Source: Promethearchaeota archaeon (GTDB taxonomy: Archaea > Asgardarchaeota > Lokiarchaeia > Sigyniarchaeales > SOKP01). From it: 55,934 nucleotides of DNA. The notes below the pieces were generated by a model. The model was not told the origin of the DNA, did no database searches, and saw nothing but the letters and a program-made list of their open reading frames with translations. The stretch is taken from contig JAFGGO010000172.1 of NCBI GenBank assembly GCA_016930515.1, positions 1-55,934 of the forward strand, written 5' to 3'. The position numbers and the translations under genes were made by a program. Positions 1 to 55,934 of this stretch are shown one piece after another. Each line of letters starts with the position of its first letter. The first letter of the stretch is position 1.

Positions 1-1174
1 GCGAAGTAGCGATTCCTCCCGTGAAATCTCTTATTTCTATAGGTGTTTCTTCAATAATAATGATTTTTTTTTTAAAATTATTTAAGGCTTTTAGATTTCC
101 TAAATTTCCCATTCCAAATGGTAAATTTGGAAGTATAACTAAATCTACATTGTTCAATATTTCATTTAACTTATTTAAACTCTCTTTCGATATTTCTGAA
201 AAAGGTTCTTCTTTAATGATTTGAATTCCTAAGTTTTTTGCCAAAATATAATCGTCATCAAAAACATTTACAACACCTAATGAAACTCGGTAATTTTTGA
301 GATCATGGAGAAATCCTATAGCAGATCCGCCCCCACCAATCACATGGATTTTTTTAATTGAAGAATCTAACTCCTGTTTTAATAAATTTTCCTCACCATT
401 CTTTTTAGATTCCACTGGAATGATATTGATTGAATTTGTGTAAAAATTATTCTTAATTATGACATCAATACCATAAATCTTTTTTATATTCTCCCTTGTC
501 AGGACTTTCTTAGCATCCCCGAATTCAATAACCCTCCCCTCATTCATTAAAATCAACTTATCGCAAAATTGAGCAGAAATATTTAGGTCATGTAATACAA
601 TCACCACGACCAAACCTTCTTTAACATATTGTTTAAATAACTCCATGAATTCAAGTTGATAATTGATATCGAGATGAGAGGTAGGTTCATCTAAGAGCAG
701 AATGTTTGTCTTTTGAGCCAAAGATCTTGCAATGACAACTTTTTGTTGTTCTCCTCCGCTCAGTTGATTAAAGCCTCTATCTGCTAATTCTGATAAACCC
801 AATTTTTTAATGATCTCTTCAACTATCTCTTTATCTTCGGTTGATTCAGATGAAAACCTATTAATATGAGTATATCTACCCATTTTTATTATTTCGCGAA
901 CTTTATAGTCAAATTCTATGTAATTTAATTGATCTACCATTGCGAGGTGTTTCGCCACCTCCCGAATAGATAGTTTATTAAGGTTTATTTCTTCCAGATA
1001 TATTTGACCATATTTTTTTTTGAGAATTCCACTAATTAATTTTAAAAAAGTTGTTTTTCCACATCCATTTGGGCCGATAATTCCATATAAATGCCCTTTA
1101 TCAAAATTCAAGCTAATATCATTAATTATATCTCTAGTCCTATATCTAAACTTCAAATTTTTACACGAAATCAT
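1..1174 (-). CDS. btuD: Cobalamin/iron-chelate ABC transporter ATP-binding subunit with a C-terminal extension; 3' end runs off the window; missing from the ORF track
   Basis: Manual translation from ATG 1174: MISCKNLKF...GPNGCGKTT (Walker A), LSGGEQQKV (signature), LLLDEPTSHLD (Walker B), VLHDLN. An extra domain starts at KIHVIGGGGSA. Confidence 0.88.
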   Translation of the reverse strand, partial: MISCKNLKFRYRTRDIINDISLNFDKGHLYGIIGPNGCGKTTFLKLISGILKKKYGQIYLEEINLNKLSIREVAKHLAMVDQLNYIEFDYKVREIIKMGRYTHINRFSSESTEDKEIVEEIIKKLGLSELADRGFNQLSGGEQQKVVIARSLAQKTNILLLDEPTSHLDINYQLEFMELFKQYVKEGLVVVIVLHDLNISAQFCDKLILMNEGRVIEFGDAKKVLTRENIKKIYGIDVIIKNNFYTNSINIIPVESKKNGEENLLKQELDSSIKKIHVIGGGGSAIGFLHDLKNYRVSLGVVNVFDDDYILAKNLGIQIIKEEPFSEISKESLNKLNEILNNVDLVILPNLPFGMGNLGNLKALNNFKKKIIIIEETPIEIRDFTGGIATS

Positions 1175-1211
1175 AAGATTCTGCCTCTAATACATGTTCT
1201 TAAATTGGACA

Positions 1212-2270
1212 TTATAAAAGCTCTCCCGCTTTCTTCTTTTTTATTATTATGTAGACGAAAAATGGACCTCCAATTAAGGAAGTCAATATCCCTACGGGTA
1301 ATTCTAAAGGAGCAAAGATAGTTCTTGCTACTAAGTCAGCCCATACTAATAATAATCCTCCACCTATAGCAGAAAAAATTAAAAGTTTCTTGTGATCGCT
1401 CCCTACAATCATTCTCATTAAATGAGGGATTACTAGTCCTACAAATCCTATACTCCCACAAAAAGCAACACTAGTGGATGTAAGTAGCGTCATTATTATT
1501 AAGGTAACTCGTTTTGAATGTTCGACATTGATCCCTAGAGATTGTGCTGATGAATCTCCTAAAACCATTGCGTTTAAATCTCGGCCGTAAAATATGAGAA
1601 TTATTGTCCCGTTCAATAAAATTATAAATACAAAAAAAAATTCGGTCCAAGAACTACCCCAGAAACTACCCATCATGTAAGTTAATATATAATGGGCGTG
1701 CTCTTCAGAAAAATACAATATAAAGCTTGTGAATGCTCCAAAGAAATACGAAAGTGCTATGCCAGAAAGCAATAAAGCTGACATTGAAAGGTGATATTTT
1801 GTTTTTGAAAGGTTAAATATTATAAAAACTTCCATGCAAGAAAAAAAAAATGAGACCAATGGAACGGTTAGTACGCTTAAAAACCCTGCAATTCCCAATA
1901 CAACACTTAAAGCAGCGCCAAATCCTGCAGAGGAAGAAATGCCAATGATATAAGGATCTACGATCGGATTCTTGAAGATACCTTGGGCAACGACCCCTGC
2001 AACGGCCAACATTGCACCCACACATGCGGCCATGAGAACTCTTGGTAATCTTAATACGAGAATTATGTTTTCTTCTCCATTTGTCCATGTTTTCTTGATG
2101 TTAAAACCTATAGAATTCAATATCATAGCAGCAATTTTATTGAAATCAATGAATACGCTCCCAATATGGACCGCTAATATTATGGAAAAAGCCAAACTAA
2201 TTACAAGTAATGTGAAAAAAATTATTAAAAAAAAAGGTTTATTAACAATTTTGTTTTTTTTATGAATCAA
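1212..2270 (-). CDS. btuC: FecCD/BtuC-family ABC permease
   Basis: LRLPRVL, FKNPIVDPYIIGISS, GSIGFVGLVIPH, ELPVGILTSLIGGPFF. Confidence 0.92.
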   Translation of the reverse strand: MIHKKNKIVNKPFFLIIFFTLLVISLAFSIILAVHIGSVFIDFNKIAAMILNSIGFNIKKTWTNGEENIILVLRLPRVLMAACVGAMLAVAGVVAQGIFKNPIVDPYIIGISSSAGFGAALSVVLGIAGFLSVLTVPLVSFFFSCMEVFIIFNLSKTKYHLSMSALLLSGIALSYFFGAFTSFILYFSEEHAHYILTYMMGSFWGSSWTEFFFVFIILLNGTIILIFYGRDLNAMVLGDSSAQSLGINVEHSKRVTLIIMTLLTSTSVAFCGSIGFVGLVIPHLMRMIVGSDHKKLLIFSAIGGGLLLVWADLVARTIFAPLELPVGILTSLIGGPFFVYIIIKKKKAGELL

Positions 2271-2290
2271 CTTATACTCTCCTTTTGCAT

Positions 2291-3229
2291 TTAAAACAAG
2301 AATGGATAAAGATATCTAGTCATGTTCTCTAAAGCGTCTATTATACGAGGGCCTGGTCTCAAATACATGTCGTCATCGCATTGATATATCCTATTATTAA
2401 TACATGCATTTACAGAATCGTATCCGGACCTCTCGTATATAGGTTCTGGGTAATAAGGAACATAATGCGCCGTTAGAAAAATTACATCAGGATCACCATC
2501 AATGATCTGTTCGTGACTTACCGTAGAATATTCTTGATTTATATTTCCAAAAATATTTATTGCTCCAGCTTTTAAGATCATGTCATGTACATAGGATTTT
2601 GCTCCAGCAACCATAGGACTACAATATATCTCAAAATAGCAATCAATAATTTGAGTGTAATTCAAGCTTGCCGTTTTGTCCGTTATGCTTTCCATATTAT
2701 ATGTTAAATTTCCAGTCAAGTAAATGCCGTTTTGTCTAAAATTAACTAAATTCGCAATGACACCTACATTTTCAATGATTTCCTCTAAAGTATCTGCAAA
2801 AATGACCACTATAGCCATTCCTTGCGCTTCAATTTGCTCTATAATGTCTGGATTCCATGTCGAAGTGATTATGAGGTCGGGGTCTAGATCTGCTATTATT
2901 TCGAGATTTGGTGTTGAAAATCCGCCTATACTCGTGTAATTTGACCGATTTAACGCTTCAATTGGATAATTACAGTAATCAGTAATACCTACTAACTTAT
3001 TTTCTGCACCAAGAGCAAAAATTGTTTCTGTAATGGAAGGTGCCATCGATACAATTTTTTGTGGAGATTTTGGCACATATACCTCTCTATTCTTTGAATC
3101 AACGAATAGATAGGATTCTTCTGGAATATTAATTTCGTCCATTAGGGAAGTAACTAACATTCCTAATCCAAAAGTGCTAATTCCAACTAAAATAACTAAT
3201 CCGAGAACTATTACTACATTTTTTTTCAT
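2291..3229 (-). CDS. btuF: Membrane-anchored substrate-binding protein, BtuF/helical-backbone class (likely start MKKNVV at 3229)
   Basis: KIVSMAPSITETIFALG, VGITDYCNYP, RPGPRIIDALE, N-terminal TM; divergent from cobT. Confidence 0.88.
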   Translation of the reverse strand: MKKNVVIVLGLVILVGISTFGLGMLVTSLMDEINIPEESYLFVDSKNREVYVPKSPQKIVSMAPSITETIFALGAENKLVGITDYCNYPIEALNRSNYTSIGGFSTPNLEIIADLDPDLIITSTWNPDIIEQIEAQGMAIVVIFADTLEEIIENVGVIANLVNFRQNGIYLTGNLTYNMESITDKTASLNYTQIIDCYFEIYCSPMVAGAKSYVHDMILKAGAINIFGNINQEYSTVSHEQIIDGDPDVIFLTAHYVPYYPEPIYERSGYDSVNACINNRIYQCDDDMYLRPGPRIIDALENMTRYLYPFLF

Positions 3230-3242
3230 ATATAATATCCTC

Positions 3243-3313
3243 CATAGGATAAGATTTCCTATGATCAAAAAATTATTGCATTTTATAAACTTTGTGGGTT
3301 AAGTTAACCTATG
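3243..3313. promoter_or_regulatory. Two 21-bp pseudo-palindromic operators flanking a TATA box upstream of btuF
   Basis: CATAGGA-TAAGATT-TCCTATG (3243-3263) and TGTGGGTTAAGTTAACCTATG (3293-3313), with TTTATAAA (3282-3289) between; resemble the DtxR/IdeR box. Confidence 0.6.
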
Positions 3314-3449
3314 ATTACAAAAGCTAAAAAGATATCCTTTACATCTCTGGAGAAGCGTTACAAATTGCCCTACGAAAAACCTTATTAAACTCCCATAATT
3401 CTATAAATTTAGATCTATAATTTATGTTAATACTATTCTCAAAAAAAAA

Positions 3450-4553
3450 ATGATGAAAAAAATAATTGAAATTGGAAACGAAGATAAAATAAATAATTTT
3501 AGGTTAAAAATAGAAGGAAAGAAACCATTATTTATTTGTGTAATAGGGAATACGGAAACCGCAAAAATTCCTGGAATATCAGCAGCTGGTGCAAAATCAG
3601 AAATAACGGATTATACTCCTGCAGCAGATGTAGAATATCTATATTATGGAAAATGCAAATGCTTGGAAGGAGTCCCAATAACTCCGGAGGGAATTCCAAC
3701 TCCGGGCTTGATTACGAAAGCAGCTTTAGATCTTGCTAATATTCCAAGATTAATTGTAAGTGGAGGCGTGAATGTTTTCCCTCAAGCGCCATATATAGAT
3801 TTGGGAGGAGAAGCTGGGGGTGATATTTCAAAAGAAAAAGCAGTTAAAGACCCCATTAAAATATTTAAAAACGCAAAGATTTTAGGTAAAAACCTTTCCT
3901 TCTTTACAGATTACTTGGTAATAGGTGAAAGCATTGCGGGAGGAACGACAACAGCTCTCGGAATGCTTTTAAGCATGGGTTATGATGTCTCGGATAAAAT
4001 TAGCAGTAGCTTGGCCATAAATCCAATTCAACTCAAATTAGAGTCAATAGACTCGGGAATGAAAGCAAAAAAATTATCCAGAGGTGATTTTAAAAATGAA
4101 CCATTTAAGGCCATAGAATTTTTCGGTGATCCAATGCAACCCGCACATGCGGGGATTGCAATAGGCGCGGCATCAAGAATACCAGTAATCTTAGCGGGAG
4201 GGACCCAAATGACGGCCATATTAGCAATCATCAACATACTTAATCCAGAAGTTCTTGAAAATATTGCAATTGGCACGACAAGATGGATTCTAAATGATCA
4301 AAAAACTGATCTTGAAGGAATAGTCGCTGAAGTGAGCCCAAAAGTTCCTATCCTTGCGGCAAACCTTTTTTTTGATGAGATGAGATTCCCAGGATTGCGG
4401 GCTTACGAGAATGGTATGGTTAAAGAAGGTGTAGGTGCTGGTGGTGCGGTTATTGCTTGCGTGCTCTCGTCCAAAAATCAAATTTCTATGATTGATATTT
4501 GCAAAAGAATTGAAAAAGATTATGAAACAATTACTACCTTAAAACAGGTTTAA
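3450..4553 (+). CDS. cobT: Archaeal-type nicotinate-nucleotide:benzimidazole phosphoribosyltransferase
   Basis: TETAKIPGISAAG, YTPAADVE, GESIAGGTTTA, AGGTQM, YENGMVKEGVGAGG. Confidence 0.92.
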   Translation: MMKKIIEIGNEDKINNFRLKIEGKKPLFICVIGNTETAKIPGISAAGAKSEITDYTPAADVEYLYYGKCKCLEGVPITPEGIPTPGLITKAALDLANIPRLIVSGGVNVFPQAPYIDLGGEAGGDISKEKAVKDPIKIFKNAKILGKNLSFFTDYLVIGESIAGGTTTALGMLLSMGYDVSDKISSSLAINPIQLKLESIDSGMKAKKLSRGDFKNEPFKAIEFFGDPMQPAHAGIAIGAASRIPVILAGGTQMTAILAIINILNPEVLENIAIGTTRWILNDQKTDLEGIVAEVSPKVPILAANLFFDEMRFPGLRAYENGMVKEGVGAGGAVIACVLSSKNQISMIDICKRIEKDYETITTLKQV

Positions 4554-4559
4554 AAAATT

Positions 4560-5231
4560 ATGAGTTATGCAGTATCGTGGAGCAGTGGAAAGGATAGTGG
4601 TTATGCGTGTTATGAGGCCATGAATATGGGTTTAGATATCACATGCTTGCTCAATATTATTTCAAAAGATAGTGGTCTTGTGGATTCTCACCGCGTGAGC
4701 AAGGAATTAGTTCAAACGCAAGCCAAACTGATGGACATTCCCTTAATACAAGCAGAAACAAATTGGGACGATTATACTAAAAATTTTAAGTTTTTAATCT
4801 CTAATTTTCCCTCGAAGAATATCAAAGGAATTATATTTGGAGACATATTCGTGCCTGAATTTCAAATACAAAAACATAAACTTTGGGCGGAAAATATATG
4901 TGCTTCAGCAGGACTTGTTGCTATAGAACCTTTATGGAATGTAAGATCCAAGGAATTGCCCTTAAAAATGCTTGAGACAGGTTTTGAAATGATTATCGTA
5001 AGTATAAAGAAAAGATTGATAGGAGAAGAATGGCTTGGTCGCCCTTTTGATTCAGAATTTTCATGTTATATCCAAAATAAAGGTGATATTGATCCCTGTG
5101 GCGAAAAAGGAGAATTTCATACTGTTGTATTAAATTGTCCGATGTTTAAAAAAAAAATAAAAGTGTTAAAAACTAACAAAACTGAAAATGAAAAATATTG
5201 TTTTTTGAATATTACGAAATGGACAACATGA
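4560..5231 (+). CDS. DUF71/COG2102 (Dph6-like) PP-loop ATP pyrophosphatase
   Basis: SWSSGKDS, IIFGDI, EPLW, DPCGEKGEFHT. Confidence 0.88.
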   Translation: MSYAVSWSSGKDSGYACYEAMNMGLDITCLLNIISKDSGLVDSHRVSKELVQTQAKLMDIPLIQAETNWDDYTKNFKFLISNFPSKNIKGIIFGDIFVPEFQIQKHKLWAENICASAGLVAIEPLWNVRSKELPLKMLETGFEMIIVSIKKRLIGEEWLGRPFDSEFSCYIQNKGDIDPCGEKGEFHTVVLNCPMFKKKIKVLKTNKTENEKYCFLNITKWTT

Positions 5232-5235
5232 AATA

Positions 5236-5919
5236 ATGCCGTATGATTATTTTATATTTGATTTGGATAATTGTCTAATTAGATATCCCAATCTTACAGG
5301 ATTTATTGATGAAGTTTTAAAAAAAACACTTAAAAATTACCTTAAAGACATTCCTAAGAAATTTGAGAGAAACACTTTATTGAAGCCAGGCACTGATATT
5401 AACGAAAAGTTACGAAAATGGGGGATTTCAGAGCAAAACTTCTTTTGGATGAATTATGAACAGATTGAATTTCAGTACAGAAAACATCTTGCGGAAGCTG
5501 GAAATATTTCCTTATTTAAAGATGTAAGATTCGTATTAAAATCATTAAAACAATCGAATAAAAAACTTGCAATTGTTTCTAATTCTCCCCAATATATTGT
5601 GGATTATTTCACGAAAAGATTTTGTTTAGATTCATTTTTTCAAGAATCTGTTGGAGTAGATTACTCGACTAATCCAAACGGAGCAAAACCTTCTCCTAAT
5701 GGAATTCGTATGGTTTTGAATAAAATGGGCTACGATCAACTGAATTCGAAAGCTATAATGATTGGTGATTCAATAGTTGATATTATTGCTGCTAAAAAAG
5801 CAGAAATTACAGCTTGTCTCGTTAAAAGGAACAGATTATATTATTATAAGAGATTAAATGAATGGTCTTATCAACCAGATATGCTGGTGAAGACTCTCCA
5901 CGAGCTTATTTCAATCTAA
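5236..5919 (+). CDS. HAD-superfamily hydrolase (phosphatase-like)
   Basis: FDLDNCL, IVSN, KPSP, IGDSIVDI. Confidence 0.88.
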   Translation: MPYDYFIFDLDNCLIRYPNLTGFIDEVLKKTLKNYLKDIPKKFERNTLLKPGTDINEKLRKWGISEQNFFWMNYEQIEFQYRKHLAEAGNISLFKDVRFVLKSLKQSNKKLAIVSNSPQYIVDYFTKRFCLDSFFQESVGVDYSTNPNGAKPSPNGIRMVLNKMGYDQLNSKAIMIGDSIVDIIAAKKAEITACLVKRNRLYYYKRLNEWSYQPDMLVKTLHELISI

Positions 5920-7162
5920 TGACGAAAACTTTATCGTCCTTTTTTAAACCTTCTTGATATGGGTGTATTTTGACGATTCCGTCTGATTGAACTAAAGAAC
6001 TAATTATGCCTGAACCTTTCAGTTTTACTGGATGTGCAATAATTTCGTTGCCAAGCTTTTCGATCTTGACCCTTAAGAAATGTATATAACCCATACCTGA
6101 TACTGGAACATCTCTGCTCATTTTCGCGACGGTTTCGGTTCTTGGATCGATCTCTGAGGCGCCCATCATTTTCCGAAGCGCCATTCCAACTAGCTCGACA
6201 AAACAAAGATATGCCGCTACTGGCGTTCCAGGGAGACAAAAAACGATTTTATCCTCAACAACACCAATTAAAACTGGCGATCCAGGTTTAATGGCGATAC
6301 CGTGAACAAGAATGGTTCCATTTTCTTGAATAGTCTCGGGAAGGAAGTCTTGAGTTCCCACTGATGTACCTCCAGTAAAGATTACTAAATCAGAGTCTTC
6401 AACGGATTCGTATAGTTTTTTTTTAAGCAGAATCTTGTCGTCTTTAAGTGTCTCTTCTCTTATTACGGTACCTCCATATTGTTGGGTTAAATTTGATATC
6501 ATTGGCGAGTTAGAGTTGTAAATCTGGTTTTCACCAAGCATTTGACCAACTTCTACGAGTTCGTCTCCTGTGGCGAAGACGCTTACCTTTGGTCTCGAAT
6601 GTACTTTCACCGTTTCAATGCCCAATGAGGATAATAAAGCGATATGAGAAGAAAAGATTTCCGTGCCACTGTTCAATACAATACTATCTTGAGGAATGTC
6701 CTCTCCCTTGCGCGACACATTTTTCCCGGGTACTATTGGTAAATATATTGAGATATTGGCTTCCTCGATCTTAGTGTCTTCAATCTTCACGACCGCATCA
6801 GCACCAAGAGGGATTGCAGCTCCCGTTGATATTCTTATCGCTTCGCCTGATTTCATTTGTATTCCTTCTGATTTCTCTCCAATCTCGATTTTTCCTACCA
6901 ATTTTAAGTTGCGTGGATTCTGAGGAGAACTCCCAAAAGTATCTTCTGCCTTAACCGCATAGCCGTCCATGGCTGACCGATCGAATGGAGGTATGTTTAA
7001 CCCGCTTTTAATGCTCTCTGCCAAAAATCTGCCTAACGACGATGAGGTTTCAACTACTTCCACGGTTGTCAAGCTTATATTAGATAAAAGCAGGTCTGAA
7101 GCCTCCTCAAGGGGCGTTAATTTCGAAAAACCAATTTTTCGCAATCTTTCCACATTCTTCAC
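5906..7162 (-). CDS. moeA: Molybdopterin Mo/W insertase (copy 1)
   Basis: PPFDRSAMDGYAV, TGDEL, GGTSVG, IKPGSP, LPGTP. Confidence 0.95.
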   Translation of the reverse strand: MKNVERLRKIGFSKLTPLEEASDLLLSNISLTTVEVVETSSSLGRFLAESIKSGLNIPPFDRSAMDGYAVKAEDTFGSSPQNPRNLKLVGKIEIGEKSEGIQMKSGEAIRISTGAAIPLGADAVVKIEDTKIEEANISIYLPIVPGKNVSRKGEDIPQDSIVLNSGTEIFSSHIALLSSLGIETVKVHSRPKVSVFATGDELVEVGQMLGENQIYNSNSPMISNLTQQYGGTVIREETLKDDKILLKKKLYESVEDSDLVIFTGGTSVGTQDFLPETIQENGTILVHGIAIKPGSPVLIGVVEDKIVFCLPGTPVAAYLCFVELVGMALRKMMGASEIDPRTETVAKMSRDVPVSGMGYIHFLRVKIEKLGNEIIAHPVKLKGSGIISSLVQSDGIVKIHPYQEGLKKDDKVFVIRLK

Positions 7163-7695
7163 TCATTCTTGTTAATTGAATATACTATATGTCTAATTTC
7201 GGGAATGATTAGCTCTACTAATGCTAGTTTAACTGCATTTGGAGATCCTGGAAGAAGGAATACAATTTTATTACCTATCTTTCCTGCCGTTGTTCGAGAA
7301 AGCATTGCGGAGGGGCCAATTTCCTTGAAGGATAAATATCTGAAGAACTCCCCAAATCCGTCCATTTTCTTTTCGAATAATGGTTCGAGAGTCTCATACG
7401 TCACATCTTTAGGTGTAAATCCAGTTCCTCCGCTAAATATCAAGGCGTGCAAGGAGTCATTTTTAATCAATTCGATTAAAGAGTTGTGAATTTTTTCTCG
7501 AGAATCTGGGACAATCGAAACCGATAAAAGGGTAATATTTGAATTTTTTTCAAGGATATCCCGTACTAATGGAATGGTTTTATCGGTCTTTACTTCTCCA
7601 TTTTCCTGTTCTTGGAATCTAGATGTGCTTACGATGATTAATGCTATATTGACCTTAGAGGGGGCCTCCTTTTTATGTTGTTCGTGTACTTTCAT
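7159..7695 (-). CDS. moaB: Molybdopterin adenylyltransferase MoaB/MogA
   Basis: SGGTGFTPKDVT, GFGEFFR, AMLSR, LPGSPNAV. Confidence 0.93.
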   Translation of the reverse strand: MKVHEQHKKEAPSKVNIALIIVSTSRFQEQENGEVKTDKTIPLVRDILEKNSNITLLSVSIVPDSREKIHNSLIELIKNDSLHALIFSGGTGFTPKDVTYETLEPLFEKKMDGFGEFFRYLSFKEIGPSAMLSRTTAGKIGNKIVFLLPGSPNAVKLALVELIIPEIRHIVYSINKNE

Positions 7696-7733
7696 GATGT
7701 GTTTTTATAAACGATTTTTATATAATAATAATA

Positions 7734-8960
7734 TCAAAAAAAATATACTGTTCTAACATCTCCTTTTTCTACGATGCTTTCCAGTTCTTCTATTTCAATA
7801 TATCCGTCGGCATTAAATAACGTGCTGATGGCTTCTGAACCAGTCTGAATGGGAAAAACCTTCTTCTGACCTTCAATTACATCTATCTTAACTGGTTTAA
7901 ACTCGTGCCTTCCAATCGTGCTGTAAATCCTTTCGCCTACCTCTAATGATATTGAATTCTTGTCTCTCAAAGGATATCCCGCCATTCTTCTGATAAAATC
8001 TTCGACAAATATGTAATAACAACTCAAAGCAGAAGTAGGGTATCCTGGTAAGACAAAAACTAATTTTAATCCAATCCTTGCGAATATAAAAGGCTTTCCC
8101 GGCTTTATCCTTACACCGTGTACCATTATCTCTATATCTTGGTAACCTTCTAAAACTTGGGGGGCAAAATCTCCCTCTCCTTTTGATGTTCCTCCCGATA
8201 AAATCGTGATATCGCAACAAGAGAGGCCGTGGTCTATAGCGTTTTTTAAGGTTTCGAAAGAATCTTTCACGATTCCCAAGTATTCAACTTCGGCTCCAGC
8301 GTTTTGGAGCGATATTTTTAACACTCTCGAATTAATATCGTAAATTTTTCCAATATCTAAATGCTTGATTTCAGAGGAAACAAGTTCATTTCCAGTGCTT
8401 ATCAAGCTAATCTTTGGCTTCTTATATACCCAAATTTCATCCATACCGCATGACGAGAGAAGTCCAACCATTGAAACACTAATAAGCTCATTTTTCTTAC
8501 AGATTAATTTACCCTTTGGAATGTCGTGCCCGACCTTTACGATGTGCGTGTCAGGTGTAACGGATTGCGTCGTGGAAACAATATTGTCCGTTCTTTCAGT
8601 AAATTCTACCATCACAACTGCATCGGCTCCTTCTGGGATTGCGGCTCCTGTTGCCACATAGGCGCATTGTCCTTTTTGAATTTCTTTTTTGGGTACGGCT
8701 CCTGCTTGCACATGATCTACTAAAACGAGATCCACGGATTTATCCTCGCTCGCAGGAAATGTATCGCTAGCAATAACTGCGTAACCGTCCATTCGAGACT
8801 TTCGAAAATGGGGGACATCTATAGGACTTTCAATATCCCGAGATAAAATTCTTCCGAATGCGTCGTCTAATGGTAATTTCACTTCTCCTAAAACTAAAGG
8901 AGTTATTTTGAATAATAAAGTTTTCAATTCAGAAACACTGATCGTTTTTAAGAATTTCAA
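7734..8960 (-). CDS. moeA: Molybdopterin Mo/W insertase (copy 2)
   Basis: PHFRKSRMDGYAV, STGNEL, GGTSKG, IKPGKP, LPGYPTS. Confidence 0.95.
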   Translation of the reverse strand: MKFLKTISVSELKTLLFKITPLVLGEVKLPLDDAFGRILSRDIESPIDVPHFRKSRMDGYAVIASDTFPASEDKSVDLVLVDHVQAGAVPKKEIQKGQCAYVATGAAIPEGADAVVMVEFTERTDNIVSTTQSVTPDTHIVKVGHDIPKGKLICKKNELISVSMVGLLSSCGMDEIWVYKKPKISLISTGNELVSSEIKHLDIGKIYDINSRVLKISLQNAGAEVEYLGIVKDSFETLKNAIDHGLSCCDITILSGGTSKGEGDFAPQVLEGYQDIEIMVHGVRIKPGKPFIFARIGLKLVFVLPGYPTSALSCYYIFVEDFIRRMAGYPLRDKNSISLEVGERIYSTIGRHEFKPVKIDVIEGQKKVFPIQTGSEAISTLFNADGYIEIEELESIVEKGDVRTVYFF

Positions 8961-8978
8961 TTCTCAATCAACTCCTAT

Positions 8979-9434
8979 TTAGTGTATCCATTCAGATGAG
9001 CCGTCTTCAAAATCCTCTCTTTTCCAGACCGCAAGCTGTTCTTTATAATCTTCAACCGCTATTCGGAGCGCTTTAAAGCCCTCTTCCCTGTGAGATGAGG
9101 CAACGACCACGTGAATTAAATCTTCTGAAATTTCGAATTGCCCATAAAAATGAATTAAAATAATATCAATAATGCCTTCGATATTTTTTATTTTTGTACA
9201 GATTTCTTCGATGCTTTTGGTAGCTAACTCAATGTACGCATCGATTTTGATACCTTTAACGGGTCGACCGTCTTTAGAAGTATTGCGAACGATCCCAGAA
9301 AATGTGTGAATGGATCCTATTTGTGCTGCGTTAGGTCCTTTTTTAATCTCGTTTATCATTTGTTCTAGAGTAATTTTACCCTTAGAATAAATTCCCGATT
9401 CTATTTTAGTGTTGGAAATTTCGTCCATTTTCAC
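8979..9434 (-). CDS. moaE: Molybdopterin synthase catalytic subunit
   Basis: FSGIVR, VASSHREEGF, VWKRE...SEW. Confidence 0.92.
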   Translation of the reverse strand: MKMDEISNTKIESGIYSKGKITLEQMINEIKKGPNAAQIGSIHTFSGIVRNTSKDGRPVKGIKIDAYIELATKSIEEICTKIKNIEGIIDIILIHFYGQFEISEDLIHVVVASSHREEGFKALRIAVEDYKEQLAVWKREDFEDGSSEWIH

Positions 9435-9716
9435 TTAGCCTCCTGATAAAGGTAAAAGAAACGCTATTTTATCGCCATCTACAACGAGAATTTTGTCAAT
9501 ATCGTTCTTTTTTACGAAATTATCGTTTATCGCCACACTTATTTGAGGATTCAAATCATCAGACGATTTATTTAATAATATTGATTTTGTGGTTTTGTGA
9601 TTTTTAATAATAAACTTTGCAATTTCAATAACACTTATTTTAGAGCCTTCTAATTCTTCCGAATCTTTTTGTGCTATTTCTTTCAGTTCAGCAAAATAAA
9701 GAATTTTTATCGTCAT
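9435..9716 (-). CDS. moaD: Molybdopterin synthase sulfur carrier (ubiquitin-like)
   Basis: YFAELKE, GDKIAFLLPLSGG C-terminal diglycine. Confidence 0.92.
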   Translation of the reverse strand: MTIKILYFAELKEIAQKDSEELEGSKISVIEIAKFIIKNHKTTKSILLNKSSDDLNPQISVAINDNFVKKNDIDKILVVDGDKIAFLLPLSGG

Positions 9717-9733
9717 TATTATTGTAAAATATA

Positions 9734-10675
9734 TTATTTATAGTAAGGCTCTCGAGAAGAAATTACTTTTTGAATTATTTCTTGTGATTTCAAAGAAGGT
9801 GTGAGATCATTTAATTCTGACTTGATGTTTGTTCCTAAATCTGATCGAAATAAACACCCAAAAAGGTTGCCGTCACAACCAACCCTTAACTTAGTGCATT
9901 TATTGCAGGCTTCTTTTCCAGTCTGAATAGTTTCGATAACGGCATTATTGGGTAGCTTAAACACGTATCTATTTTGCATGTCATTTCTTCTAAATGTTTC
10001 AATTGCTCGAGCTTTTATGTCCTCAACAATATTCTCAATAGGAGCATGATGATGATCAAAAATGGATAATTCCTTACCGATAGCTTCTGATCGTTTGTGT
10101 AATTCTATTAATTGTAAAATATATCCGGTTTTTGAACAGAAATCAATTATATCATCGAGCTCTTGGTCGTTTAATCCCTTTAACATTACATAATTTAGCT
10201 TTATTGGATATAAGCCCGCCTTTTGAGCAGCTTTTAATCCTTTTAAAACTAGTTCTAAAGCATCAACTCCCGTGATTTTCTTAAAAACAGATGGTTTAAG
10301 TGAACAAAGAGAAATATTTATTCGATTTAAACCTGCATTATATAAATCACTAGCCATTTCTTTAAGAAAAAAACCGTTTGTAGTCATTGAAATGTCCTTA
10401 TATAAATGTAAATTCGATATGTTTTTTACAATCGAAACGATTTCTTTTCTGCATAGAGGCTCTCCACCAGTTAATTTGATTTTCGTAACATTTAAAGTTG
10501 TAGCCAAGAGGGTGCACAATCTTGTTATTTCATCAACACTTAAAAGACTCGTTTTAGGTATGAATCCTTCTTTATCACAATAAATACAATTATAATTACA
10601 GGCTGAAGTAACCGAAAATCTTATATGCTTGATAGTTCGATTGCAGTTATTATTGACTGCTAATTCTTCATTCAT
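9734..10675 (-). CDS. moaA: GTP 3',8-cyclase (radical SAM)
   Basis: CNYNCIYC, LTGGEPL, TTNG, C-terminal CNKC...GC cluster; archaeal REPY-type end. Confidence 0.95.
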   Translation of the reverse strand: MNEELAVNNNCNRTIKHIRFSVTSACNYNCIYCDKEGFIPKTSLLSVDEITRLCTLLATTLNVTKIKLTGGEPLCRKEIVSIVKNISNLHLYKDISMTTNGFFLKEMASDLYNAGLNRINISLCSLKPSVFKKITGVDALELVLKGLKAAQKAGLYPIKLNYVMLKGLNDQELDDIIDFCSKTGYILQLIELHKRSEAIGKELSIFDHHHAPIENIVEDIKARAIETFRRNDMQNRYVFKLPNNAVIETIQTGKEACNKCTKLRVGCDGNLFGCLFRSDLGTNIKSELNDLTPSLKSQEIIQKVISSREPYYK

Positions 10676-11102
10676 TCTTCTTTATTTTTTCGTCAACTTT
10701 TATGTTTTCTATACGAGTTTTACGATATTGCCCATCTTCGTCTTTTTCGTACATTTTAACAACGTCCCACACATTTAGAAGGGCAAAGCTCACACCCGTT
10801 AAGGCTTCCATTTCAACACCTGTCTTAGCTTCTGTTTTGACAGAGCATGTAGCTTCGATCGTAGTATCGTCAATTATTTTCAAGTCCACCGATACTTTAT
10901 GTATGGGTATCGGATGACAAAGCGGTATTAAATCGGGAACTTTTTTTACACCGTTAATGGCTGCAATTCTACTAATTGTTAATACATCTCCTTTTTCTAC
11001 CGTGTTTGTTTTGATCCGTTCAATCGTAGAAGGTTTAAGAATTATCTTGCCCGATGCCTTAGCAATACGAGTTACAGGTTTTTTGTTAGATATGTCAATC
11101 AT
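10668..11102 (-). CDS. moaC: Cyclic pyranopterin monophosphate synthase
   Basis: MIDISNK, KGDVL, LIPLCHP, KTGVEMEALT, WDVVK. Confidence 0.95.
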   Translation of the reverse strand: MIDISNKKPVTRIAKASGKIILKPSTIERIKTNTVEKGDVLTISRIAAINGVKKVPDLIPLCHPIPIHKVSVDLKIIDDTTIEATCSVKTEAKTGVEMEALTGVSFALLNVWDVVKMYEKDEDGQYRKTRIENIKVDEKIKKNE

Positions 11103-11126
11103 GTTGATTTTTTTGACAATTCAAAG

Positions 11127-11150
11127 CGTTCGATTTATAGATTCATAACG
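11127..11150. promoter_or_regulatory. Putative ModE-like operator between divergent moaC and mop
   Basis: CGTTCGAT-N8-TCATAACG, similar to the CGTTATAT-N8-ACATAACG ModE box. Confidence 0.5.
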
Positions 11151-11299
11151 ATTAATTATGTAAATTAAAGAAGTTTAAAAAAATTATTGTTGATATTCGT
11201 TAAAAATAGACCATTTTGGTCCGAAAATTTAGAAAAAATCCTTGAAAAATTATTTTTATTATCACCAGTTTTAAATATCCAACTTAATTGTTATTAATT

Positions 11300-11512
11300 A
11301 TGAAAAATATCAGTGCTCGAAACATTCTAAAAGGAAAGGTAATAAAAGTAAGCCATGGTGCGGTTAATTCCGAAATTATCGTTAAAGTTGCTGAAGGTGT
11401 TGAGATCGCCTCTATCATAACCAAAAGTTCCGCTGAGCGATTAGGCTTAAAAGAAGGTAAAGAAGCTCATGTGATAATTAAAGCGTCGAATGTAATGATT
11501 GCCACGGATTAA
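11300..11512 (+). CDS. mop: Molbindin/Mop (single TOBE domain)
   Basis: ISARNILKGKV...GAVNSE...ASIITKSSAERLGL...IKASNV. Confidence 0.93.
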   Translation: MKNISARNILKGKVIKVSHGAVNSEIIVKVAEGVEIASIITKSSAERLGLKEGKEAHVIIKASNVMIATD

Positions 11513-11518
11513 CAAATT

Positions 11519-12571
11519 TTATTCCGTTTTCTTGATTGAGATTGCAGTTGCCTTGAATGAAACAAAAATTTCATCACCAGCATTCAAGTTCAAATCTTCT
11601 TTAGCGTTTGAGGTTATGTAAGCTTTTAATCCATTTTTCATAGTAACTTGGACTAACTCCTTGCTAAGCAGAAAAATTTCTTGAATTTCGCTTTTTATGT
11701 TATTTCTTATGCTACTTTTAAAATAAGCTTTTGATAATACGATGTTTTCAGGTCTGATGAACGCAATCACTTTACCAGATTCGATCTCGGATAGACAATG
11801 GATTATAAAACCATTTGTCCTTATTTCTGCGTACCCATCGACATTTTTGACTATTTCTCCCTCAAGAATATTTTCCATCCCTACAAATTCCGCGTTTTTT
11901 ACCGATTTAGGCGAGTTAAAAATATTTTGAGCGGTACCTGTATCGACAATTTCACCATTCATTATGAGAGAGACTCGGTCTCCAATAATGGCTTCGTTTT
12001 GGTTATGGGTCACCTTAATAGTTGTCAAATCGTTTGAATCATGGATGGATTTGACGATCTTCGTTGCATCTTTTTTCGTTACAGGATCCAAGGCACTAAA
12101 AGGTTCGTCCAAGAGTAATATTTTTGGATTAGTAATAAGCGCTCTAGCCAAGGCAACTTTTTGCTGTTCTCCACCAGATAAAGTTTGAGGATATCTATCC
12201 TTTAAATGAAGAATGTCAAAATTTTCCATCATTTCTTTTGTTCTCTGATTTATCTCCTTCCTTTTAACTCGTTGCATTTCCAATCCAAAACTGATGTTAC
12301 TTTCAACATCTATGTGAGGAAACAAGGAATAATCTTGATATACAAAACCAATTTTTCTTTGATAAGGAGGAATTTTACCCATATTTGTTCCATCTATAAA
12401 AATTTCTCCGCTTTGTACTTTGTGGAATCCCGCGATTAATTCTAATAATAAAGTCTTTCCCGCACCAGTTGGTCCTAGAATGACATAATATTCGTTTTTA
12501 TCGATCTCAAGGGTAATATTTTTGAGCCGAAATCCTCCAAAATTTGCGTTCACTCCTTTCATTTCAATCAT
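11519..12571 (-). CDS. wtpC: Tungstate/molybdate ABC ATPase with TOBE domain
   Basis: GPTGAGKT, LSGGEQQ, LLDEPFSALD, C-terminal SSIRN...FKATA TOBE. Confidence 0.92.
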   Translation of the reverse strand: MIEMKGVNANFGGFRLKNITLEIDKNEYYVILGPTGAGKTLLLELIAGFHKVQSGEIFIDGTNMGKIPPYQRKIGFVYQDYSLFPHIDVESNISFGLEMQRVKRKEINQRTKEMMENFDILHLKDRYPQTLSGGEQQKVALARALITNPKILLLDEPFSALDPVTKKDATKIVKSIHDSNDLTTIKVTHNQNEAIIGDRVSLIMNGEIVDTGTAQNIFNSPKSVKNAEFVGMENILEGEIVKNVDGYAEIRTNGFIIHCLSEIESGKVIAFIRPENIVLSKAYFKSSIRNNIKSEIQEIFLLSKELVQVTMKNGLKAYITSNAKEDLNLNAGDEIFVSFKATAISIKKTE

Positions 12572-12587
12572 AAATCTTCCCGAAATC

Positions 12588-13451
12588 TTAAATCACCTTT
12601 TCGACTTCTTTTTCTCTGGTTAATATATATATTATTATGAATATGAACAGACAAATTATTATCAACAAAAAGGCGATTGGTGCAGAACCCGATAATCCTT
12701 GAGTAATGTACCTATCGTAAATCAATACTGGAGCGATAAATGGATAATATGCTATGAAGACCACTGCGCCAAATTCGCTAATACCTCTTGCCCAACACAT
12801 GACGGCACCTGAAACCATATTTCTCTTATTGAGGGGTAGCATTACTCTTATAAATATGCGTCGCTCGGTTGCTCCTAAGCTTTTAGCTACAAACGACAAA
12901 TGTGGATTAATACCTTTAAATCCGTCTCGAACCGTGTTAATGTAAATAGGCATGCTCACGAATAATAAAGCAACGATAATACCTATAATATTATCTTCAA
13001 ACATTATTCCAATTTCTCTGAAAGGAGCTCCGACCCATCCGTGCCTGGAAAATAACGATAATATCAAGATTCCCGCAACGCTGTGAGGGATCATTATCGG
13101 TATGTTTATAATTGAATTAACTAACGCTTTACCTTTAAATTTATAATGCGCCACTAAATAGGCTAAGGGGGTACCAAAAATGATGGTGATGAGGGTTGCA
13201 ACAAAAGCAGCATAAAAGGTAAGTAATATCGTTTCAATGACATAGCTATCAAAGATTGTTTTTACAAAATTATCGTAATTCAAGAATAATTGTTTTACGC
13301 CCATATTAATAAGGGCAAAAAGAATAAACAAGAATAAAACTGAACCTAAAATCAAAAACAAAAAAAAAAATGAATAGGATTTAAAAATCCTTTTAATTAT
13401 TGTTTTAAATTTATTTTTTTCGAGAGAAATCATTGATTTGACTTGTTTCAC
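12588..13451 (-). CDS. wtpB: Tungstate/molybdate ABC permease
   Basis: GTPLAY, IPHSVAGI, AKSLGA, WARGISEFGAV, AYYP. Confidence 0.92.
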   Translation of the reverse strand: MKQVKSMISLEKNKFKTIIKRIFKSYSFFFLFLILGSVLFLFILFALINMGVKQLFLNYDNFVKTIFDSYVIETILLTFYAAFVATLITIIFGTPLAYLVAHYKFKGKALVNSIINIPIMIPHSVAGILILSLFSRHGWVGAPFREIGIMFEDNIIGIIVALLFVSMPIYINTVRDGFKGINPHLSFVAKSLGATERRIFIRVMLPLNKRNMVSGAVMCWARGISEFGAVVFIAYYPFIAPVLIYDRYITQGLSGSAPIAFLLIIICLFIFIIIYILTREKEVEKVI

Positions 13452-13454
13452 TAA

Positions 13455-14513
13455 TTAAGTTATTGGACAACAATATTGATATAGATTTTGGGGGATCCAA
13501 GTGCCATAGTTTTCGGTTGGACATGGTGTTAGCACTGGCTGACCTAAATCTTCAAATATTTCTTTACCTACTTCGTTAATCACATATTCAACGAATTCTG
13601 CTCCTAAATCAGGGTGATCCGCATTTAATGGAACTGTTATTCCGTAAGTAATCGATTTACCCGTGCTTGTAGAGTCGTCAGATTTTTTTACTTTAACTTT
13701 TCCGTAATACTCATCCAATACCGATTCGTTCAAGGCTAAAATCGGTTCCAATGCGATAAAATTAAGTTTGTGTTGAATTGCAACGCTCATGTATTCAAAA
13801 GCATAATCTAAAACCCCTTCTTCTAACAATGTTATTAAATCAACCGATTTATCCCTGATATTTACATTACTCGTTTCAGCGTTGTAAGATAAATCTTCTA
13901 CGCAAGTTATCGTATAATTCTCTCCATCGTCAGAACATGTAATACCTGCTATATCATCCATAACTAAATCGTCAAGAATGTTGTTCTTTGAATAATTTAA
14001 CTCTGCCAGCTGGAGAACCATCAAGGTACGATATCCGCACGGGTCCTTATTTGGATTCGAAAACCCCCATTCTATTCCCGACGCATTCAAGTATTCCCAG
14101 AAATTTGTTGCGTTTATTTCTCCGTGTCCAGATGGGAGCGAACCGTAATAGCATAAGACCATTTGGTTCGTTGCAAATTGGATAGTATAGTTTTGATATT
14201 GTTTGTCCATTTTTGGTATGAGGCTCCAGTCAGCAAGGGCTAAAACATCACAGGGCTTGTTTTGCTCAGTAATCTTTTTCACGCAATCGACGCTTCCCGC
14301 GCTTTCTAAGCGTACATCGATGTTTGGATGGTCAGATTCATAGAGCGCTTCAATTTCTTGCATGGGTACCGCAAGGCTTCCTGCGTGATATACTTTTAAA
14401 GGTGTTTTATAAGATCCCGTAGAATAATAGAAGGCGGCGTATCCTCCAACGCTTATCCCAATAATCGCAATAATTGCAATAGCGATCACACCATATTTTA
14501 CTTTAGTCTCCAT
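13455..14513 (-). CDS. wtpA: Tungstate/molybdate ABC substrate-binding protein
   Basis: HAGSL, GSV, FSNPNKDPCGYR, DYAFEYMSVAIQH, ITYGITVP. Confidence 0.92.
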   Translation of the reverse strand: METKVKYGVIAIAIIAIIGISVGGYAAFYYSTGSYKTPLKVYHAGSLAVPMQEIEALYESDHPNIDVRLESAGSVDCVKKITEQNKPCDVLALADWSLIPKMDKQYQNYTIQFATNQMVLCYYGSLPSGHGEINATNFWEYLNASGIEWGFSNPNKDPCGYRTLMVLQLAELNYSKNNILDDLVMDDIAGITCSDDGENYTITCVEDLSYNAETSNVNIRDKSVDLITLLEEGVLDYAFEYMSVAIQHKLNFIALEPILALNESVLDEYYGKVKVKKSDDSTSTGKSITYGITVPLNADHPDLGAEFVEYVINEVGKEIFEDLGQPVLTPCPTENYGTWIPQNLYQYCCPIT

Positions 14514-14541
14514 TTACTTCACTTATATATATAATATTTCC

Positions 14542-14561
14542 TTATGTTCAGTCGTACATAA
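14542..14561. promoter_or_regulatory. Putative ModE-like operator upstream of wtpA
   Basis: Perfect inverted repeat TTATGT-N8-ACATAA. Confidence 0.6.
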
Positions 14562-14631
14562 TGGAATAATTATTCAACATGTTTCTTAAAAATAAAGGTT
14601 TATGAATTAATATTCTATTAAACGAAAAAAT

Positions 14632-15468
14632 TTAGATCAGGTTTGCAAGGTTATTCAATATGGTTTCTTTTCTCACTGAACCAAACTCAAGATCTCGGCG
14701 TTCAATAATGATATTCAGGTTTTCTATGAGTCGTTCTGCGAAGTAATTAAAGGAAAACTTGAAATCGTTGTTTATTTTGTAATATTTCTTCAAAAATACT
14801 TTTATTAATTCTATCTTAGGACGAGGTTCTTTCGATTCGAATATTCCAGGGTTAGTATCGAGCAATGCGCAACAAATCCAAGCTAAATCATCATGGTAAT
14901 TGCCCTCGTACGCTTCTTCGAAATCAAGCCCATACACATCGTGAGTTGCGGGATTATATATAAAATCCCTTAATCGAGCGTCTCCCTTGTTTACAACAAT
15001 AACATCGTTTTCAGTCCTTCGTATTATGTTGTTTTTATGAAAGATGGCAAACCATCGGGCGAGTTTTTTAACACTATGCTTGAGTTTCCTCCGAATGTGA
15101 AGTTTTAAATCGTTTAAAGATGAGATATTTTTCAAGTTATTGTTTATGAAGTTCGTAAGGTTGATGCCCTGTATTTTCTCCATTAAAATGTAAGGTTTCC
15201 TGTAAAATAATACTTTTGGAACTAAGGTTTGTTGTTGTTCTAAAAGTTTCAACATTTGGTATTCTCTTTCGGCAAATTCCGTTTGAAATAATTTCAAGAC
15301 AACGATTTTAGGAAAGTGAGCTGGTTTGATTTTAAATATGAGTTCAAATACTATATTCTTCCTGCTCGTGAGACGGTTGAGTATGAAATCGTTTTCCCCC
15401 TCTATGAGATCTGGGATTTGGTCGCTTAAATCTTGAATAATTCTTTCTTTGATTTTTTGAGGGTCCAT
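14632..15468 (-). CDS. Atypical protein-kinase-like (RIO/Bud32/APH-fold) phosphotransferase
   Basis: VVLKLF, REY, ILMEKIQG, variant catalytic loop NKGDARLRDF, GLDFEE, DDLAW. Confidence 0.75.
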   Translation of the reverse strand: MDPQKIKERIIQDLSDQIPDLIEGENDFILNRLTSRKNIVFELIFKIKPAHFPKIVVLKLFQTEFAEREYQMLKLLEQQQTLVPKVLFYRKPYILMEKIQGINLTNFINNNLKNISSLNDLKLHIRRKLKHSVKKLARWFAIFHKNNIIRRTENDVIVVNKGDARLRDFIYNPATHDVYGLDFEEAYEGNYHDDLAWICCALLDTNPGIFESKEPRPKIELIKVFLKKYYKINNDFKFSFNYFAERLIENLNIIIERRDLEFGSVRKETILNNLANLI

Positions 15469-15620
15469 CTCAAGAAGAGTAAGGTTTAGGAGTTTAAAAA
15501 CTTGCTAGTTTAAAATCCTTTCTCTCCAGTATTTTTTAACGGACAGTAAGATGAACATGTTCAGCGTTAAGAATATATAATTTATAGCACATAAAAAAAA
15601 CAAATAAAAGCGTTAAAAAA

Positions 15621-16520
15621 GTGATCAAAGTGATGAGCGATAAAAATAAAAAGTACACTTTAGGGATATTCTACGGTGTTGGTCCTGAAACTGAAATGCT
15701 AACGCAGAAATTCGTGGGAAACTTGATTAATTCAGACGATTTTTGCAAGGCCTGCGAAAATCTCGAGCTTAACATTAAATGCGATAAATGTCGAGAGCAT
15801 TTGAAAAACTACTCTGCCTCCATATATTTTTACGAACAAGTGGGCAAGGATGTACCAGATTTTATCGAAGAACCTACTGAATATCTTCCTAAATCAATCC
15901 CCCCTGTAGATTTTTTGCTTGTCGTTGGTATCCATCAGGATTTACTCGGGGGGCTTCCTGAATACTTGAGTGATAAAGATGTTAAAGCAGTAATCGTACC
16001 AATTGAAGATCCTATTTGGGTTCCTCCTGGACTTCAAATCCAAGTGCTTAAAGACTTTGAATTTATGGGAATTCAAGCGGCATTTCCTAAACCATTTTGC
16101 GCATTAAGAAAGGAATACGATGAGCATAACAAGATAGGATATCATCTTACCAAAAAGCATGATTACATTCACGAATTTATTGATTATTTCAAGGTTGGCG
16201 TGCCTATTGTATCTTTTTTGATGAGTAAAGACGGAAAATCTATTGAAGATAAATGCGTGATACAATGTGCACCCTGTGGTTCAACACATTACGTATGCCA
16301 GCAACTAAAAGGTAAATATATTGAAAACAACGGTACTTCTCTTAACGAAAAAATCAGCAAGGCACACCACGCCTACCCCTGCAACGCTTCAATGGATCAA
16401 GACACGATTCTTAAAGATTCTTGCTTACATGTCGGTGGATATTTGGTAAGAAACGCCATCAGAAAAGACTTGGGGTTGGAAATCGAAGAAAGTCAAAAAT
16501 TAACATATATCATCAAATAA
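15621..16520 (+). CDS. DUF166-family Cys-rich protein
   Basis: FIEEP, PKPFCAL, APCGST, HHAYPCNASM; extra CxxC pairs (CKAC, CDKC). Confidence 0.75.
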   Translation: MIKVMSDKNKKYTLGIFYGVGPETEMLTQKFVGNLINSDDFCKACENLELNIKCDKCREHLKNYSASIYFYEQVGKDVPDFIEEPTEYLPKSIPPVDFLLVVGIHQDLLGGLPEYLSDKDVKAVIVPIEDPIWVPPGLQIQVLKDFEFMGIQAAFPKPFCALRKEYDEHNKIGYHLTKKHDYIHEFIDYFKVGVPIVSFLMSKDGKSIEDKCVIQCAPCGSTHYVCQQLKGKYIENNGTSLNEKISKAHHAYPCNASMDQDTILKDSCLHVGGYLVRNAIRKDLGLEIEESQKLTYIIK

Positions 16521-16640
16521 AATATCTTTTATTTTAATCAAGTTCTTTTTTCTTTAAATTAAGAAATATAAAACAATTCTTGGATTCCTCCATCTCCTTA
16601 TAAAATATCTTTTTGTTAACATTTAAAATAAACCTCTTTT

Positions 16641-17741
16641 ATGTGTTTGTTAACGATTCAAATAAAAATTAGTCGAAAAATTCAATTTTTAACTAATGCA
16701 ACGATGTCACGCAACGATATCATTCTTGGCTTGTTTTATTCCGATATCAACAATTTAATACACGAAAAGATAAAGAATTCCGAAAAACTTTCTCAAGAAC
16801 GATACGATCAAGTTAAAATGCTTCCATTCAAGTTCTTAGGTCCAGTTTTCCTCACTAGCGGAAGTAATAGCGATCTTTCTTGGAGGATAGACTTTATCGA
16901 ATCATCCTTATCTTTATTGCAAAATCAGGCTAATAATACAGGAACATTACAAACATTTTTTAACATAAATTCCACCTTTAAAACAGAAGATAGCGTGACC
17001 AATCTTTTTACACTAATAGGTTCTCCTTATACCGAAGACATTAAGGTTATAGAAGATAAAATGAGGGATTACATTCATCCTATCATTGAACAAGGCGTAT
17101 ATGTTAATTCAAAGCAATTAGGAAGAAAGTTTAAAGCTGATCGCTATATAAGGGAGGAACTTGAACGCGGTATTGATTTAATAGAATATTATATGGGTTC
17201 ATCCAGAAAGATGTACTGGGAAGAACAACAAGTCTATGATAGCGTTGGGATTATTGAACGAAAAAGTGTGGATAACTCCAAATCGTCAAGACTTTATACA
17301 TTTGACCTTGGAGACGAATTAAAAAAAAAATCATTACCTCTAATTCCGTCTTATTATGTGATGACTGTCCTACCCGATTTTTATGAAAACCTAGTCAATG
17401 AGACTTTAAGCCTATTTGATATCATGAATTATTATACGAATATTCGACAAATAAAACTGAGTAATATTGATAAAAAAGTCGTGTATTTTGAGGAATACAT
17501 TGAGGATAGAGGAAATAAACGAAGTTTGGGAGTAATACTTGTGAAAACGAAGAAAAGTTCAATTGATTCGAAAAATCTACTGAATTTTCGAAAATATTTG
17601 AGACAATACTTGGATAATAGTTCCACGCTGGAAGAAACAATTGCTAATATCAATCCGCGGATTTCTACAAAGGGGTGGTCAACAAATACGGACGAAGAAT
17701 TAAACGATATTCATGCTAAATTAGATTTAGACATTAATTAA
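16641..17741 (+). CDS. Hypothetical protein, possible C-terminal longin-like domain
   Basis: 366-aa ORF; C-terminal strand/helix pattern judged by eye; true start may be MSRND. Confidence 0.65.
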   Translation: MCLLTIQIKISRKIQFLTNATMSRNDIILGLFYSDINNLIHEKIKNSEKLSQERYDQVKMLPFKFLGPVFLTSGSNSDLSWRIDFIESSLSLLQNQANNTGTLQTFFNINSTFKTEDSVTNLFTLIGSPYTEDIKVIEDKMRDYIHPIIEQGVYVNSKQLGRKFKADRYIREELERGIDLIEYYMGSSRKMYWEEQQVYDSVGIIERKSVDNSKSSRLYTFDLGDELKKKSLPLIPSYYVMTVLPDFYENLVNETLSLFDIMNYYTNIRQIKLSNIDKKVVYFEEYIEDRGNKRSLGVILVKTKKSSIDSKNLLNFRKYLRQYLDNSSTLEETIANINPRISTKGWSTNTDEELNDIHAKLDLDIN

Positions 17742-17754
17742 CCCTATATTAAAA

Positions 17755-19047
17755 ATGGACGACGAAGAATTTAGGCAAATATATAAACTTAACAGGGATC
17801 AACTAACCCGCTATTACGAGCGAATTAAAAATAGGCTTGAAGGGAAGGAAGAAGTTGAAATAATAGCTAATTTTTTAAAGCACCAATCAATCATCGAAAC
17901 CACTATTGACGAGATAATAAAGATATTAACATATTACGAAAAGAAATCCATAAAAACAGTGAATTTATTGGATCTCGCGTTTGAATGGATAAGAGCGAAT
18001 GAAATCCGATTAAAATACAAGAAATACCTCATCAGGACATCTTATCCCGAAGAAAAGATTGCTCTCGCAGTAGACGACTGTATCTCAAGAATTTTTCTCG
18101 ATTACGATATATATATTAGAAAATTCTTTAAAAAAATCGAGGAGCACGAAATAAGTGCTCTTTTTCACATAATTTTTAGTCGTCTTGGAGAAAAAAAGGA
18201 AACTCTTGAAGAAATTCTTTCTTGGCACAAAGAGAAAGTTCCTACCTATGAAGAAGAAGGTAAACGAATTTGTACGAATCTGATTACATTACGTTCGGGA
18301 CTTTCTCAAATTATCGTGGAAGATTACGAGAGCGTCGTAGCTTCTCGACAAGCGAGCAAGCTCAGGAGAGATGAAAACGTGCTTAAAACAAAAGAGATAA
18401 AAATAGAACCTAAAGGTGTTTTCCAAGGGCTATTATTAGAGCGTATGATTAAATCCTATTGCATTAGTAAGAATAAGCTTTCAATAAAAGAAATAGAAAA
18501 CGCAATCGCCCAATTTTTAAGTTCATATTTCAGGTTTGGCGTTTTTTACGAATTTAACGAATTTAAAGACTTATTAATTAAAAATTTTTCCGAAGACTTG
18601 CATTCGGGGTTAACTGATGCATACAAACGAAAATTTACTTTAGAAGAACTAAAGGAAATGATAAGCGAGACTATGAAAAAATTTCGAGCGATCAATAAAA
18701 TTAAAGTTCTCGATGGTTCAGCGTGGAAAAACGACCTTACTAAGTACTTGAAGAATTTCTTGGTTAATTTTTCTGACGATTTATTCCAACCAAAAAAGAT
18801 CATCGCACTTGTTCGTTCTCCGTCTCGAACCTTACAAGAATCTACGGAGATTCAAGGAAGCGAAAGTCCTGATTTTCGAGCCTTGTTTGACTTAGATCTC
18901 GAAATCGAAGATTTTAGGGCAAAACTCGAGAAATCTCTCGAAAACTCTGATCTAGGGTTTGTCAAGAAACAGAGCCTCATCAGGTCCAAGGTCCAAGAGT
19001 TTCGAATGGAAAAAAGGAAACAAATGTCGCGAACTCCAAAATCTTGA
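17755..19047 (+). CDS. Hypothetical alpha-helical protein, likely co-transcribed with the upstream ORF
   Basis: 430-aa charged helical ORF, 13-bp gap. Confidence 0.7.
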   Translation: MDDEEFRQIYKLNRDQLTRYYERIKNRLEGKEEVEIIANFLKHQSIIETTIDEIIKILTYYEKKSIKTVNLLDLAFEWIRANEIRLKYKKYLIRTSYPEEKIALAVDDCISRIFLDYDIYIRKFFKKIEEHEISALFHIIFSRLGEKKETLEEILSWHKEKVPTYEEEGKRICTNLITLRSGLSQIIVEDYESVVASRQASKLRRDENVLKTKEIKIEPKGVFQGLLLERMIKSYCISKNKLSIKEIENAIAQFLSSYFRFGVFYEFNEFKDLLIKNFSEDLHSGLTDAYKRKFTLEELKEMISETMKKFRAINKIKVLDGSAWKNDLTKYLKNFLVNFSDDLFQPKKIIALVRSPSRTLQESTEIQGSESPDFRALFDLDLEIEDFRAKLEKSLENSDLGFVKKQSLIRSKVQEFRMEKRKQMSRTPKS

Positions 19048-19215
19048 TCGATATTAACTTAAGACTTATAGTATATATTCAAATATAACTTGAATGATTT
19101 CTAATAAAAATAAAATGATCTTATCAGAAACTTTTTTTAGCTATTTTTAATGTTAAATGTTAATCCATGCTTTTTTTCGAAGCTTGTTAAATATCGAGCG
19201 AAGAGCGTATAATAA

Positions 19216-19300
19216 GCGGGAATCGCCAAGTTTGGTCAAAGGCGCTGGACTCAGAATCCAGTCTCGTAGGAGTTCGGGGGTTCAAATCCCCTTTCCCGCA
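19216..19300 (+). tRNA. tRNA-Leu (anticodon CAG), long variable arm, no intron, CCA not encoded
   Basis: Acceptor GCGGGAA/TTCCCGC+A, anticodon arm CTGGA-CTCAGAA-TCCAG, variable arm CTC-GTAG-GAG, T arm GGGGG-TTCAAAT-CCCCT. Confidence 0.95.
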
Positions 19301-19359
19301 TCTAAATTTTCTCTTTTAATTTGACTAGGTTATTTTTAATTTCCCTTTATAGAATTTAA

Positions 19360-20620
19360 ATTTTATTCGCGAAACCACCTTGCTCAGGAAATGGCAATCG
19401 AATACGGGCTCAACCCAGAGCCCTCTATCTCGTCGGCCGAGATGGCGTTCGGGAATGCTTTTTTCAGGATATTATATGCAGCATTCACGTCTGCGTTGAT
19501 GATTAGCCCGCTGCTCGTCCGAAACAGGCCGCGGCTGACGCGATTGCCTTGATAGCTGTCGTGTCTCTCGATCGACTCCCCGTCCAGGAAACTGCATTTG
19601 GAGGTGAACGATTCGTCTATCAAGACGAGCTCGATCCCGATGGATGCGGCCTTGTAAGCAAGCTGCTTTACGAACTTGAAAAAGGGGACTTGGACGAAGT
19701 TCTGGTTGTTTTTCCTCCCAATGTTGATGGCATGCTTCCACGAGGGATTGTATCCCACGACTATCGTTCCGAAATCGTACTTAACGCAATAATTAACGAC
19801 GAGTCTCGAGATCTTGTGAAAAAAATCGTGTATTTTTTCGTTTCTCCTTCTTGCAAGCGCTTGTAATCGCCTCGTCTCGAATTTCAAGCCCTGCTTGTCC
19901 TTGAGGCTCGAATATTTCGCTCGTCGCTTATTGTAAAACTGGTTGATCGACTTGATTGCACCGCCCTTTACAACAGCGGGCTTGAGTCCAGCATTATTTG
20001 CCATGGTCACGACATTGTTCAAGCCTAAGTCGACCCCCACGATTCGTTCCTTGCTCATTTTCAGGTCGATCGCTTCCCGCTCGTGAACGATTTCCAGGAC
20101 ATAGTACGCGCCCTTGGGGACGATTCTTACCTTTCGCAACCCCTCCTTGATGCGCGTTTTCACGGGTGGCAATCCCGAGCGCTTGGGAAATCGCAGGAAA
20201 CCGTGCTTGATGCGGCATTGCTGGTTGGTAAAGAAGACCACGAATTCACCGTTTTTTTCCTTGTATTTGGGCGGTCGAGGTCGTCCACCAAACCGTTCTG
20301 GTCGTGCTTTCCATTCCTTGAGCGCTCGAAAGAACGATTTCCAGTTCTTATCCACGATCCTGAGCACCTGCTGCGAAGTTTGCGAGGGAAGCGCTTTATA
20401 AGCGTCGGAATTCTTAAGGGCGCGCCAAAGGTCCTCGTACCGCCACCACTCGTTGAGAGAAAAGAACCCTTGCCTCACGTAATAGTTAACTAGATTGTAA
20501 AGGTTCTTAGCGGCGTGGCACGCTCTAGATAATTGTCTCGTTTTTCTCAAACGGATTAATTCGGTAAATTTCATCTAATTAAAAAATTAAATGCTAACAT
20601 TTAAAAATAAAGGGTGTGTG
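19360..20620 (-). mobile_element. IS1341-like element (tnpB only); ends approximate
   Basis: GC-rich island with no tnpA; 3' hairpins GGGCTC-N6-GAGCCC (19406-19423) and ATCTCG-N5-CGAGAT (19427-19443). Confidence 0.6.
19384..20574 (-). CDS. tnpB: IS200/IS605-family TnpB RNA-guided endonuclease (solo, IS1341-like)
   Basis: NLYN, LPSQTSQQVL, VGVDLGLNN, IVVGYNPSWK, DESFTSKCS, INADVNAAYNI; visibly higher GC than flanks. Confidence 0.93.
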   Translation of the reverse strand: MKFTELIRLRKTRQLSRACHAAKNLYNLVNYYVRQGFFSLNEWWRYEDLWRALKNSDAYKALPSQTSQQVLRIVDKNWKSFFRALKEWKARPERFGGRPRPPKYKEKNGEFVVFFTNQQCRIKHGFLRFPKRSGLPPVKTRIKEGLRKVRIVPKGAYYVLEIVHEREAIDLKMSKERIVGVDLGLNNVVTMANNAGLKPAVVKGGAIKSINQFYNKRRAKYSSLKDKQGLKFETRRLQALARRRNEKIHDFFHKISRLVVNYCVKYDFGTIVVGYNPSWKHAINIGRKNNQNFVQVPFFKFVKQLAYKAASIGIELVLIDESFTSKCSFLDGESIERHDSYQGNRVSRGLFRTSSGLIINADVNAAYNILKKAFPNAISADEIEGSGLSPYSIAIS

Positions 20621-21088
20621 TGAATTTACAAAATGATTAGAAAATCATAAAGGGAATTTAAAAATTATCTTTGACTATAAACAATAATTACTTTTATAAT
20701 ATAATTAAATAATCTATTGTAAATTATCGTTAAACTCTATATAAGAGAAGAGATAAAAAGTGCAATATAATATAATAATGAATTAATAAAAAAATTGATT
20801 TATATTTAAAATAATTTTCCCTCCTCTATATCGTAAATAATCGAAGCATTTGATTAAAAACCACATTTTTATTTGATTTTATCAATTAAATAATTTGTCT
20901 CGTTATTTAAATGCCTCAATTAATTCTTCATAAACACATAGACCTCCACAATCTTCTGGTGGCGCTCTCCTTTTGTTTGCGTACCGCTTGCTTGAAAAGT
21001 GTTTTATTTAAAATGTAACTTTTAAATGACATGACTTCTTAAATGATCAAATAGAAAAACTTCAACACATCAACAATCATTTTAGATA

Positions 21089-21805
21089 ATGACTCCTTCG
21101 AAGAACAGAGAAGAAAATGTACTCAAGGGACAGATTCCCGAAATCGAAAAACCAAAAATACTTGTTTTTCAGTTTAACGATCATCTTGGTGATTTTGAGG
21201 AGCTTGAAATTGATGAAGATTTACCCTTACACGAGCTGTTGGATCCAGAATTCATCGTTTTATTTGTTGATCCAGAACATTATCGCGTCTGGGTATGGCA
21301 TGGAAGTAATACAACTACAAGAATGAAATTTATCGCCGCAAAACTTGCCCCTACAATTAGAGATAAATACGGTATAGCGTTCAAGATAACAGCTGTCGAC
21401 GATGGAGGAGAATCCAAACCGTTTAAGGTAATGGTTGGCTTGGAAGATGAAGCAGAAGAAGAAAAGGAGCAAACTGGTCCCGCGTATGCTGGAACGAATG
21501 AAGACCTAGAGCTCATAAAATCGCTATCTCGTGAAAAAATATTACTCTTACTTGAAAAGACAGAAATTCCTGAAGGATTTATCAGGAAGATGGTGCTCGT
21601 GAAGAACACTTTGTACGGATACAAGGAATTTGAACGCAATTATTTAGGGTCAGTAATTAAAGAAAAGCAATTATTTCCCCTTAAAGAAGACGTACCTGAT
21701 GGAACTTACCTAGCTGAGAACTATATCCCAAGAATGCTATTTTCGTTTAACAATGTAGTATTAACGGAATTCTTACAAAAAATTCCCGCAGGAGAATCAA
21801 AATAA
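21089..21805 (+). CDS. Asgard gelsolin-domain protein with acidic linker and C-terminal extra domain (1DGelX-like)
   Basis: LLDPEFIVLFVDPEHYRVWVWHGSNTTTRMKFIAAKLA...ITAVDDGGESKPF gelsolin pattern. Confidence 0.78.
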   Translation: MTPSKNREENVLKGQIPEIEKPKILVFQFNDHLGDFEELEIDEDLPLHELLDPEFIVLFVDPEHYRVWVWHGSNTTTRMKFIAAKLAPTIRDKYGIAFKITAVDDGGESKPFKVMVGLEDEAEEEKEQTGPAYAGTNEDLELIKSLSREKILLLLEKTEIPEGFIRKMVLVKNTLYGYKEFERNYLGSVIKEKQLFPLKEDVPDGTYLAENYIPRMLFSFNNVVLTEFLQKIPAGESK

Positions 21806-21815
21806 TTTATTGTAG

Positions 21816-21992
21816 ATGAAAATAGTGAGCCATGTGAGAAGAAAACCACCGCAAGAACCGGGAAGATTAGTTAGAAAAAAATATAAATTTAAATTATCTA
21901 AATTGGCGAGAAACGCGCTCACTATTATTATCATTTTAATCTTCGTGTTAAGTGGAATGGGTGTTGCGGCTTTAATGGGTGCTTTTTCTTAA
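21816..21992 (+). CDS. Small tail-anchored membrane protein (58 aa, or 52 aa from GTG 21834); not in the ORF track
   Basis: MKIVSHVRRKPPQEPGRLVRKKYKFKLSKLARNALTIIIILIFVLSGMGVAALMGAFS: basic N-terminus plus one C-terminal TM. Confidence 0.65.
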   Translation: MKIVSHVRRKPPQEPGRLVRKKYKFKLSKLARNALTIIIILIFVLSGMGVAALMGAFS

Positions 21993-22108
21993 CCAAAAAA
22001 CCTTATAGTATGCTTTATTTAATTATATACAAATACTTAATCTATATTCGAAAACTTATTAATTGATTTAATTTTAAGAAGCGCAAACTGTTAAAATAAA
22101 TTTTTAAA

Positions 22109-22828
22109 ATGGAAATGAAACTTAAAAGAATTGATTATATTTTCATAGTTATTTTATTGATTTTAACTGTTATAACCGTTGACTTCGCCTTATTTGAAGG
22201 ACATAGGGCTCTCATCACGAATATATGGGATATAGATGGCTATAAATCCGAAGATATAGCGGTAAAACTCGGAATCGTTTTTTTCGTGTGCTTGGTAGGA
22301 AACCTGCTACCTGTACCAACCCCTTATACTTGGTCGGTTTGTCTCGGAATTGCTTACATCGTCGTAAGCCCATTCCACCCTCTATTATTCGGGTTCGTGG
22401 CCTCTTTAGGGTGTCTTGGAGGGGAATTAGTTGGGTATTTCTTGGGGAGGGGCGCGTCAGAGATCATATCGGACGAGAGAAAAGAGAACTTAAAAAACTT
22501 CCAAAAATATATGGTGGATCATCCAAGCTTAGCTCCAATTCTCATATTCCTTTTCGGAGCAACTCCGCTTAACGACGATTTTCTCACGATCCCTTTAGGG
22601 TTGTTAAAATATGATCTGAAAAAAACAATTTTGTTCTGCTGGTTGGGCAAGCTTGTCTTGATGCTCATATTTGCGTACAATGTGTTAAATTTATGTGATT
22701 TAATAGGTGGCGAAAATTGGGTGCTGAGCCTTGCGAGCTTATATTTGATTGTTATAATGGTATATGTAATGCTAAGAGTAAATCTAAGCGAAGTGTTAGG
22801 TAAAATACTTAAAAAAAAAAATCTTTGA
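22109..22828 (+). CDS. DedA/VTT (SNARE-associated Golgi) family membrane protein
   Basis: NLLPVPTPY, GGELVGYFLGRG, FLFGATPLNDD, PLGLLKY, GKL. Confidence 0.85.
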   Translation: MEMKLKRIDYIFIVILLILTVITVDFALFEGHRALITNIWDIDGYKSEDIAVKLGIVFFVCLVGNLLPVPTPYTWSVCLGIAYIVVSPFHPLLFGFVASLGCLGGELVGYFLGRGASEIISDERKENLKNFQKYMVDHPSLAPILIFLFGATPLNDDFLTIPLGLLKYDLKKTILFCWLGKLVLMLIFAYNVLNLCDLIGGENWVLSLASLYLIVIMVYVMLRVNLSEVLGKILKKKNL

Positions 22829-22874
22829 AAAAATAATAAAATAGGGATTATTGTTTAGTTTTTAACGAAATTTC

Positions 22875-23927
22875 TTATAGGTAATAATTGTCTTGGATAG
22901 TATTTCCAGCACCTTCGTTGAGAACATTAGCTTGATTATAGTACATTACATTGCCTGTTATGAAATTGTAATTACTGATAGATCCCAGTCTCAACCCATA
23001 ACTCGTTCCAGAATATGGATTAACACTTGCGATTAGATTACCGATAATAGAATTTCTGTTTCCTGATGCGCAATTAATACCATAAATATCACCATTACCT
23101 CTATTATATTTTATATTATTACCGGTAATCAAGTTCTCGTCTGCAACATTTGAAATATATATTCCCGAACTCGAAAAATATTGTATTACATTGTCAGCAA
23201 TTGAATTATAATCAGCAGTGCTGATCCACATTCCGATTGTACAATAGCTTATCAAGTTATTTTCTACGATAGAATGAGAGGAAGAAAGACTTATTGCCAG
23301 GTAACCATTATCGTAAAATCTATTTCCGACTATTTTACAATAAGAGTTATAAGCAGTTGAGATCCCGTTATTGCATCCTGAAAAAACGCAATCTCTTATG
23401 CAGGTATTATCAGAAGTAATTGAAATTCCATTAATTGGAGTACCACCACCCATGAAATACATGTTTTCAATAAGAGCGCTCACAAGCATGAAGGAATCTT
23501 CAATAGTAATCATGGAAAGATAAGTGGTATTTATTGCTGAACCATCAATTGTTAAGTCTCTAAACGTGCAAGAACGAGCACTAGAAACGACAAATCCACT
23601 AAAATTATGTCCAAGAATGATGGATACTCTTCCTGCCCCTTCTATGACATATTCCCCTCCCCCGTCTATTTCGATGGTGTCTTTCAATGTGATATTGTTA
23701 ATAATGATGATCAATCCTGATCTATTATTTATTTCATCAATAGCACTTCTAAGATTGTCATCTGAATCGCAGTAATATATATTATCGTGATTTCCGTCGT
23801 TCAAAGGTGACGAAGACGACGGCAACGACGATATTCTCGATCCGAGCGTCATGACGGTAAAACCTATAACCGCTAAAATTGCAACTAAAGATAAAATTAT
23901 TGCAACCGTACTTAATTTATTCTTCAC
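22875..23927 (-). CDS. Membrane-anchored right-handed beta-helix (NosD/pectin-lyase-like) protein
   Basis: N-terminal TM; repeated GIxI...NxIxGN asparagine-ladder repeats. Confidence 0.82.
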   Translation of the reverse strand: MKNKLSTVAIILSLVAILAVIGFTVMTLGSRISSLPSSSSPLNDGNHDNIYYCDSDDNLRSAIDEINNRSGLIIIINNITLKDTIEIDGGGEYVIEGAGRVSIILGHNFSGFVVSSARSCTFRDLTIDGSAINTTYLSMITIEDSFMLVSALIENMYFMGGGTPINGISITSDNTCIRDCVFSGCNNGISTAYNSYCKIVGNRFYDNGYLAISLSSSHSIVENNLISYCTIGMWISTADYNSIADNVIQYFSSSGIYISNVADENLITGNNIKYNRGNGDIYGINCASGNRNSIIGNLIASVNPYSGTSYGLRLGSISNYNFITGNVMYYNQANVLNEGAGNTIQDNYYL

Positions 23928-24201
23928 TTTTTATATCCTCTCGTTTATTTTTTTTATAAAATAATTGAATTGGATTATAACAATAAAACCTTTAATCTAA
24001 AATATAAAAGCATCTGGTGCAATATTGAGATACATACTTTTTCGTTCGAGCTCTTTAAGAAAAATTGAGTCCACAATTCATAAATATAGAACTTAATCTG
24101 ACAATTTCTCTAATAAAATATCAAATTTTTCATAAAATATTCTACAAGGTCAAATTTTCCCCTATTTGTAATTACTGCTATTATTTAAGCTTGGAACGGT
24201 G

Positions 24202-24888
24202 TCAAGTAAGGATGACGTCTTCTAACCGTTCGAGCTCGAATTCTTCGATGAAATACAAGGTCTTACTTCCTAACTCTTTTTTGACAACCAATCCAATTTC
24301 CTCAAGGGCACTAATGTATTTATTTATCGTGTTGGAATGCATTCCAAGCTCTTTGGACATTTGAGTTTTTGTGGAGCCGAGGTCATTATCAAGCAAAAAT
24401 TCAATGATCTCCTTGCTTTTTTTCTTCAAGGTCAAAAACCTCGCCTTTGCGATTTCGAAGTCAACGCGAGCGTCAAAATAGACTTCGTGGTTGTTGATTG
24501 TCTTGCGCTTGACAAACTTGAATTCCATAAGCGTGCGAAGGTGCCAGATGGCCACGTGATTCGAAACGCCGAGATCGTCAACAATCTTATTCAAGTACGC
24601 GCCAGGATTTCCCACAATATAATCATAGATGAGCTTTCTCTTTGGATTCTCTAGGATCTCGTAATGGGTTAATTTTGATCCCTCTACTATCAAGTTTTTT
24701 TGCAGGAGCGATTTGAGATTTATTTTGATACCATCCTTATTAATGTTTACAGAGGCTAACTTGAAGCGAGAAGTGATGAAGGGGACGAGCTTGCCGATGT
24801 TTAAGTGACGATTCTTGTTCAAGTATTCCTGAACGGCTTGAAGAACTATTCTTTCGTTCGAGGACAGTTGGACGACCGTTTTAATCAC
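24202..24888 (-). CDS. Multi-winged-helix transcriptional regulator
   Basis: RKLIYDYIVGNPG...WHLRTL and TKTQMSKELGMHSNTINKYISALEEIGLV. Confidence 0.82.
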   Translation of the reverse strand: MIKTVVQLSSNERIVLQAVQEYLNKNRHLNIGKLVPFITSRFKLASVNINKDGIKINLKSLLQKNLIVEGSKLTHYEILENPKRKLIYDYIVGNPGAYLNKIVDDLGVSNHVAIWHLRTLMEFKFVKRKTINNHEVYFDARVDFEIAKARFLTLKKKSKEIIEFLLDNDLGSTKTQMSKELGMHSNTINKYISALEEIGLVVKKELGSKTLYFIEEFELERLEDVILT

Positions 24889-26410
24889 CCCTCCTTGAGT
24901 TGTTTTTTATATTACTTCCTCCCTTATTGGACGATTTCGAGAAGGCGAGCATCTCGTCGAGGATGGATTGCCTTGTTTCGGGTGAATACGAGCGCATTTC
25001 TTTTAAGAAAAGTTCCATTTCACCATTATCCCATCCCAATGACTTAACTTTATCGAGAAAGTTAGCAGACAGAGCGGTTAAATTAAGATCGCCCAGTCGT
25101 GAAGCAGCTTCCAATCCGTCTTCCTTTTCGAGCGCCTTGTCAAGTTTTTCTCGATCTCGCGTTTTTGAAGATCGAGATTTCGGTGCTTTTTTCTTCTTTT
25201 TTCCCCTTCTCGAAAGGAAAAACAATGAAGATCCAACTGCAACGCTCGCCACGCTTGCAACCCCTATAACAAAAATTATATCAAATAATGGTGGTGCGGG
25301 AGTTCCCACGAGTGGGAAGCGATCGACGCTCCCCGCAGTTCCAGATATGTTGTAAGGGGTGTCTCCTATTCCGTCCTTGTTAGCATCAATTCCATCATAA
25401 TCGTGCCAATAATTTCCAACAGCTCCGTTGTCCCATTGATTGTTTGAGCAGTTATCAACGGCGTTAACGCCCTCAGAATTGTTAAAACGATTGTAATAAA
25501 AAAGGTTATTAGTACATTCTATACCCTCATTGAGAATTGCTACCCCATAATCTGTATTGTTGTAAATATTGTTATGGGTAAATATATTGTATGAACAACT
25601 ATTATTGAGAGTAATACCGTGTCGATTGTTGTGTATATTGTTATTAACAATGTTATTGTAGATACATTCGGAATCGGACCAAATTGCCTCCTCGTAATTA
25701 TGTATTTCATTATTATAAATCGTGTTATTAGTACAGTTGTTATATAGGGAATTTCCAATATCTCCTCCATATAAAATGTTGTTTTCGATATAATTATAGG
25801 TACAGTTTAAATTTAATTCGATACCCGTCCCTTCAGCAGGATTAGAATGTACTACTGTATTTTCACTGATAGTATTATAATGAGAATTTACAAGAATACT
25901 AATACCAGATTTTTCAGTATTGATTTCGTTCCGAACAATTGAGATATTCTTGCTTATTCCTATAATAATTCCATAATCGCAATTAGAAATATTATTTTCA
26001 AGGATCAAGCCGTTATCAGCATCTTGAATAAAAATTGCTGAAGAGGAGCCAGTTTTAAATAAGGTACAATTTTTAATCACGAAAGGAACGGTCGTACTTC
26101 CTATCATGATACAATAATAATCGTCTCCATCGATGCTTAAATTCTCAAGATAATAAACGCCATCAATTTCGGTACACCATGGTTTATCTGCTAAATCTTC
26201 CCAATCTGCATTCTCTGTAATTAAGATCGGTCCGCAACTATTATTGAAATAAGAATTTTTAACTACGGGAATTTGCTTTGTCGTTAAATATTTTTCGGAA
26301 GCAATATCAAAATTGGAGAATAACGGAAAGGAAATCGTGAAGAACGCTAATAGGCAAAACGCAACTAATAAAAATTGTTTTGACTTGAAAATGGATTTTT
26401 TATCGAGCAC
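24881..26410 (-). CDS. NosD-type beta-helix surface protein with signal peptide, C-terminal TM and cytoplasmic tail
   Basis: Asn-rich repeats, NQWDNGAVGNYWHDY...DGIGDTPY...DRFPL, TM followed by RRGKKKKK. Confidence 0.88.
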   Translation of the reverse strand: MLDKKSIFKSKQFLLVAFCLLAFFTISFPLFSNFDIASEKYLTTKQIPVVKNSYFNNSCGPILITENADWEDLADKPWCTEIDGVYYLENLSIDGDDYYCIMIGSTTVPFVIKNCTLFKTGSSSAIFIQDADNGLILENNISNCDYGIIIGISKNISIVRNEINTEKSGISILVNSHYNTISENTVVHSNPAEGTGIELNLNCTYNYIENNILYGGDIGNSLYNNCTNNTIYNNEIHNYEEAIWSDSECIYNNIVNNNIHNNRHGITLNNSCSYNIFTHNNIYNNTDYGVAILNEGIECTNNLFYYNRFNNSEGVNAVDNCSNNQWDNGAVGNYWHDYDGIDANKDGIGDTPYNISGTAGSVDRFPLVGTPAPPLFDIIFVIGVASVASVAVGSSLFFLSRRGKKKKKAPKSRSSKTRDREKLDKALEKEDGLEAASRLGDLNLTALSANFLDKVKSLGWDNGEMELFLKEMRSYSPETRQSILDEMLAFSKSSNKGGSNIKNNSRRGD

Positions 26411-26580
26411 GATTCATCAATGCTTTTTTTAATATCGTCAATAATCTACCAAACTATTCAAGATGCGTAAATAATATAATATTATTTGGAACGAATATGA
26501 AGTTTTTGATATGATAATAAAAAATCAATTTTAAATTTTACATTGAAGGGTTTAAAATTAAAAAAGGATAAAAAATGTAA

Positions 26581-26820
26581 TTAAATACTCGTTACTCGAA
26601 ATAATATTTGTACGAGCAAGCAATTATTCTTAATAATCCCTCCATTTACTCCTAAATACGCATTCTCTTATGCATAATGGACTCCATAACCGATTTCTGA
26701 GTAAATATTTGCTGCATAAAGCATATCTTGAATGATTATTGAAATCGTATACCCGCTCGAAGGTTTTTAAAGTTGATGCAGGAATCCAAGTCCGCTTCCG
26801 TCTATTAAAATATGAAAAAA
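26581..26820 (-). pseudogene. Decayed paralog of the 27108-27611 gene (C-terminal half)
   Basis: FHILIDG...*...ISIIIQDMLYAANIYSEIGYGVHYA*...NNCLLVQ aligns with FEIHIDN...SVALQTYIPASSVSASIGYGAHN...TITLFAQ; two internal TAA. Confidence 0.7.
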
Positions 26821-26824
26821 TAAA

Positions 26825-26995
26825 TTATTGAATAAGATTTTTTTTAATAAAAGTAAAAATCACGACAACATCACCAAGGAGGCTTCCTAACGAGAGTATA
26901 TCGTAGCCAGGGATATTTGTATCGTTTGAACCATTTTCATCTATTTTATAAGGAAAATTACCTATAATAATGTTGGTTCCAATTATCTGACTTGA
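26825..26995 (-). pseudogene. Gene remnant ending in a Loki-CTERM-like sorting signal
   Basis: ...NGSNDTNIPGYDILSLGSLLGDVVVIFTFIKKNLIQ*; no start codon, in-frame TAA upstream. Confidence 0.55.
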
Positions 26996-27107
26996 TTACC
27001 CTGCAAATAACGAGGTCAATAAATGAAGCGTTTCCAATCAATTTTTCGGTTTTAAAAAAAGCGCGTGAGGATGTCAAAAAATTAGAGGAAAAAAAAAATT
27101 AAAAAAA

Positions 27108-27611
27108 TCATGTAAATGTTTGAGCAAATAAGGTAATCGTAGATATGTAATTACTTGCGGTTAAATTATCCAAATTAAGATATACTGTAATGTTATGTGC
27201 TCCATATCCTATTGAGGCTGAAACAGAACTGGCAGGAATGTAAGTTTGAAGAGCTACGGAATGTCGCTCATAACTTGAATCCGCCGTAACCTGCATCTGA
27301 CCGCTTTTTTTAACGTTGTCTATGTGGATCTCAAAATATCCATATACATCAATTCGAGCGTAACAATTAAACATGATATATAAATTCTCTCCTGGATTGA
27401 TGGTAAAATCGATCGCCAAATTTGGAATGTAGCCCCATACAACCGATTGGTTTTGATAGTATGCATTTACCTCATCATACCAGGTTCCCTTGATATTTGT
27501 CTGATCTAGTGTTGGCGTTGTCATTAATGTATATAAGCAAAATCCTCCTAAAGCGGCACCAACTAATCCTATTATTATTCCTATTACTCCTACTGCATTT
27601 GAATTTGACAT
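27108..27611 (-). CDS. Hypothetical membrane-anchored beta-sandwich protein
   Basis: Gly-rich N-terminal TM followed by a beta-rich domain. Confidence 0.75.
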   Translation of the reverse strand: MSNSNAVGVIGIIIGLVGAALGGFCLYTLMTTPTLDQTNIKGTWYDEVNAYYQNQSVVWGYIPNLAIDFTINPGENLYIMFNCYARIDVYGYFEIHIDNVKKSGQMQVTADSSYERHSVALQTYIPASSVSASIGYGAHNITVYLNLDNLTASNYISTITLFAQTFT

Positions 27612-27709
27612 TATATAACTTTAATCCATAATTTTATTAGATAGATCATTGAAAAGTAATGGAATTATTTATATCCTTGTGGAATAGATTAGAAGTTTTT
27701 GAATTGACT

Positions 27710-27922
27710 TCAGATTCTTGAATATTTCTCAACAATGTAATTCTGGAGCGACCAAGCGTACTTCTCGAGATTAGAAATCAAAACTTCTTGTTGCATTTGT
27801 CGAAGGTATGTCGTGTCTAAAGAATTGAACAACTTCTTCAAGCGGTCGATGGCCTCGTAGATCTCGACGATCTTGCTCCAATCGCTTGCCCATTCCAGGT
27901 CCTGTTGCTTGAGTTGCTTCAT
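27710..27922 (-). CDS. Small hypothetical helical protein
   Basis: 70-aa ORF, amphipathic, coding-like composition in AT-rich surroundings. Confidence 0.6.
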   Translation of the reverse strand: MKQLKQQDLEWASDWSKIVEIYEAIDRLKKLFNSLDTTYLRQMQQEVLISNLEKYAWSLQNYIVEKYSRI

Positions 27923-28122
27923 TTTAATTATTAGCTCTATTAAATAGGTGTTTGAAAAAAGATAATTCTCGTGTTAAATTTAGATTTTATGGATATATAA
28001 ATGTATGGGTATTGACGATTAAGTGATTGTGTGAACCTAAACAAAAATAGTTATCTAATCTTATAATCAAATTTAGAATAAGAGCATAAACATTTAAGTC
28101 ATGCATTCTGATATAATATAAC

Positions 28123-28191
28123 ATGAAACGCAAAATAATTCCCAACAGATTCATATCTGGTAAAATTATAATAGGGATTATTATTATTTAA
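28123..28191 (+). CDS. Putative Ile-sensing leader peptide of cimA
   Basis: MKRKIIPNRFISGKIIIGIIII*: 10 of 22 codons are Ile, including 7 of the last 8; ends 107 nt before cimA. Confidence 0.75.
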   Translation: MKRKIIPNRFISGKIIIGIIII

Positions 28192-28198
28192 TTTCATG

Positions 28199-28298
28199 GA
28201 GAAATTTTAAACTCTTTAACCTCTTCTTGCTTTTCTCGTTCTGGGTTTAGGATTTCTGCGATCATAATAAAAATGAAAAATAAAATGAGGTAAGAAGA
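28199..28298 (+). promoter_or_regulatory. Putative attenuator: anti-SD/SD helix with an alternative pairing
   Basis: UCUUCUUGCUUU (28222-28233) pairs over 12 bp (3 G-U) with GAGGUAAGAAGA (28287-28298); competing GAGAAA (28199-28204)/UUUCUC (28232-28237). Confidence 0.55.
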
Positions 28299-29897
28299 TT
28301 GACAGAAAAGAATGCGTGGATCTACGATTCTACCTTGAGAGAGGGAAGTCAAAAGACAGGATTGGTGTTCTCAATGGAAGATAAACTGAGGATCCTAGAA
28401 CGCTTAATCCACGACCTCCACATTCCAATGGTAGAAGCGGGTTGGCCAGGATCGAATCCTAAAGATATTGAGTTTTTTCAGAAAATAAAAGAAACGGGAT
28501 TGAATGGTACTAATGTTTATGCATTTGGTTCAACGCGTCGTAAAAATAGTTCTGCAGAAAGCGACAAGAGTATTCAAGCGATATTAAACGCGGATGTAAA
28601 AGGAGCGACTATCTTTGGTAAGACATGGGATTTGCATGTGGAAGCTGCGTTGGAAACTAGCCTCGAAGAAAACCTGGCTATGATAGAGGATACGATAAAG
28701 TGCCTGAAAAATAACAATCTTGATGTGATCTTTGATGCCGAACATTTCTTTGATGGATATAAGAACAACAGGGATTACGCATTAAAGTGCTTGAATGTAG
28801 CAAAAAAGGCGGGTGTTTCTTGGATTGTATTATGTGATACCAATGGGGGAATGTTGCCTCACGAATTAAGGCCAATACTATCGGATGTAAGGAATCACTT
28901 GGGAAACACGGAATTGGGCATTCACGCTCATAACGATACCGGGATGGCTAATGCGATGGCACTCGAAGCGTTTTTAAACGGTGCTAAGATGATTCAAGGC
29001 ACGATTAATGGTTTTGGAGAACGTTGCGGTAATACTGATTTAACAACGATCTTACCCGTTTTAAAGCTTAAAATGAATGTTGATTGTATTAGCGACGAAG
29101 ACTTGCAAAATCTCACCGAAGTTTCTCATTTCATTTACGAAATGGCAAATCTATCGGGCAATCCCGATCAACCTTTTGTTGGAAAAAACGCATTTTCTCA
29201 CAAAGGAGGAGTTCACGCCTCGGCAATTCTTAAAAATTCAAAAACATATGAGCACATTAATCCCGACAAAGTAGGGAATGTAACCGATATTAAGATTTCC
29301 GAATTAGCTGGTAAAAGTTCGTTACTCCACATGGCAAACAAATTCAATATTCCATTAACAGTAGATAGCCCTAAGATAAGAGTTATATTAGATGTACTTA
29401 AGGAGAAAGAACATCAAGGTTACTCTTTTGAAGGCGCAGAAGGCTCTTTAGAAATCCTGATGCGAAGCATGGACATGAATATTCAAGATCCGAATTATTA
29501 TCGCAACAAATTTTTCGAATTAGAGGGTTTTCGCGTTCTCACGGAAAAATTCAAAGATAATCTCATTTCGGAAGCAACCATCAAGGTCAAAGTCGGCGAT
29601 GAAAGGTTTCACACTGCTGCCGAAGGAAATGGTCCCGTGAATGCCTTGGACAATGCGCTCAAGAAAGCACTAGTGTACTTCTATCCCAGTATAAAAGAGA
29701 TTGATCTTTCAGACTTTAAAGTCAGGATCATAGCTCAGGCAGGAACGGCATCAGTAGTAAGAGTATTAGCAGAAACTCACGATCAAGAAAGCGCATGGGG
29801 AACAATTGGAGCTCACGAAAATATCATTGTAGCGTCGTGGGATGCTCTTGTTGACTCGTACATCTTTAAGCTCCTAAAAAATAAGGCGAATTGGTAA
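28299..29897 (+). CDS. cimA: Citramalate synthase (LeuA-related, bacterial-type CimA)
   Basis: YDSTLREGSQ, EAGWPGSNPKD, DAEHFFDG, HAHND, GFGERCGN, AFSHKGGVH, GNGPVNALD regulatory domain; TTG start with GAGG SD. Confidence 0.88.
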   Translation: MTEKNAWIYDSTLREGSQKTGLVFSMEDKLRILERLIHDLHIPMVEAGWPGSNPKDIEFFQKIKETGLNGTNVYAFGSTRRKNSSAESDKSIQAILNADVKGATIFGKTWDLHVEAALETSLEENLAMIEDTIKCLKNNNLDVIFDAEHFFDGYKNNRDYALKCLNVAKKAGVSWIVLCDTNGGMLPHELRPILSDVRNHLGNTELGIHAHNDTGMANAMALEAFLNGAKMIQGTINGFGERCGNTDLTTILPVLKLKMNVDCISDEDLQNLTEVSHFIYEMANLSGNPDQPFVGKNAFSHKGGVHASAILKNSKTYEHINPDKVGNVTDIKISELAGKSSLLHMANKFNIPLTVDSPKIRVILDVLKEKEHQGYSFEGAEGSLEILMRSMDMNIQDPNYYRNKFFELEGFRVLTEKFKDNLISEATIKVKVGDERFHTAAEGNGPVNALDNALKKALVYFYPSIKEIDLSDFKVRIIAQAGTASVVRVLAETHDQESAWGTIGAHENIIVASWDALVDSYIFKLLKNKANW

Positions 29898-29904
29898 TTT
29901 TCAA

Positions 29905-31044
29905 TTAAAAATAGATCGAAAATCGCTTTTTTATCAATTCGTCAACGCCCTTGAAATCCGAAACATCGATCAAGTTGTTCAGATCCTGAATATCTTTTAA
30001 TTCTTCTTCGAATTTAATTTCAAATTCTTTGGTGAAATCGTGCATCATTTGAGAAAGAACCTTGTTTAATCGATTGGTCATTACTAACACTGCAAATCCT
30101 TTCTCGTTGTTATAATCAACCATGATATCTGCTGATCTCGTTTTGAGCACGTCAATTTGATCTTTTTTGTCAATAAACTCGCCTACAATGTGATTTAATC
30201 CAATAACAATATTTCCCCAGATCGCTGATTCGATGTCGGGTGTTTCGTACTCGAACTTATAGGAATATAGGAGAACGCCTGATTTATGGTATATGTTTAT
30301 TGAATATACTTTGTTTGTTAAATTCAAGGCTAGATCGGGATTCTTTGCGAATAATATTGCGTTGAATAAATAACTAAAAAAAAGGAATACAAACTGCAGG
30401 TCCCTTAAAATTGGTAATTGTACGATTGCAAGTATGATTAAAAAAAATAATGGGATACATATTGTAATATTGCTGGCGAGTAATAACTTGCTAAAAGTTT
30501 TATTTCTCGAACGTAAATGGGTTGATATATTTTTATATGTAAAGACGAAAATTAAAAAAAGGCAAAATAGAATAATTGCGGAAGATAGATGTATTTGGAA
30601 CTTGTAGTTAATGAGTGATGGATTAAAAACGATAGTTCCACTTTGTAGAGTTTCGTCTATCGATACTGAAATAGGTGAAATAATTCCTCCTATAATAATT
30701 CCAAAAAAAATTGAAAATACTGAAAAAAATGGAAGATCTTTTTTCTGTTTTTGTTGCAGAGACGATAATATCAGCAATATACATTCGTAATTTGCAAATT
30801 GAAGCGTTAAAAACAATTTCCAAACGAATAAATTCACATCCTTAGAAAAATAAAATAAAATAGAACACACATAAGCAGTTGACATTAAAATTCCACCAAT
30901 TATGAATGATGCAAAAAAGAAAAACGATTTTTTTCCTAAATAGCTGGATTTATTGAACAATAAGAAGTATATCGGAAGAAAAATGGACATGAATAGAGAT
31001 GATAAATACACTATTATCAGTATGGCAAAAAATATCTCGTACAT
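29905..31044 (-). CDS. Multi-TM (about 7) membrane protein with C-terminal longin-like domain
   Basis: Hydrophobic N-terminal ~240 aa, then SINIYHKSGVLLYSYKF...GLNHIV...FAVLVMT...FEIKF. Confidence 0.75.
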   Translation of the reverse strand: MYEIFFAILIIVYLSSLFMSIFLPIYFLLFNKSSYLGKKSFFFFASFIIGGILMSTAYVCSILFYFSKDVNLFVWKLFLTLQFANYECILLILSSLQQKQKKDLPFFSVFSIFFGIIIGGIISPISVSIDETLQSGTIVFNPSLINYKFQIHLSSAIILFCLFLIFVFTYKNISTHLRSRNKTFSKLLLASNITICIPLFFLIILAIVQLPILRDLQFVFLFFSYLFNAILFAKNPDLALNLTNKVYSINIYHKSGVLLYSYKFEYETPDIESAIWGNIVIGLNHIVGEFIDKKDQIDVLKTRSADIMVDYNNEKGFAVLVMTNRLNKVLSQMMHDFTKEFEIKFEEELKDIQDLNNLIDVSDFKGVDELIKKRFSIYF

Positions 31045-31060
31045 GTTTATTCTTTCTGAT

Positions 31061-32176
31061 TTAATTATCTGTTACAAAAGGTTTAAAATTTTTAATTATT
31101 AAGTCTTTAACATTACTAAACTCTGAGATATCGATTAATTGGCTTAAGTTTGCGATTTTAATTAAACTTTCCTTATTTGTTTCGTTAAATTGTCTTACAA
31201 AATTTTTCATTGATTTTTCAATAATCGTGTTTTTTTTATTTGTAATGAGTAAAAGAGCATATCCAAAATTTTTATCGTATTCAAAAACGATATCCCTTTC
31301 CTTGACTTGTATTAGATTGAGCTGTCTTTGCTTGTCAATAATGTTTGAAATAATGTGATTTATTCCAATTAAAATAGACCCTTTTAAATAGATATCTTCG
31401 ATTTCTTCGTTTGTATCAAAATTATAGGAATATAACAATATTCCACTTTTTTGAAAAATAATGAAATCGTAAATTTTATTCGCATATGAAACAAATCTAT
31501 AAGGCTGTTTTATTAGAAGATATATTAAGGCAAGAAGTGAGAACAAATTAATAAATAAACTTAAATCACCCAATAGTGTTATTTTGGTATTCATATATGA
31601 TAAGAAAAATCCGCTAGAACACATCAAGAGTACGAAATAAAAAACAAATGCCTTTTCAAAATTAGTTTTTAACGGTTTTACTATTAATTTATATGATTTT
31701 ACAAAAATTAAAACAATTATTAATACATCGTAAAGAACAATTGCAATGGGCAAGAGAAAGATCTCAAAATCAGAAAATATAACTACTGAATTTATTGCCG
31801 TGTCCATTGATATGTGAGAATAGGAAAACGCAAGGATCAATCCAAAAAAGAAGAAGATTGTAAGCACGTAAATGGGCTCGATTTTCCTCACAGAAAATAC
31901 GTTAGAAAATAACACAAAAATCAATCCTAAAACTATTATCCTTGAAAGTATCATCAAAATCCATATATTTAGTGCCATTATTGGATCTTGAATCTCTAAA
32001 GATAAATTGTAAAATAATGGAAATGCAACTCCGGATATGGCATAAATACATGAGAATAAAATTGTATTTGATCTCAGGTAAAATTTTTCCTTATTGAAAA
32101 GGATGTGTCCAATCGCAAGTAAAGAAACGCTAATTGAAAGAATCGTGGGAAGAATACTGATTGTCATGTTTACCAA
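31061..32176 (-). CDS. Multi-TM (about 7) membrane protein with C-terminal longin-like domain (tandem paralog)
   Basis: FIIFQKSGILLYSYNF...GINHII...YALLLIT...LIDISEF. Confidence 0.75.
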   Translation of the reverse strand: MVNMTISILPTILSISVSLLAIGHILFNKEKFYLRSNTILFSCIYAISGVAFPLFYNLSLEIQDPIMALNIWILMILSRIIVLGLIFVLFSNVFSVRKIEPIYVLTIFFFFGLILAFSYSHISMDTAINSVVIFSDFEIFLLPIAIVLYDVLIIVLIFVKSYKLIVKPLKTNFEKAFVFYFVLLMCSSGFFLSYMNTKITLLGDLSLFINLFSLLALIYLLIKQPYRFVSYANKIYDFIIFQKSGILLYSYNFDTNEEIEDIYLKGSILIGINHIISNIIDKQRQLNLIQVKERDIVFEYDKNFGYALLLITNKKNTIIEKSMKNFVRQFNETNKESLIKIANLSQLIDISEFSNVKDLIIKNFKPFVTDN

Positions 32177-32362
32177 AATGTCAAATAAAATCGAATTTCG
32201 ATGTTAAAATTATGCTCTTGAATATTAAGAATTAAAGAGTTTTTATTTATATTTTTACCGAAACTAAAAAAAGAGTGAAAGATAAAAAAAATTCAATTAT
32301 TTGAGTAAAATAATTATTATTATTTAATATAGTTAAATTTTAAGATAGGGATTTAATTTAAA

Positions 32363-34231
32363 ATGAACAGATTTGGGATTTATCTGAATGAAAAACATGT
32401 TCTAAAGAAATTCATAAAATATTATCATATTAACGAACCAGAATTAAAATTATTAAATGAAATCGTAAGAGAATTAGTAAAAATTAATGGAAAAGATTTG
32501 AAACCAAGTCTGTTTGGAGAGATATACGAAAAGATCGTAAATTCGGAGAATCGAAAACACTTAGGAGAGTTTTACACCCCAGAAAAAATTGCTTGTTATA
32601 TAATGAACGCGGTTGGTTACGTTCCCGGAAACGATTTAGAAGTAAAATCTCTTATTGATTTTGGATGTGGTGCAGGTAGTTTTTTGATTGAGGCTACAAA
32701 AATTTTAATCTTGCATTGGAAAATTAAATTCAATATTAAAAGTCACCTAGATATATCGATCGTTGAGGCAAAAAAGATAATCGAAAATGTGCGAGAAAAC
32801 ATCGAAGGAATAGAGATTAATCCACTTGCCGCAATTCTCTGCCAATTAAGCATGCAACTTATCTTGTTTGACTTATATGAGCTAATAATCGCTTTAGATA
32901 AAGAATATTCTCTTCCAGAATTTAAAATATACAATGCATCAATCTTTGAAAAAGAATTATTTAGACAATACGATTTTGTCGTGGGAAACCCTCCTTATTT
33001 ATTTATACGGGATATTCCTGTAAAGCAAAAAATGGTAATTGAAAATCTCAATTTTGAAACACGAAAAGGACAATATGATTATTATCAATTGTTCATAGAA
33101 ATAGGAATAAAATTACTAAAAGAGGGCGGTTATCTTGGTTATATTGTTCCTGATTCTTTATTAACCCTTTCAAATAAGCGTATTATCAGACAATATATGT
33201 TCTCTCATACAAAAATAAAGGAAATCTTTCACACGGGCCCTAAATTTAATCATATTGGTGTATCAAACACTATCATAATACTCGAAAAAGAATCCCGGGA
33301 ACATGCCCGAAAAAACAATGAAATATTAATTAAATTAGAATCTAATAGCGAAGTTGATAAGAAGAATTTGAATCAAAAACAACTAATAAATTGGAATTAC
33401 GATTTTTTAATTCATCTCGGGGAAAACGATTATCAAATTCTTGCTTATCTAAATAACAATTTTCCGAAGCTGGGAGAATTAATCTTATCAAAAAATTATA
33501 CTCTATCCTTAAGTCGTGGAGTAGAACTTGGTAAAGAAGGCATAGTAGTATATTGTAGTTCATGTGGATGTTTCATCCCATTTCCTAAAAAAAAAACATC
33601 TTGTAAAAATTGTGGCAATAGTAATTTGAATCTTACAGATCAAGAAAAGATAGTAGTAAACAAAATTCCTGAGAACAATCAAGACCATTATAAGCCGTAT
33701 ATTTTTTCTTTAAATCAATATTCTAAAAAAAAAAAAAAATATATCAACATCTCAAAAAAAGGAATTAATTATAAACCATTAGAAATTTATCAAGATTCCA
33801 TCGTAATCAGACAAATATGTCAAAATAATAGGATTTGTGCGGCTTATAATCAAGAATCGTCCCTCACATCTCAATCGATTTACAATTTGAGAATTTCCCA
33901 TAGTCCAATTCCCGAATTCAATATTTATTATCTTTTAGGTTTAATTAATTCGATGTTGATGTCATATTTTTTCATAAAATCTTTTGGATCTTATAAAAAA
34001 ATGTTTCCAAGAATTTTAATTGAGAAGATCAGGAGTTTACCAATCAAGATACCACGACTTGATCGAGAAAAGGAACTTGCAGAAAGAATTAGTCAAGAAG
34101 TAATATACATTCTTAAATCAGATACATCGGATGAGCAAAAAGAGTCAATGAAATATATTGACGAATTAGTCATGGATTTATATGATATTCCGGCATTTTT
34201 TAAAGTCGTCATCCAAGATTTATTTTCTTGA
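32363..34231 (+). CDS. N6-adenine DNA methyltransferase (TaqI/Eco57I-like gamma class) with TRD and Zn-ribbon insert
   Basis: GEFYTP, DFGCGAGSF, VVGNPPY, YLLGLINS; CSSC...CKNC. Confidence 0.9.
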   Translation: MNRFGIYLNEKHVLKKFIKYYHINEPELKLLNEIVRELVKINGKDLKPSLFGEIYEKIVNSENRKHLGEFYTPEKIACYIMNAVGYVPGNDLEVKSLIDFGCGAGSFLIEATKILILHWKIKFNIKSHLDISIVEAKKIIENVRENIEGIEINPLAAILCQLSMQLILFDLYELIIALDKEYSLPEFKIYNASIFEKELFRQYDFVVGNPPYLFIRDIPVKQKMVIENLNFETRKGQYDYYQLFIEIGIKLLKEGGYLGYIVPDSLLTLSNKRIIRQYMFSHTKIKEIFHTGPKFNHIGVSNTIIILEKESREHARKNNEILIKLESNSEVDKKNLNQKQLINWNYDFLIHLGENDYQILAYLNNNFPKLGELILSKNYTLSLSRGVELGKEGIVVYCSSCGCFIPFPKKKTSCKNCGNSNLNLTDQEKIVVNKIPENNQDHYKPYIFSLNQYSKKKKKYINISKKGINYKPLEIYQDSIVIRQICQNNRICAAYNQESSLTSQSIYNLRISHSPIPEFNIYYLLGLINSMLMSYFFIKSFGSYKKMFPRILIEKIRSLPIKIPRLDREKELAERISQEVIYILKSDTSDEQKESMKYIDELVMDLYDIPAFFKVVIQDLFS

Positions 34232-34336
34232 TCAAATGAAATATATAATATAATTATGCGGATCCAGTCATAAAACACATTGGATCTTTTGAAATGATAC
34301 TTATGAAAGAGGAATCATTAAAATTCAATATAAATA

Positions 34337-34850
34337 CGTGAACGAGACTACATTAGTACTTGTGAGATTTACAATCACGATGGGATTGGATCACGGCGAC
34401 TTGACGAATTTTAATTCATATGAGCCAACCGAACCTTTGATCGAAAAAGCAATAGAATTTACCCCTGGAGTCGTGATCCCGGTCTAAATCACCGCGCTTG
34501 GTTTGCTTGTGGCTGGAAACTCGACCATATATTGCGCATGAGTCATTCATTTTCACTTTCTCTTTTTCTTGCTTGTCTTGGCGTTCTTCCAGAATTCTGA
34601 TTCATTCATTGAGAGGAAAGCGACGATACCCTCCCAAGGTTCTATAGCAGGTGATGAGTCCTTTATCATTCCATCTCCGGAGTGTTTTCACGCAGATACC
34701 CAAGAGTATGGCAGCCATTCCAATTGAATACATGACCTATCCCATTTGCAAGACAAATAAAAAGGATAAGATTACAGGGATGATACAAACATTTACATGA
34801 AGTCCAGATTTGTCAAGAAATCCCTCAACTATGAATTTACACACGATTCA
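34337..34850 (-). mobile_element. Internally deleted IS607 derivative; ends approximate
   Basis: tnpA remnant joined to a structured segment (inverted repeat 34388-34401/34469-34479); higher GC than flanks. Confidence 0.6.
34479..34733 (-). pseudogene. tnpA: Truncated IS607 TnpA serine recombinase with an internal stop
   Basis: MYSIGMAAILLGICVKTLRRWNDKGLITCYRTLGGYRRF (MerR-like HTH), TGA at 34602-34604, then CAIYGRVSSHKQTKRGDLDR; similarity ends there. Confidence 0.88.
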
Positions 34851-35063
34851 GTTACGTTCTTTATTTTTAAACACAATAATTTTTGTTTTTATTTATATTT
34901 ATTAATAAATGTTATAATATCGTATTTAAATCAATTTCGAGATTAATTAACAATTGAACATTTAACTGGATAAATATGAATTTGAATTATCCTTGAATTT
35001 AAATTGAAGAGAACTCTATAATTCATAGAAATATGTTAATGAGTTTAACTGCGAGGAGAAAAA

Positions 35064-35636
35064 ATGAAAAGAACTAGCAAGGTTACGAGGAAAACGGCAG
35101 AAACAAACATCTCGATCGAAATAAATATTGATGGTACTGGAACTTCTGAAATAGATACGGGATTCAAATTCATGGATCACATGTTAACATTATTGGCTAA
35201 GCATTCTGGTGTTAATTTAAAAGTATTCGCTTCAGGTGATTTAACCCATCACATTATAGAAGACATAGGTATTGTTCTGGGAGAATGCTTCGAAAAAGCT
35301 GTCGGGGAAAAGAAAGGTATCAATAGATATGGTTATTATTTCGTTACAATGGATGAGTCTCTTGCACGGTGTGTACTAGATTTTAGCGGACGTAAATCTT
35401 TGATACTGGACTTGAAACTAAACGAATGTAATATAGAAGACGTTGCGGTGGAAGACGTGAGGCATTTCTTTAACTCATTTGCAGAAAATGCGAAAATGAA
35501 TTTGCACTTGGCAGTGTTGTACGGAGAGGACCAACATCATAAAATTGAGGCGGCTTTCAAGGCATTTGCAAAAGCAATTAAAAACGCATTAACGATCGTT
35601 TCAGACGATATACCTTCGTCTAAGGGAGTATTATAA
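35064..35636 (+). CDS. hisB: Imidazoleglycerol-phosphate dehydratase
   Basis: RKTAET, FMDHML, HHIIED, MDESL, HHKIEAAFKA, PSSKGVL. Confidence 0.96.
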   Translation: MKRTSKVTRKTAETNISIEINIDGTGTSEIDTGFKFMDHMLTLLAKHSGVNLKVFASGDLTHHIIEDIGIVLGECFEKAVGEKKGINRYGYYFVTMDESLARCVLDFSGRKSLILDLKLNECNIEDVAVEDVRHFFNSFAENAKMNLHLAVLYGEDQHHKIEAAFKAFAKAIKNALTIVSDDIPSSKGVL

Positions 35637-35656
35637 ATTCAAAGTGTCTAACTGCC

Positions 35657-38600
35657 ATGAATTTCGATAATCTTGAGCTTACATTTATTCCTTCAAAGTA
35701 TTGGAACAAGCAAGAAAGTGGTTTTAAGCTATTAACAAAAGGAAAGGAAGTACCTAAAGATGTTAATTTTTTTTTACTCTGGATGCCTGCTGATAGCTCT
35801 CAAAAAGGCCTCGTGAAAAAAATTAACCGAGTGTTTCCAAATATTCCTGTTCAAAAATTATTAACTTGTGAAATCTTCCTTGCATTACCACCATCCCATT
35901 TTCAGGAGATAAATTCTAATATTAAAAAAGAACCCATCTTTAACATCCACACTATTAACGGAAAAATAATACCAATAGGCCCCATTACTAAATTGCTACA
36001 GGGATTGGATATATTCCATTCTGGAAACCGAAATCAAATTCGCTATAGTGGTTCTGTAAAGACTTGGGCGTTTCTCACGAAATTACTATTTGAACTGTTA
36101 AATAAAGGACAATTTATACCTATCTTAGAGCCAAGCGAGATAAAAGAGCAATTTTTGGGACAATGGAAAATCATTTTAAAAAGTGAAGTTGATAAAGTGA
36201 GATTTCAAACCATTGTTAACAACAGTTCTTTTCTTGCGTATAACATTCCCGCTAAAATTATCTCTCAAAATGGATCAAAGATAACTGAGGGAATTTGGCA
36301 TCCCTCGTTCATATTTTCACTTTTCTTAGATCTTATTGGTGATTATTTAATACGGTCTTTATTAAAACAAGCTAAATTTTCAACTTTTAAGGAATTTTAC
36401 AGTAGTGAAATAAAAACACACGCCCAAGAATATCAAAGGTCGGGATGGGATTACAGATTTTTACATTCTCTTTTAGAAGAAAATTCTACATTTCCAATCA
36501 CTGAATATTACGAGACAATCCTTCCGGGATTGATTGAAAATTGGTCTACTTCTGCTCGGGGATTTTCGTTTGGTCATGGTGTTTTATTCACATTCGAACT
36601 TAAAAATCCTCTCGGTCAGGGAGGAGATTGGCCTTTAGAATTTTCCATCTCTCCTCATTCCAAGGACGAGTCAATTTTATTAAATGATTATTGGAAGATG
36701 GATTCTAAAAAACAAAAATCGGTGTTATTTGAAGCGAATTCAGAAAATTCACCAATAGAAATGATATTAAGGGCATTGAGCTCAGCAGCTAAAATCTTTT
36801 CCCCTATAAAAAGGGCTCTTCAAGAAAAATATCCAAGTGGAATCAATCTGACTGCTACTGAAGTGATGGATTTCCTGAGATTTCCTAAAGATCTCATGAT
36901 ACAAAATGGATTTAATGTTATTCTTCCCAAAACATTTACATCTGGAGGTTCACAGCGATTATCTGCTCGCTTGGTTATAAAATCTAGAAAGGAACAACAA
37001 ACCAAGAAAGGCAGCTCTTCTTCAATTCCATCCGTATTTAATTTCAAATCGATGATTGAATACAAATGGGAAGCCACGCTCGGAGGAGAGAGAATTTCTG
37101 AAAAAGAATTTCAAAATTTAATAAACTCAAACGAACCTTTAGTAAACATCAAGGGGAACTGGATACTCGTAGATTCAAAAGATATTGAAAACCTTCGAGA
37201 GTTGTCATATTCAGGTGAAAAAACATATATTGAAGCATTAAAGCTTGGGCTCGCTGGAGAGATACAATTACAAGAAAATGGGCCTACCTATGAAGTAATT
37301 GTAGAAGGCGATCTTTCAGACATAGTACAAAAACTTCAATCTATTGAATCCATAAGAGATATTCCCTGTCCGTCAGGGTTTAACGGAAAATTAAGACCCT
37401 ATCAAGAAATTGCGTTATCTTGGATGGGAAATTTAAGCCCGCTCAATTTTGGATTATGTTTAGCAGATGATATGGGATTAGGAAAAACTATTCAAGTTAT
37501 TGCTTTCTTATTGCATCGTAAAGAAGTCCTAAAAAAAAACGCAAAAAGTGTCTTGATTGTCTGTCCAACTTCGGTTTTATTTAATTGGAATCGCGAGATC
37601 AAAAGATTTGCCCCTCAATTAAACATTACCGTTCATCATGGCTCTGATAGAACAAAAGACATTTCTGACATAAAGAATTATATTAAACCTCACGAGATCG
37701 TGCTTACTACATATGGAACTGTTCGAAACGATATTGGTATTCTTGGAGCAATTCCATTTGATGGAATCATCATTGATGAATCTCAAAATATTAAAAATTA
37801 CTCGTCACAACAAACGCAAGCGATCTTAAAACTTCAATCCGATTTCCGTATTGCTTTAAGCGGAACTCCTGTAGAAAATAGACTTTTAGAGCTATGGACT
37901 CTATTTGAATTCTTAAATCCAGGTCTTTTAGGCTCGAGAACGGAATTTCAAAATAATTATATTCTTCCTATCGAGAGATTTCAGGACCAAGATGCCCTTG
38001 AAAGGCTTAAAACCATAATTTCGCCTTTTATTCTTCGCAGGTTAAAATCTGATAAGACTATTATTAACGATTTACCCGATAAAAACGAAATAAAAATATT
38101 TATCGAACTCAGCGATGTTCAAGCACAGATTTATCGAGAAACTGTGGAATCTGTTTTCAAGGAACTAGATGCCCTAGGAGCTGATAAGAGAAAAAAGAAA
38201 GGTATTATTCTTGCATTATTAGTAAAACTAAAACAAATATGCAATCATCCATTTCAATTTACTAAACAAAAAATCTTACTTGACAATGATTTAGCCGTAA
38301 AGGATTTCATCTCACGATCAAGAAAGGTTAAGAGAATGACTCAAATGATAGAGGAGGTTATAGAAAACGGGGAGAAAGCCTTGTTATTTACTCAATTCAA
38401 AGAGATGGGCTCTTTATTAAAAAGTTTGTTAGAAAAATTATTTGATTTCGAGATTCTATTTTTTCATGGAAGTGTGCCAGAACAAAAAAGAAGAGAACTT
38501 GTTGATAAATTCCAATCGCAGGATATCGAAAGCCCTCCTATCATGATTCTTTCCTTGAAAGCTGGAGGAACGGGCTTGAATCTAACACAAGGTACAACTA

Positions 38601-38851
38601 TATTCCATTTTGATCGTTGGTGGAATCCTGCCGTTGAAGAACAGGCGACCGATAGAGCTTATCGAATAGGTCAGAAATCGAGAGTAAATGTATATAAGTT
38701 TGTAACTGTTGGGACGATCGAAGAAAAGATCGATTCCTTGCTTGAAGAAAAGAAAGAATTAGCAGAAAGCGTCATAACTTCTTCGGGTGAATCATGGATC
38801 TCCGATTTAAGCGACGACAAATTAAGAGAGTTACTCTCATTAACAAATTAA
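35657..38851 (+). CDS. SNF2-family ATPase/translocase with long N-terminal region
   Basis: LRPYQ, LADDMGLGKT, IIDESQNIKN, LSGTPVEN, LKQICNHP, SLKAGGTGLNL, DRWWNPAVEEQATDRAYRIGQ. Confidence 0.95.
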   Translation: MNFDNLELTFIPSKYWNKQESGFKLLTKGKEVPKDVNFFLLWMPADSSQKGLVKKINRVFPNIPVQKLLTCEIFLALPPSHFQEINSNIKKEPIFNIHTINGKIIPIGPITKLLQGLDIFHSGNRNQIRYSGSVKTWAFLTKLLFELLNKGQFIPILEPSEIKEQFLGQWKIILKSEVDKVRFQTIVNNSSFLAYNIPAKIISQNGSKITEGIWHPSFIFSLFLDLIGDYLIRSLLKQAKFSTFKEFYSSEIKTHAQEYQRSGWDYRFLHSLLEENSTFPITEYYETILPGLIENWSTSARGFSFGHGVLFTFELKNPLGQGGDWPLEFSISPHSKDESILLNDYWKMDSKKQKSVLFEANSENSPIEMILRALSSAAKIFSPIKRALQEKYPSGINLTATEVMDFLRFPKDLMIQNGFNVILPKTFTSGGSQRLSARLVIKSRKEQQTKKGSSSSIPSVFNFKSMIEYKWEATLGGERISEKEFQNLINSNEPLVNIKGNWILVDSKDIENLRELSYSGEKTYIEALKLGLAGEIQLQENGPTYEVIVEGDLSDIVQKLQSIESIRDIPCPSGFNGKLRPYQEIALSWMGNLSPLNFGLCLADDMGLGKTIQVIAFLLHRKEVLKKNAKSVLIVCPTSVLFNWNREIKRFAPQLNITVHHGSDRTKDISDIKNYIKPHEIVLTTYGTVRNDIGILGAIPFDGIIIDESQNIKNYSSQQTQAILKLQSDFRIALSGTPVENRLLELWTLFEFLNPGLLGSRTEFQNNYILPIERFQDQDALERLKTIISPFILRRLKSDKTIINDLPDKNEIKIFIELSDVQAQIYRETVESVFKELDALGADKRKKKGIILALLVKLKQICNHPFQFTKQKILLDNDLAVKDFISRSRKVKRMTQMIEEVIENGEKALLFTQFKEMGSLLKSLLEKLFDFEILFFHGSVPEQKRRELVDKFQSQDIESPPIMILSLKAGGTGLNLTQGTTIFHFDRWWNPAVEEQATDRAYRIGQKSRVNVYKFVTVGTIEEKIDSLLEEKKELAESVITSSGESWISDLSDDKLRELLSLTN

Positions 38852-38863
38852 ATTTAAGAGGAG

Positions 38864-39817
38864 ATGAAAATCGATAACAGAAAAAAAGAATTTTTAGAAA
38901 GACGCAGACAAAAAAATATCCGGGAAGAACCTCATCAGTTCAAGACTATAGAAGAAAAAAAACGTACTCGAGAAGAAGTAGAACAAATTAAAAAGGATCT
39001 TATTACTTTTGCCAAAACTCCATGGGGTAAAAGATGGATCCAATCTAATCTAGAAATTGGAAGACCTTTTAGAATGCAACGCGGCATTGAATATGTGAAA
39101 GATAATCGTAGAATTGATAATATTTCCATCAATCCTGGACAAATTTTTGCAACGGTACAAGGTACGGCTCCAACGCCTTATCGTGTTAAAATAAATCTTG
39201 ATATAATAGCTGATAACGAATGGAAACTGATCGTTAATTCGATCTCAGATAAAGCAGAAAATCTAGTAAATTTAATTGAAGGACGATTATCTAAAAACAT
39301 AATAGAGATTATTGAGAGTACAGGCCAATCTTTATTTCCAAATACCGATCACGGTCTCAACGCTTCCTGTTCCTGTCCAGATAACGCCGTTCCCTGTAAG
39401 CACATAGCAGCAGTTATCCTCTATATTGCCCGCGTTTTGGATTATAATCCTCTTCTTTTATTTGAACTTGCGGGAAAGACCAAAAATGACTTGTTTTCGG
39501 CTTTAAATTTTTTCAAGAAAACAACTCCCTCGAAGAAGTCTGAAAAAAATGATACGAAACCAAATCTCAGTTCAAAAATAGATTTTGAGTTTGAAGTTCC
39601 TAAGATTCTCGTAAAAGACCTAGTTTTAAAACAAGATATTGATTTAGATGCTTTTAATCTAGGATTTAAAATTAAAAAACCGAAAAAAATCATCGAAACC
39701 GTGGAGAATTTAGGAATTCCCGATACTATCGAAAACAAAGCTTTTGAAATTGTATTTAAAAAAATATACGAAGTAATTTCATTAAAGATATATGAATTAT
39801 CGAGGGAATTAGACTGA
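38864..39817 (+). CDS. SWIM zinc-finger protein, SNF2 partner
   Basis: RMQRGIEY, VQGT, CSCPDNAVPCKHIAA. Confidence 0.92.
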   Translation: MKIDNRKKEFLERRRQKNIREEPHQFKTIEEKKRTREEVEQIKKDLITFAKTPWGKRWIQSNLEIGRPFRMQRGIEYVKDNRRIDNISINPGQIFATVQGTAPTPYRVKINLDIIADNEWKLIVNSISDKAENLVNLIEGRLSKNIIEIIESTGQSLFPNTDHGLNASCSCPDNAVPCKHIAAVILYIARVLDYNPLLLFELAGKTKNDLFSALNFFKKTTPSKKSEKNDTKPNLSSKIDFEFEVPKILVKDLVLKQDIDLDAFNLGFKIKKPKKIIETVENLGIPDTIENKAFEIVFKKIYEVISLKIYELSRELD

Positions 39818-39996
39818 ATATTATTAATTCGTTTATATACAATGCAATATTTAAAATCCCTGAATCCTCAAAATAAAAACACTTTAAATGATATAGTTGG
39901 AGTTATATATTTTTGTAAAAACGCGTTTTATATATAAAAATTTATATTGCTGAGATTAATTTATATTTTAAAAGAACTATAAACAAGAGAGTAATC

Positions 39997-40938
39997 ATGG
40001 AGAATCTATTGGTAACCTTGTTGAAAAATTATGCGCAAGAAGTGGATGGCATTTTAGGAGTAACAGTATGCGATCGCGGAGGCTTGGTTATCACATCCTA
40101 CAACGCTGGAGATGACGAATTACTCCTTGGCGCAATTTCCACTTATATAGATTCTTATATCCAAAGAATCAGAAAAGAATTTAATGTGGAATCTAATTTC
40201 TTCAACATAACTACTACAGAAAACAAAAAATTTGCCTTTTGTTCAATGGGATCGCATTCCATTCTCACTACTATTGCTGAACCTAATACTTCGGATGTTG
40301 AATTACGCGTTCTTTCGGAGCATGTTGCAACAAAGATAGAACTACTTTTAAGCGAGAATGAACAAGTCTCGCTTGAGATTCCCGAAATTGTGAAGGTACT
40401 CTCGAAAACTAGAGCTGGAAAATTACCAAACGGTGATTTTAGCAGCAAATTAATATTAACTGGAGATTTCAAAGTAGGAAAGACTTCCTTGATTCAACGA
40501 TTTGTCACAAACAGGTTCCAAGAAAATTATATGTCGACCTTAGGAGTTGAGATTTCTAAAAAAATTTTGGACCTTACTCCTGATACTAAGTTCAGGTTTT
40601 TAATTTGGGATATTGGTGGCCAAAAAATGTTAGCAAAACCTGGATTTTACAATGGCGCTAACGCAGCTTTTATCGTAATCGATAGAACCCGGCCAGATAC
40701 TCTTGAAAGCGTTCCAAGATGGTACAACGAAATTAAAAAGACCGTGACGGATGACATACCAGTAGTGATTGTTGCTAACAAGTCTGATCTAACAAGTAAA
40801 ATCGTTTTAAGCGAAGAAGAGATCAAGGACGAGGCTCGTAAGATCGGGTTTCATTATATCCTCACGAGCGCAAAAACAGGTGAGAATGTTCCAGAAGTTT
40901 TTACATACATCGCATACAAAATTCTTGAGACCATGTAA
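39997..40938 (+). CDS. Roadblock/LC7 domain fused to a Rab/Ras-like small GTPase
   Basis: ILGVTVCDRGGLVI roadblock start; G1 GDFKVGKTS, G2 STLG, G3 WDIGGQ, G4 NKSD, G5 TSAK. Confidence 0.92.
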   Translation: MENLLVTLLKNYAQEVDGILGVTVCDRGGLVITSYNAGDDELLLGAISTYIDSYIQRIRKEFNVESNFFNITTTENKKFAFCSMGSHSILTTIAEPNTSDVELRVLSEHVATKIELLLSENEQVSLEIPEIVKVLSKTRAGKLPNGDFSSKLILTGDFKVGKTSLIQRFVTNRFQENYMSTLGVEISKKILDLTPDTKFRFLIWDIGGQKMLAKPGFYNGANAAFIVIDRTRPDTLESVPRWYNEIKKTVTDDIPVVIVANKSDLTSKIVLSEEEIKDEARKIGFHYILTSAKTGENVPEVFTYIAYKILETM

Positions 40939-41068
40939 TTAACGTTCTTTTCCTATAATAATAAATGTCCATAATGTTTTTATAGCAAAATAATCAAATT
41001 ATTCTAAGATAAAGAATTTTAAATACAATCTTGGAGGTAAGAAATAGAAAAAAGGAGGTAGAAAAAAA

Positions 41069-41998
41069 ATTTCAAATGTATTAAAGATTCAATTCAATGA
41101 CATACTAGCCACGTGAAACGCTGCAGGATATTTGATGGGTTTTTCGATAAAAGAAATCAAATATAAGGAGAAATATTTGTTATTCCTCACGGATCCTACA
41201 AATGCTGGCCCTAGGTTCAGTTTTAAACTAAAAGGAAAAAATATAGGAACCATTCCCGTCGTACTTAAAAATATAGAACCCACTCCAATTTATAAGCTTG
41301 TAAACAGTAGAAAAGGCTCATCAATACATAGGATAACATTAGACTTCGATATAAAGGAATACTTGAAATCATTCATCAAGGAGAATAAGATTAAAGCGAT
41401 TACATTTAAAAACGAGCAACATCTCATTAGATTATATATTGATATATTCTTGTACCCTCACGAACCATACTTGATTTCGTTTTTTACCTTGAAAAACATG
41501 TCGGATTTCAACTTGATAGATTTTTCAATGTACTTTGTCTTTGATTTCGATGTGAACGGTTTGGAAGGATACGACAACGATTACTCAGGATACGATATAG
41601 AAAACGACATTATTTATCAATACGATATGACTAAGCTTTACGGTGGTTTTTCTACAATATCGAAACCTACCCATTTCGAATCTAACTTGACCAAAGATCT
41701 TACAATTAACAACGAAAAGCTAAACCTTACCAATGAATTGTACGATAATCAAGGAGAATTATCATCTGCTTTACAAATCGCATTCATTACCTTGTCTCCT
41801 GGAAATTCATTCCAAACCGCTTTCGTGCTTTCTGGAGGCATAAACAAGGAAGAAATGATTAGAAATATAACGGAAGGGAAAAAAAGGGCAATGAAATACT
41901 TGCATCAGGTAAACAGATCGATCAAGACAGAGCAGCGAAACTTACAAGATCCAGCGTTTAACGACCTAAATTTAAAGAAAGCTAAGGACTGTAAATAG
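41069..41998 (+). CDS. Putative selenoprotein (Sec16 at UGA 41114-41116), beta-supersandwich-like fold; the ORF track calls only 41132-41998
   Basis: Frame open from TAG 41045-41047 except for one TGA: (M)SNVLKIQFNDILAT-U-NAAGYLMG. SD GGAGGT at 41054-41059, then ATT at 41069. SECIS-like hairpin in the 3' UTR. The 41132-41998 core is confidently coding. Confidence 0.65.
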
Positions 41999-42070
41999 CC
42001 TCGATGATGACTTAAATAAAAAAATCCGAAAGGACATTTATTTAACGAATACCTCTTTGCGAGAGGGAGG
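41999..42070 (+). promoter_or_regulatory. Eukaryote/Lokiarchaeota-type SECIS element (form 2)
   Basis: AUGAC (42007-42011), UUAAAUAAA, AAAA bulge, UCC-GAAA-GGA ministem, CA, UUUAUUUAA, CGAA (42046-42049): tandem G.A core and perfect 9-bp helix II. Confidence 0.78.
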
Positions 42071-42121
42071 AAAAATTTGCTTATTTCTAATCCTTGTAAA
42101 TTTATTAGCAATAGAAAACGA

Positions 42122-43252
42122 TTATTTTTGTACGAAAAATCCTACTATTCTCAGTTTATTTTCGAACTTATTCAATTCGGTGATCACGCCTTTTAACCCT
42201 GAACCATCGTGAACTAAAGGTTTATCCAAGATTATTTTTATTTCTCCAGAATTTCCTGGTGTTAATTCCGTCCCTTCCACAAGTTTTACTGGAGATATTT
42301 TTAATTCTGTGAGAGCGTAATATTGAGAACCGTCCCCTGGCTTAATAGTCCCTCCCTTAGGCTTATAAAACTGATTAACATGCACCGTCGCTGTAATTTC
42401 GTTCTCTCGTTTAAAAACTCCTTGCGAGACGATCATATTATCTCGACTAACATCGGCAGGAGATATGGTTCCTTTTAAGGCTAGGCCGACGCGATCTCCT
42501 TCAATTGCGTTTTTAAAGTCTCTATCATGCTTTTGAATGCTTCTTATAATAATTTTTTTTGATGGTCCTCCATCGTATCCTGTTAACTCCACCATTTCGC
42601 CTGCATTAAGAGTTCCGTTTTTCACCACCCCTAAAATGACTGTTCCAATCCCTTTTACAGGAAATACATGGTCTATTAATACTTTCGTGTAATGCTTTTC
42701 TTGAATATTTAAGCTTGATTTTTCGATTCCGATTTCAATAACTTTCTTTTTGATTTGTTCGTAAGCGTCTTTATCGTCGTCTTTTATTTCGAGAATGTTA
42801 GCATCTTTTAAGCTGGTAGTATTGAGAATGATTTTAACCTGTTTTTTTATTTCCTCTAATTTCCATTCAGTTTTTTCGTTTATCCCCGCGATTACGACTA
42901 ATGGTTTCGTGTCAAACATTTGGTGGAACATGTCCATTCCCACTAATAATTCGCCTACCACGGCGTTTAGACCATCTTTTAAGTCAATAACTAAAATATG
43001 AATGTTTGTGATCGTTAGCGTCTGTAAGAATGGTTTTATTTTATCGGGATAATCAATAGGTGTTAATGCACAAAATACTTGCCCTAATCCTGCGTCAAGC
43101 CTGTTGTAAAATTGAATATCTGACTTTGTTCCCGGGGAGCCTAACGCTTGTCCTATAAGGTTTCTCCGTTCAAAATTTTCTCCAAAAATTCCAACAAGAA
43201 AATTTTTTTCGCTTCCTTCGCTCATGTGCAATTTTAATGTTTTGTAGCTCAT
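42122..43252 (-). CDS. Archaeal SelB-like (aSelBL) translation-factor homolog with degenerate G domain
   Basis: ALGSPGTKSDIQFYN, YPDKIKP, IDHVFPVKGIGTVILGVV, IRSIQKHD, GDRVGLALKG; P-loop replaced by GENFERRN. Confidence 0.82.
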   Translation of the reverse strand: MSYKTLKLHMSEGSEKNFLVGIFGENFERRNLIGQALGSPGTKSDIQFYNRLDAGLGQVFCALTPIDYPDKIKPFLQTLTITNIHILVIDLKDGLNAVVGELLVGMDMFHQMFDTKPLVVIAGINEKTEWKLEEIKKQVKIILNTTSLKDANILEIKDDDKDAYEQIKKKVIEIGIEKSSLNIQEKHYTKVLIDHVFPVKGIGTVILGVVKNGTLNAGEMVELTGYDGGPSKKIIIRSIQKHDRDFKNAIEGDRVGLALKGTISPADVSRDNMIVSQGVFKRENEITATVHVNQFYKPKGGTIKPGDGSQYYALTELKISPVKLVEGTELTPGNSGEIKIILDKPLVHDGSGLKGVITELNKFENKLRIVGFFVQK

Positions 43253-43464
43253 TAAGATATTGGTTTAGAGGTCTCATTTGAATTGAAAAAACAATTTAAA
43301 ATATTTAAAAGAACTGAGTATAATCAAAAAAATAATCAAAAGTACTATTTTAAAAAAAGATCATTTCAATCGAAAATCTAAAATCAAATCAATTATTTTT
43401 AAAATCATTGAATAATCAATAAATAAAATCATTTGAATCAATTAAGAATGTTATATTTAGAAAC

Positions 43465-44604
43465 ATGATAAAAACAAAATTTCAAGAGATCCTTGGCACG
43501 AGATATCCGATTATTCAGGCAGGAATGGGACCTTATTCCACTAATAAATTATGTATTGCTGCTTCAAAAGCGGGCGCTTTAGGTTTGATTTCTACTGTTG
43601 GAATGGTTCCAGGTGTAGTTGCACCAAAAGAAGCTACAGAGCTTGTCTTTGGGTCGGGATCTCCAAAAGACGTGTTTAAGGATACAATCGAGAGAGTTTA
43701 CGAGGCTATAAAAGATACGCCAGATGCTAAATTTGGAGCAAATATCCCCGTATCTAACGAATTTACGAAGGAAGCAAAAATCTTTATAGATGTAATCATC
43801 GAAATTTTCGAAGAAAAACCAGAAATTAAAAAGAACTTTGTTGCAATATTCACTTCTGCGGGCGATCCATTACCCTGGGCCGTTAACGCTCAATTATTAG
43901 GTGCAAAACAAGTAATGACCCCGATTAAAGAAAAGCTACCTGATATTATTTGGGTTCATGTGTGTCCAAGCGTGAGAGGAGCTAAAAGAGCGGAAAAAGC
44001 AGGCGTGGACATGATCGTGGCGTCCGGTAGGGAAGGTGGAGCTCACTGTGCTTGGCGCGACGCGTCTTCCATCGTACTTCTTCCAGAAACGGTAAAATCA
44101 GTTAAAGTCCCTGTTATTGGTGCTGGTGGTTACTCTGACGGATCTTCGCTCGCTGCGGCCCTTGCCTTAGGTGCGGTAGGAATTCAGATGGGCACTCGAT
44201 TTATTGCTACGAGGGAATCGGATTTCGAACAAAAATGGAAGGAAGCAATAGTTGATAGGGACGAAACCGAAACAGTTGTTGCAAGAGGAATATTTGGCCC
44301 TATGAGGTTTTTAAGAAACGAAATGTCGTTGAAACTTGTTGGTGAAACCATTCAAAACGCACCAGACTTGTTTAGAGGTGTTCCGTGCAAGTCTACTCCC
44401 GGTATTTTTGAACTTGAAATGGAAGGTTTTGAGAATTTAATGAAAGATAAACCTAGCAACGAAGCCCTCGTTCTGGGAGGTGTAGTCACTGGTAGAATTC
44501 ACGCTATTCCTACGGTTAAGGAACTAATTGAGGAAATAATGACGGAAGCTCAAACTATTCTCACGGAATTACCGAAAATGGTTCAAAATCACGACAATAA
44601 ATAA
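43465..44604 (+). CDS. Nitronate monooxygenase/FabK-like flavoenzyme
   Basis: YPIIQAGMG, GREGGAH, PVIGAGG, ALALGAVGIQMGTRFIATRES. Confidence 0.9.
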   Translation: MIKTKFQEILGTRYPIIQAGMGPYSTNKLCIAASKAGALGLISTVGMVPGVVAPKEATELVFGSGSPKDVFKDTIERVYEAIKDTPDAKFGANIPVSNEFTKEAKIFIDVIIEIFEEKPEIKKNFVAIFTSAGDPLPWAVNAQLLGAKQVMTPIKEKLPDIIWVHVCPSVRGAKRAEKAGVDMIVASGREGGAHCAWRDASSIVLLPETVKSVKVPVIGAGGYSDGSSLAAALALGAVGIQMGTRFIATRESDFEQKWKEAIVDRDETETVVARGIFGPMRFLRNEMSLKLVGETIQNAPDLFRGVPCKSTPGIFELEMEGFENLMKDKPSNEALVLGGVVTGRIHAIPTVKELIEEIMTEAQTILTELPKMVQNHDNK

Positions 44605-44743
44605 AATCGGATTAAAAATTCTTGTTTATATCTCTTATTCTTTACAAAATTCTTTTTTATCGAATATTTTTTATTTGAAATAGTTTTTAATACTTGAAAA
44701 TCAATAATGATATTATCTTCACGACAGGAGTATATCAATAATA

Positions 44744-45586
44744 ATGGAAAAAAAATATCGAAATCCGCTGATTGCATACATAATTAGCTCTGTATTAATT
44801 ATTTTTGCTGGAATTGCAATGGGAAGGAATGAAGGATTTATGCGCTATTTTATTGACGATATGGGCCTTCAAATAATTTATATCTTCTTTGCAATTAGTC
44901 TTGCTTCAATTATAGGTACAGTTGCTGCAGGTTATCTCCTTGCGCCTCTTTTTTTAATGGCATATAAATACACGGTTGGCATTAGAATGACTTTTGGAAT
45001 TCAAGATCGTCCGGAGCCTACGAAATTAAAGGTATTTTTTAAAGGCATTTTTCCTGCGTTGTTAGCTTTACAAATTGCTTTATTGTTTTATAATTTGACA
45101 TTCTTAACCGATCTCGTTTCCTCGAGTTATTCTAGTAATTCTATAAACGCACCTAACGTTCCCCTTGTTATTTTATCAATAATACTTCCCGTAACTGCTG
45201 GTTTTGCAACAGGAATATTTTCACCAGTGTGGTTTTTGCTAGACGGAGGAATAGTGTATACAAATAAATTTAAAGTAGAAAAAATCCGCGATCCAATCGA
45301 AGTAAAAAGCGTCGGTGGGTGGTATCATTACATCATCAAGGGTTATTCGGGTGTTGCTGTAATAATCGGATATTTCAGCTTTGCAGGAGATTTTATTATA
45401 AAAAACAATAATCCGAGCGTATTTCTGATCGCATTCTTGCCCGTGTTGGTTTTACTCTTTTCAATACCAGGTTATTTAGTATTAGAATTAACTGCAAATC
45501 ATAGAAAAAAATACATGAGACATCTTGCAGCTAAACTCGGTATCGATAAGCCACTTGCAGATCCCTTGGACTTACAAAAAACCTAA
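44744..45586 (+). CDS. Hypothetical ~6-TM membrane protein (paralog A)
   Basis: FSPVWFLLDGGIVYTN, VGGWYHYIIKGYSGVAV, IPG. Confidence 0.75.
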   Translation: MEKKYRNPLIAYIISSVLIIFAGIAMGRNEGFMRYFIDDMGLQIIYIFFAISLASIIGTVAAGYLLAPLFLMAYKYTVGIRMTFGIQDRPEPTKLKVFFKGIFPALLALQIALLFYNLTFLTDLVSSSYSSNSINAPNVPLVILSIILPVTAGFATGIFSPVWFLLDGGIVYTNKFKVEKIRDPIEVKSVGGWYHYIIKGYSGVAVIIGYFSFAGDFIIKNNNPSVFLIAFLPVLVLLFSIPGYLVLELTANHRKKYMRHLAAKLGIDKPLADPLDLQKT

Positions 45587-45718
45587 TCAATTCCCTTGTT
45601 ATTTTTTCATATTTTTGATTCAATCTTTAAATGTATTTAATTTTTTGGAAAGGAATTTAATAGATAATATCTTTTATATTTTAAAATTATTATACTTCAA
45701 TTTGAGTAGAAATTAATC

Positions 45719-46558
45719 GTGTCGTTCAAAAAGTACGCAAAACATCTAAGTCTATTCTGTTTGCCTTTAGGATTTTTCCTCGTAATGACATCCATATTCA
45801 TGTCAAACGACCCTGGATGGATTAAACTAATTCCGATCGATATTAACTCCGTTCAGATAAATATATTACTCATTTTTATCGTACTCTCTTCCATAATCTT
45901 CACACCTTTAATGGGTTATGTGTTTAGTCCTCTCTTGCTCTGGGTACATAAAAAAATAATCGGAAGGAATAACGATTACGGATTTCAGCAGATAGAACGC
46001 TCCGAAAAGTTCAAAGGTTTTTTGAAGAGTTTCTTTCCATCCGTCATGGCAATTAATTTTGCTCTGATGCTTGCGGATTCCCCATCGTTCTGGGAATTAA
46101 TAGTTGTTGATCCAACCGATCCAATTGCTCCTTTCCTTTCGTTACTTTTTTTACTTCCTTTTACTACTTGTATTTGCTCCTGCATATTCTCTCCAGTGTG
46201 GTTTTTACTAGATTCTGGGATCGTTTATACAAATATAAATACGGGCGACATGACCAAGCCTAGAGAACTTCGAAATGTGGGACGCTGGTACCTTTACATC
46301 TTAAAAGGCTATTCTGGTATCGCAGTATTTTTTTCTTTCTACACGTTTCTAACCAGATCCATCGAAACTTCGCAAGGAAAACTTCATTTTTCAACTCCTT
46401 TAAGTTTCTTCGTTCTTCCGTTTTTATTAACATTTTTAGCAATACCAGGAATTATCCTATTGGATGTAAATAGTGATAAAAGGACTAGGTTCGTTCTGAA
46501 ATGGGCGCAGAAATTCGAAATACTACAATCATTTGATCTACAATTAAAAAAGCAATAA
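45719..46558 (+). CDS. Hypothetical ~6-TM membrane protein (paralog B)
   Basis: FSPVWFLLDSGIVYTN, VGRWYLYILKGYSGIAV, IPG. Confidence 0.75.
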   Translation: MSFKKYAKHLSLFCLPLGFFLVMTSIFMSNDPGWIKLIPIDINSVQINILLIFIVLSSIIFTPLMGYVFSPLLLWVHKKIIGRNNDYGFQQIERSEKFKGFLKSFFPSVMAINFALMLADSPSFWELIVVDPTDPIAPFLSLLFLLPFTTCICSCIFSPVWFLLDSGIVYTNINTGDMTKPRELRNVGRWYLYILKGYSGIAVFFSFYTFLTRSIETSQGKLHFSTPLSFFVLPFLLTFLAIPGIILLDVNSDKRTRFVLKWAQKFEILQSFDLQLKKQ

Positions 46559-46643
46559 AATCACGATCAGAATTGAGATTTTCTTTTGTATTTTAAATAT
46601 CTTTTTTATATAAGAAATAAATTATCATGGTTTTATCATAATG

Positions 46644-47597
46644 CTAAAGAATTTCTTTCTCGTAAAGGTTATTGTTTAACTCGAGTTTGATGTTTCCTCC
46701 TGAAGCGACTTCAACAGCTTTATTAATACCTTCCAATACTTTATTCATAAGAAATTCTATTGCGGAAAGAGTATCTTTTATCATTTCAATATTGTTTTCG
46801 GAGTGAAATATAGATAAGGCCATTATCATCGCGGGGAGGAAATCGTTACTTAACATTGTTTCTTCGACATCTATTTGAATGTCCTCGGTTTTAAACGGGT
46901 TAAGAACATCGATCTTGGTAAACATGAGTTTTCCGATAAATAAAGAGGCCTTAATGCTTCTCATGATATAATTAGTTTTTCTATCATCTAAAGTAAAATA
47001 TTCAAATGTCGCCATATCGACTATATCCTCGCTGAGAATATTTCCTGCGAGGTTGAGCTTTCTTTTAACTCGATCGGATACTTGTTTTTCAGGAAACATT
47101 AACTTGAAGGAATTCAAATTACTCTCGTAAAAATCATTATATAATACATCGTGCAACTTTTCTGCTGGATCGTTCGAATCCAACCTATAACCGTTTTGAG
47201 CGTATCGATCTAAAAACTTTTTAATAAGCAGGAACTTGAATTTAAGCCTATATAAAGCAAGATATAATGGTTGCCTGGTTTTCGTGTAAGCTACGACATT
47301 TCCCATTCGATTGATATCGTGATGTTTTCTTGAATACATCGCTATGGGTTTTAACTTGTCTACGGTAATGTTAATGAAACGATCAACGATATTCTTGAAA
47401 ATAGGTTCGTCGTGTAAATCTAATATGTCACACAATTTATCTGCCGAAGGTCTTTTTTCTGATACTTCCCTAATCTCGTCGTAATTGTGTTCCACGAGAA
47501 ATATGGATATTAACGCTTCCATTTCTAGGACTGACCTATGGGGAATGAATACTTTATTAAGATTATTTATAATAAGTTGGGCTTCTGAAGGTTGCAT
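46644..47597 (-). CDS. Hypothetical soluble protein
   Basis: 317-aa ORF, no recognised motif. Confidence 0.7.
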   Translation of the reverse strand: MQPSEAQLIINNLNKVFIPHRSVLEMEALISIFLVEHNYDEIREVSEKRPSADKLCDILDLHDEPIFKNIVDRFINITVDKLKPIAMYSRKHHDINRMGNVVAYTKTRQPLYLALYRLKFKFLLIKKFLDRYAQNGYRLDSNDPAEKLHDVLYNDFYESNLNSFKLMFPEKQVSDRVKRKLNLAGNILSEDIVDMATFEYFTLDDRKTNYIMRSIKASLFIGKLMFTKIDVLNPFKTEDIQIDVEETMLSNDFLPAMIMALSIFHSENNIEMIKDTLSAIEFLMNKVLEGINKAVEVASGGNIKLELNNNLYEKEIL

Positions 47598-47869
47598 GAT
47601 CGTGCTTTCTTTCTTTTAATCTTTAATTTATGCTATTAAATTAAAAACCAAGATCATTAAAAAATATATCAATGAATATCTAGGAGGATTTACGATGATG
47701 GATTATTTCTTTTAAAATATGCTTAAATAACTCCATGAATATATTATTTTAAATCTTTTAATCCAATTAATATTAGCTTGATATTTGTTTAAAAAAGGAA
47801 GAATTAAATATATCACTTTTTATTATTTCTAATGAGGTAAATAAGAATAGTAGGCATTAATCGCATATT

Positions 47870-49480
47870 ATGACACATAGTAGGATTAGTTCTTCTAATA
47901 AAAAACCCATTGATAGGAACATTTCTTCGTTTATTTTAGAAAACGCCAGCGATATTATAATAGTAGTAAATAACAAATTCAAAATAGATTACATTAATGA
48001 GAAAACGACATTTAATACATTTGGATTTAAAAAAAAAGAACTCATTGGAAAATCGTCATTGGATTTCATTCACCCCGAAGATCGCGACAAAAGCTTAAAA
48101 TTATTAAATACAGGCTTTATTGAGGGCGAAGGAATTGGAGAAGTTCGATTAAAACACAAGAGCGGACAATGGATTTGGACGGAAATAAAGGGTAAAATGT
48201 TCGTGAATTACGACAATTCTAAGAAAGCAGTCTTGATGATAAGAGATATTACCGAACGAAAAAGTTCCGAAGAGAAAATGAAATGTTTGAACGAGGAACT
48301 AAAACGAAAAATTGCTTTAAGCAATCAAAAACTGTTAAGATCTGAAGAAAAATATCGATACCTCATTGAAAATTCACCTTTCGCAATCGTGCTTATTGAT
48401 TTAAAGGGAATCGTTTCCGAATGCAATATAATGACCGAAAAACTTCTTGGGTATAAAAAAACAGAATTAATAGGGAAATTTTTTTCTGACTATTCAACTA
48501 CGCTGAGAAATAACTTGCCATTTCTCTTCATCCAATTCAAGAATAACCTAAAAAAAGAAGACACGCCATTTTCCGATATTCAATTAATAAAAAAAGATGG
48601 TACGAAAATATGGACGAATATGCAAACTTCCCTTGTAAAAGTGAGAAATAAAATTTTACTCCAAATAATATTTTATGACATCACGGAAAAAAAGAAAGCC
48701 GAGAGCCTGATTAATCAAGAAATAATTAAGATTGAGGAATTAGAAAAGATCCGTAGGGAATTGATTTCAAGCGTATCACACGAGCTAAAGACGCCTCTAA
48801 TGTCCTTAAGTGGGGCTTCAGAATTACTTACAAATGTGTTTTACGATCAGGTAAATTCTGATGTCTTGGAACTGATTCATATTATTGATAGAGGAACAAA
48901 AAGACTTGAAAAGCTGGTGGAACGATTTTTAGATATTTCCAAATTAGATTTTAAAATGCTCCGATTAAGAGATCAAGTATGTGATGTAAGCGAAGTAGTT
49001 CAAGCATGCGCAGAAGAAATGAAATACATTCTAAAAAGAAGAGAAATACGTCTTAACTTGGAACTTATTGACGAGGTCTTTTTAAATATTGATAAATTGA
49101 GATTAGAACAAGTTATAATGAGCATATTGTCAAATGCTATAAAAAATACTCCGCCCCAAGGCAAGATTAACATTAAAATAGAACAAAATGAAGATATTAT
49201 AAAAATAATGACGATTGATACTGGTATAGGATTAACTAAGGGAGAACTTGATAAAGTAAAGAAATTTTCAAGATTTTGTAAGCTTCAGAGGCATGGTAAG
49301 GGAACAGAATATTTGGACATACAAGGTACTGGACTTGGGTTATTTATTTCCAAAAATATTATTGACATGTACAACGGTAAAATCGAAATAAATTCGGAAG
49401 GGCGAGGTAAGGGGTGTATGTGTTTAGTTGAATTGCCTATAAAAAAAAAAATATTAAATAGTAAAAATAAGATATTATAA
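47870..49480 (+). CDS. Cytoplasmic PAS-PAS sensor histidine kinase
   Basis: FIHPED, IRDITERK, VSHELKTPL (H box), LSNAIKNT (N), DTGIG (G1), GTGLGL (G2). Confidence 0.95.
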   Translation: MTHSRISSSNKKPIDRNISSFILENASDIIIVVNNKFKIDYINEKTTFNTFGFKKKELIGKSSLDFIHPEDRDKSLKLLNTGFIEGEGIGEVRLKHKSGQWIWTEIKGKMFVNYDNSKKAVLMIRDITERKSSEEKMKCLNEELKRKIALSNQKLLRSEEKYRYLIENSPFAIVLIDLKGIVSECNIMTEKLLGYKKTELIGKFFSDYSTTLRNNLPFLFIQFKNNLKKEDTPFSDIQLIKKDGTKIWTNMQTSLVKVRNKILLQIIFYDITEKKKAESLINQEIIKIEELEKIRRELISSVSHELKTPLMSLSGASELLTNVFYDQVNSDVLELIHIIDRGTKRLEKLVERFLDISKLDFKMLRLRDQVCDVSEVVQACAEEMKYILKRREIRLNLELIDEVFLNIDKLRLEQVIMSILSNAIKNTPPQGKINIKIEQNEDIIKIMTIDTGIGLTKGELDKVKKFSRFCKLQRHGKGTEYLDIQGTGLGLFISKNIIDMYNGKIEINSEGRGKGCMCLVELPIKKKILNSKNKIL

Positions 49481-49496
49481 TCCTCGTGAAAAAAAG

Positions 49497-50420
49497 ATGA
49501 CTTTGAATGAACCAGGGCTAAAAGAAAACTTAAAAAATCTAATTCTTTTAGTAGAAGACGATAATGACATTCTCTTGTTAACTAAGAAAACCTTAGAAAT
49601 TGCCAAATACGATGTTGTAACTGCAAAGAACGGGATTGATGCATTAAAAATACTTGATTCCTTAGAAGATAAGGTTCCGGATTTGATCATAAGCGATATA
49701 TTGATGCCTGGAATGGATGGATACGAATTTTTCAAGGCAGTATCAGAAAATCCCAAGTGGAACCAAATACCATTTGTGTTTTTAACTGCTTTATCCACTC
49801 CTGAAGACGTTCGATTAGGAAAACTCTTAGGAGTTGACGATTATTTATCAAAACCTGTAAAAAGAGAAGACTTATACGCCATTGTAAGTGGTCGAATCGC
49901 TCGTAGTAAGAAGATCCAATCGGTCAACAAGAAAGTTAAGGAAATGATCCAATCATTCAACATAGACATAACCCCCTCAATTTTAGAAGACGAAAAAGAC
50001 CTCATAACTCTATTATTTGTTGCTTGGCACGATTATATCGGTCCTGAATTGAAAGCGTACCATCCAAAAAAGTATAAATTGCCCATGAAGCTTTCAAATA
50101 TTGGAACTCAATTGTTCCAAGCAACTGTCTCAATGTATGGACACGAACACATTACAAAATCAGAAGGCATATTACTCAATATTGAAAACATTCAAAGGAA
50201 TGGATATTTGTTTTTTGACGCTTATCCTGACGAAACTTCAAGAGGAGGAGAAAAACAATATATGCTTGCCGTTATTGCACCAAAAATTAATTATTTTGAA
50301 TCATTGCAAATTCGAGAAGTTTTAAAGAAAATATCAATTGAGGTAAAAAAAAAACAAGAATGGGAAATTTCCTCATATTGGGAAGAAATTGCAAATATCT
50401 TAACAACACCAGCAATATAA
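49497..50420 (+). CDS. Response regulator: receiver domain plus C-terminal uDENN/longin-like domain
   Basis: LVEDD, ISDILMPGMDG, FLTA, YLSKP; C-terminal LFVAWHDYIGPELKAYHP. Confidence 0.88.
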   Translation: MTLNEPGLKENLKNLILLVEDDNDILLLTKKTLEIAKYDVVTAKNGIDALKILDSLEDKVPDLIISDILMPGMDGYEFFKAVSENPKWNQIPFVFLTALSTPEDVRLGKLLGVDDYLSKPVKREDLYAIVSGRIARSKKIQSVNKKVKEMIQSFNIDITPSILEDEKDLITLLFVAWHDYIGPELKAYHPKKYKLPMKLSNIGTQLFQATVSMYGHEHITKSEGILLNIENIQRNGYLFFDAYPDETSRGGEKQYMLAVIAPKINYFESLQIREVLKKISIEVKKKQEWEISSYWEEIANILTTPAI

Positions 50421-50588
50421 TTATTATCTAATAATAACTTATAATTAGAAAACTAGTGATCCCCTAGAGGATGCGAATAGTTAAACCGTAAACTTAAAAC
50501 TCAATACAAATTCAACTAATTAAATTTTAAAAATTTAAGCGTTTGTTAAAAAATTGTACAGGAGTTAAATATTAAAGAAATAAAGGTG

Positions 50589-50900
50589 CTAGTCAAAGAC
50601 ATACATCCTATTCCAAAAATCCTTTACTAAACGCATGTAATCTTCGTTTGTAAATTTGCCTCCCTTCTTTTGAGCGGCTTTAGTCTGCTCCTCGAGTAAA
50701 TCTTCAAAATATTCAACAACCTTCTTGTTGTGCTCTTCGATTAGAGGATTTATAGATTTTTTTTTCTTACCGAGCATTTTTTTTTTAAGATCTAAATATA
50801 CTTTTTCGTACTGCAGACGTGCTTCCTTAATTTCTCTAACTTCTTTTATTGGTTCTTCTTTTGTAATTCCCTTTTGGTAATTTGTATCTGAATTTGACAT
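50589..50900 (-). CDS. Small charged hypothetical protein
   Basis: 103-aa helical ORF with GAGGAAGG SD-like sequence upstream. Confidence 0.65.
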   Translation of the reverse strand: MSNSDTNYQKGITKEEPIKEVREIKEARLQYEKVYLDLKKKMLGKKKKSINPLIEEHNKKVVEYFEDLLEEQTKAAQKKGGKFTNEDYMRLVKDFWNRMYVFD

Positions 50901-51048
50901 TAAAATACCTTCCTCAATTTTTTAAATGGATTACCCTATTGGATTAATTAATAAAAGGAAATTTACATATTTATATTTACTGGCGATAAATTAAAAAAAG
51001 GACGAACTTAAAGCTTAATTTAATAAAAAATCGTGAATTTCTTTACTA

Positions 51049-52236
51049 ATGTATAAAAACATCAATAAATACGATGTTACTATTTCTTCGTGTGAATCAA
51101 TCAAGGCAAAATTAAAAGATTTAGAACATCAGTTCTCGAAGAAACAATGCTTTTTAGGATTCGACGGATACATTGATTCTTTATACTCTCTCGTGCAATC
51201 GAGAGAAAGCAAGTCTGAATGGAAAAAGATGGATTTAATGGCAACATTCGGGCAAAAAGTTATTGATGTGGCAGGAAGCGCAGCTAGTATCGAGCGAGTT
51301 CTAAAAAGGAGGATTTTTGGAGGATTCACGCCAAACACTAGCAGCGCCATAAGCGCCTTAGGAGCGCGCATTACTATAGTTGCTGCTCTAGGATATCCAG
51401 ATATACTTGAAATTTTTTCTCCTATTACTCAAGATAATAGAATTAATGCGTTTTCGATTGCCAATCCTGGTGAAACGCTTGGTTTAGAATTTAACGATGG
51501 AAAAGTGATGATCACTGATTTTGCTAATATTTTTTCCATTGATTGGAATCTCGTAAAGAACAGAATTGGTGTTGACCAATTGTTGCAATATTTTCAGAAT
51601 GCTGATGTTCTCGGATTTGGTCATTGGTCATTGACTCATGGTTTAAGCGATATTTGGAGAGGATGTGAAAAAGAAATATTTCCTAACATTAACGGTAAAA
51701 ATAAGCTTTTTTTTGCCGACCTTTCCGATATTAAAAAGCGTTCCAATACCGATATCGTCGATATGGTCAATATATTAAATAAGATCAACGATCAAGTTCC
51801 CGTTCTACTCAGTCTAAACGATCAAGAGGCCGTTGATCTTTCGAAAGCACTTGGATTAAAGTTAGATGATGTTAAATCGCATTTAGGATCAGGTTATCAC
51901 GATGCGGGAAAGAATCTTTGTCAGCTAACAAATCTATCCTATATCGTTGTTCATTCTCCTCGATTTGCAACAATTTCTACAAACAACGATGAACATTTCT
52001 GGGTCACGGAAGGTTTCACATCAAAACCTCGCTTTACAACTGGAGCGGGAGATCACTTTCACTCGGGAGTAGTTATGGGATTGATAAGTGGACTAGAACC
52101 TGCCGAAGCGATTGTATATGGAAATGCACTCACGGCAGTATTTGTGCGTACGGGAAATTCGCCGAGTTGTGCCGATGTAAGTAGATTTATTGGAAAGTAC
52201 ATGGAATACATTGAAAACGACAACCCCGTATTTTAA
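51049..52236 (+). CDS. PfkB/ribokinase-superfamily kinase-like protein
   Basis: GFDGYID, LSLNDQEA, TTGAGDHFHSG anion-hole motif. Confidence 0.82.
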   Translation: MYKNINKYDVTISSCESIKAKLKDLEHQFSKKQCFLGFDGYIDSLYSLVQSRESKSEWKKMDLMATFGQKVIDVAGSAASIERVLKRRIFGGFTPNTSSAISALGARITIVAALGYPDILEIFSPITQDNRINAFSIANPGETLGLEFNDGKVMITDFANIFSIDWNLVKNRIGVDQLLQYFQNADVLGFGHWSLTHGLSDIWRGCEKEIFPNINGKNKLFFADLSDIKKRSNTDIVDMVNILNKINDQVPVLLSLNDQEAVDLSKALGLKLDDVKSHLGSGYHDAGKNLCQLTNLSYIVVHSPRFATISTNNDEHFWVTEGFTSKPRFTTGAGDHFHSGVVMGLISGLEPAEAIVYGNALTAVFVRTGNSPSCADVSRFIGKYMEYIENDNPVF

Positions 52237-52347
52237 ATTACAGCAGCATTAACTTTCTATCATTCATTTAATCAAAGGTGATGATATCTTGGTAGCTTCA
52301 ATCTGTGTTTCATGGCTATCTTTAAATTAGATGAGATTATAACATAA

Positions 52348-52359
52348 TTAGGACACGAA
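52348..52359. promoter_or_regulatory. Putative MarR operator (degenerate copy) upstream of the MarR gene
   Basis: TTAGGACACGAA, a hybrid of the two downstream palindromes. Confidence 0.45.
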
Positions 52360-52376
52360 TTAATTACACAATTATA

Positions 52377-52853
52377 ATGATCGAATCAGATAAAGAAAGA
52401 GAGGACATAATTTCCAAGGAATATTTATTAAACATATATAATCTTTTAAAAAGGACTGAAAAGCAGTTTAATAAAATCGAGAGGCAAATAATTCAAGAAA
52501 AACCTCATTTCGACAAGAGAAAAGTAACCCCTCCTCAATGGTTCGTGTTGCGGATTCTTTGGAAACAAGATGGACTTCCGTTGAAATATTTAGCAACTGC
52601 TGCTAAATGTTCGCGTTCTACCATAACAGGAATCATTGATACAATGGAAAAAAACAGTCTTGTGAAACGACTCTCAAATCCCGATGATGGAAGGAGTACA
52701 TTAGTAGTATTAACTGACTCTGGAAAAGAACTTGGTCATTATGGTCCATCATTTGACTCGTATTTAACTGAAAATTGTAAAAATTTTAGCAGGGAGGAGC
52801 TTCAAATGTTAATATTATTATTGAAAAAATTTCTCAAGTCGTTGGAATTATAA
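52377..52853 (+). CDS. MarR-family regulator
   Basis: VTPPQWFVL, STITGIIDTMEKNSLVKR, DDGRSTLVVLTDSG. Confidence 0.92.
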   Translation: MIESDKEREDIISKEYLLNIYNLLKRTEKQFNKIERQIIQEKPHFDKRKVTPPQWFVLRILWKQDGLPLKYLATAAKCSRSTITGIIDTMEKNSLVKRLSNPDDGRSTLVVLTDSGKELGHYGPSFDSYLTENCKNFSREELQMLILLLKKFLKSLEL

Positions 52854-52866
52854 TTGAGCATAATAG

Positions 52867-52903
52867 TTCGGTTCCGAAACACTTATATTGGTTAGGTTCC
52901 TAA
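52867..52903. promoter_or_regulatory. Two palindromic operators flanking a TATA-like box
   Basis: TTCGG-TT-CCGAA (52867-52878) and TTAGG-TT-CCTAA (52892-52903), with CTTATAT between. Confidence 0.6.
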
Positions 52904-52942
52904 TTAAATCATCTAATAAAAATAATTTTTAATGAAATAGAG

Positions 52943-53281
52943 ATGGATATTAACATAAAAGAATTGTTAAACAAGTCAAAATTAACAATCGAAGAGATCG
53001 AAGAATTTAAGGATCTTGCAAATAAAACCGATAAAAAGGTTAGTCACTCACGAGCTTACAAAACAATGATGAACCCTACTAGAAGGGATCTACTACAATT
53101 CATTGGATACGAAATAAAGACCATTCCAGAATTAATGAATAAATTTAACTTATCAAATGATCAAGTTAATTATCACCTTGCAATGTTAAAACAAGGCTTA
53201 TATGTAATATCTTCCAAGGAAGGTTGGAAATGCTCTCCATTGGGTTTAGGTTTTTTAGAGAACACGATACTCAAAGAATAA
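52943..53281 (+). CDS. ArsR-like winged-helix protein
   Basis: MMNPTRRDLL, QVNYHLAML. Confidence 0.8.
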   Translation: MDINIKELLNKSKLTIEEIEEFKDLANKTDKKVSHSRAYKTMMNPTRRDLLQFIGYEIKTIPELMNKFNLSNDQVNYHLAMLKQGLYVISSKEGWKCSPLGLGFLENTILKE

Positions 53282-53320
53282 TAGAACAATTAATAGAGAA
53301 ACAATGCAAAATAAATAAAT

Positions 53321-53881
53321 ATGAAAATTGATGATTTATTAAGTTCAGAATCTGCGTATATAATAGAAAAAAACATAAATCCAATTTTAGATAGCATATT
53401 GATAAAAAAAAATGCAAAAATCTTAGATATAGGTACTGGAAAAGGGAGAATGGCCATTGCCCTTGCATTAAAAGGATATCAATTATTAACTGGTGAACCT
53501 GAAGGAGACGATTCAGAATACGCAAGACAAGAATGGCTTAAAGATGCTAAATTATTAGGTGTAGAAAAATTCATCAAATTAAATCATTTTAACGCGGAAT
53601 TCATGCCATTCGAGAACGAACAATTCGATGTAATATTCATGATGGGGTCTTTCCATCACATTAACAATAAAGAAGCAGCCATTAGTGAATGTTTTCGTAC
53701 CTTGAAAAAAGTAGATGGATTGTTATGCATTATTGAGCCTAATACCAATGGCATTCAAAAAATAAAAGAAAGACATTCATCTCATCCTAATGCCGTTGAT
53801 CCCCGGAATTTCATTAAAAGGAGCGTTTTTAACATTTTACATCTTCCAATGTTCGATGCATTCGTATTTAAAAACGGTTGA
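53321..53881 (+). CDS. Class I SAM-dependent methyltransferase
   Basis: ILDIGTGKG, AEFMPFENEQFDVI, FHHI, RTLK. Confidence 0.9.
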   Translation: MKIDDLLSSESAYIIEKNINPILDSILIKKNAKILDIGTGKGRMAIALALKGYQLLTGEPEGDDSEYARQEWLKDAKLLGVEKFIKLNHFNAEFMPFENEQFDVIFMMGSFHHINNKEAAISECFRTLKKVDGLLCIIEPNTNGIQKIKERHSSHPNAVDPRNFIKRSVFNILHLPMFDAFVFKNG

Positions 53882-53891
53882 GGTTTAAATC

Positions 53892-55151
53892 TTAGTTAAA
53901 ATTATCGAAAATCCTTTTTGAGGTTAACAAAGCGCAATATTTACCACACATTGAACAATCCTTCTTTCGTTTGGGAAATTTTTCCTTGAGGTATTCGGTA
54001 TTAAGACTAATTTGAAATTGTTGTTCCCATTCTCTTAGAAATCTATGTTTAGAAAGCTGAAGATCGGGATCGAAAAGGTGATTCAAACCATATTTCATTG
54101 AGTCGCCCACGTGAGCAGCTAATTTGCACGCAATTAATCCGTTTTTAATGTCATCTACCGATGGTAATCCAAGATGTTCGGCAGGAGTTATTGCGCATAT
54201 ATAATCTGCCCCGTAACCAGAAGCTAATGTGGCTCCTATTGAAGCTGATATGTGGTCGTAGCCTAATCCTATTTCAGTAGGAAGAGGTCCCGAAACGAAA
54301 AGAGGCCTACTGTTGGTAACCTGCTTATGAATTTTAATCCATTGAATTAGATCTCGTGCGTTCACATGACCTCCTAAACTTTCTAGAATAACTTGGACAC
54401 CTTTTTTATTGGCTAATGTTGCTAATCTTGAATTATTAAGCATTTCTGCGAATTGAGGCTCATCAATCAAATCGTGCACACATCCGCTTCTCATGGCGTT
54501 TCCAAGGTTGAGAACCGTATTGCTGGCTAGCATCATCTCCAAGATGTAATCGAAAATATCTAAAAAAGGGTTTTTCGTGTTATTTTGACTCATGATGGAT
54601 GCCGTAAAACTTCCTCCTTTCGAGACCATTCCCATTATTCGTCTACCTTTAATTTTATTCAAGTCGTCCAGGCTAAAACCTGCATGAATTACAATGGAAC
54701 TAACCCCATCCTTAATTTGTCTTTCTATGACCTTAAGAATTGCTTCGTTTGAAATATTTAACATCGATCCTTCTTGAACAACCGCTTGATAAATAGGAAC
54801 GGTGGTAATAGGTACGGTACATTTTTCCATTAATTCATTTCTTATTTGGTCAATGTTGCCCCCCATCGAGAGATCAGATATCGTATCTGCGCCGTGTTTC
54901 TGAGCAACAAGTACTTTTTGAATTTCTTGATCTCTATCGTACTCTGAAGAGGAGGTCCCTAAATTCACATTTATCTTGGTTCTTAATCCCTCACCAATTC
55001 CAACAGGAGCAAAATCTTTTAGCTTGAGAATTACGACTTTTCCATTGCAAATGCGCTTTTTTAAAGTATTAGGATCGATTCTTTCTTCTTTAGCTACGAG
55101 TTTTATCTCATCCGCAAGTGATTTTCCTAATTTCTCATTTGGTATATTCAT
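53892..55151 (-). CDS. thiC: ThiC-family radical SAM enzyme (phosphomethylpyrimidine synthase or Bza-like paralog); likely start MNIPNEK at 55151
   Basis: TKINVNLGTS, GADTISDLS, TVPIYQA, GYDHI, TPAEHLGLP, CSMCGKYC. Confidence 0.85.
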   Translation of the reverse strand: MNIPNEKLGKSLADEIKLVAKEERIDPNTLKKRICNGKVVILKLKDFAPVGIGEGLRTKINVNLGTSSSEYDRDQEIQKVLVAQKHGADTISDLSMGGNIDQIRNELMEKCTVPITTVPIYQAVVQEGSMLNISNEAILKVIERQIKDGVSSIVIHAGFSLDDLNKIKGRRIMGMVSKGGSFTASIMSQNNTKNPFLDIFDYILEMMLASNTVLNLGNAMRSGCVHDLIDEPQFAEMLNNSRLATLANKKGVQVILESLGGHVNARDLIQWIKIHKQVTNSRPLFVSGPLPTEIGLGYDHISASIGATLASGYGADYICAITPAEHLGLPSVDDIKNGLIACKLAAHVGDSMKYGLNHLFDPDLQLSKHRFLREWEQQFQISLNTEYLKEKFPKRKKDCSMCGKYCALLTSKRIFDNFN

Positions 55152-55485
55152 TTTTTTTTCAAAAGCAAAAGTGGTGAAAGTGCAAATTTTCATTCGTTAA
55201 AGTGTCTTTTGTATTTATTGAAGAGAAATTTTAAGGATAAGGGGGAATGTTAAAAACTTCCTAATTTATGAGAAGGAGTTCGATAAGGCGAATATGTGGA
55301 AATTTTTAACTTATTTTTTCAGGGTGTTGTATAATCCAACGAAATTGTTAATTTAAATATCTAGAGGGTAAAATTTTATTGATTTTTTCATATCCTTATT
55401 TAGAAGTACATAAAATTATTTGTCAATCATTCCATTTTCTTCTAAAAACCTTAAAGCTGTTTCGAGCATTTTGGAAAGTGTGATA

Positions 55486-55746
55486 TTATATCAACATCGT
55501 GATATTTATTAAGTGCTTCTTTACAGGCATATCTAACTTGAGAAAAGCAGTTTTCATTGGTCCTATTGGTTCCCATTTTATGAGTTTTTCAACTTTTATC
55601 CAATCAATTTTCCTATTCCTCTTTTTCCAAAATATTTCAATAATACCAATAAAAGAAATAACTAAAAAACAGCAAAACACAAATATCTGCATTTCTTCAG
55701 GTATATTATTATATATTTTCCATCTGCTATATCTAGCGTTTAACAT
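55486..55746 (-). CDS. Possible small membrane protein or gene remnant
   Basis: One TM plus basic stretch; hydrophobic-looking sequence continues upstream with stops. Confidence 0.3.
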   Translation of the reverse strand: MLNARYSRWKIYNNIPEEMQIFVFCCFLVISFIGIIEIFWKKRNRKIDWIKVEKLIKWEPIGPMKTAFLKLDMPVKKHLINITMLI

Positions 55747-55934
55747 TCCAAGATCAATTTTAATAAATATAATTTAGATTAAAAAAAATCTGATGAAAAA
55801 TTAAAGAATAGATTATAAATAGATTATTAAAAACTGAGAATTTTTAAGATCGAATTCTCATGATACATTCATAAAAAAATATTGGAGAGTAATATGAAAT
55901 GTGAAGTTTGTAAAAAAAAAGTTTCTGGAATAAA

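Follow-up and report, generated by a model that had tools for sequence, protein, structure and literature searches.

A likely new selenoprotein family in Asgard archaea, built on a stand-alone beta-supersandwich and decoded through an in-frame UGA

A gene in the window, by which we mean the entire 55,934-nucleotide stretch of Promethearchaeota DNA analyzed here, carries an in-frame UGA at codon 16 that is very likely read as selenocysteine (Sec), an inference drawn by comparison and without RNA, protein, or selenium evidence. Its product very likely belongs to an Asgard-specific selenoprotein family, present in three classes and absent from the 2016 to 2026 catalogues that we searched, which in all likelihood uses an already known decoding system. 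A preliminary description made from sequence alone had proposed a new selenoprotein with a eukaryote-type SECIS. That proposal is supported by conservation of UGA or Cys, by covariation in the SECIS, and by the Sec machinery. The places it gave for an ORF continuing upstream through one TGA, the Shine-Dalgarno (SD) sequence, the ATT codon, and the 3' hairpin all held; it missed the lower helix, the side hairpin (42052-42066), and the start that gene callers probably choose, Met22 (41135). The features of the locus are as follows.

39997..40938, + strand: Roadblock-small GTPase fusion, the upstream neighbor, found upstream in two Loki families
41054..41059, + strand: Shine-Dalgarno sequence GGAGGT, from sequence and homologue comparison
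41069..41998, + strand: full gene, 309 aa, a stand-alone beta-supersandwich plus C-terminal helices, from the frame, an AlphaFold2 model, and a fold search
41069..41071, + strand: probable non-AUG start ATT, inferred; ATG is aligned here in three same-genus genomes
41114..41116, + strand: in-frame UGA very likely read as Sec16, with UGA kept in 101/101 close loci and Cys in CxxC homologues
41135..41137, + strand: Met22, the start in public gene calls (public protein records), giving a truncated 287-aa product
41990..41992, + strand: Cys308, the only Cys and candidate partner of Sec16, with a C-terminal Cys conserved in homologues
41999..42070, + strand: extended element with lower helix and side hairpin (42052-42066) in a three-way junction, with covariation in helices 1 and 4
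42007..42049, + strand: lokiSECIS core, with AUGA/GA, helix II, A-run, and apical ministem, type II-like, from pattern and covariation
42122..43252, - strand: short convergent SelB/EF-Tu-like gene, near the family gene in 27 loci

The frame remained open to the TAG at 41996-41998 with a single in-frame TGA, giving 309 codons in which Sec16 is joined by one Cys only, at position 308. The criteria for a selenoprotein were met: a conserved in-frame UGA with coding conservation on both sides, homologues with Cys, and Sec machinery in the genome. TGA was read directly at the same codon in 98 of 101 Lokiarchaeia (Promethearchaeota) loci, partly redundant and sharing 53 to 83% identity, and the remaining 3 kept the SD, the start, and the UGA, with a short insert directly behind the latter. 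Because these three apparent exceptions are insert-bearing UGA genes, UGA is present in 101 of 101 close loci. We checked whether homologues start after the UGA, and they do not: across 82 distinct full-length genes, the 12 codons ahead of it were of coding type, conserved at positions 1 and 2 and variable at position 3, and this pattern broke into stop codons from codon -14 outward.

The same column holds Cys in more distant members. The second Cys of a CxxC motif aligned with the UGA in the proteins of Promethearchaeum syntrophicum (QEE16515.1; locus tag DSAG12_02345) and Candidatus Lokiarchaeum ossiferum (UYP48442.1; locus tag NEF87_004727) and their family, and CxxU was found in other Loki lineages, in all 13 Thorarchaeia loci read, and in three Borrarchaeum loci. 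In an alignment spanning 16 to 67% identity, the Sec/Cys column was one of three invariant columns; a check for Trp, Arg, or Gly at this position among the homologues compared found none, only Sec or Cys. Elsewhere UGA serves as an ordinary stop, including as the terminal stop of this same gene in several genomes, and a changed genetic code is therefore excluded.

The 3' element begins with an AUGA core at 42007, 8 nt past the stop, and continues through a 9-bp helix, an A-run, and a 3-bp ministem to a GA at 42047-42048. Criteria for a lokiSECIS, taken from earlier work (PMC11227280, PMC4989117), comprise a covarying upper stem of 7 to 15 bp, loop-opening adenines, and closeness to the stop; all were met, with AUGA before the stem, GA after it, and a tie to Sec genes. 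Folding energy alone was not unusual (z -0.73) and an Rfam search of the element returned no SECIS match, so the case rests on conservation and covariation; SECISearch3 likewise detects nothing in Asgard genes (PMC11227280). Over 55 sequences, helix II was 99.8% paired, with two-sided changes in 6 of its 8 pairs; covariation was also seen in the lower helix, the ministem, and the side hairpin. The whole structure was 92% paired, compared with 28 to 49% for slid controls. The strict lokiSECIS pattern, allowed at most 60 nt from the stop, occurred at only 2 of 4,786 long ORF ends in the genome, those of selD and of this gene (short Sec ORFs such as vhuD fall below the length cut), and a looser scan also recovered the elements of hdrA, vhuD, and prxL. 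A side hairpin similar to that of the window follows the SECIS of selD, hdrA, vhuD, and prxL in this genome as well as that of the Thorarchaeia copies.

Counts of SECIS among homologues are by pattern, because a covariance model built from Loki 3' untranslated regions (R1) proved too sequence-specific, missing the Thorarchaeia elements and the other SECIS of this genome. The pattern was present behind 80 of 82 close UGA genes (one more had a single mismatch), all four g8 genes, all 13 Thorarchaeia loci (6 to 8 of 8 pairs), and two Borrarchaeum loci, and behind none of nine Cys genes, where the covariance model found nothing either. Thorarchaeia elements were wholly different in sequence and kept the shape, their stop codon being the UGA of the AUGA core; 10 of 13 had GA and 3 of 13 had UA. 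A canonical SECIS was not found by pattern in four distant UGA copies (f3, f4) or in L019. Three UGA genes without a canonical SECIS (L104, L109, and L114) had in common a short hairpin directly past the stop, which may be a divergent element. As separate observations, elements on contigs C18, C67, C75, C122, C130, and C43, together with that of the window, had one more small hairpin on the 3' side of the GA core, with a lower helix closing it, and a well-formed lokiSECIS at C67:38928 (- strand) lay 140 nt from the contig end with its gene cut off.

The genome encodes the machinery that such decoding requires. SepSecS was matched at an E value of 1e-112 and SelD itself contains a UGA; a PSTK-like gene was full length and scored under the methanococcal cut-off, an EFSec-like gene of 473 aa fell just under its cut-off, and the best selB match lay on contig C27. 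A tRNA-Sec with a UCA anticodon was split across the ends of contigs C27 (123585-123631) and C134 (32764-32660), and joining these ends placed it between EFSec and SepSecS in one cluster. Rfam and ARAGORN both overlooked this tRNA-Sec, its gene being divided between two contig ends and carrying an insert; the insert, of about 30 nt in the T-loop, is intron-like in look. With the hairpin conserved and the Sec machinery present, two further checks on the preliminary description also came out in its favor.

Translation likely begins at a non-AUG codon behind a strong SD, as inferred from comparison within the family. The GGAGGT at 41054-41059 stands 9 nt ahead of the ATT at 41069, and of 79 homologues scored, 72 had GAGG 8 to 12 nt ahead of the start position (mode, 10 nt). 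The codon equivalent to this ATT was ATA in 69 of 82 homologues, compared with 33% ATA among other Ile codons, and lay about 10 nt past the SD, often directly behind an in-frame stop. ATT or ATA is likewise the predominant start in another gene family of this lineage, so we regard the non-AUG start as a habit of the lineage rather than as control special to this gene. A crude genome-wide count of AUH starts showed no enrichment over background, and the start codon therefore rests on the family comparison. Several genes of this genome (for example, on contigs C57, C158, C6, and C88, and prxL on C130) were seen to have ATT or ATC behind a strong SD and no ATG close by, some of these codons directly following an in-frame stop; AUH starts might be common in the lineage. 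The codon for Met22 was ATG in 82 of 82 crown-group homologues and encoded Phe in the outgroups. Those public records of UGA versions that we checked begin at Met22 or at another codon past the UGA, and the Sec hairpin is thereby lost. A short product from Met22 remains possible as a by-product.

Four distinct inserts of 28 to 32 nt, none a multiple of three, were found one base past the UGA (L069, L084/L157, L094/L221, and L158), and those of the genomes concerned with a known assignment all belong to one genus. Each insert can form a 4-bp helix between two 3-nt bulges, and cutting both bulges behind their second base restores the frame one base past the UGA; two passed a strict bulge-helix-bulge (BHB) test and two are relaxed forms judged by eye. 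The inserts are likely tRNA-type mini-introns, although their splicing is inferred. Reading three “Arg” homologues as frameshifts was rejected, as they are intron-bearing UGA genes.

AlphaFold2 models of the 309-aa protein (pLDDT 91.7, pTM 0.90) and of the Cys form from P. syntrophicum (pLDDT 90.9) both placed the Sec/Cys motif at the first beta-hairpin, with residues upstream of the UGA forming strands of the fold. No signal peptide or membrane segment was seen in the protein sequence, judged by eye. The earlier guess of a galactose mutarotase-like supersandwich held over the whole domain, and the best structural matches were not the mutarotases (Z 12-13) but the N-terminal domains of GH94, GH15, and GH116 (Z 18-20). 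Aldose 1-epimerases (mutarotases) depend on a catalytic His and a catalytic Glu, both conserved; in two alignments of the present family no column was an invariant His or Glu, and the protein does not qualify as one of these enzymes. Searches of Pfam, NCBIfam, and PDB sequences gave no significant match for family members, and in the ESM Atlas only unnamed Loki and Thor clusters were found. Membership in the known Asgard selenoprotein families (SelD, FrhA/VhuU, HdrA, FrhD/VhuD, Prx-like, AhpF-N, and DsbA-like) was likewise not met, so the earlier claim that the protein matches none of the known Loki selenoproteins also held. Five Asgard families were described in 2016 (Mariotti, PMC4989117) and seven, found by homology search, in 2024 (Huang, PMC11227280); a 2026 review (PMC13188914) lists 11 archaeal and 119 prokaryotic selenoprotein families, none with this fold. 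The literature searched, in which subscription papers were mostly uncovered, held no description of the family, its locus tags, or non-AUG Asgard starts.

A profile search found the family in 211 of 379 Asgard genomes, with about 200 stand-alone copies. Stand-alone copies occurred only in families with SepSecS, a pattern rather than a statistical test since related genomes are not independent, and several Sec-using families (f5, f7, f9, and f20) were without the protein in the genomes searched. The three clades carrying it are those previously named as Sec users (PMC11227280). Weak profile matches in other Asgard families were rejected as orthologues, being sandwich domains within proteins of 600 to 1,900 aa. 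Because the Cys forms fall in two groups inside Sec-bearing lineages in the tree, CxxU, the form of Thorarchaeia, Borrarchaeum, and several Loki lineages, is inferred to be the likely ancestral site, with the reservation that the root rests on long branches. The Cys versions do not mark a loss of Sec machinery, an idea rejected because SepSecS was kept in 13 of 14 f2 genomes.

Every full-length member seen had a second Cys in addition to the Sec/Cys site. Copies from Thorarchaeia and Borrarchaeum lack the tail and carry CxxU, several Loki lineages combine CxxU or CxxC with a C-terminal Cys, and in the large clade that includes the window copy the first Cys is replaced by Leu or Phe and all 82 members have the tail Cys, at most 6 residues from the C-terminal end in 81 of them and at most 8 in the remaining one. 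Some copies depart from these forms: distant ones (P0018, P0020, P0035, and P0038; L159-L163) have CxxCxxC without a C-terminal tail and DsrE and hypD among their neighbors; a CxxU copy (L112, genome G038, an assembly with N runs) is fused to a C-terminal vWA-like domain, recognized by eye, and adjoins hypD; and two genus g8 genomes hold, about 2.3 kb downstream, another incomplete and broken copy of the 3' end of the gene (L115:129-218, - strand, and G022:C10), which in L115 carries its own SECIS.

The genomic neighborhood leaves the function unsettled. The Roadblock-small GTPase gene was not seen beside Thorarchaeia, Borrarchaeum, or f4 copies. The convergent SelB/EF-Tu-like gene has domain II and no Pfam GTPase match, and was rejected as the true EFSec given the better selB match on contig C27. 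Among the loci compared, no redox gene and no CAZyme was a constant neighbor; a GH2 gene lay two genes upstream in f2 only.

The complementary pattern of Cys residues, in which CxxU is kept wherever the tail is missing and the tail Cys wherever the first Cys is missing, fits an attacking Sec and a resolving Cys, and a redox enzyme or switch is therefore our leading reading. Among selenoproteins, CxxU is the customary redox motif (PMC13188914). In the mechanism proposed, translation would start at the non-AUG codon behind the strong SD and UGA16 would be decoded as Sec through the 3' lokiSECIS with EFSec and tRNA-Sec. The product would be a soluble (cytoplasmic) stand-alone beta-supersandwich bearing Sec on the loop of its first beta-hairpin, where Sec would attack or be oxidized and a partner Cys would resolve it; the sandwich probably binds a partner or substrate whose identity is unknown. 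Lokiarchaeia copies would have gained the C-terminal Cys, and the large clade of the window copy would then have lost the first Cys, leaving Sec16 and Cys308, an order of events that is inferred. The replacement of CxxU by a Sec16-Cys308 pair, which the preliminary description had thought conceivable, is likewise inferred, supported by conservation only and without distance data. Taken jointly, Sec insertion and a selenol/thiol redox role are in our estimation as likely to be wrong as right, the redox role being inferred with no RNA, protein, or selenium evidence; against it, no substrate was identified, and the known relatives of the fold are noncatalytic domains of glycoside-active enzymes. 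On a bolder reading, the family dates back to the common ancestor of Loki-, Thor-, and Sifarchaeia and brought a new redox chemistry to a supersandwich scaffold, in the form of the long-range Sec16-Cys308 pair that replaces CxxU, and some lineages can express it only through three unusual steps together: initiation at a non-AUG codon, excision of a tRNA-type intron one base past the Sec codon, and SECIS-directed recoding of the UGA; we lean slightly against accepting this in full.

The main rival, which remains possible, is a true selenoprotein whose Sec and Cys are ligands of a metal (Zn, Ni, or Fe-S), as in a metallochaperone for hydrogenase or cluster assembly. With its place at a hairpin tip and a Gly after it, the CxxC is reminiscent of a metal knuckle, CxxCxxC occurs in distant copies, three distant loci adjoin hypD, and genes for a NifB-like radical SAM protein and an FrhB-like protein are close to the Borrarchaeum copies; however, the largest clade offers only Sec and one Cys per chain, too few ligands unless the protein is oligomeric, and the hypD neighborhood is confined to those three loci. 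A selenium-handling protein (carrier, store, or sensor) tied to Sec synthesis appears unlikely. The restriction of the family to Sec-using lineages, a Borrarchaeum copy two genes from SepSecS, and the SelB-like gene near 27 Loki loci speak for it, whereas the absence of the family from Sec-using f5, f7, f9, and f20 in the genomes searched, the persistence of Cys-only versions in genomes keeping SepSecS, and the fact that the SelB-like neighbor is not a real EFSec speak against it.

Less credible still is a protein that acts on or binds carbohydrates, with Sec serving in catalysis or regulation. It would draw on the fold, shared with GH94/GH15/GH116 N-terminal domains and mutarotases, and on a conserved DFDxxG motif common to sandwich domains of large, probably secreted proteins, yet the invariant His/Glu of mutarotases is lacking, the matched domains are noncatalytic, identity is only 10 to 16%, and no CAZyme is a constant neighbor. 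Ranked below this, and also very unlikely, is that the UGA is a real stop closing a leader peptide of 13 to 15 codons, with the main protein made from Met22, perhaps under selenium-dependent control. The ATG at Met22 in 82 of 82 crown-group homologues, public gene calls starting there, and the non-AUG upstream start favor this; against it, the outgroup genes are single uninterrupted ORFs with Cys where the UGA stands, residues ahead of the UGA contribute strands to the fold, the SECIS accompanies the UGA, and g8 and Thorarchaeia copies lack Met at the Met22 position. A pseudogene, a sequencing error, or a genome-wide alternative UGA code can be all but dismissed: the sole point in favor is that the genome is a metagenome assembly, and the same UGA occurs in more than 100 genomes of three classes and is an ordinary stop elsewhere.

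Asgard archaea are the closest prokaryotic relatives of eukaryotes. If the preferred reading as a selenoprotein is true, an Asgard-specific family in about 200 of 379 genomes has a fold not listed among selenoproteins; only 11 archaeal families are listed, and every Asgard one came to light through similarity to a family already known. Counts of the Asgard selenoproteome, from which the origins of eukaryotic Sec decoding are traced, would then be too low, and public records of the UGA versions checked would be lacking the segment with the active residue. The more than 100 SECIS variants supplied by nature would bear on how a eukaryote-like SECIS is read without SBP2, and with Cys versions present in two cultured Lokiarchaeia, the chemistry can be tested with no need for Sec insertion.

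A second unlisted candidate was observed at C43:4387-4860 (L170, with L171-L193), about 155 aa long and with two or three UGA codons close together in the motifs GC-U-U, AD-U-U, or A-U-G-U-U, after which the frame runs on for about 45 codons. Of 24 copies, 18 had a lokiSECIS 125 to 148 nt past the match; the candidate was present in 22 of 25 genomes of the window's family, had no Pfam match, and was not in the catalogues searched.

Parts of this system have known counterparts. In fold, residues 2-283 correspond to the N-terminal domains of GH94 phosphorylases, GH15 glucoamylase/glucodextranase, GH116, and cyclic beta-1,2-glucan synthase (8rf9, 1ulv, 1lf6, 1v7v, and 7w2t), at Z 18.5 to 20.1 and an rmsd of 2.5 to 3.3 Å over about 220 to 235 aligned residues (best match, Z 20.1 and 2.5 Å over 229 residues), and a long, linker-like helix follows the sandwich in both. 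In contrast to these enzymes, family members stand alone at 10 to 16% identity and carry the CxxU/CxxC hairpin; the (alpha/alpha)6 catalytic barrel is absent, as the protein ends 25 to 50 residues past the sandwich. Thioredoxin-like CxxU/UxxC selenoproteins share the CxxU motif and the exchange of Cys for Sec across lineages, whereas the present family does not have the thioredoxin fold, bears its motif on a beta-hairpin, and in its largest clade has Leu or Phe for the first Cys, leaving a distant C-terminal Cys as the sole partner candidate. The BHB-shaped inserts within the coding sequence of four relatives recall the cbf5 pre-mRNA intron of Crenarchaeota (PMC2738675, PMC7714728), except that they sit one base past the Sec codon of an Asgard gene, and the window copy has none. 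The known Asgard selenoprotein genes (SelD, HdrA, VhuD/FrhD, VhuU/FrhA, and Prx-like) differ in family and fold, and the non-AUG start and the lack of a known bacterial counterpart set the present family apart from them. In decoding they are alike: both have an in-frame UGA aligned to Cys in homologues and, near the stop, a 3' AUGA_GA core with a stem of 8 to 9 bp and an A-rich loop, and both occur in the same three Sec-using clades. The ministem is as in the type II element of selD, and the stop of the Thorarchaeia copies, overlapping the AUGA, resembles that of vhuU as described previously (PMC4989117).
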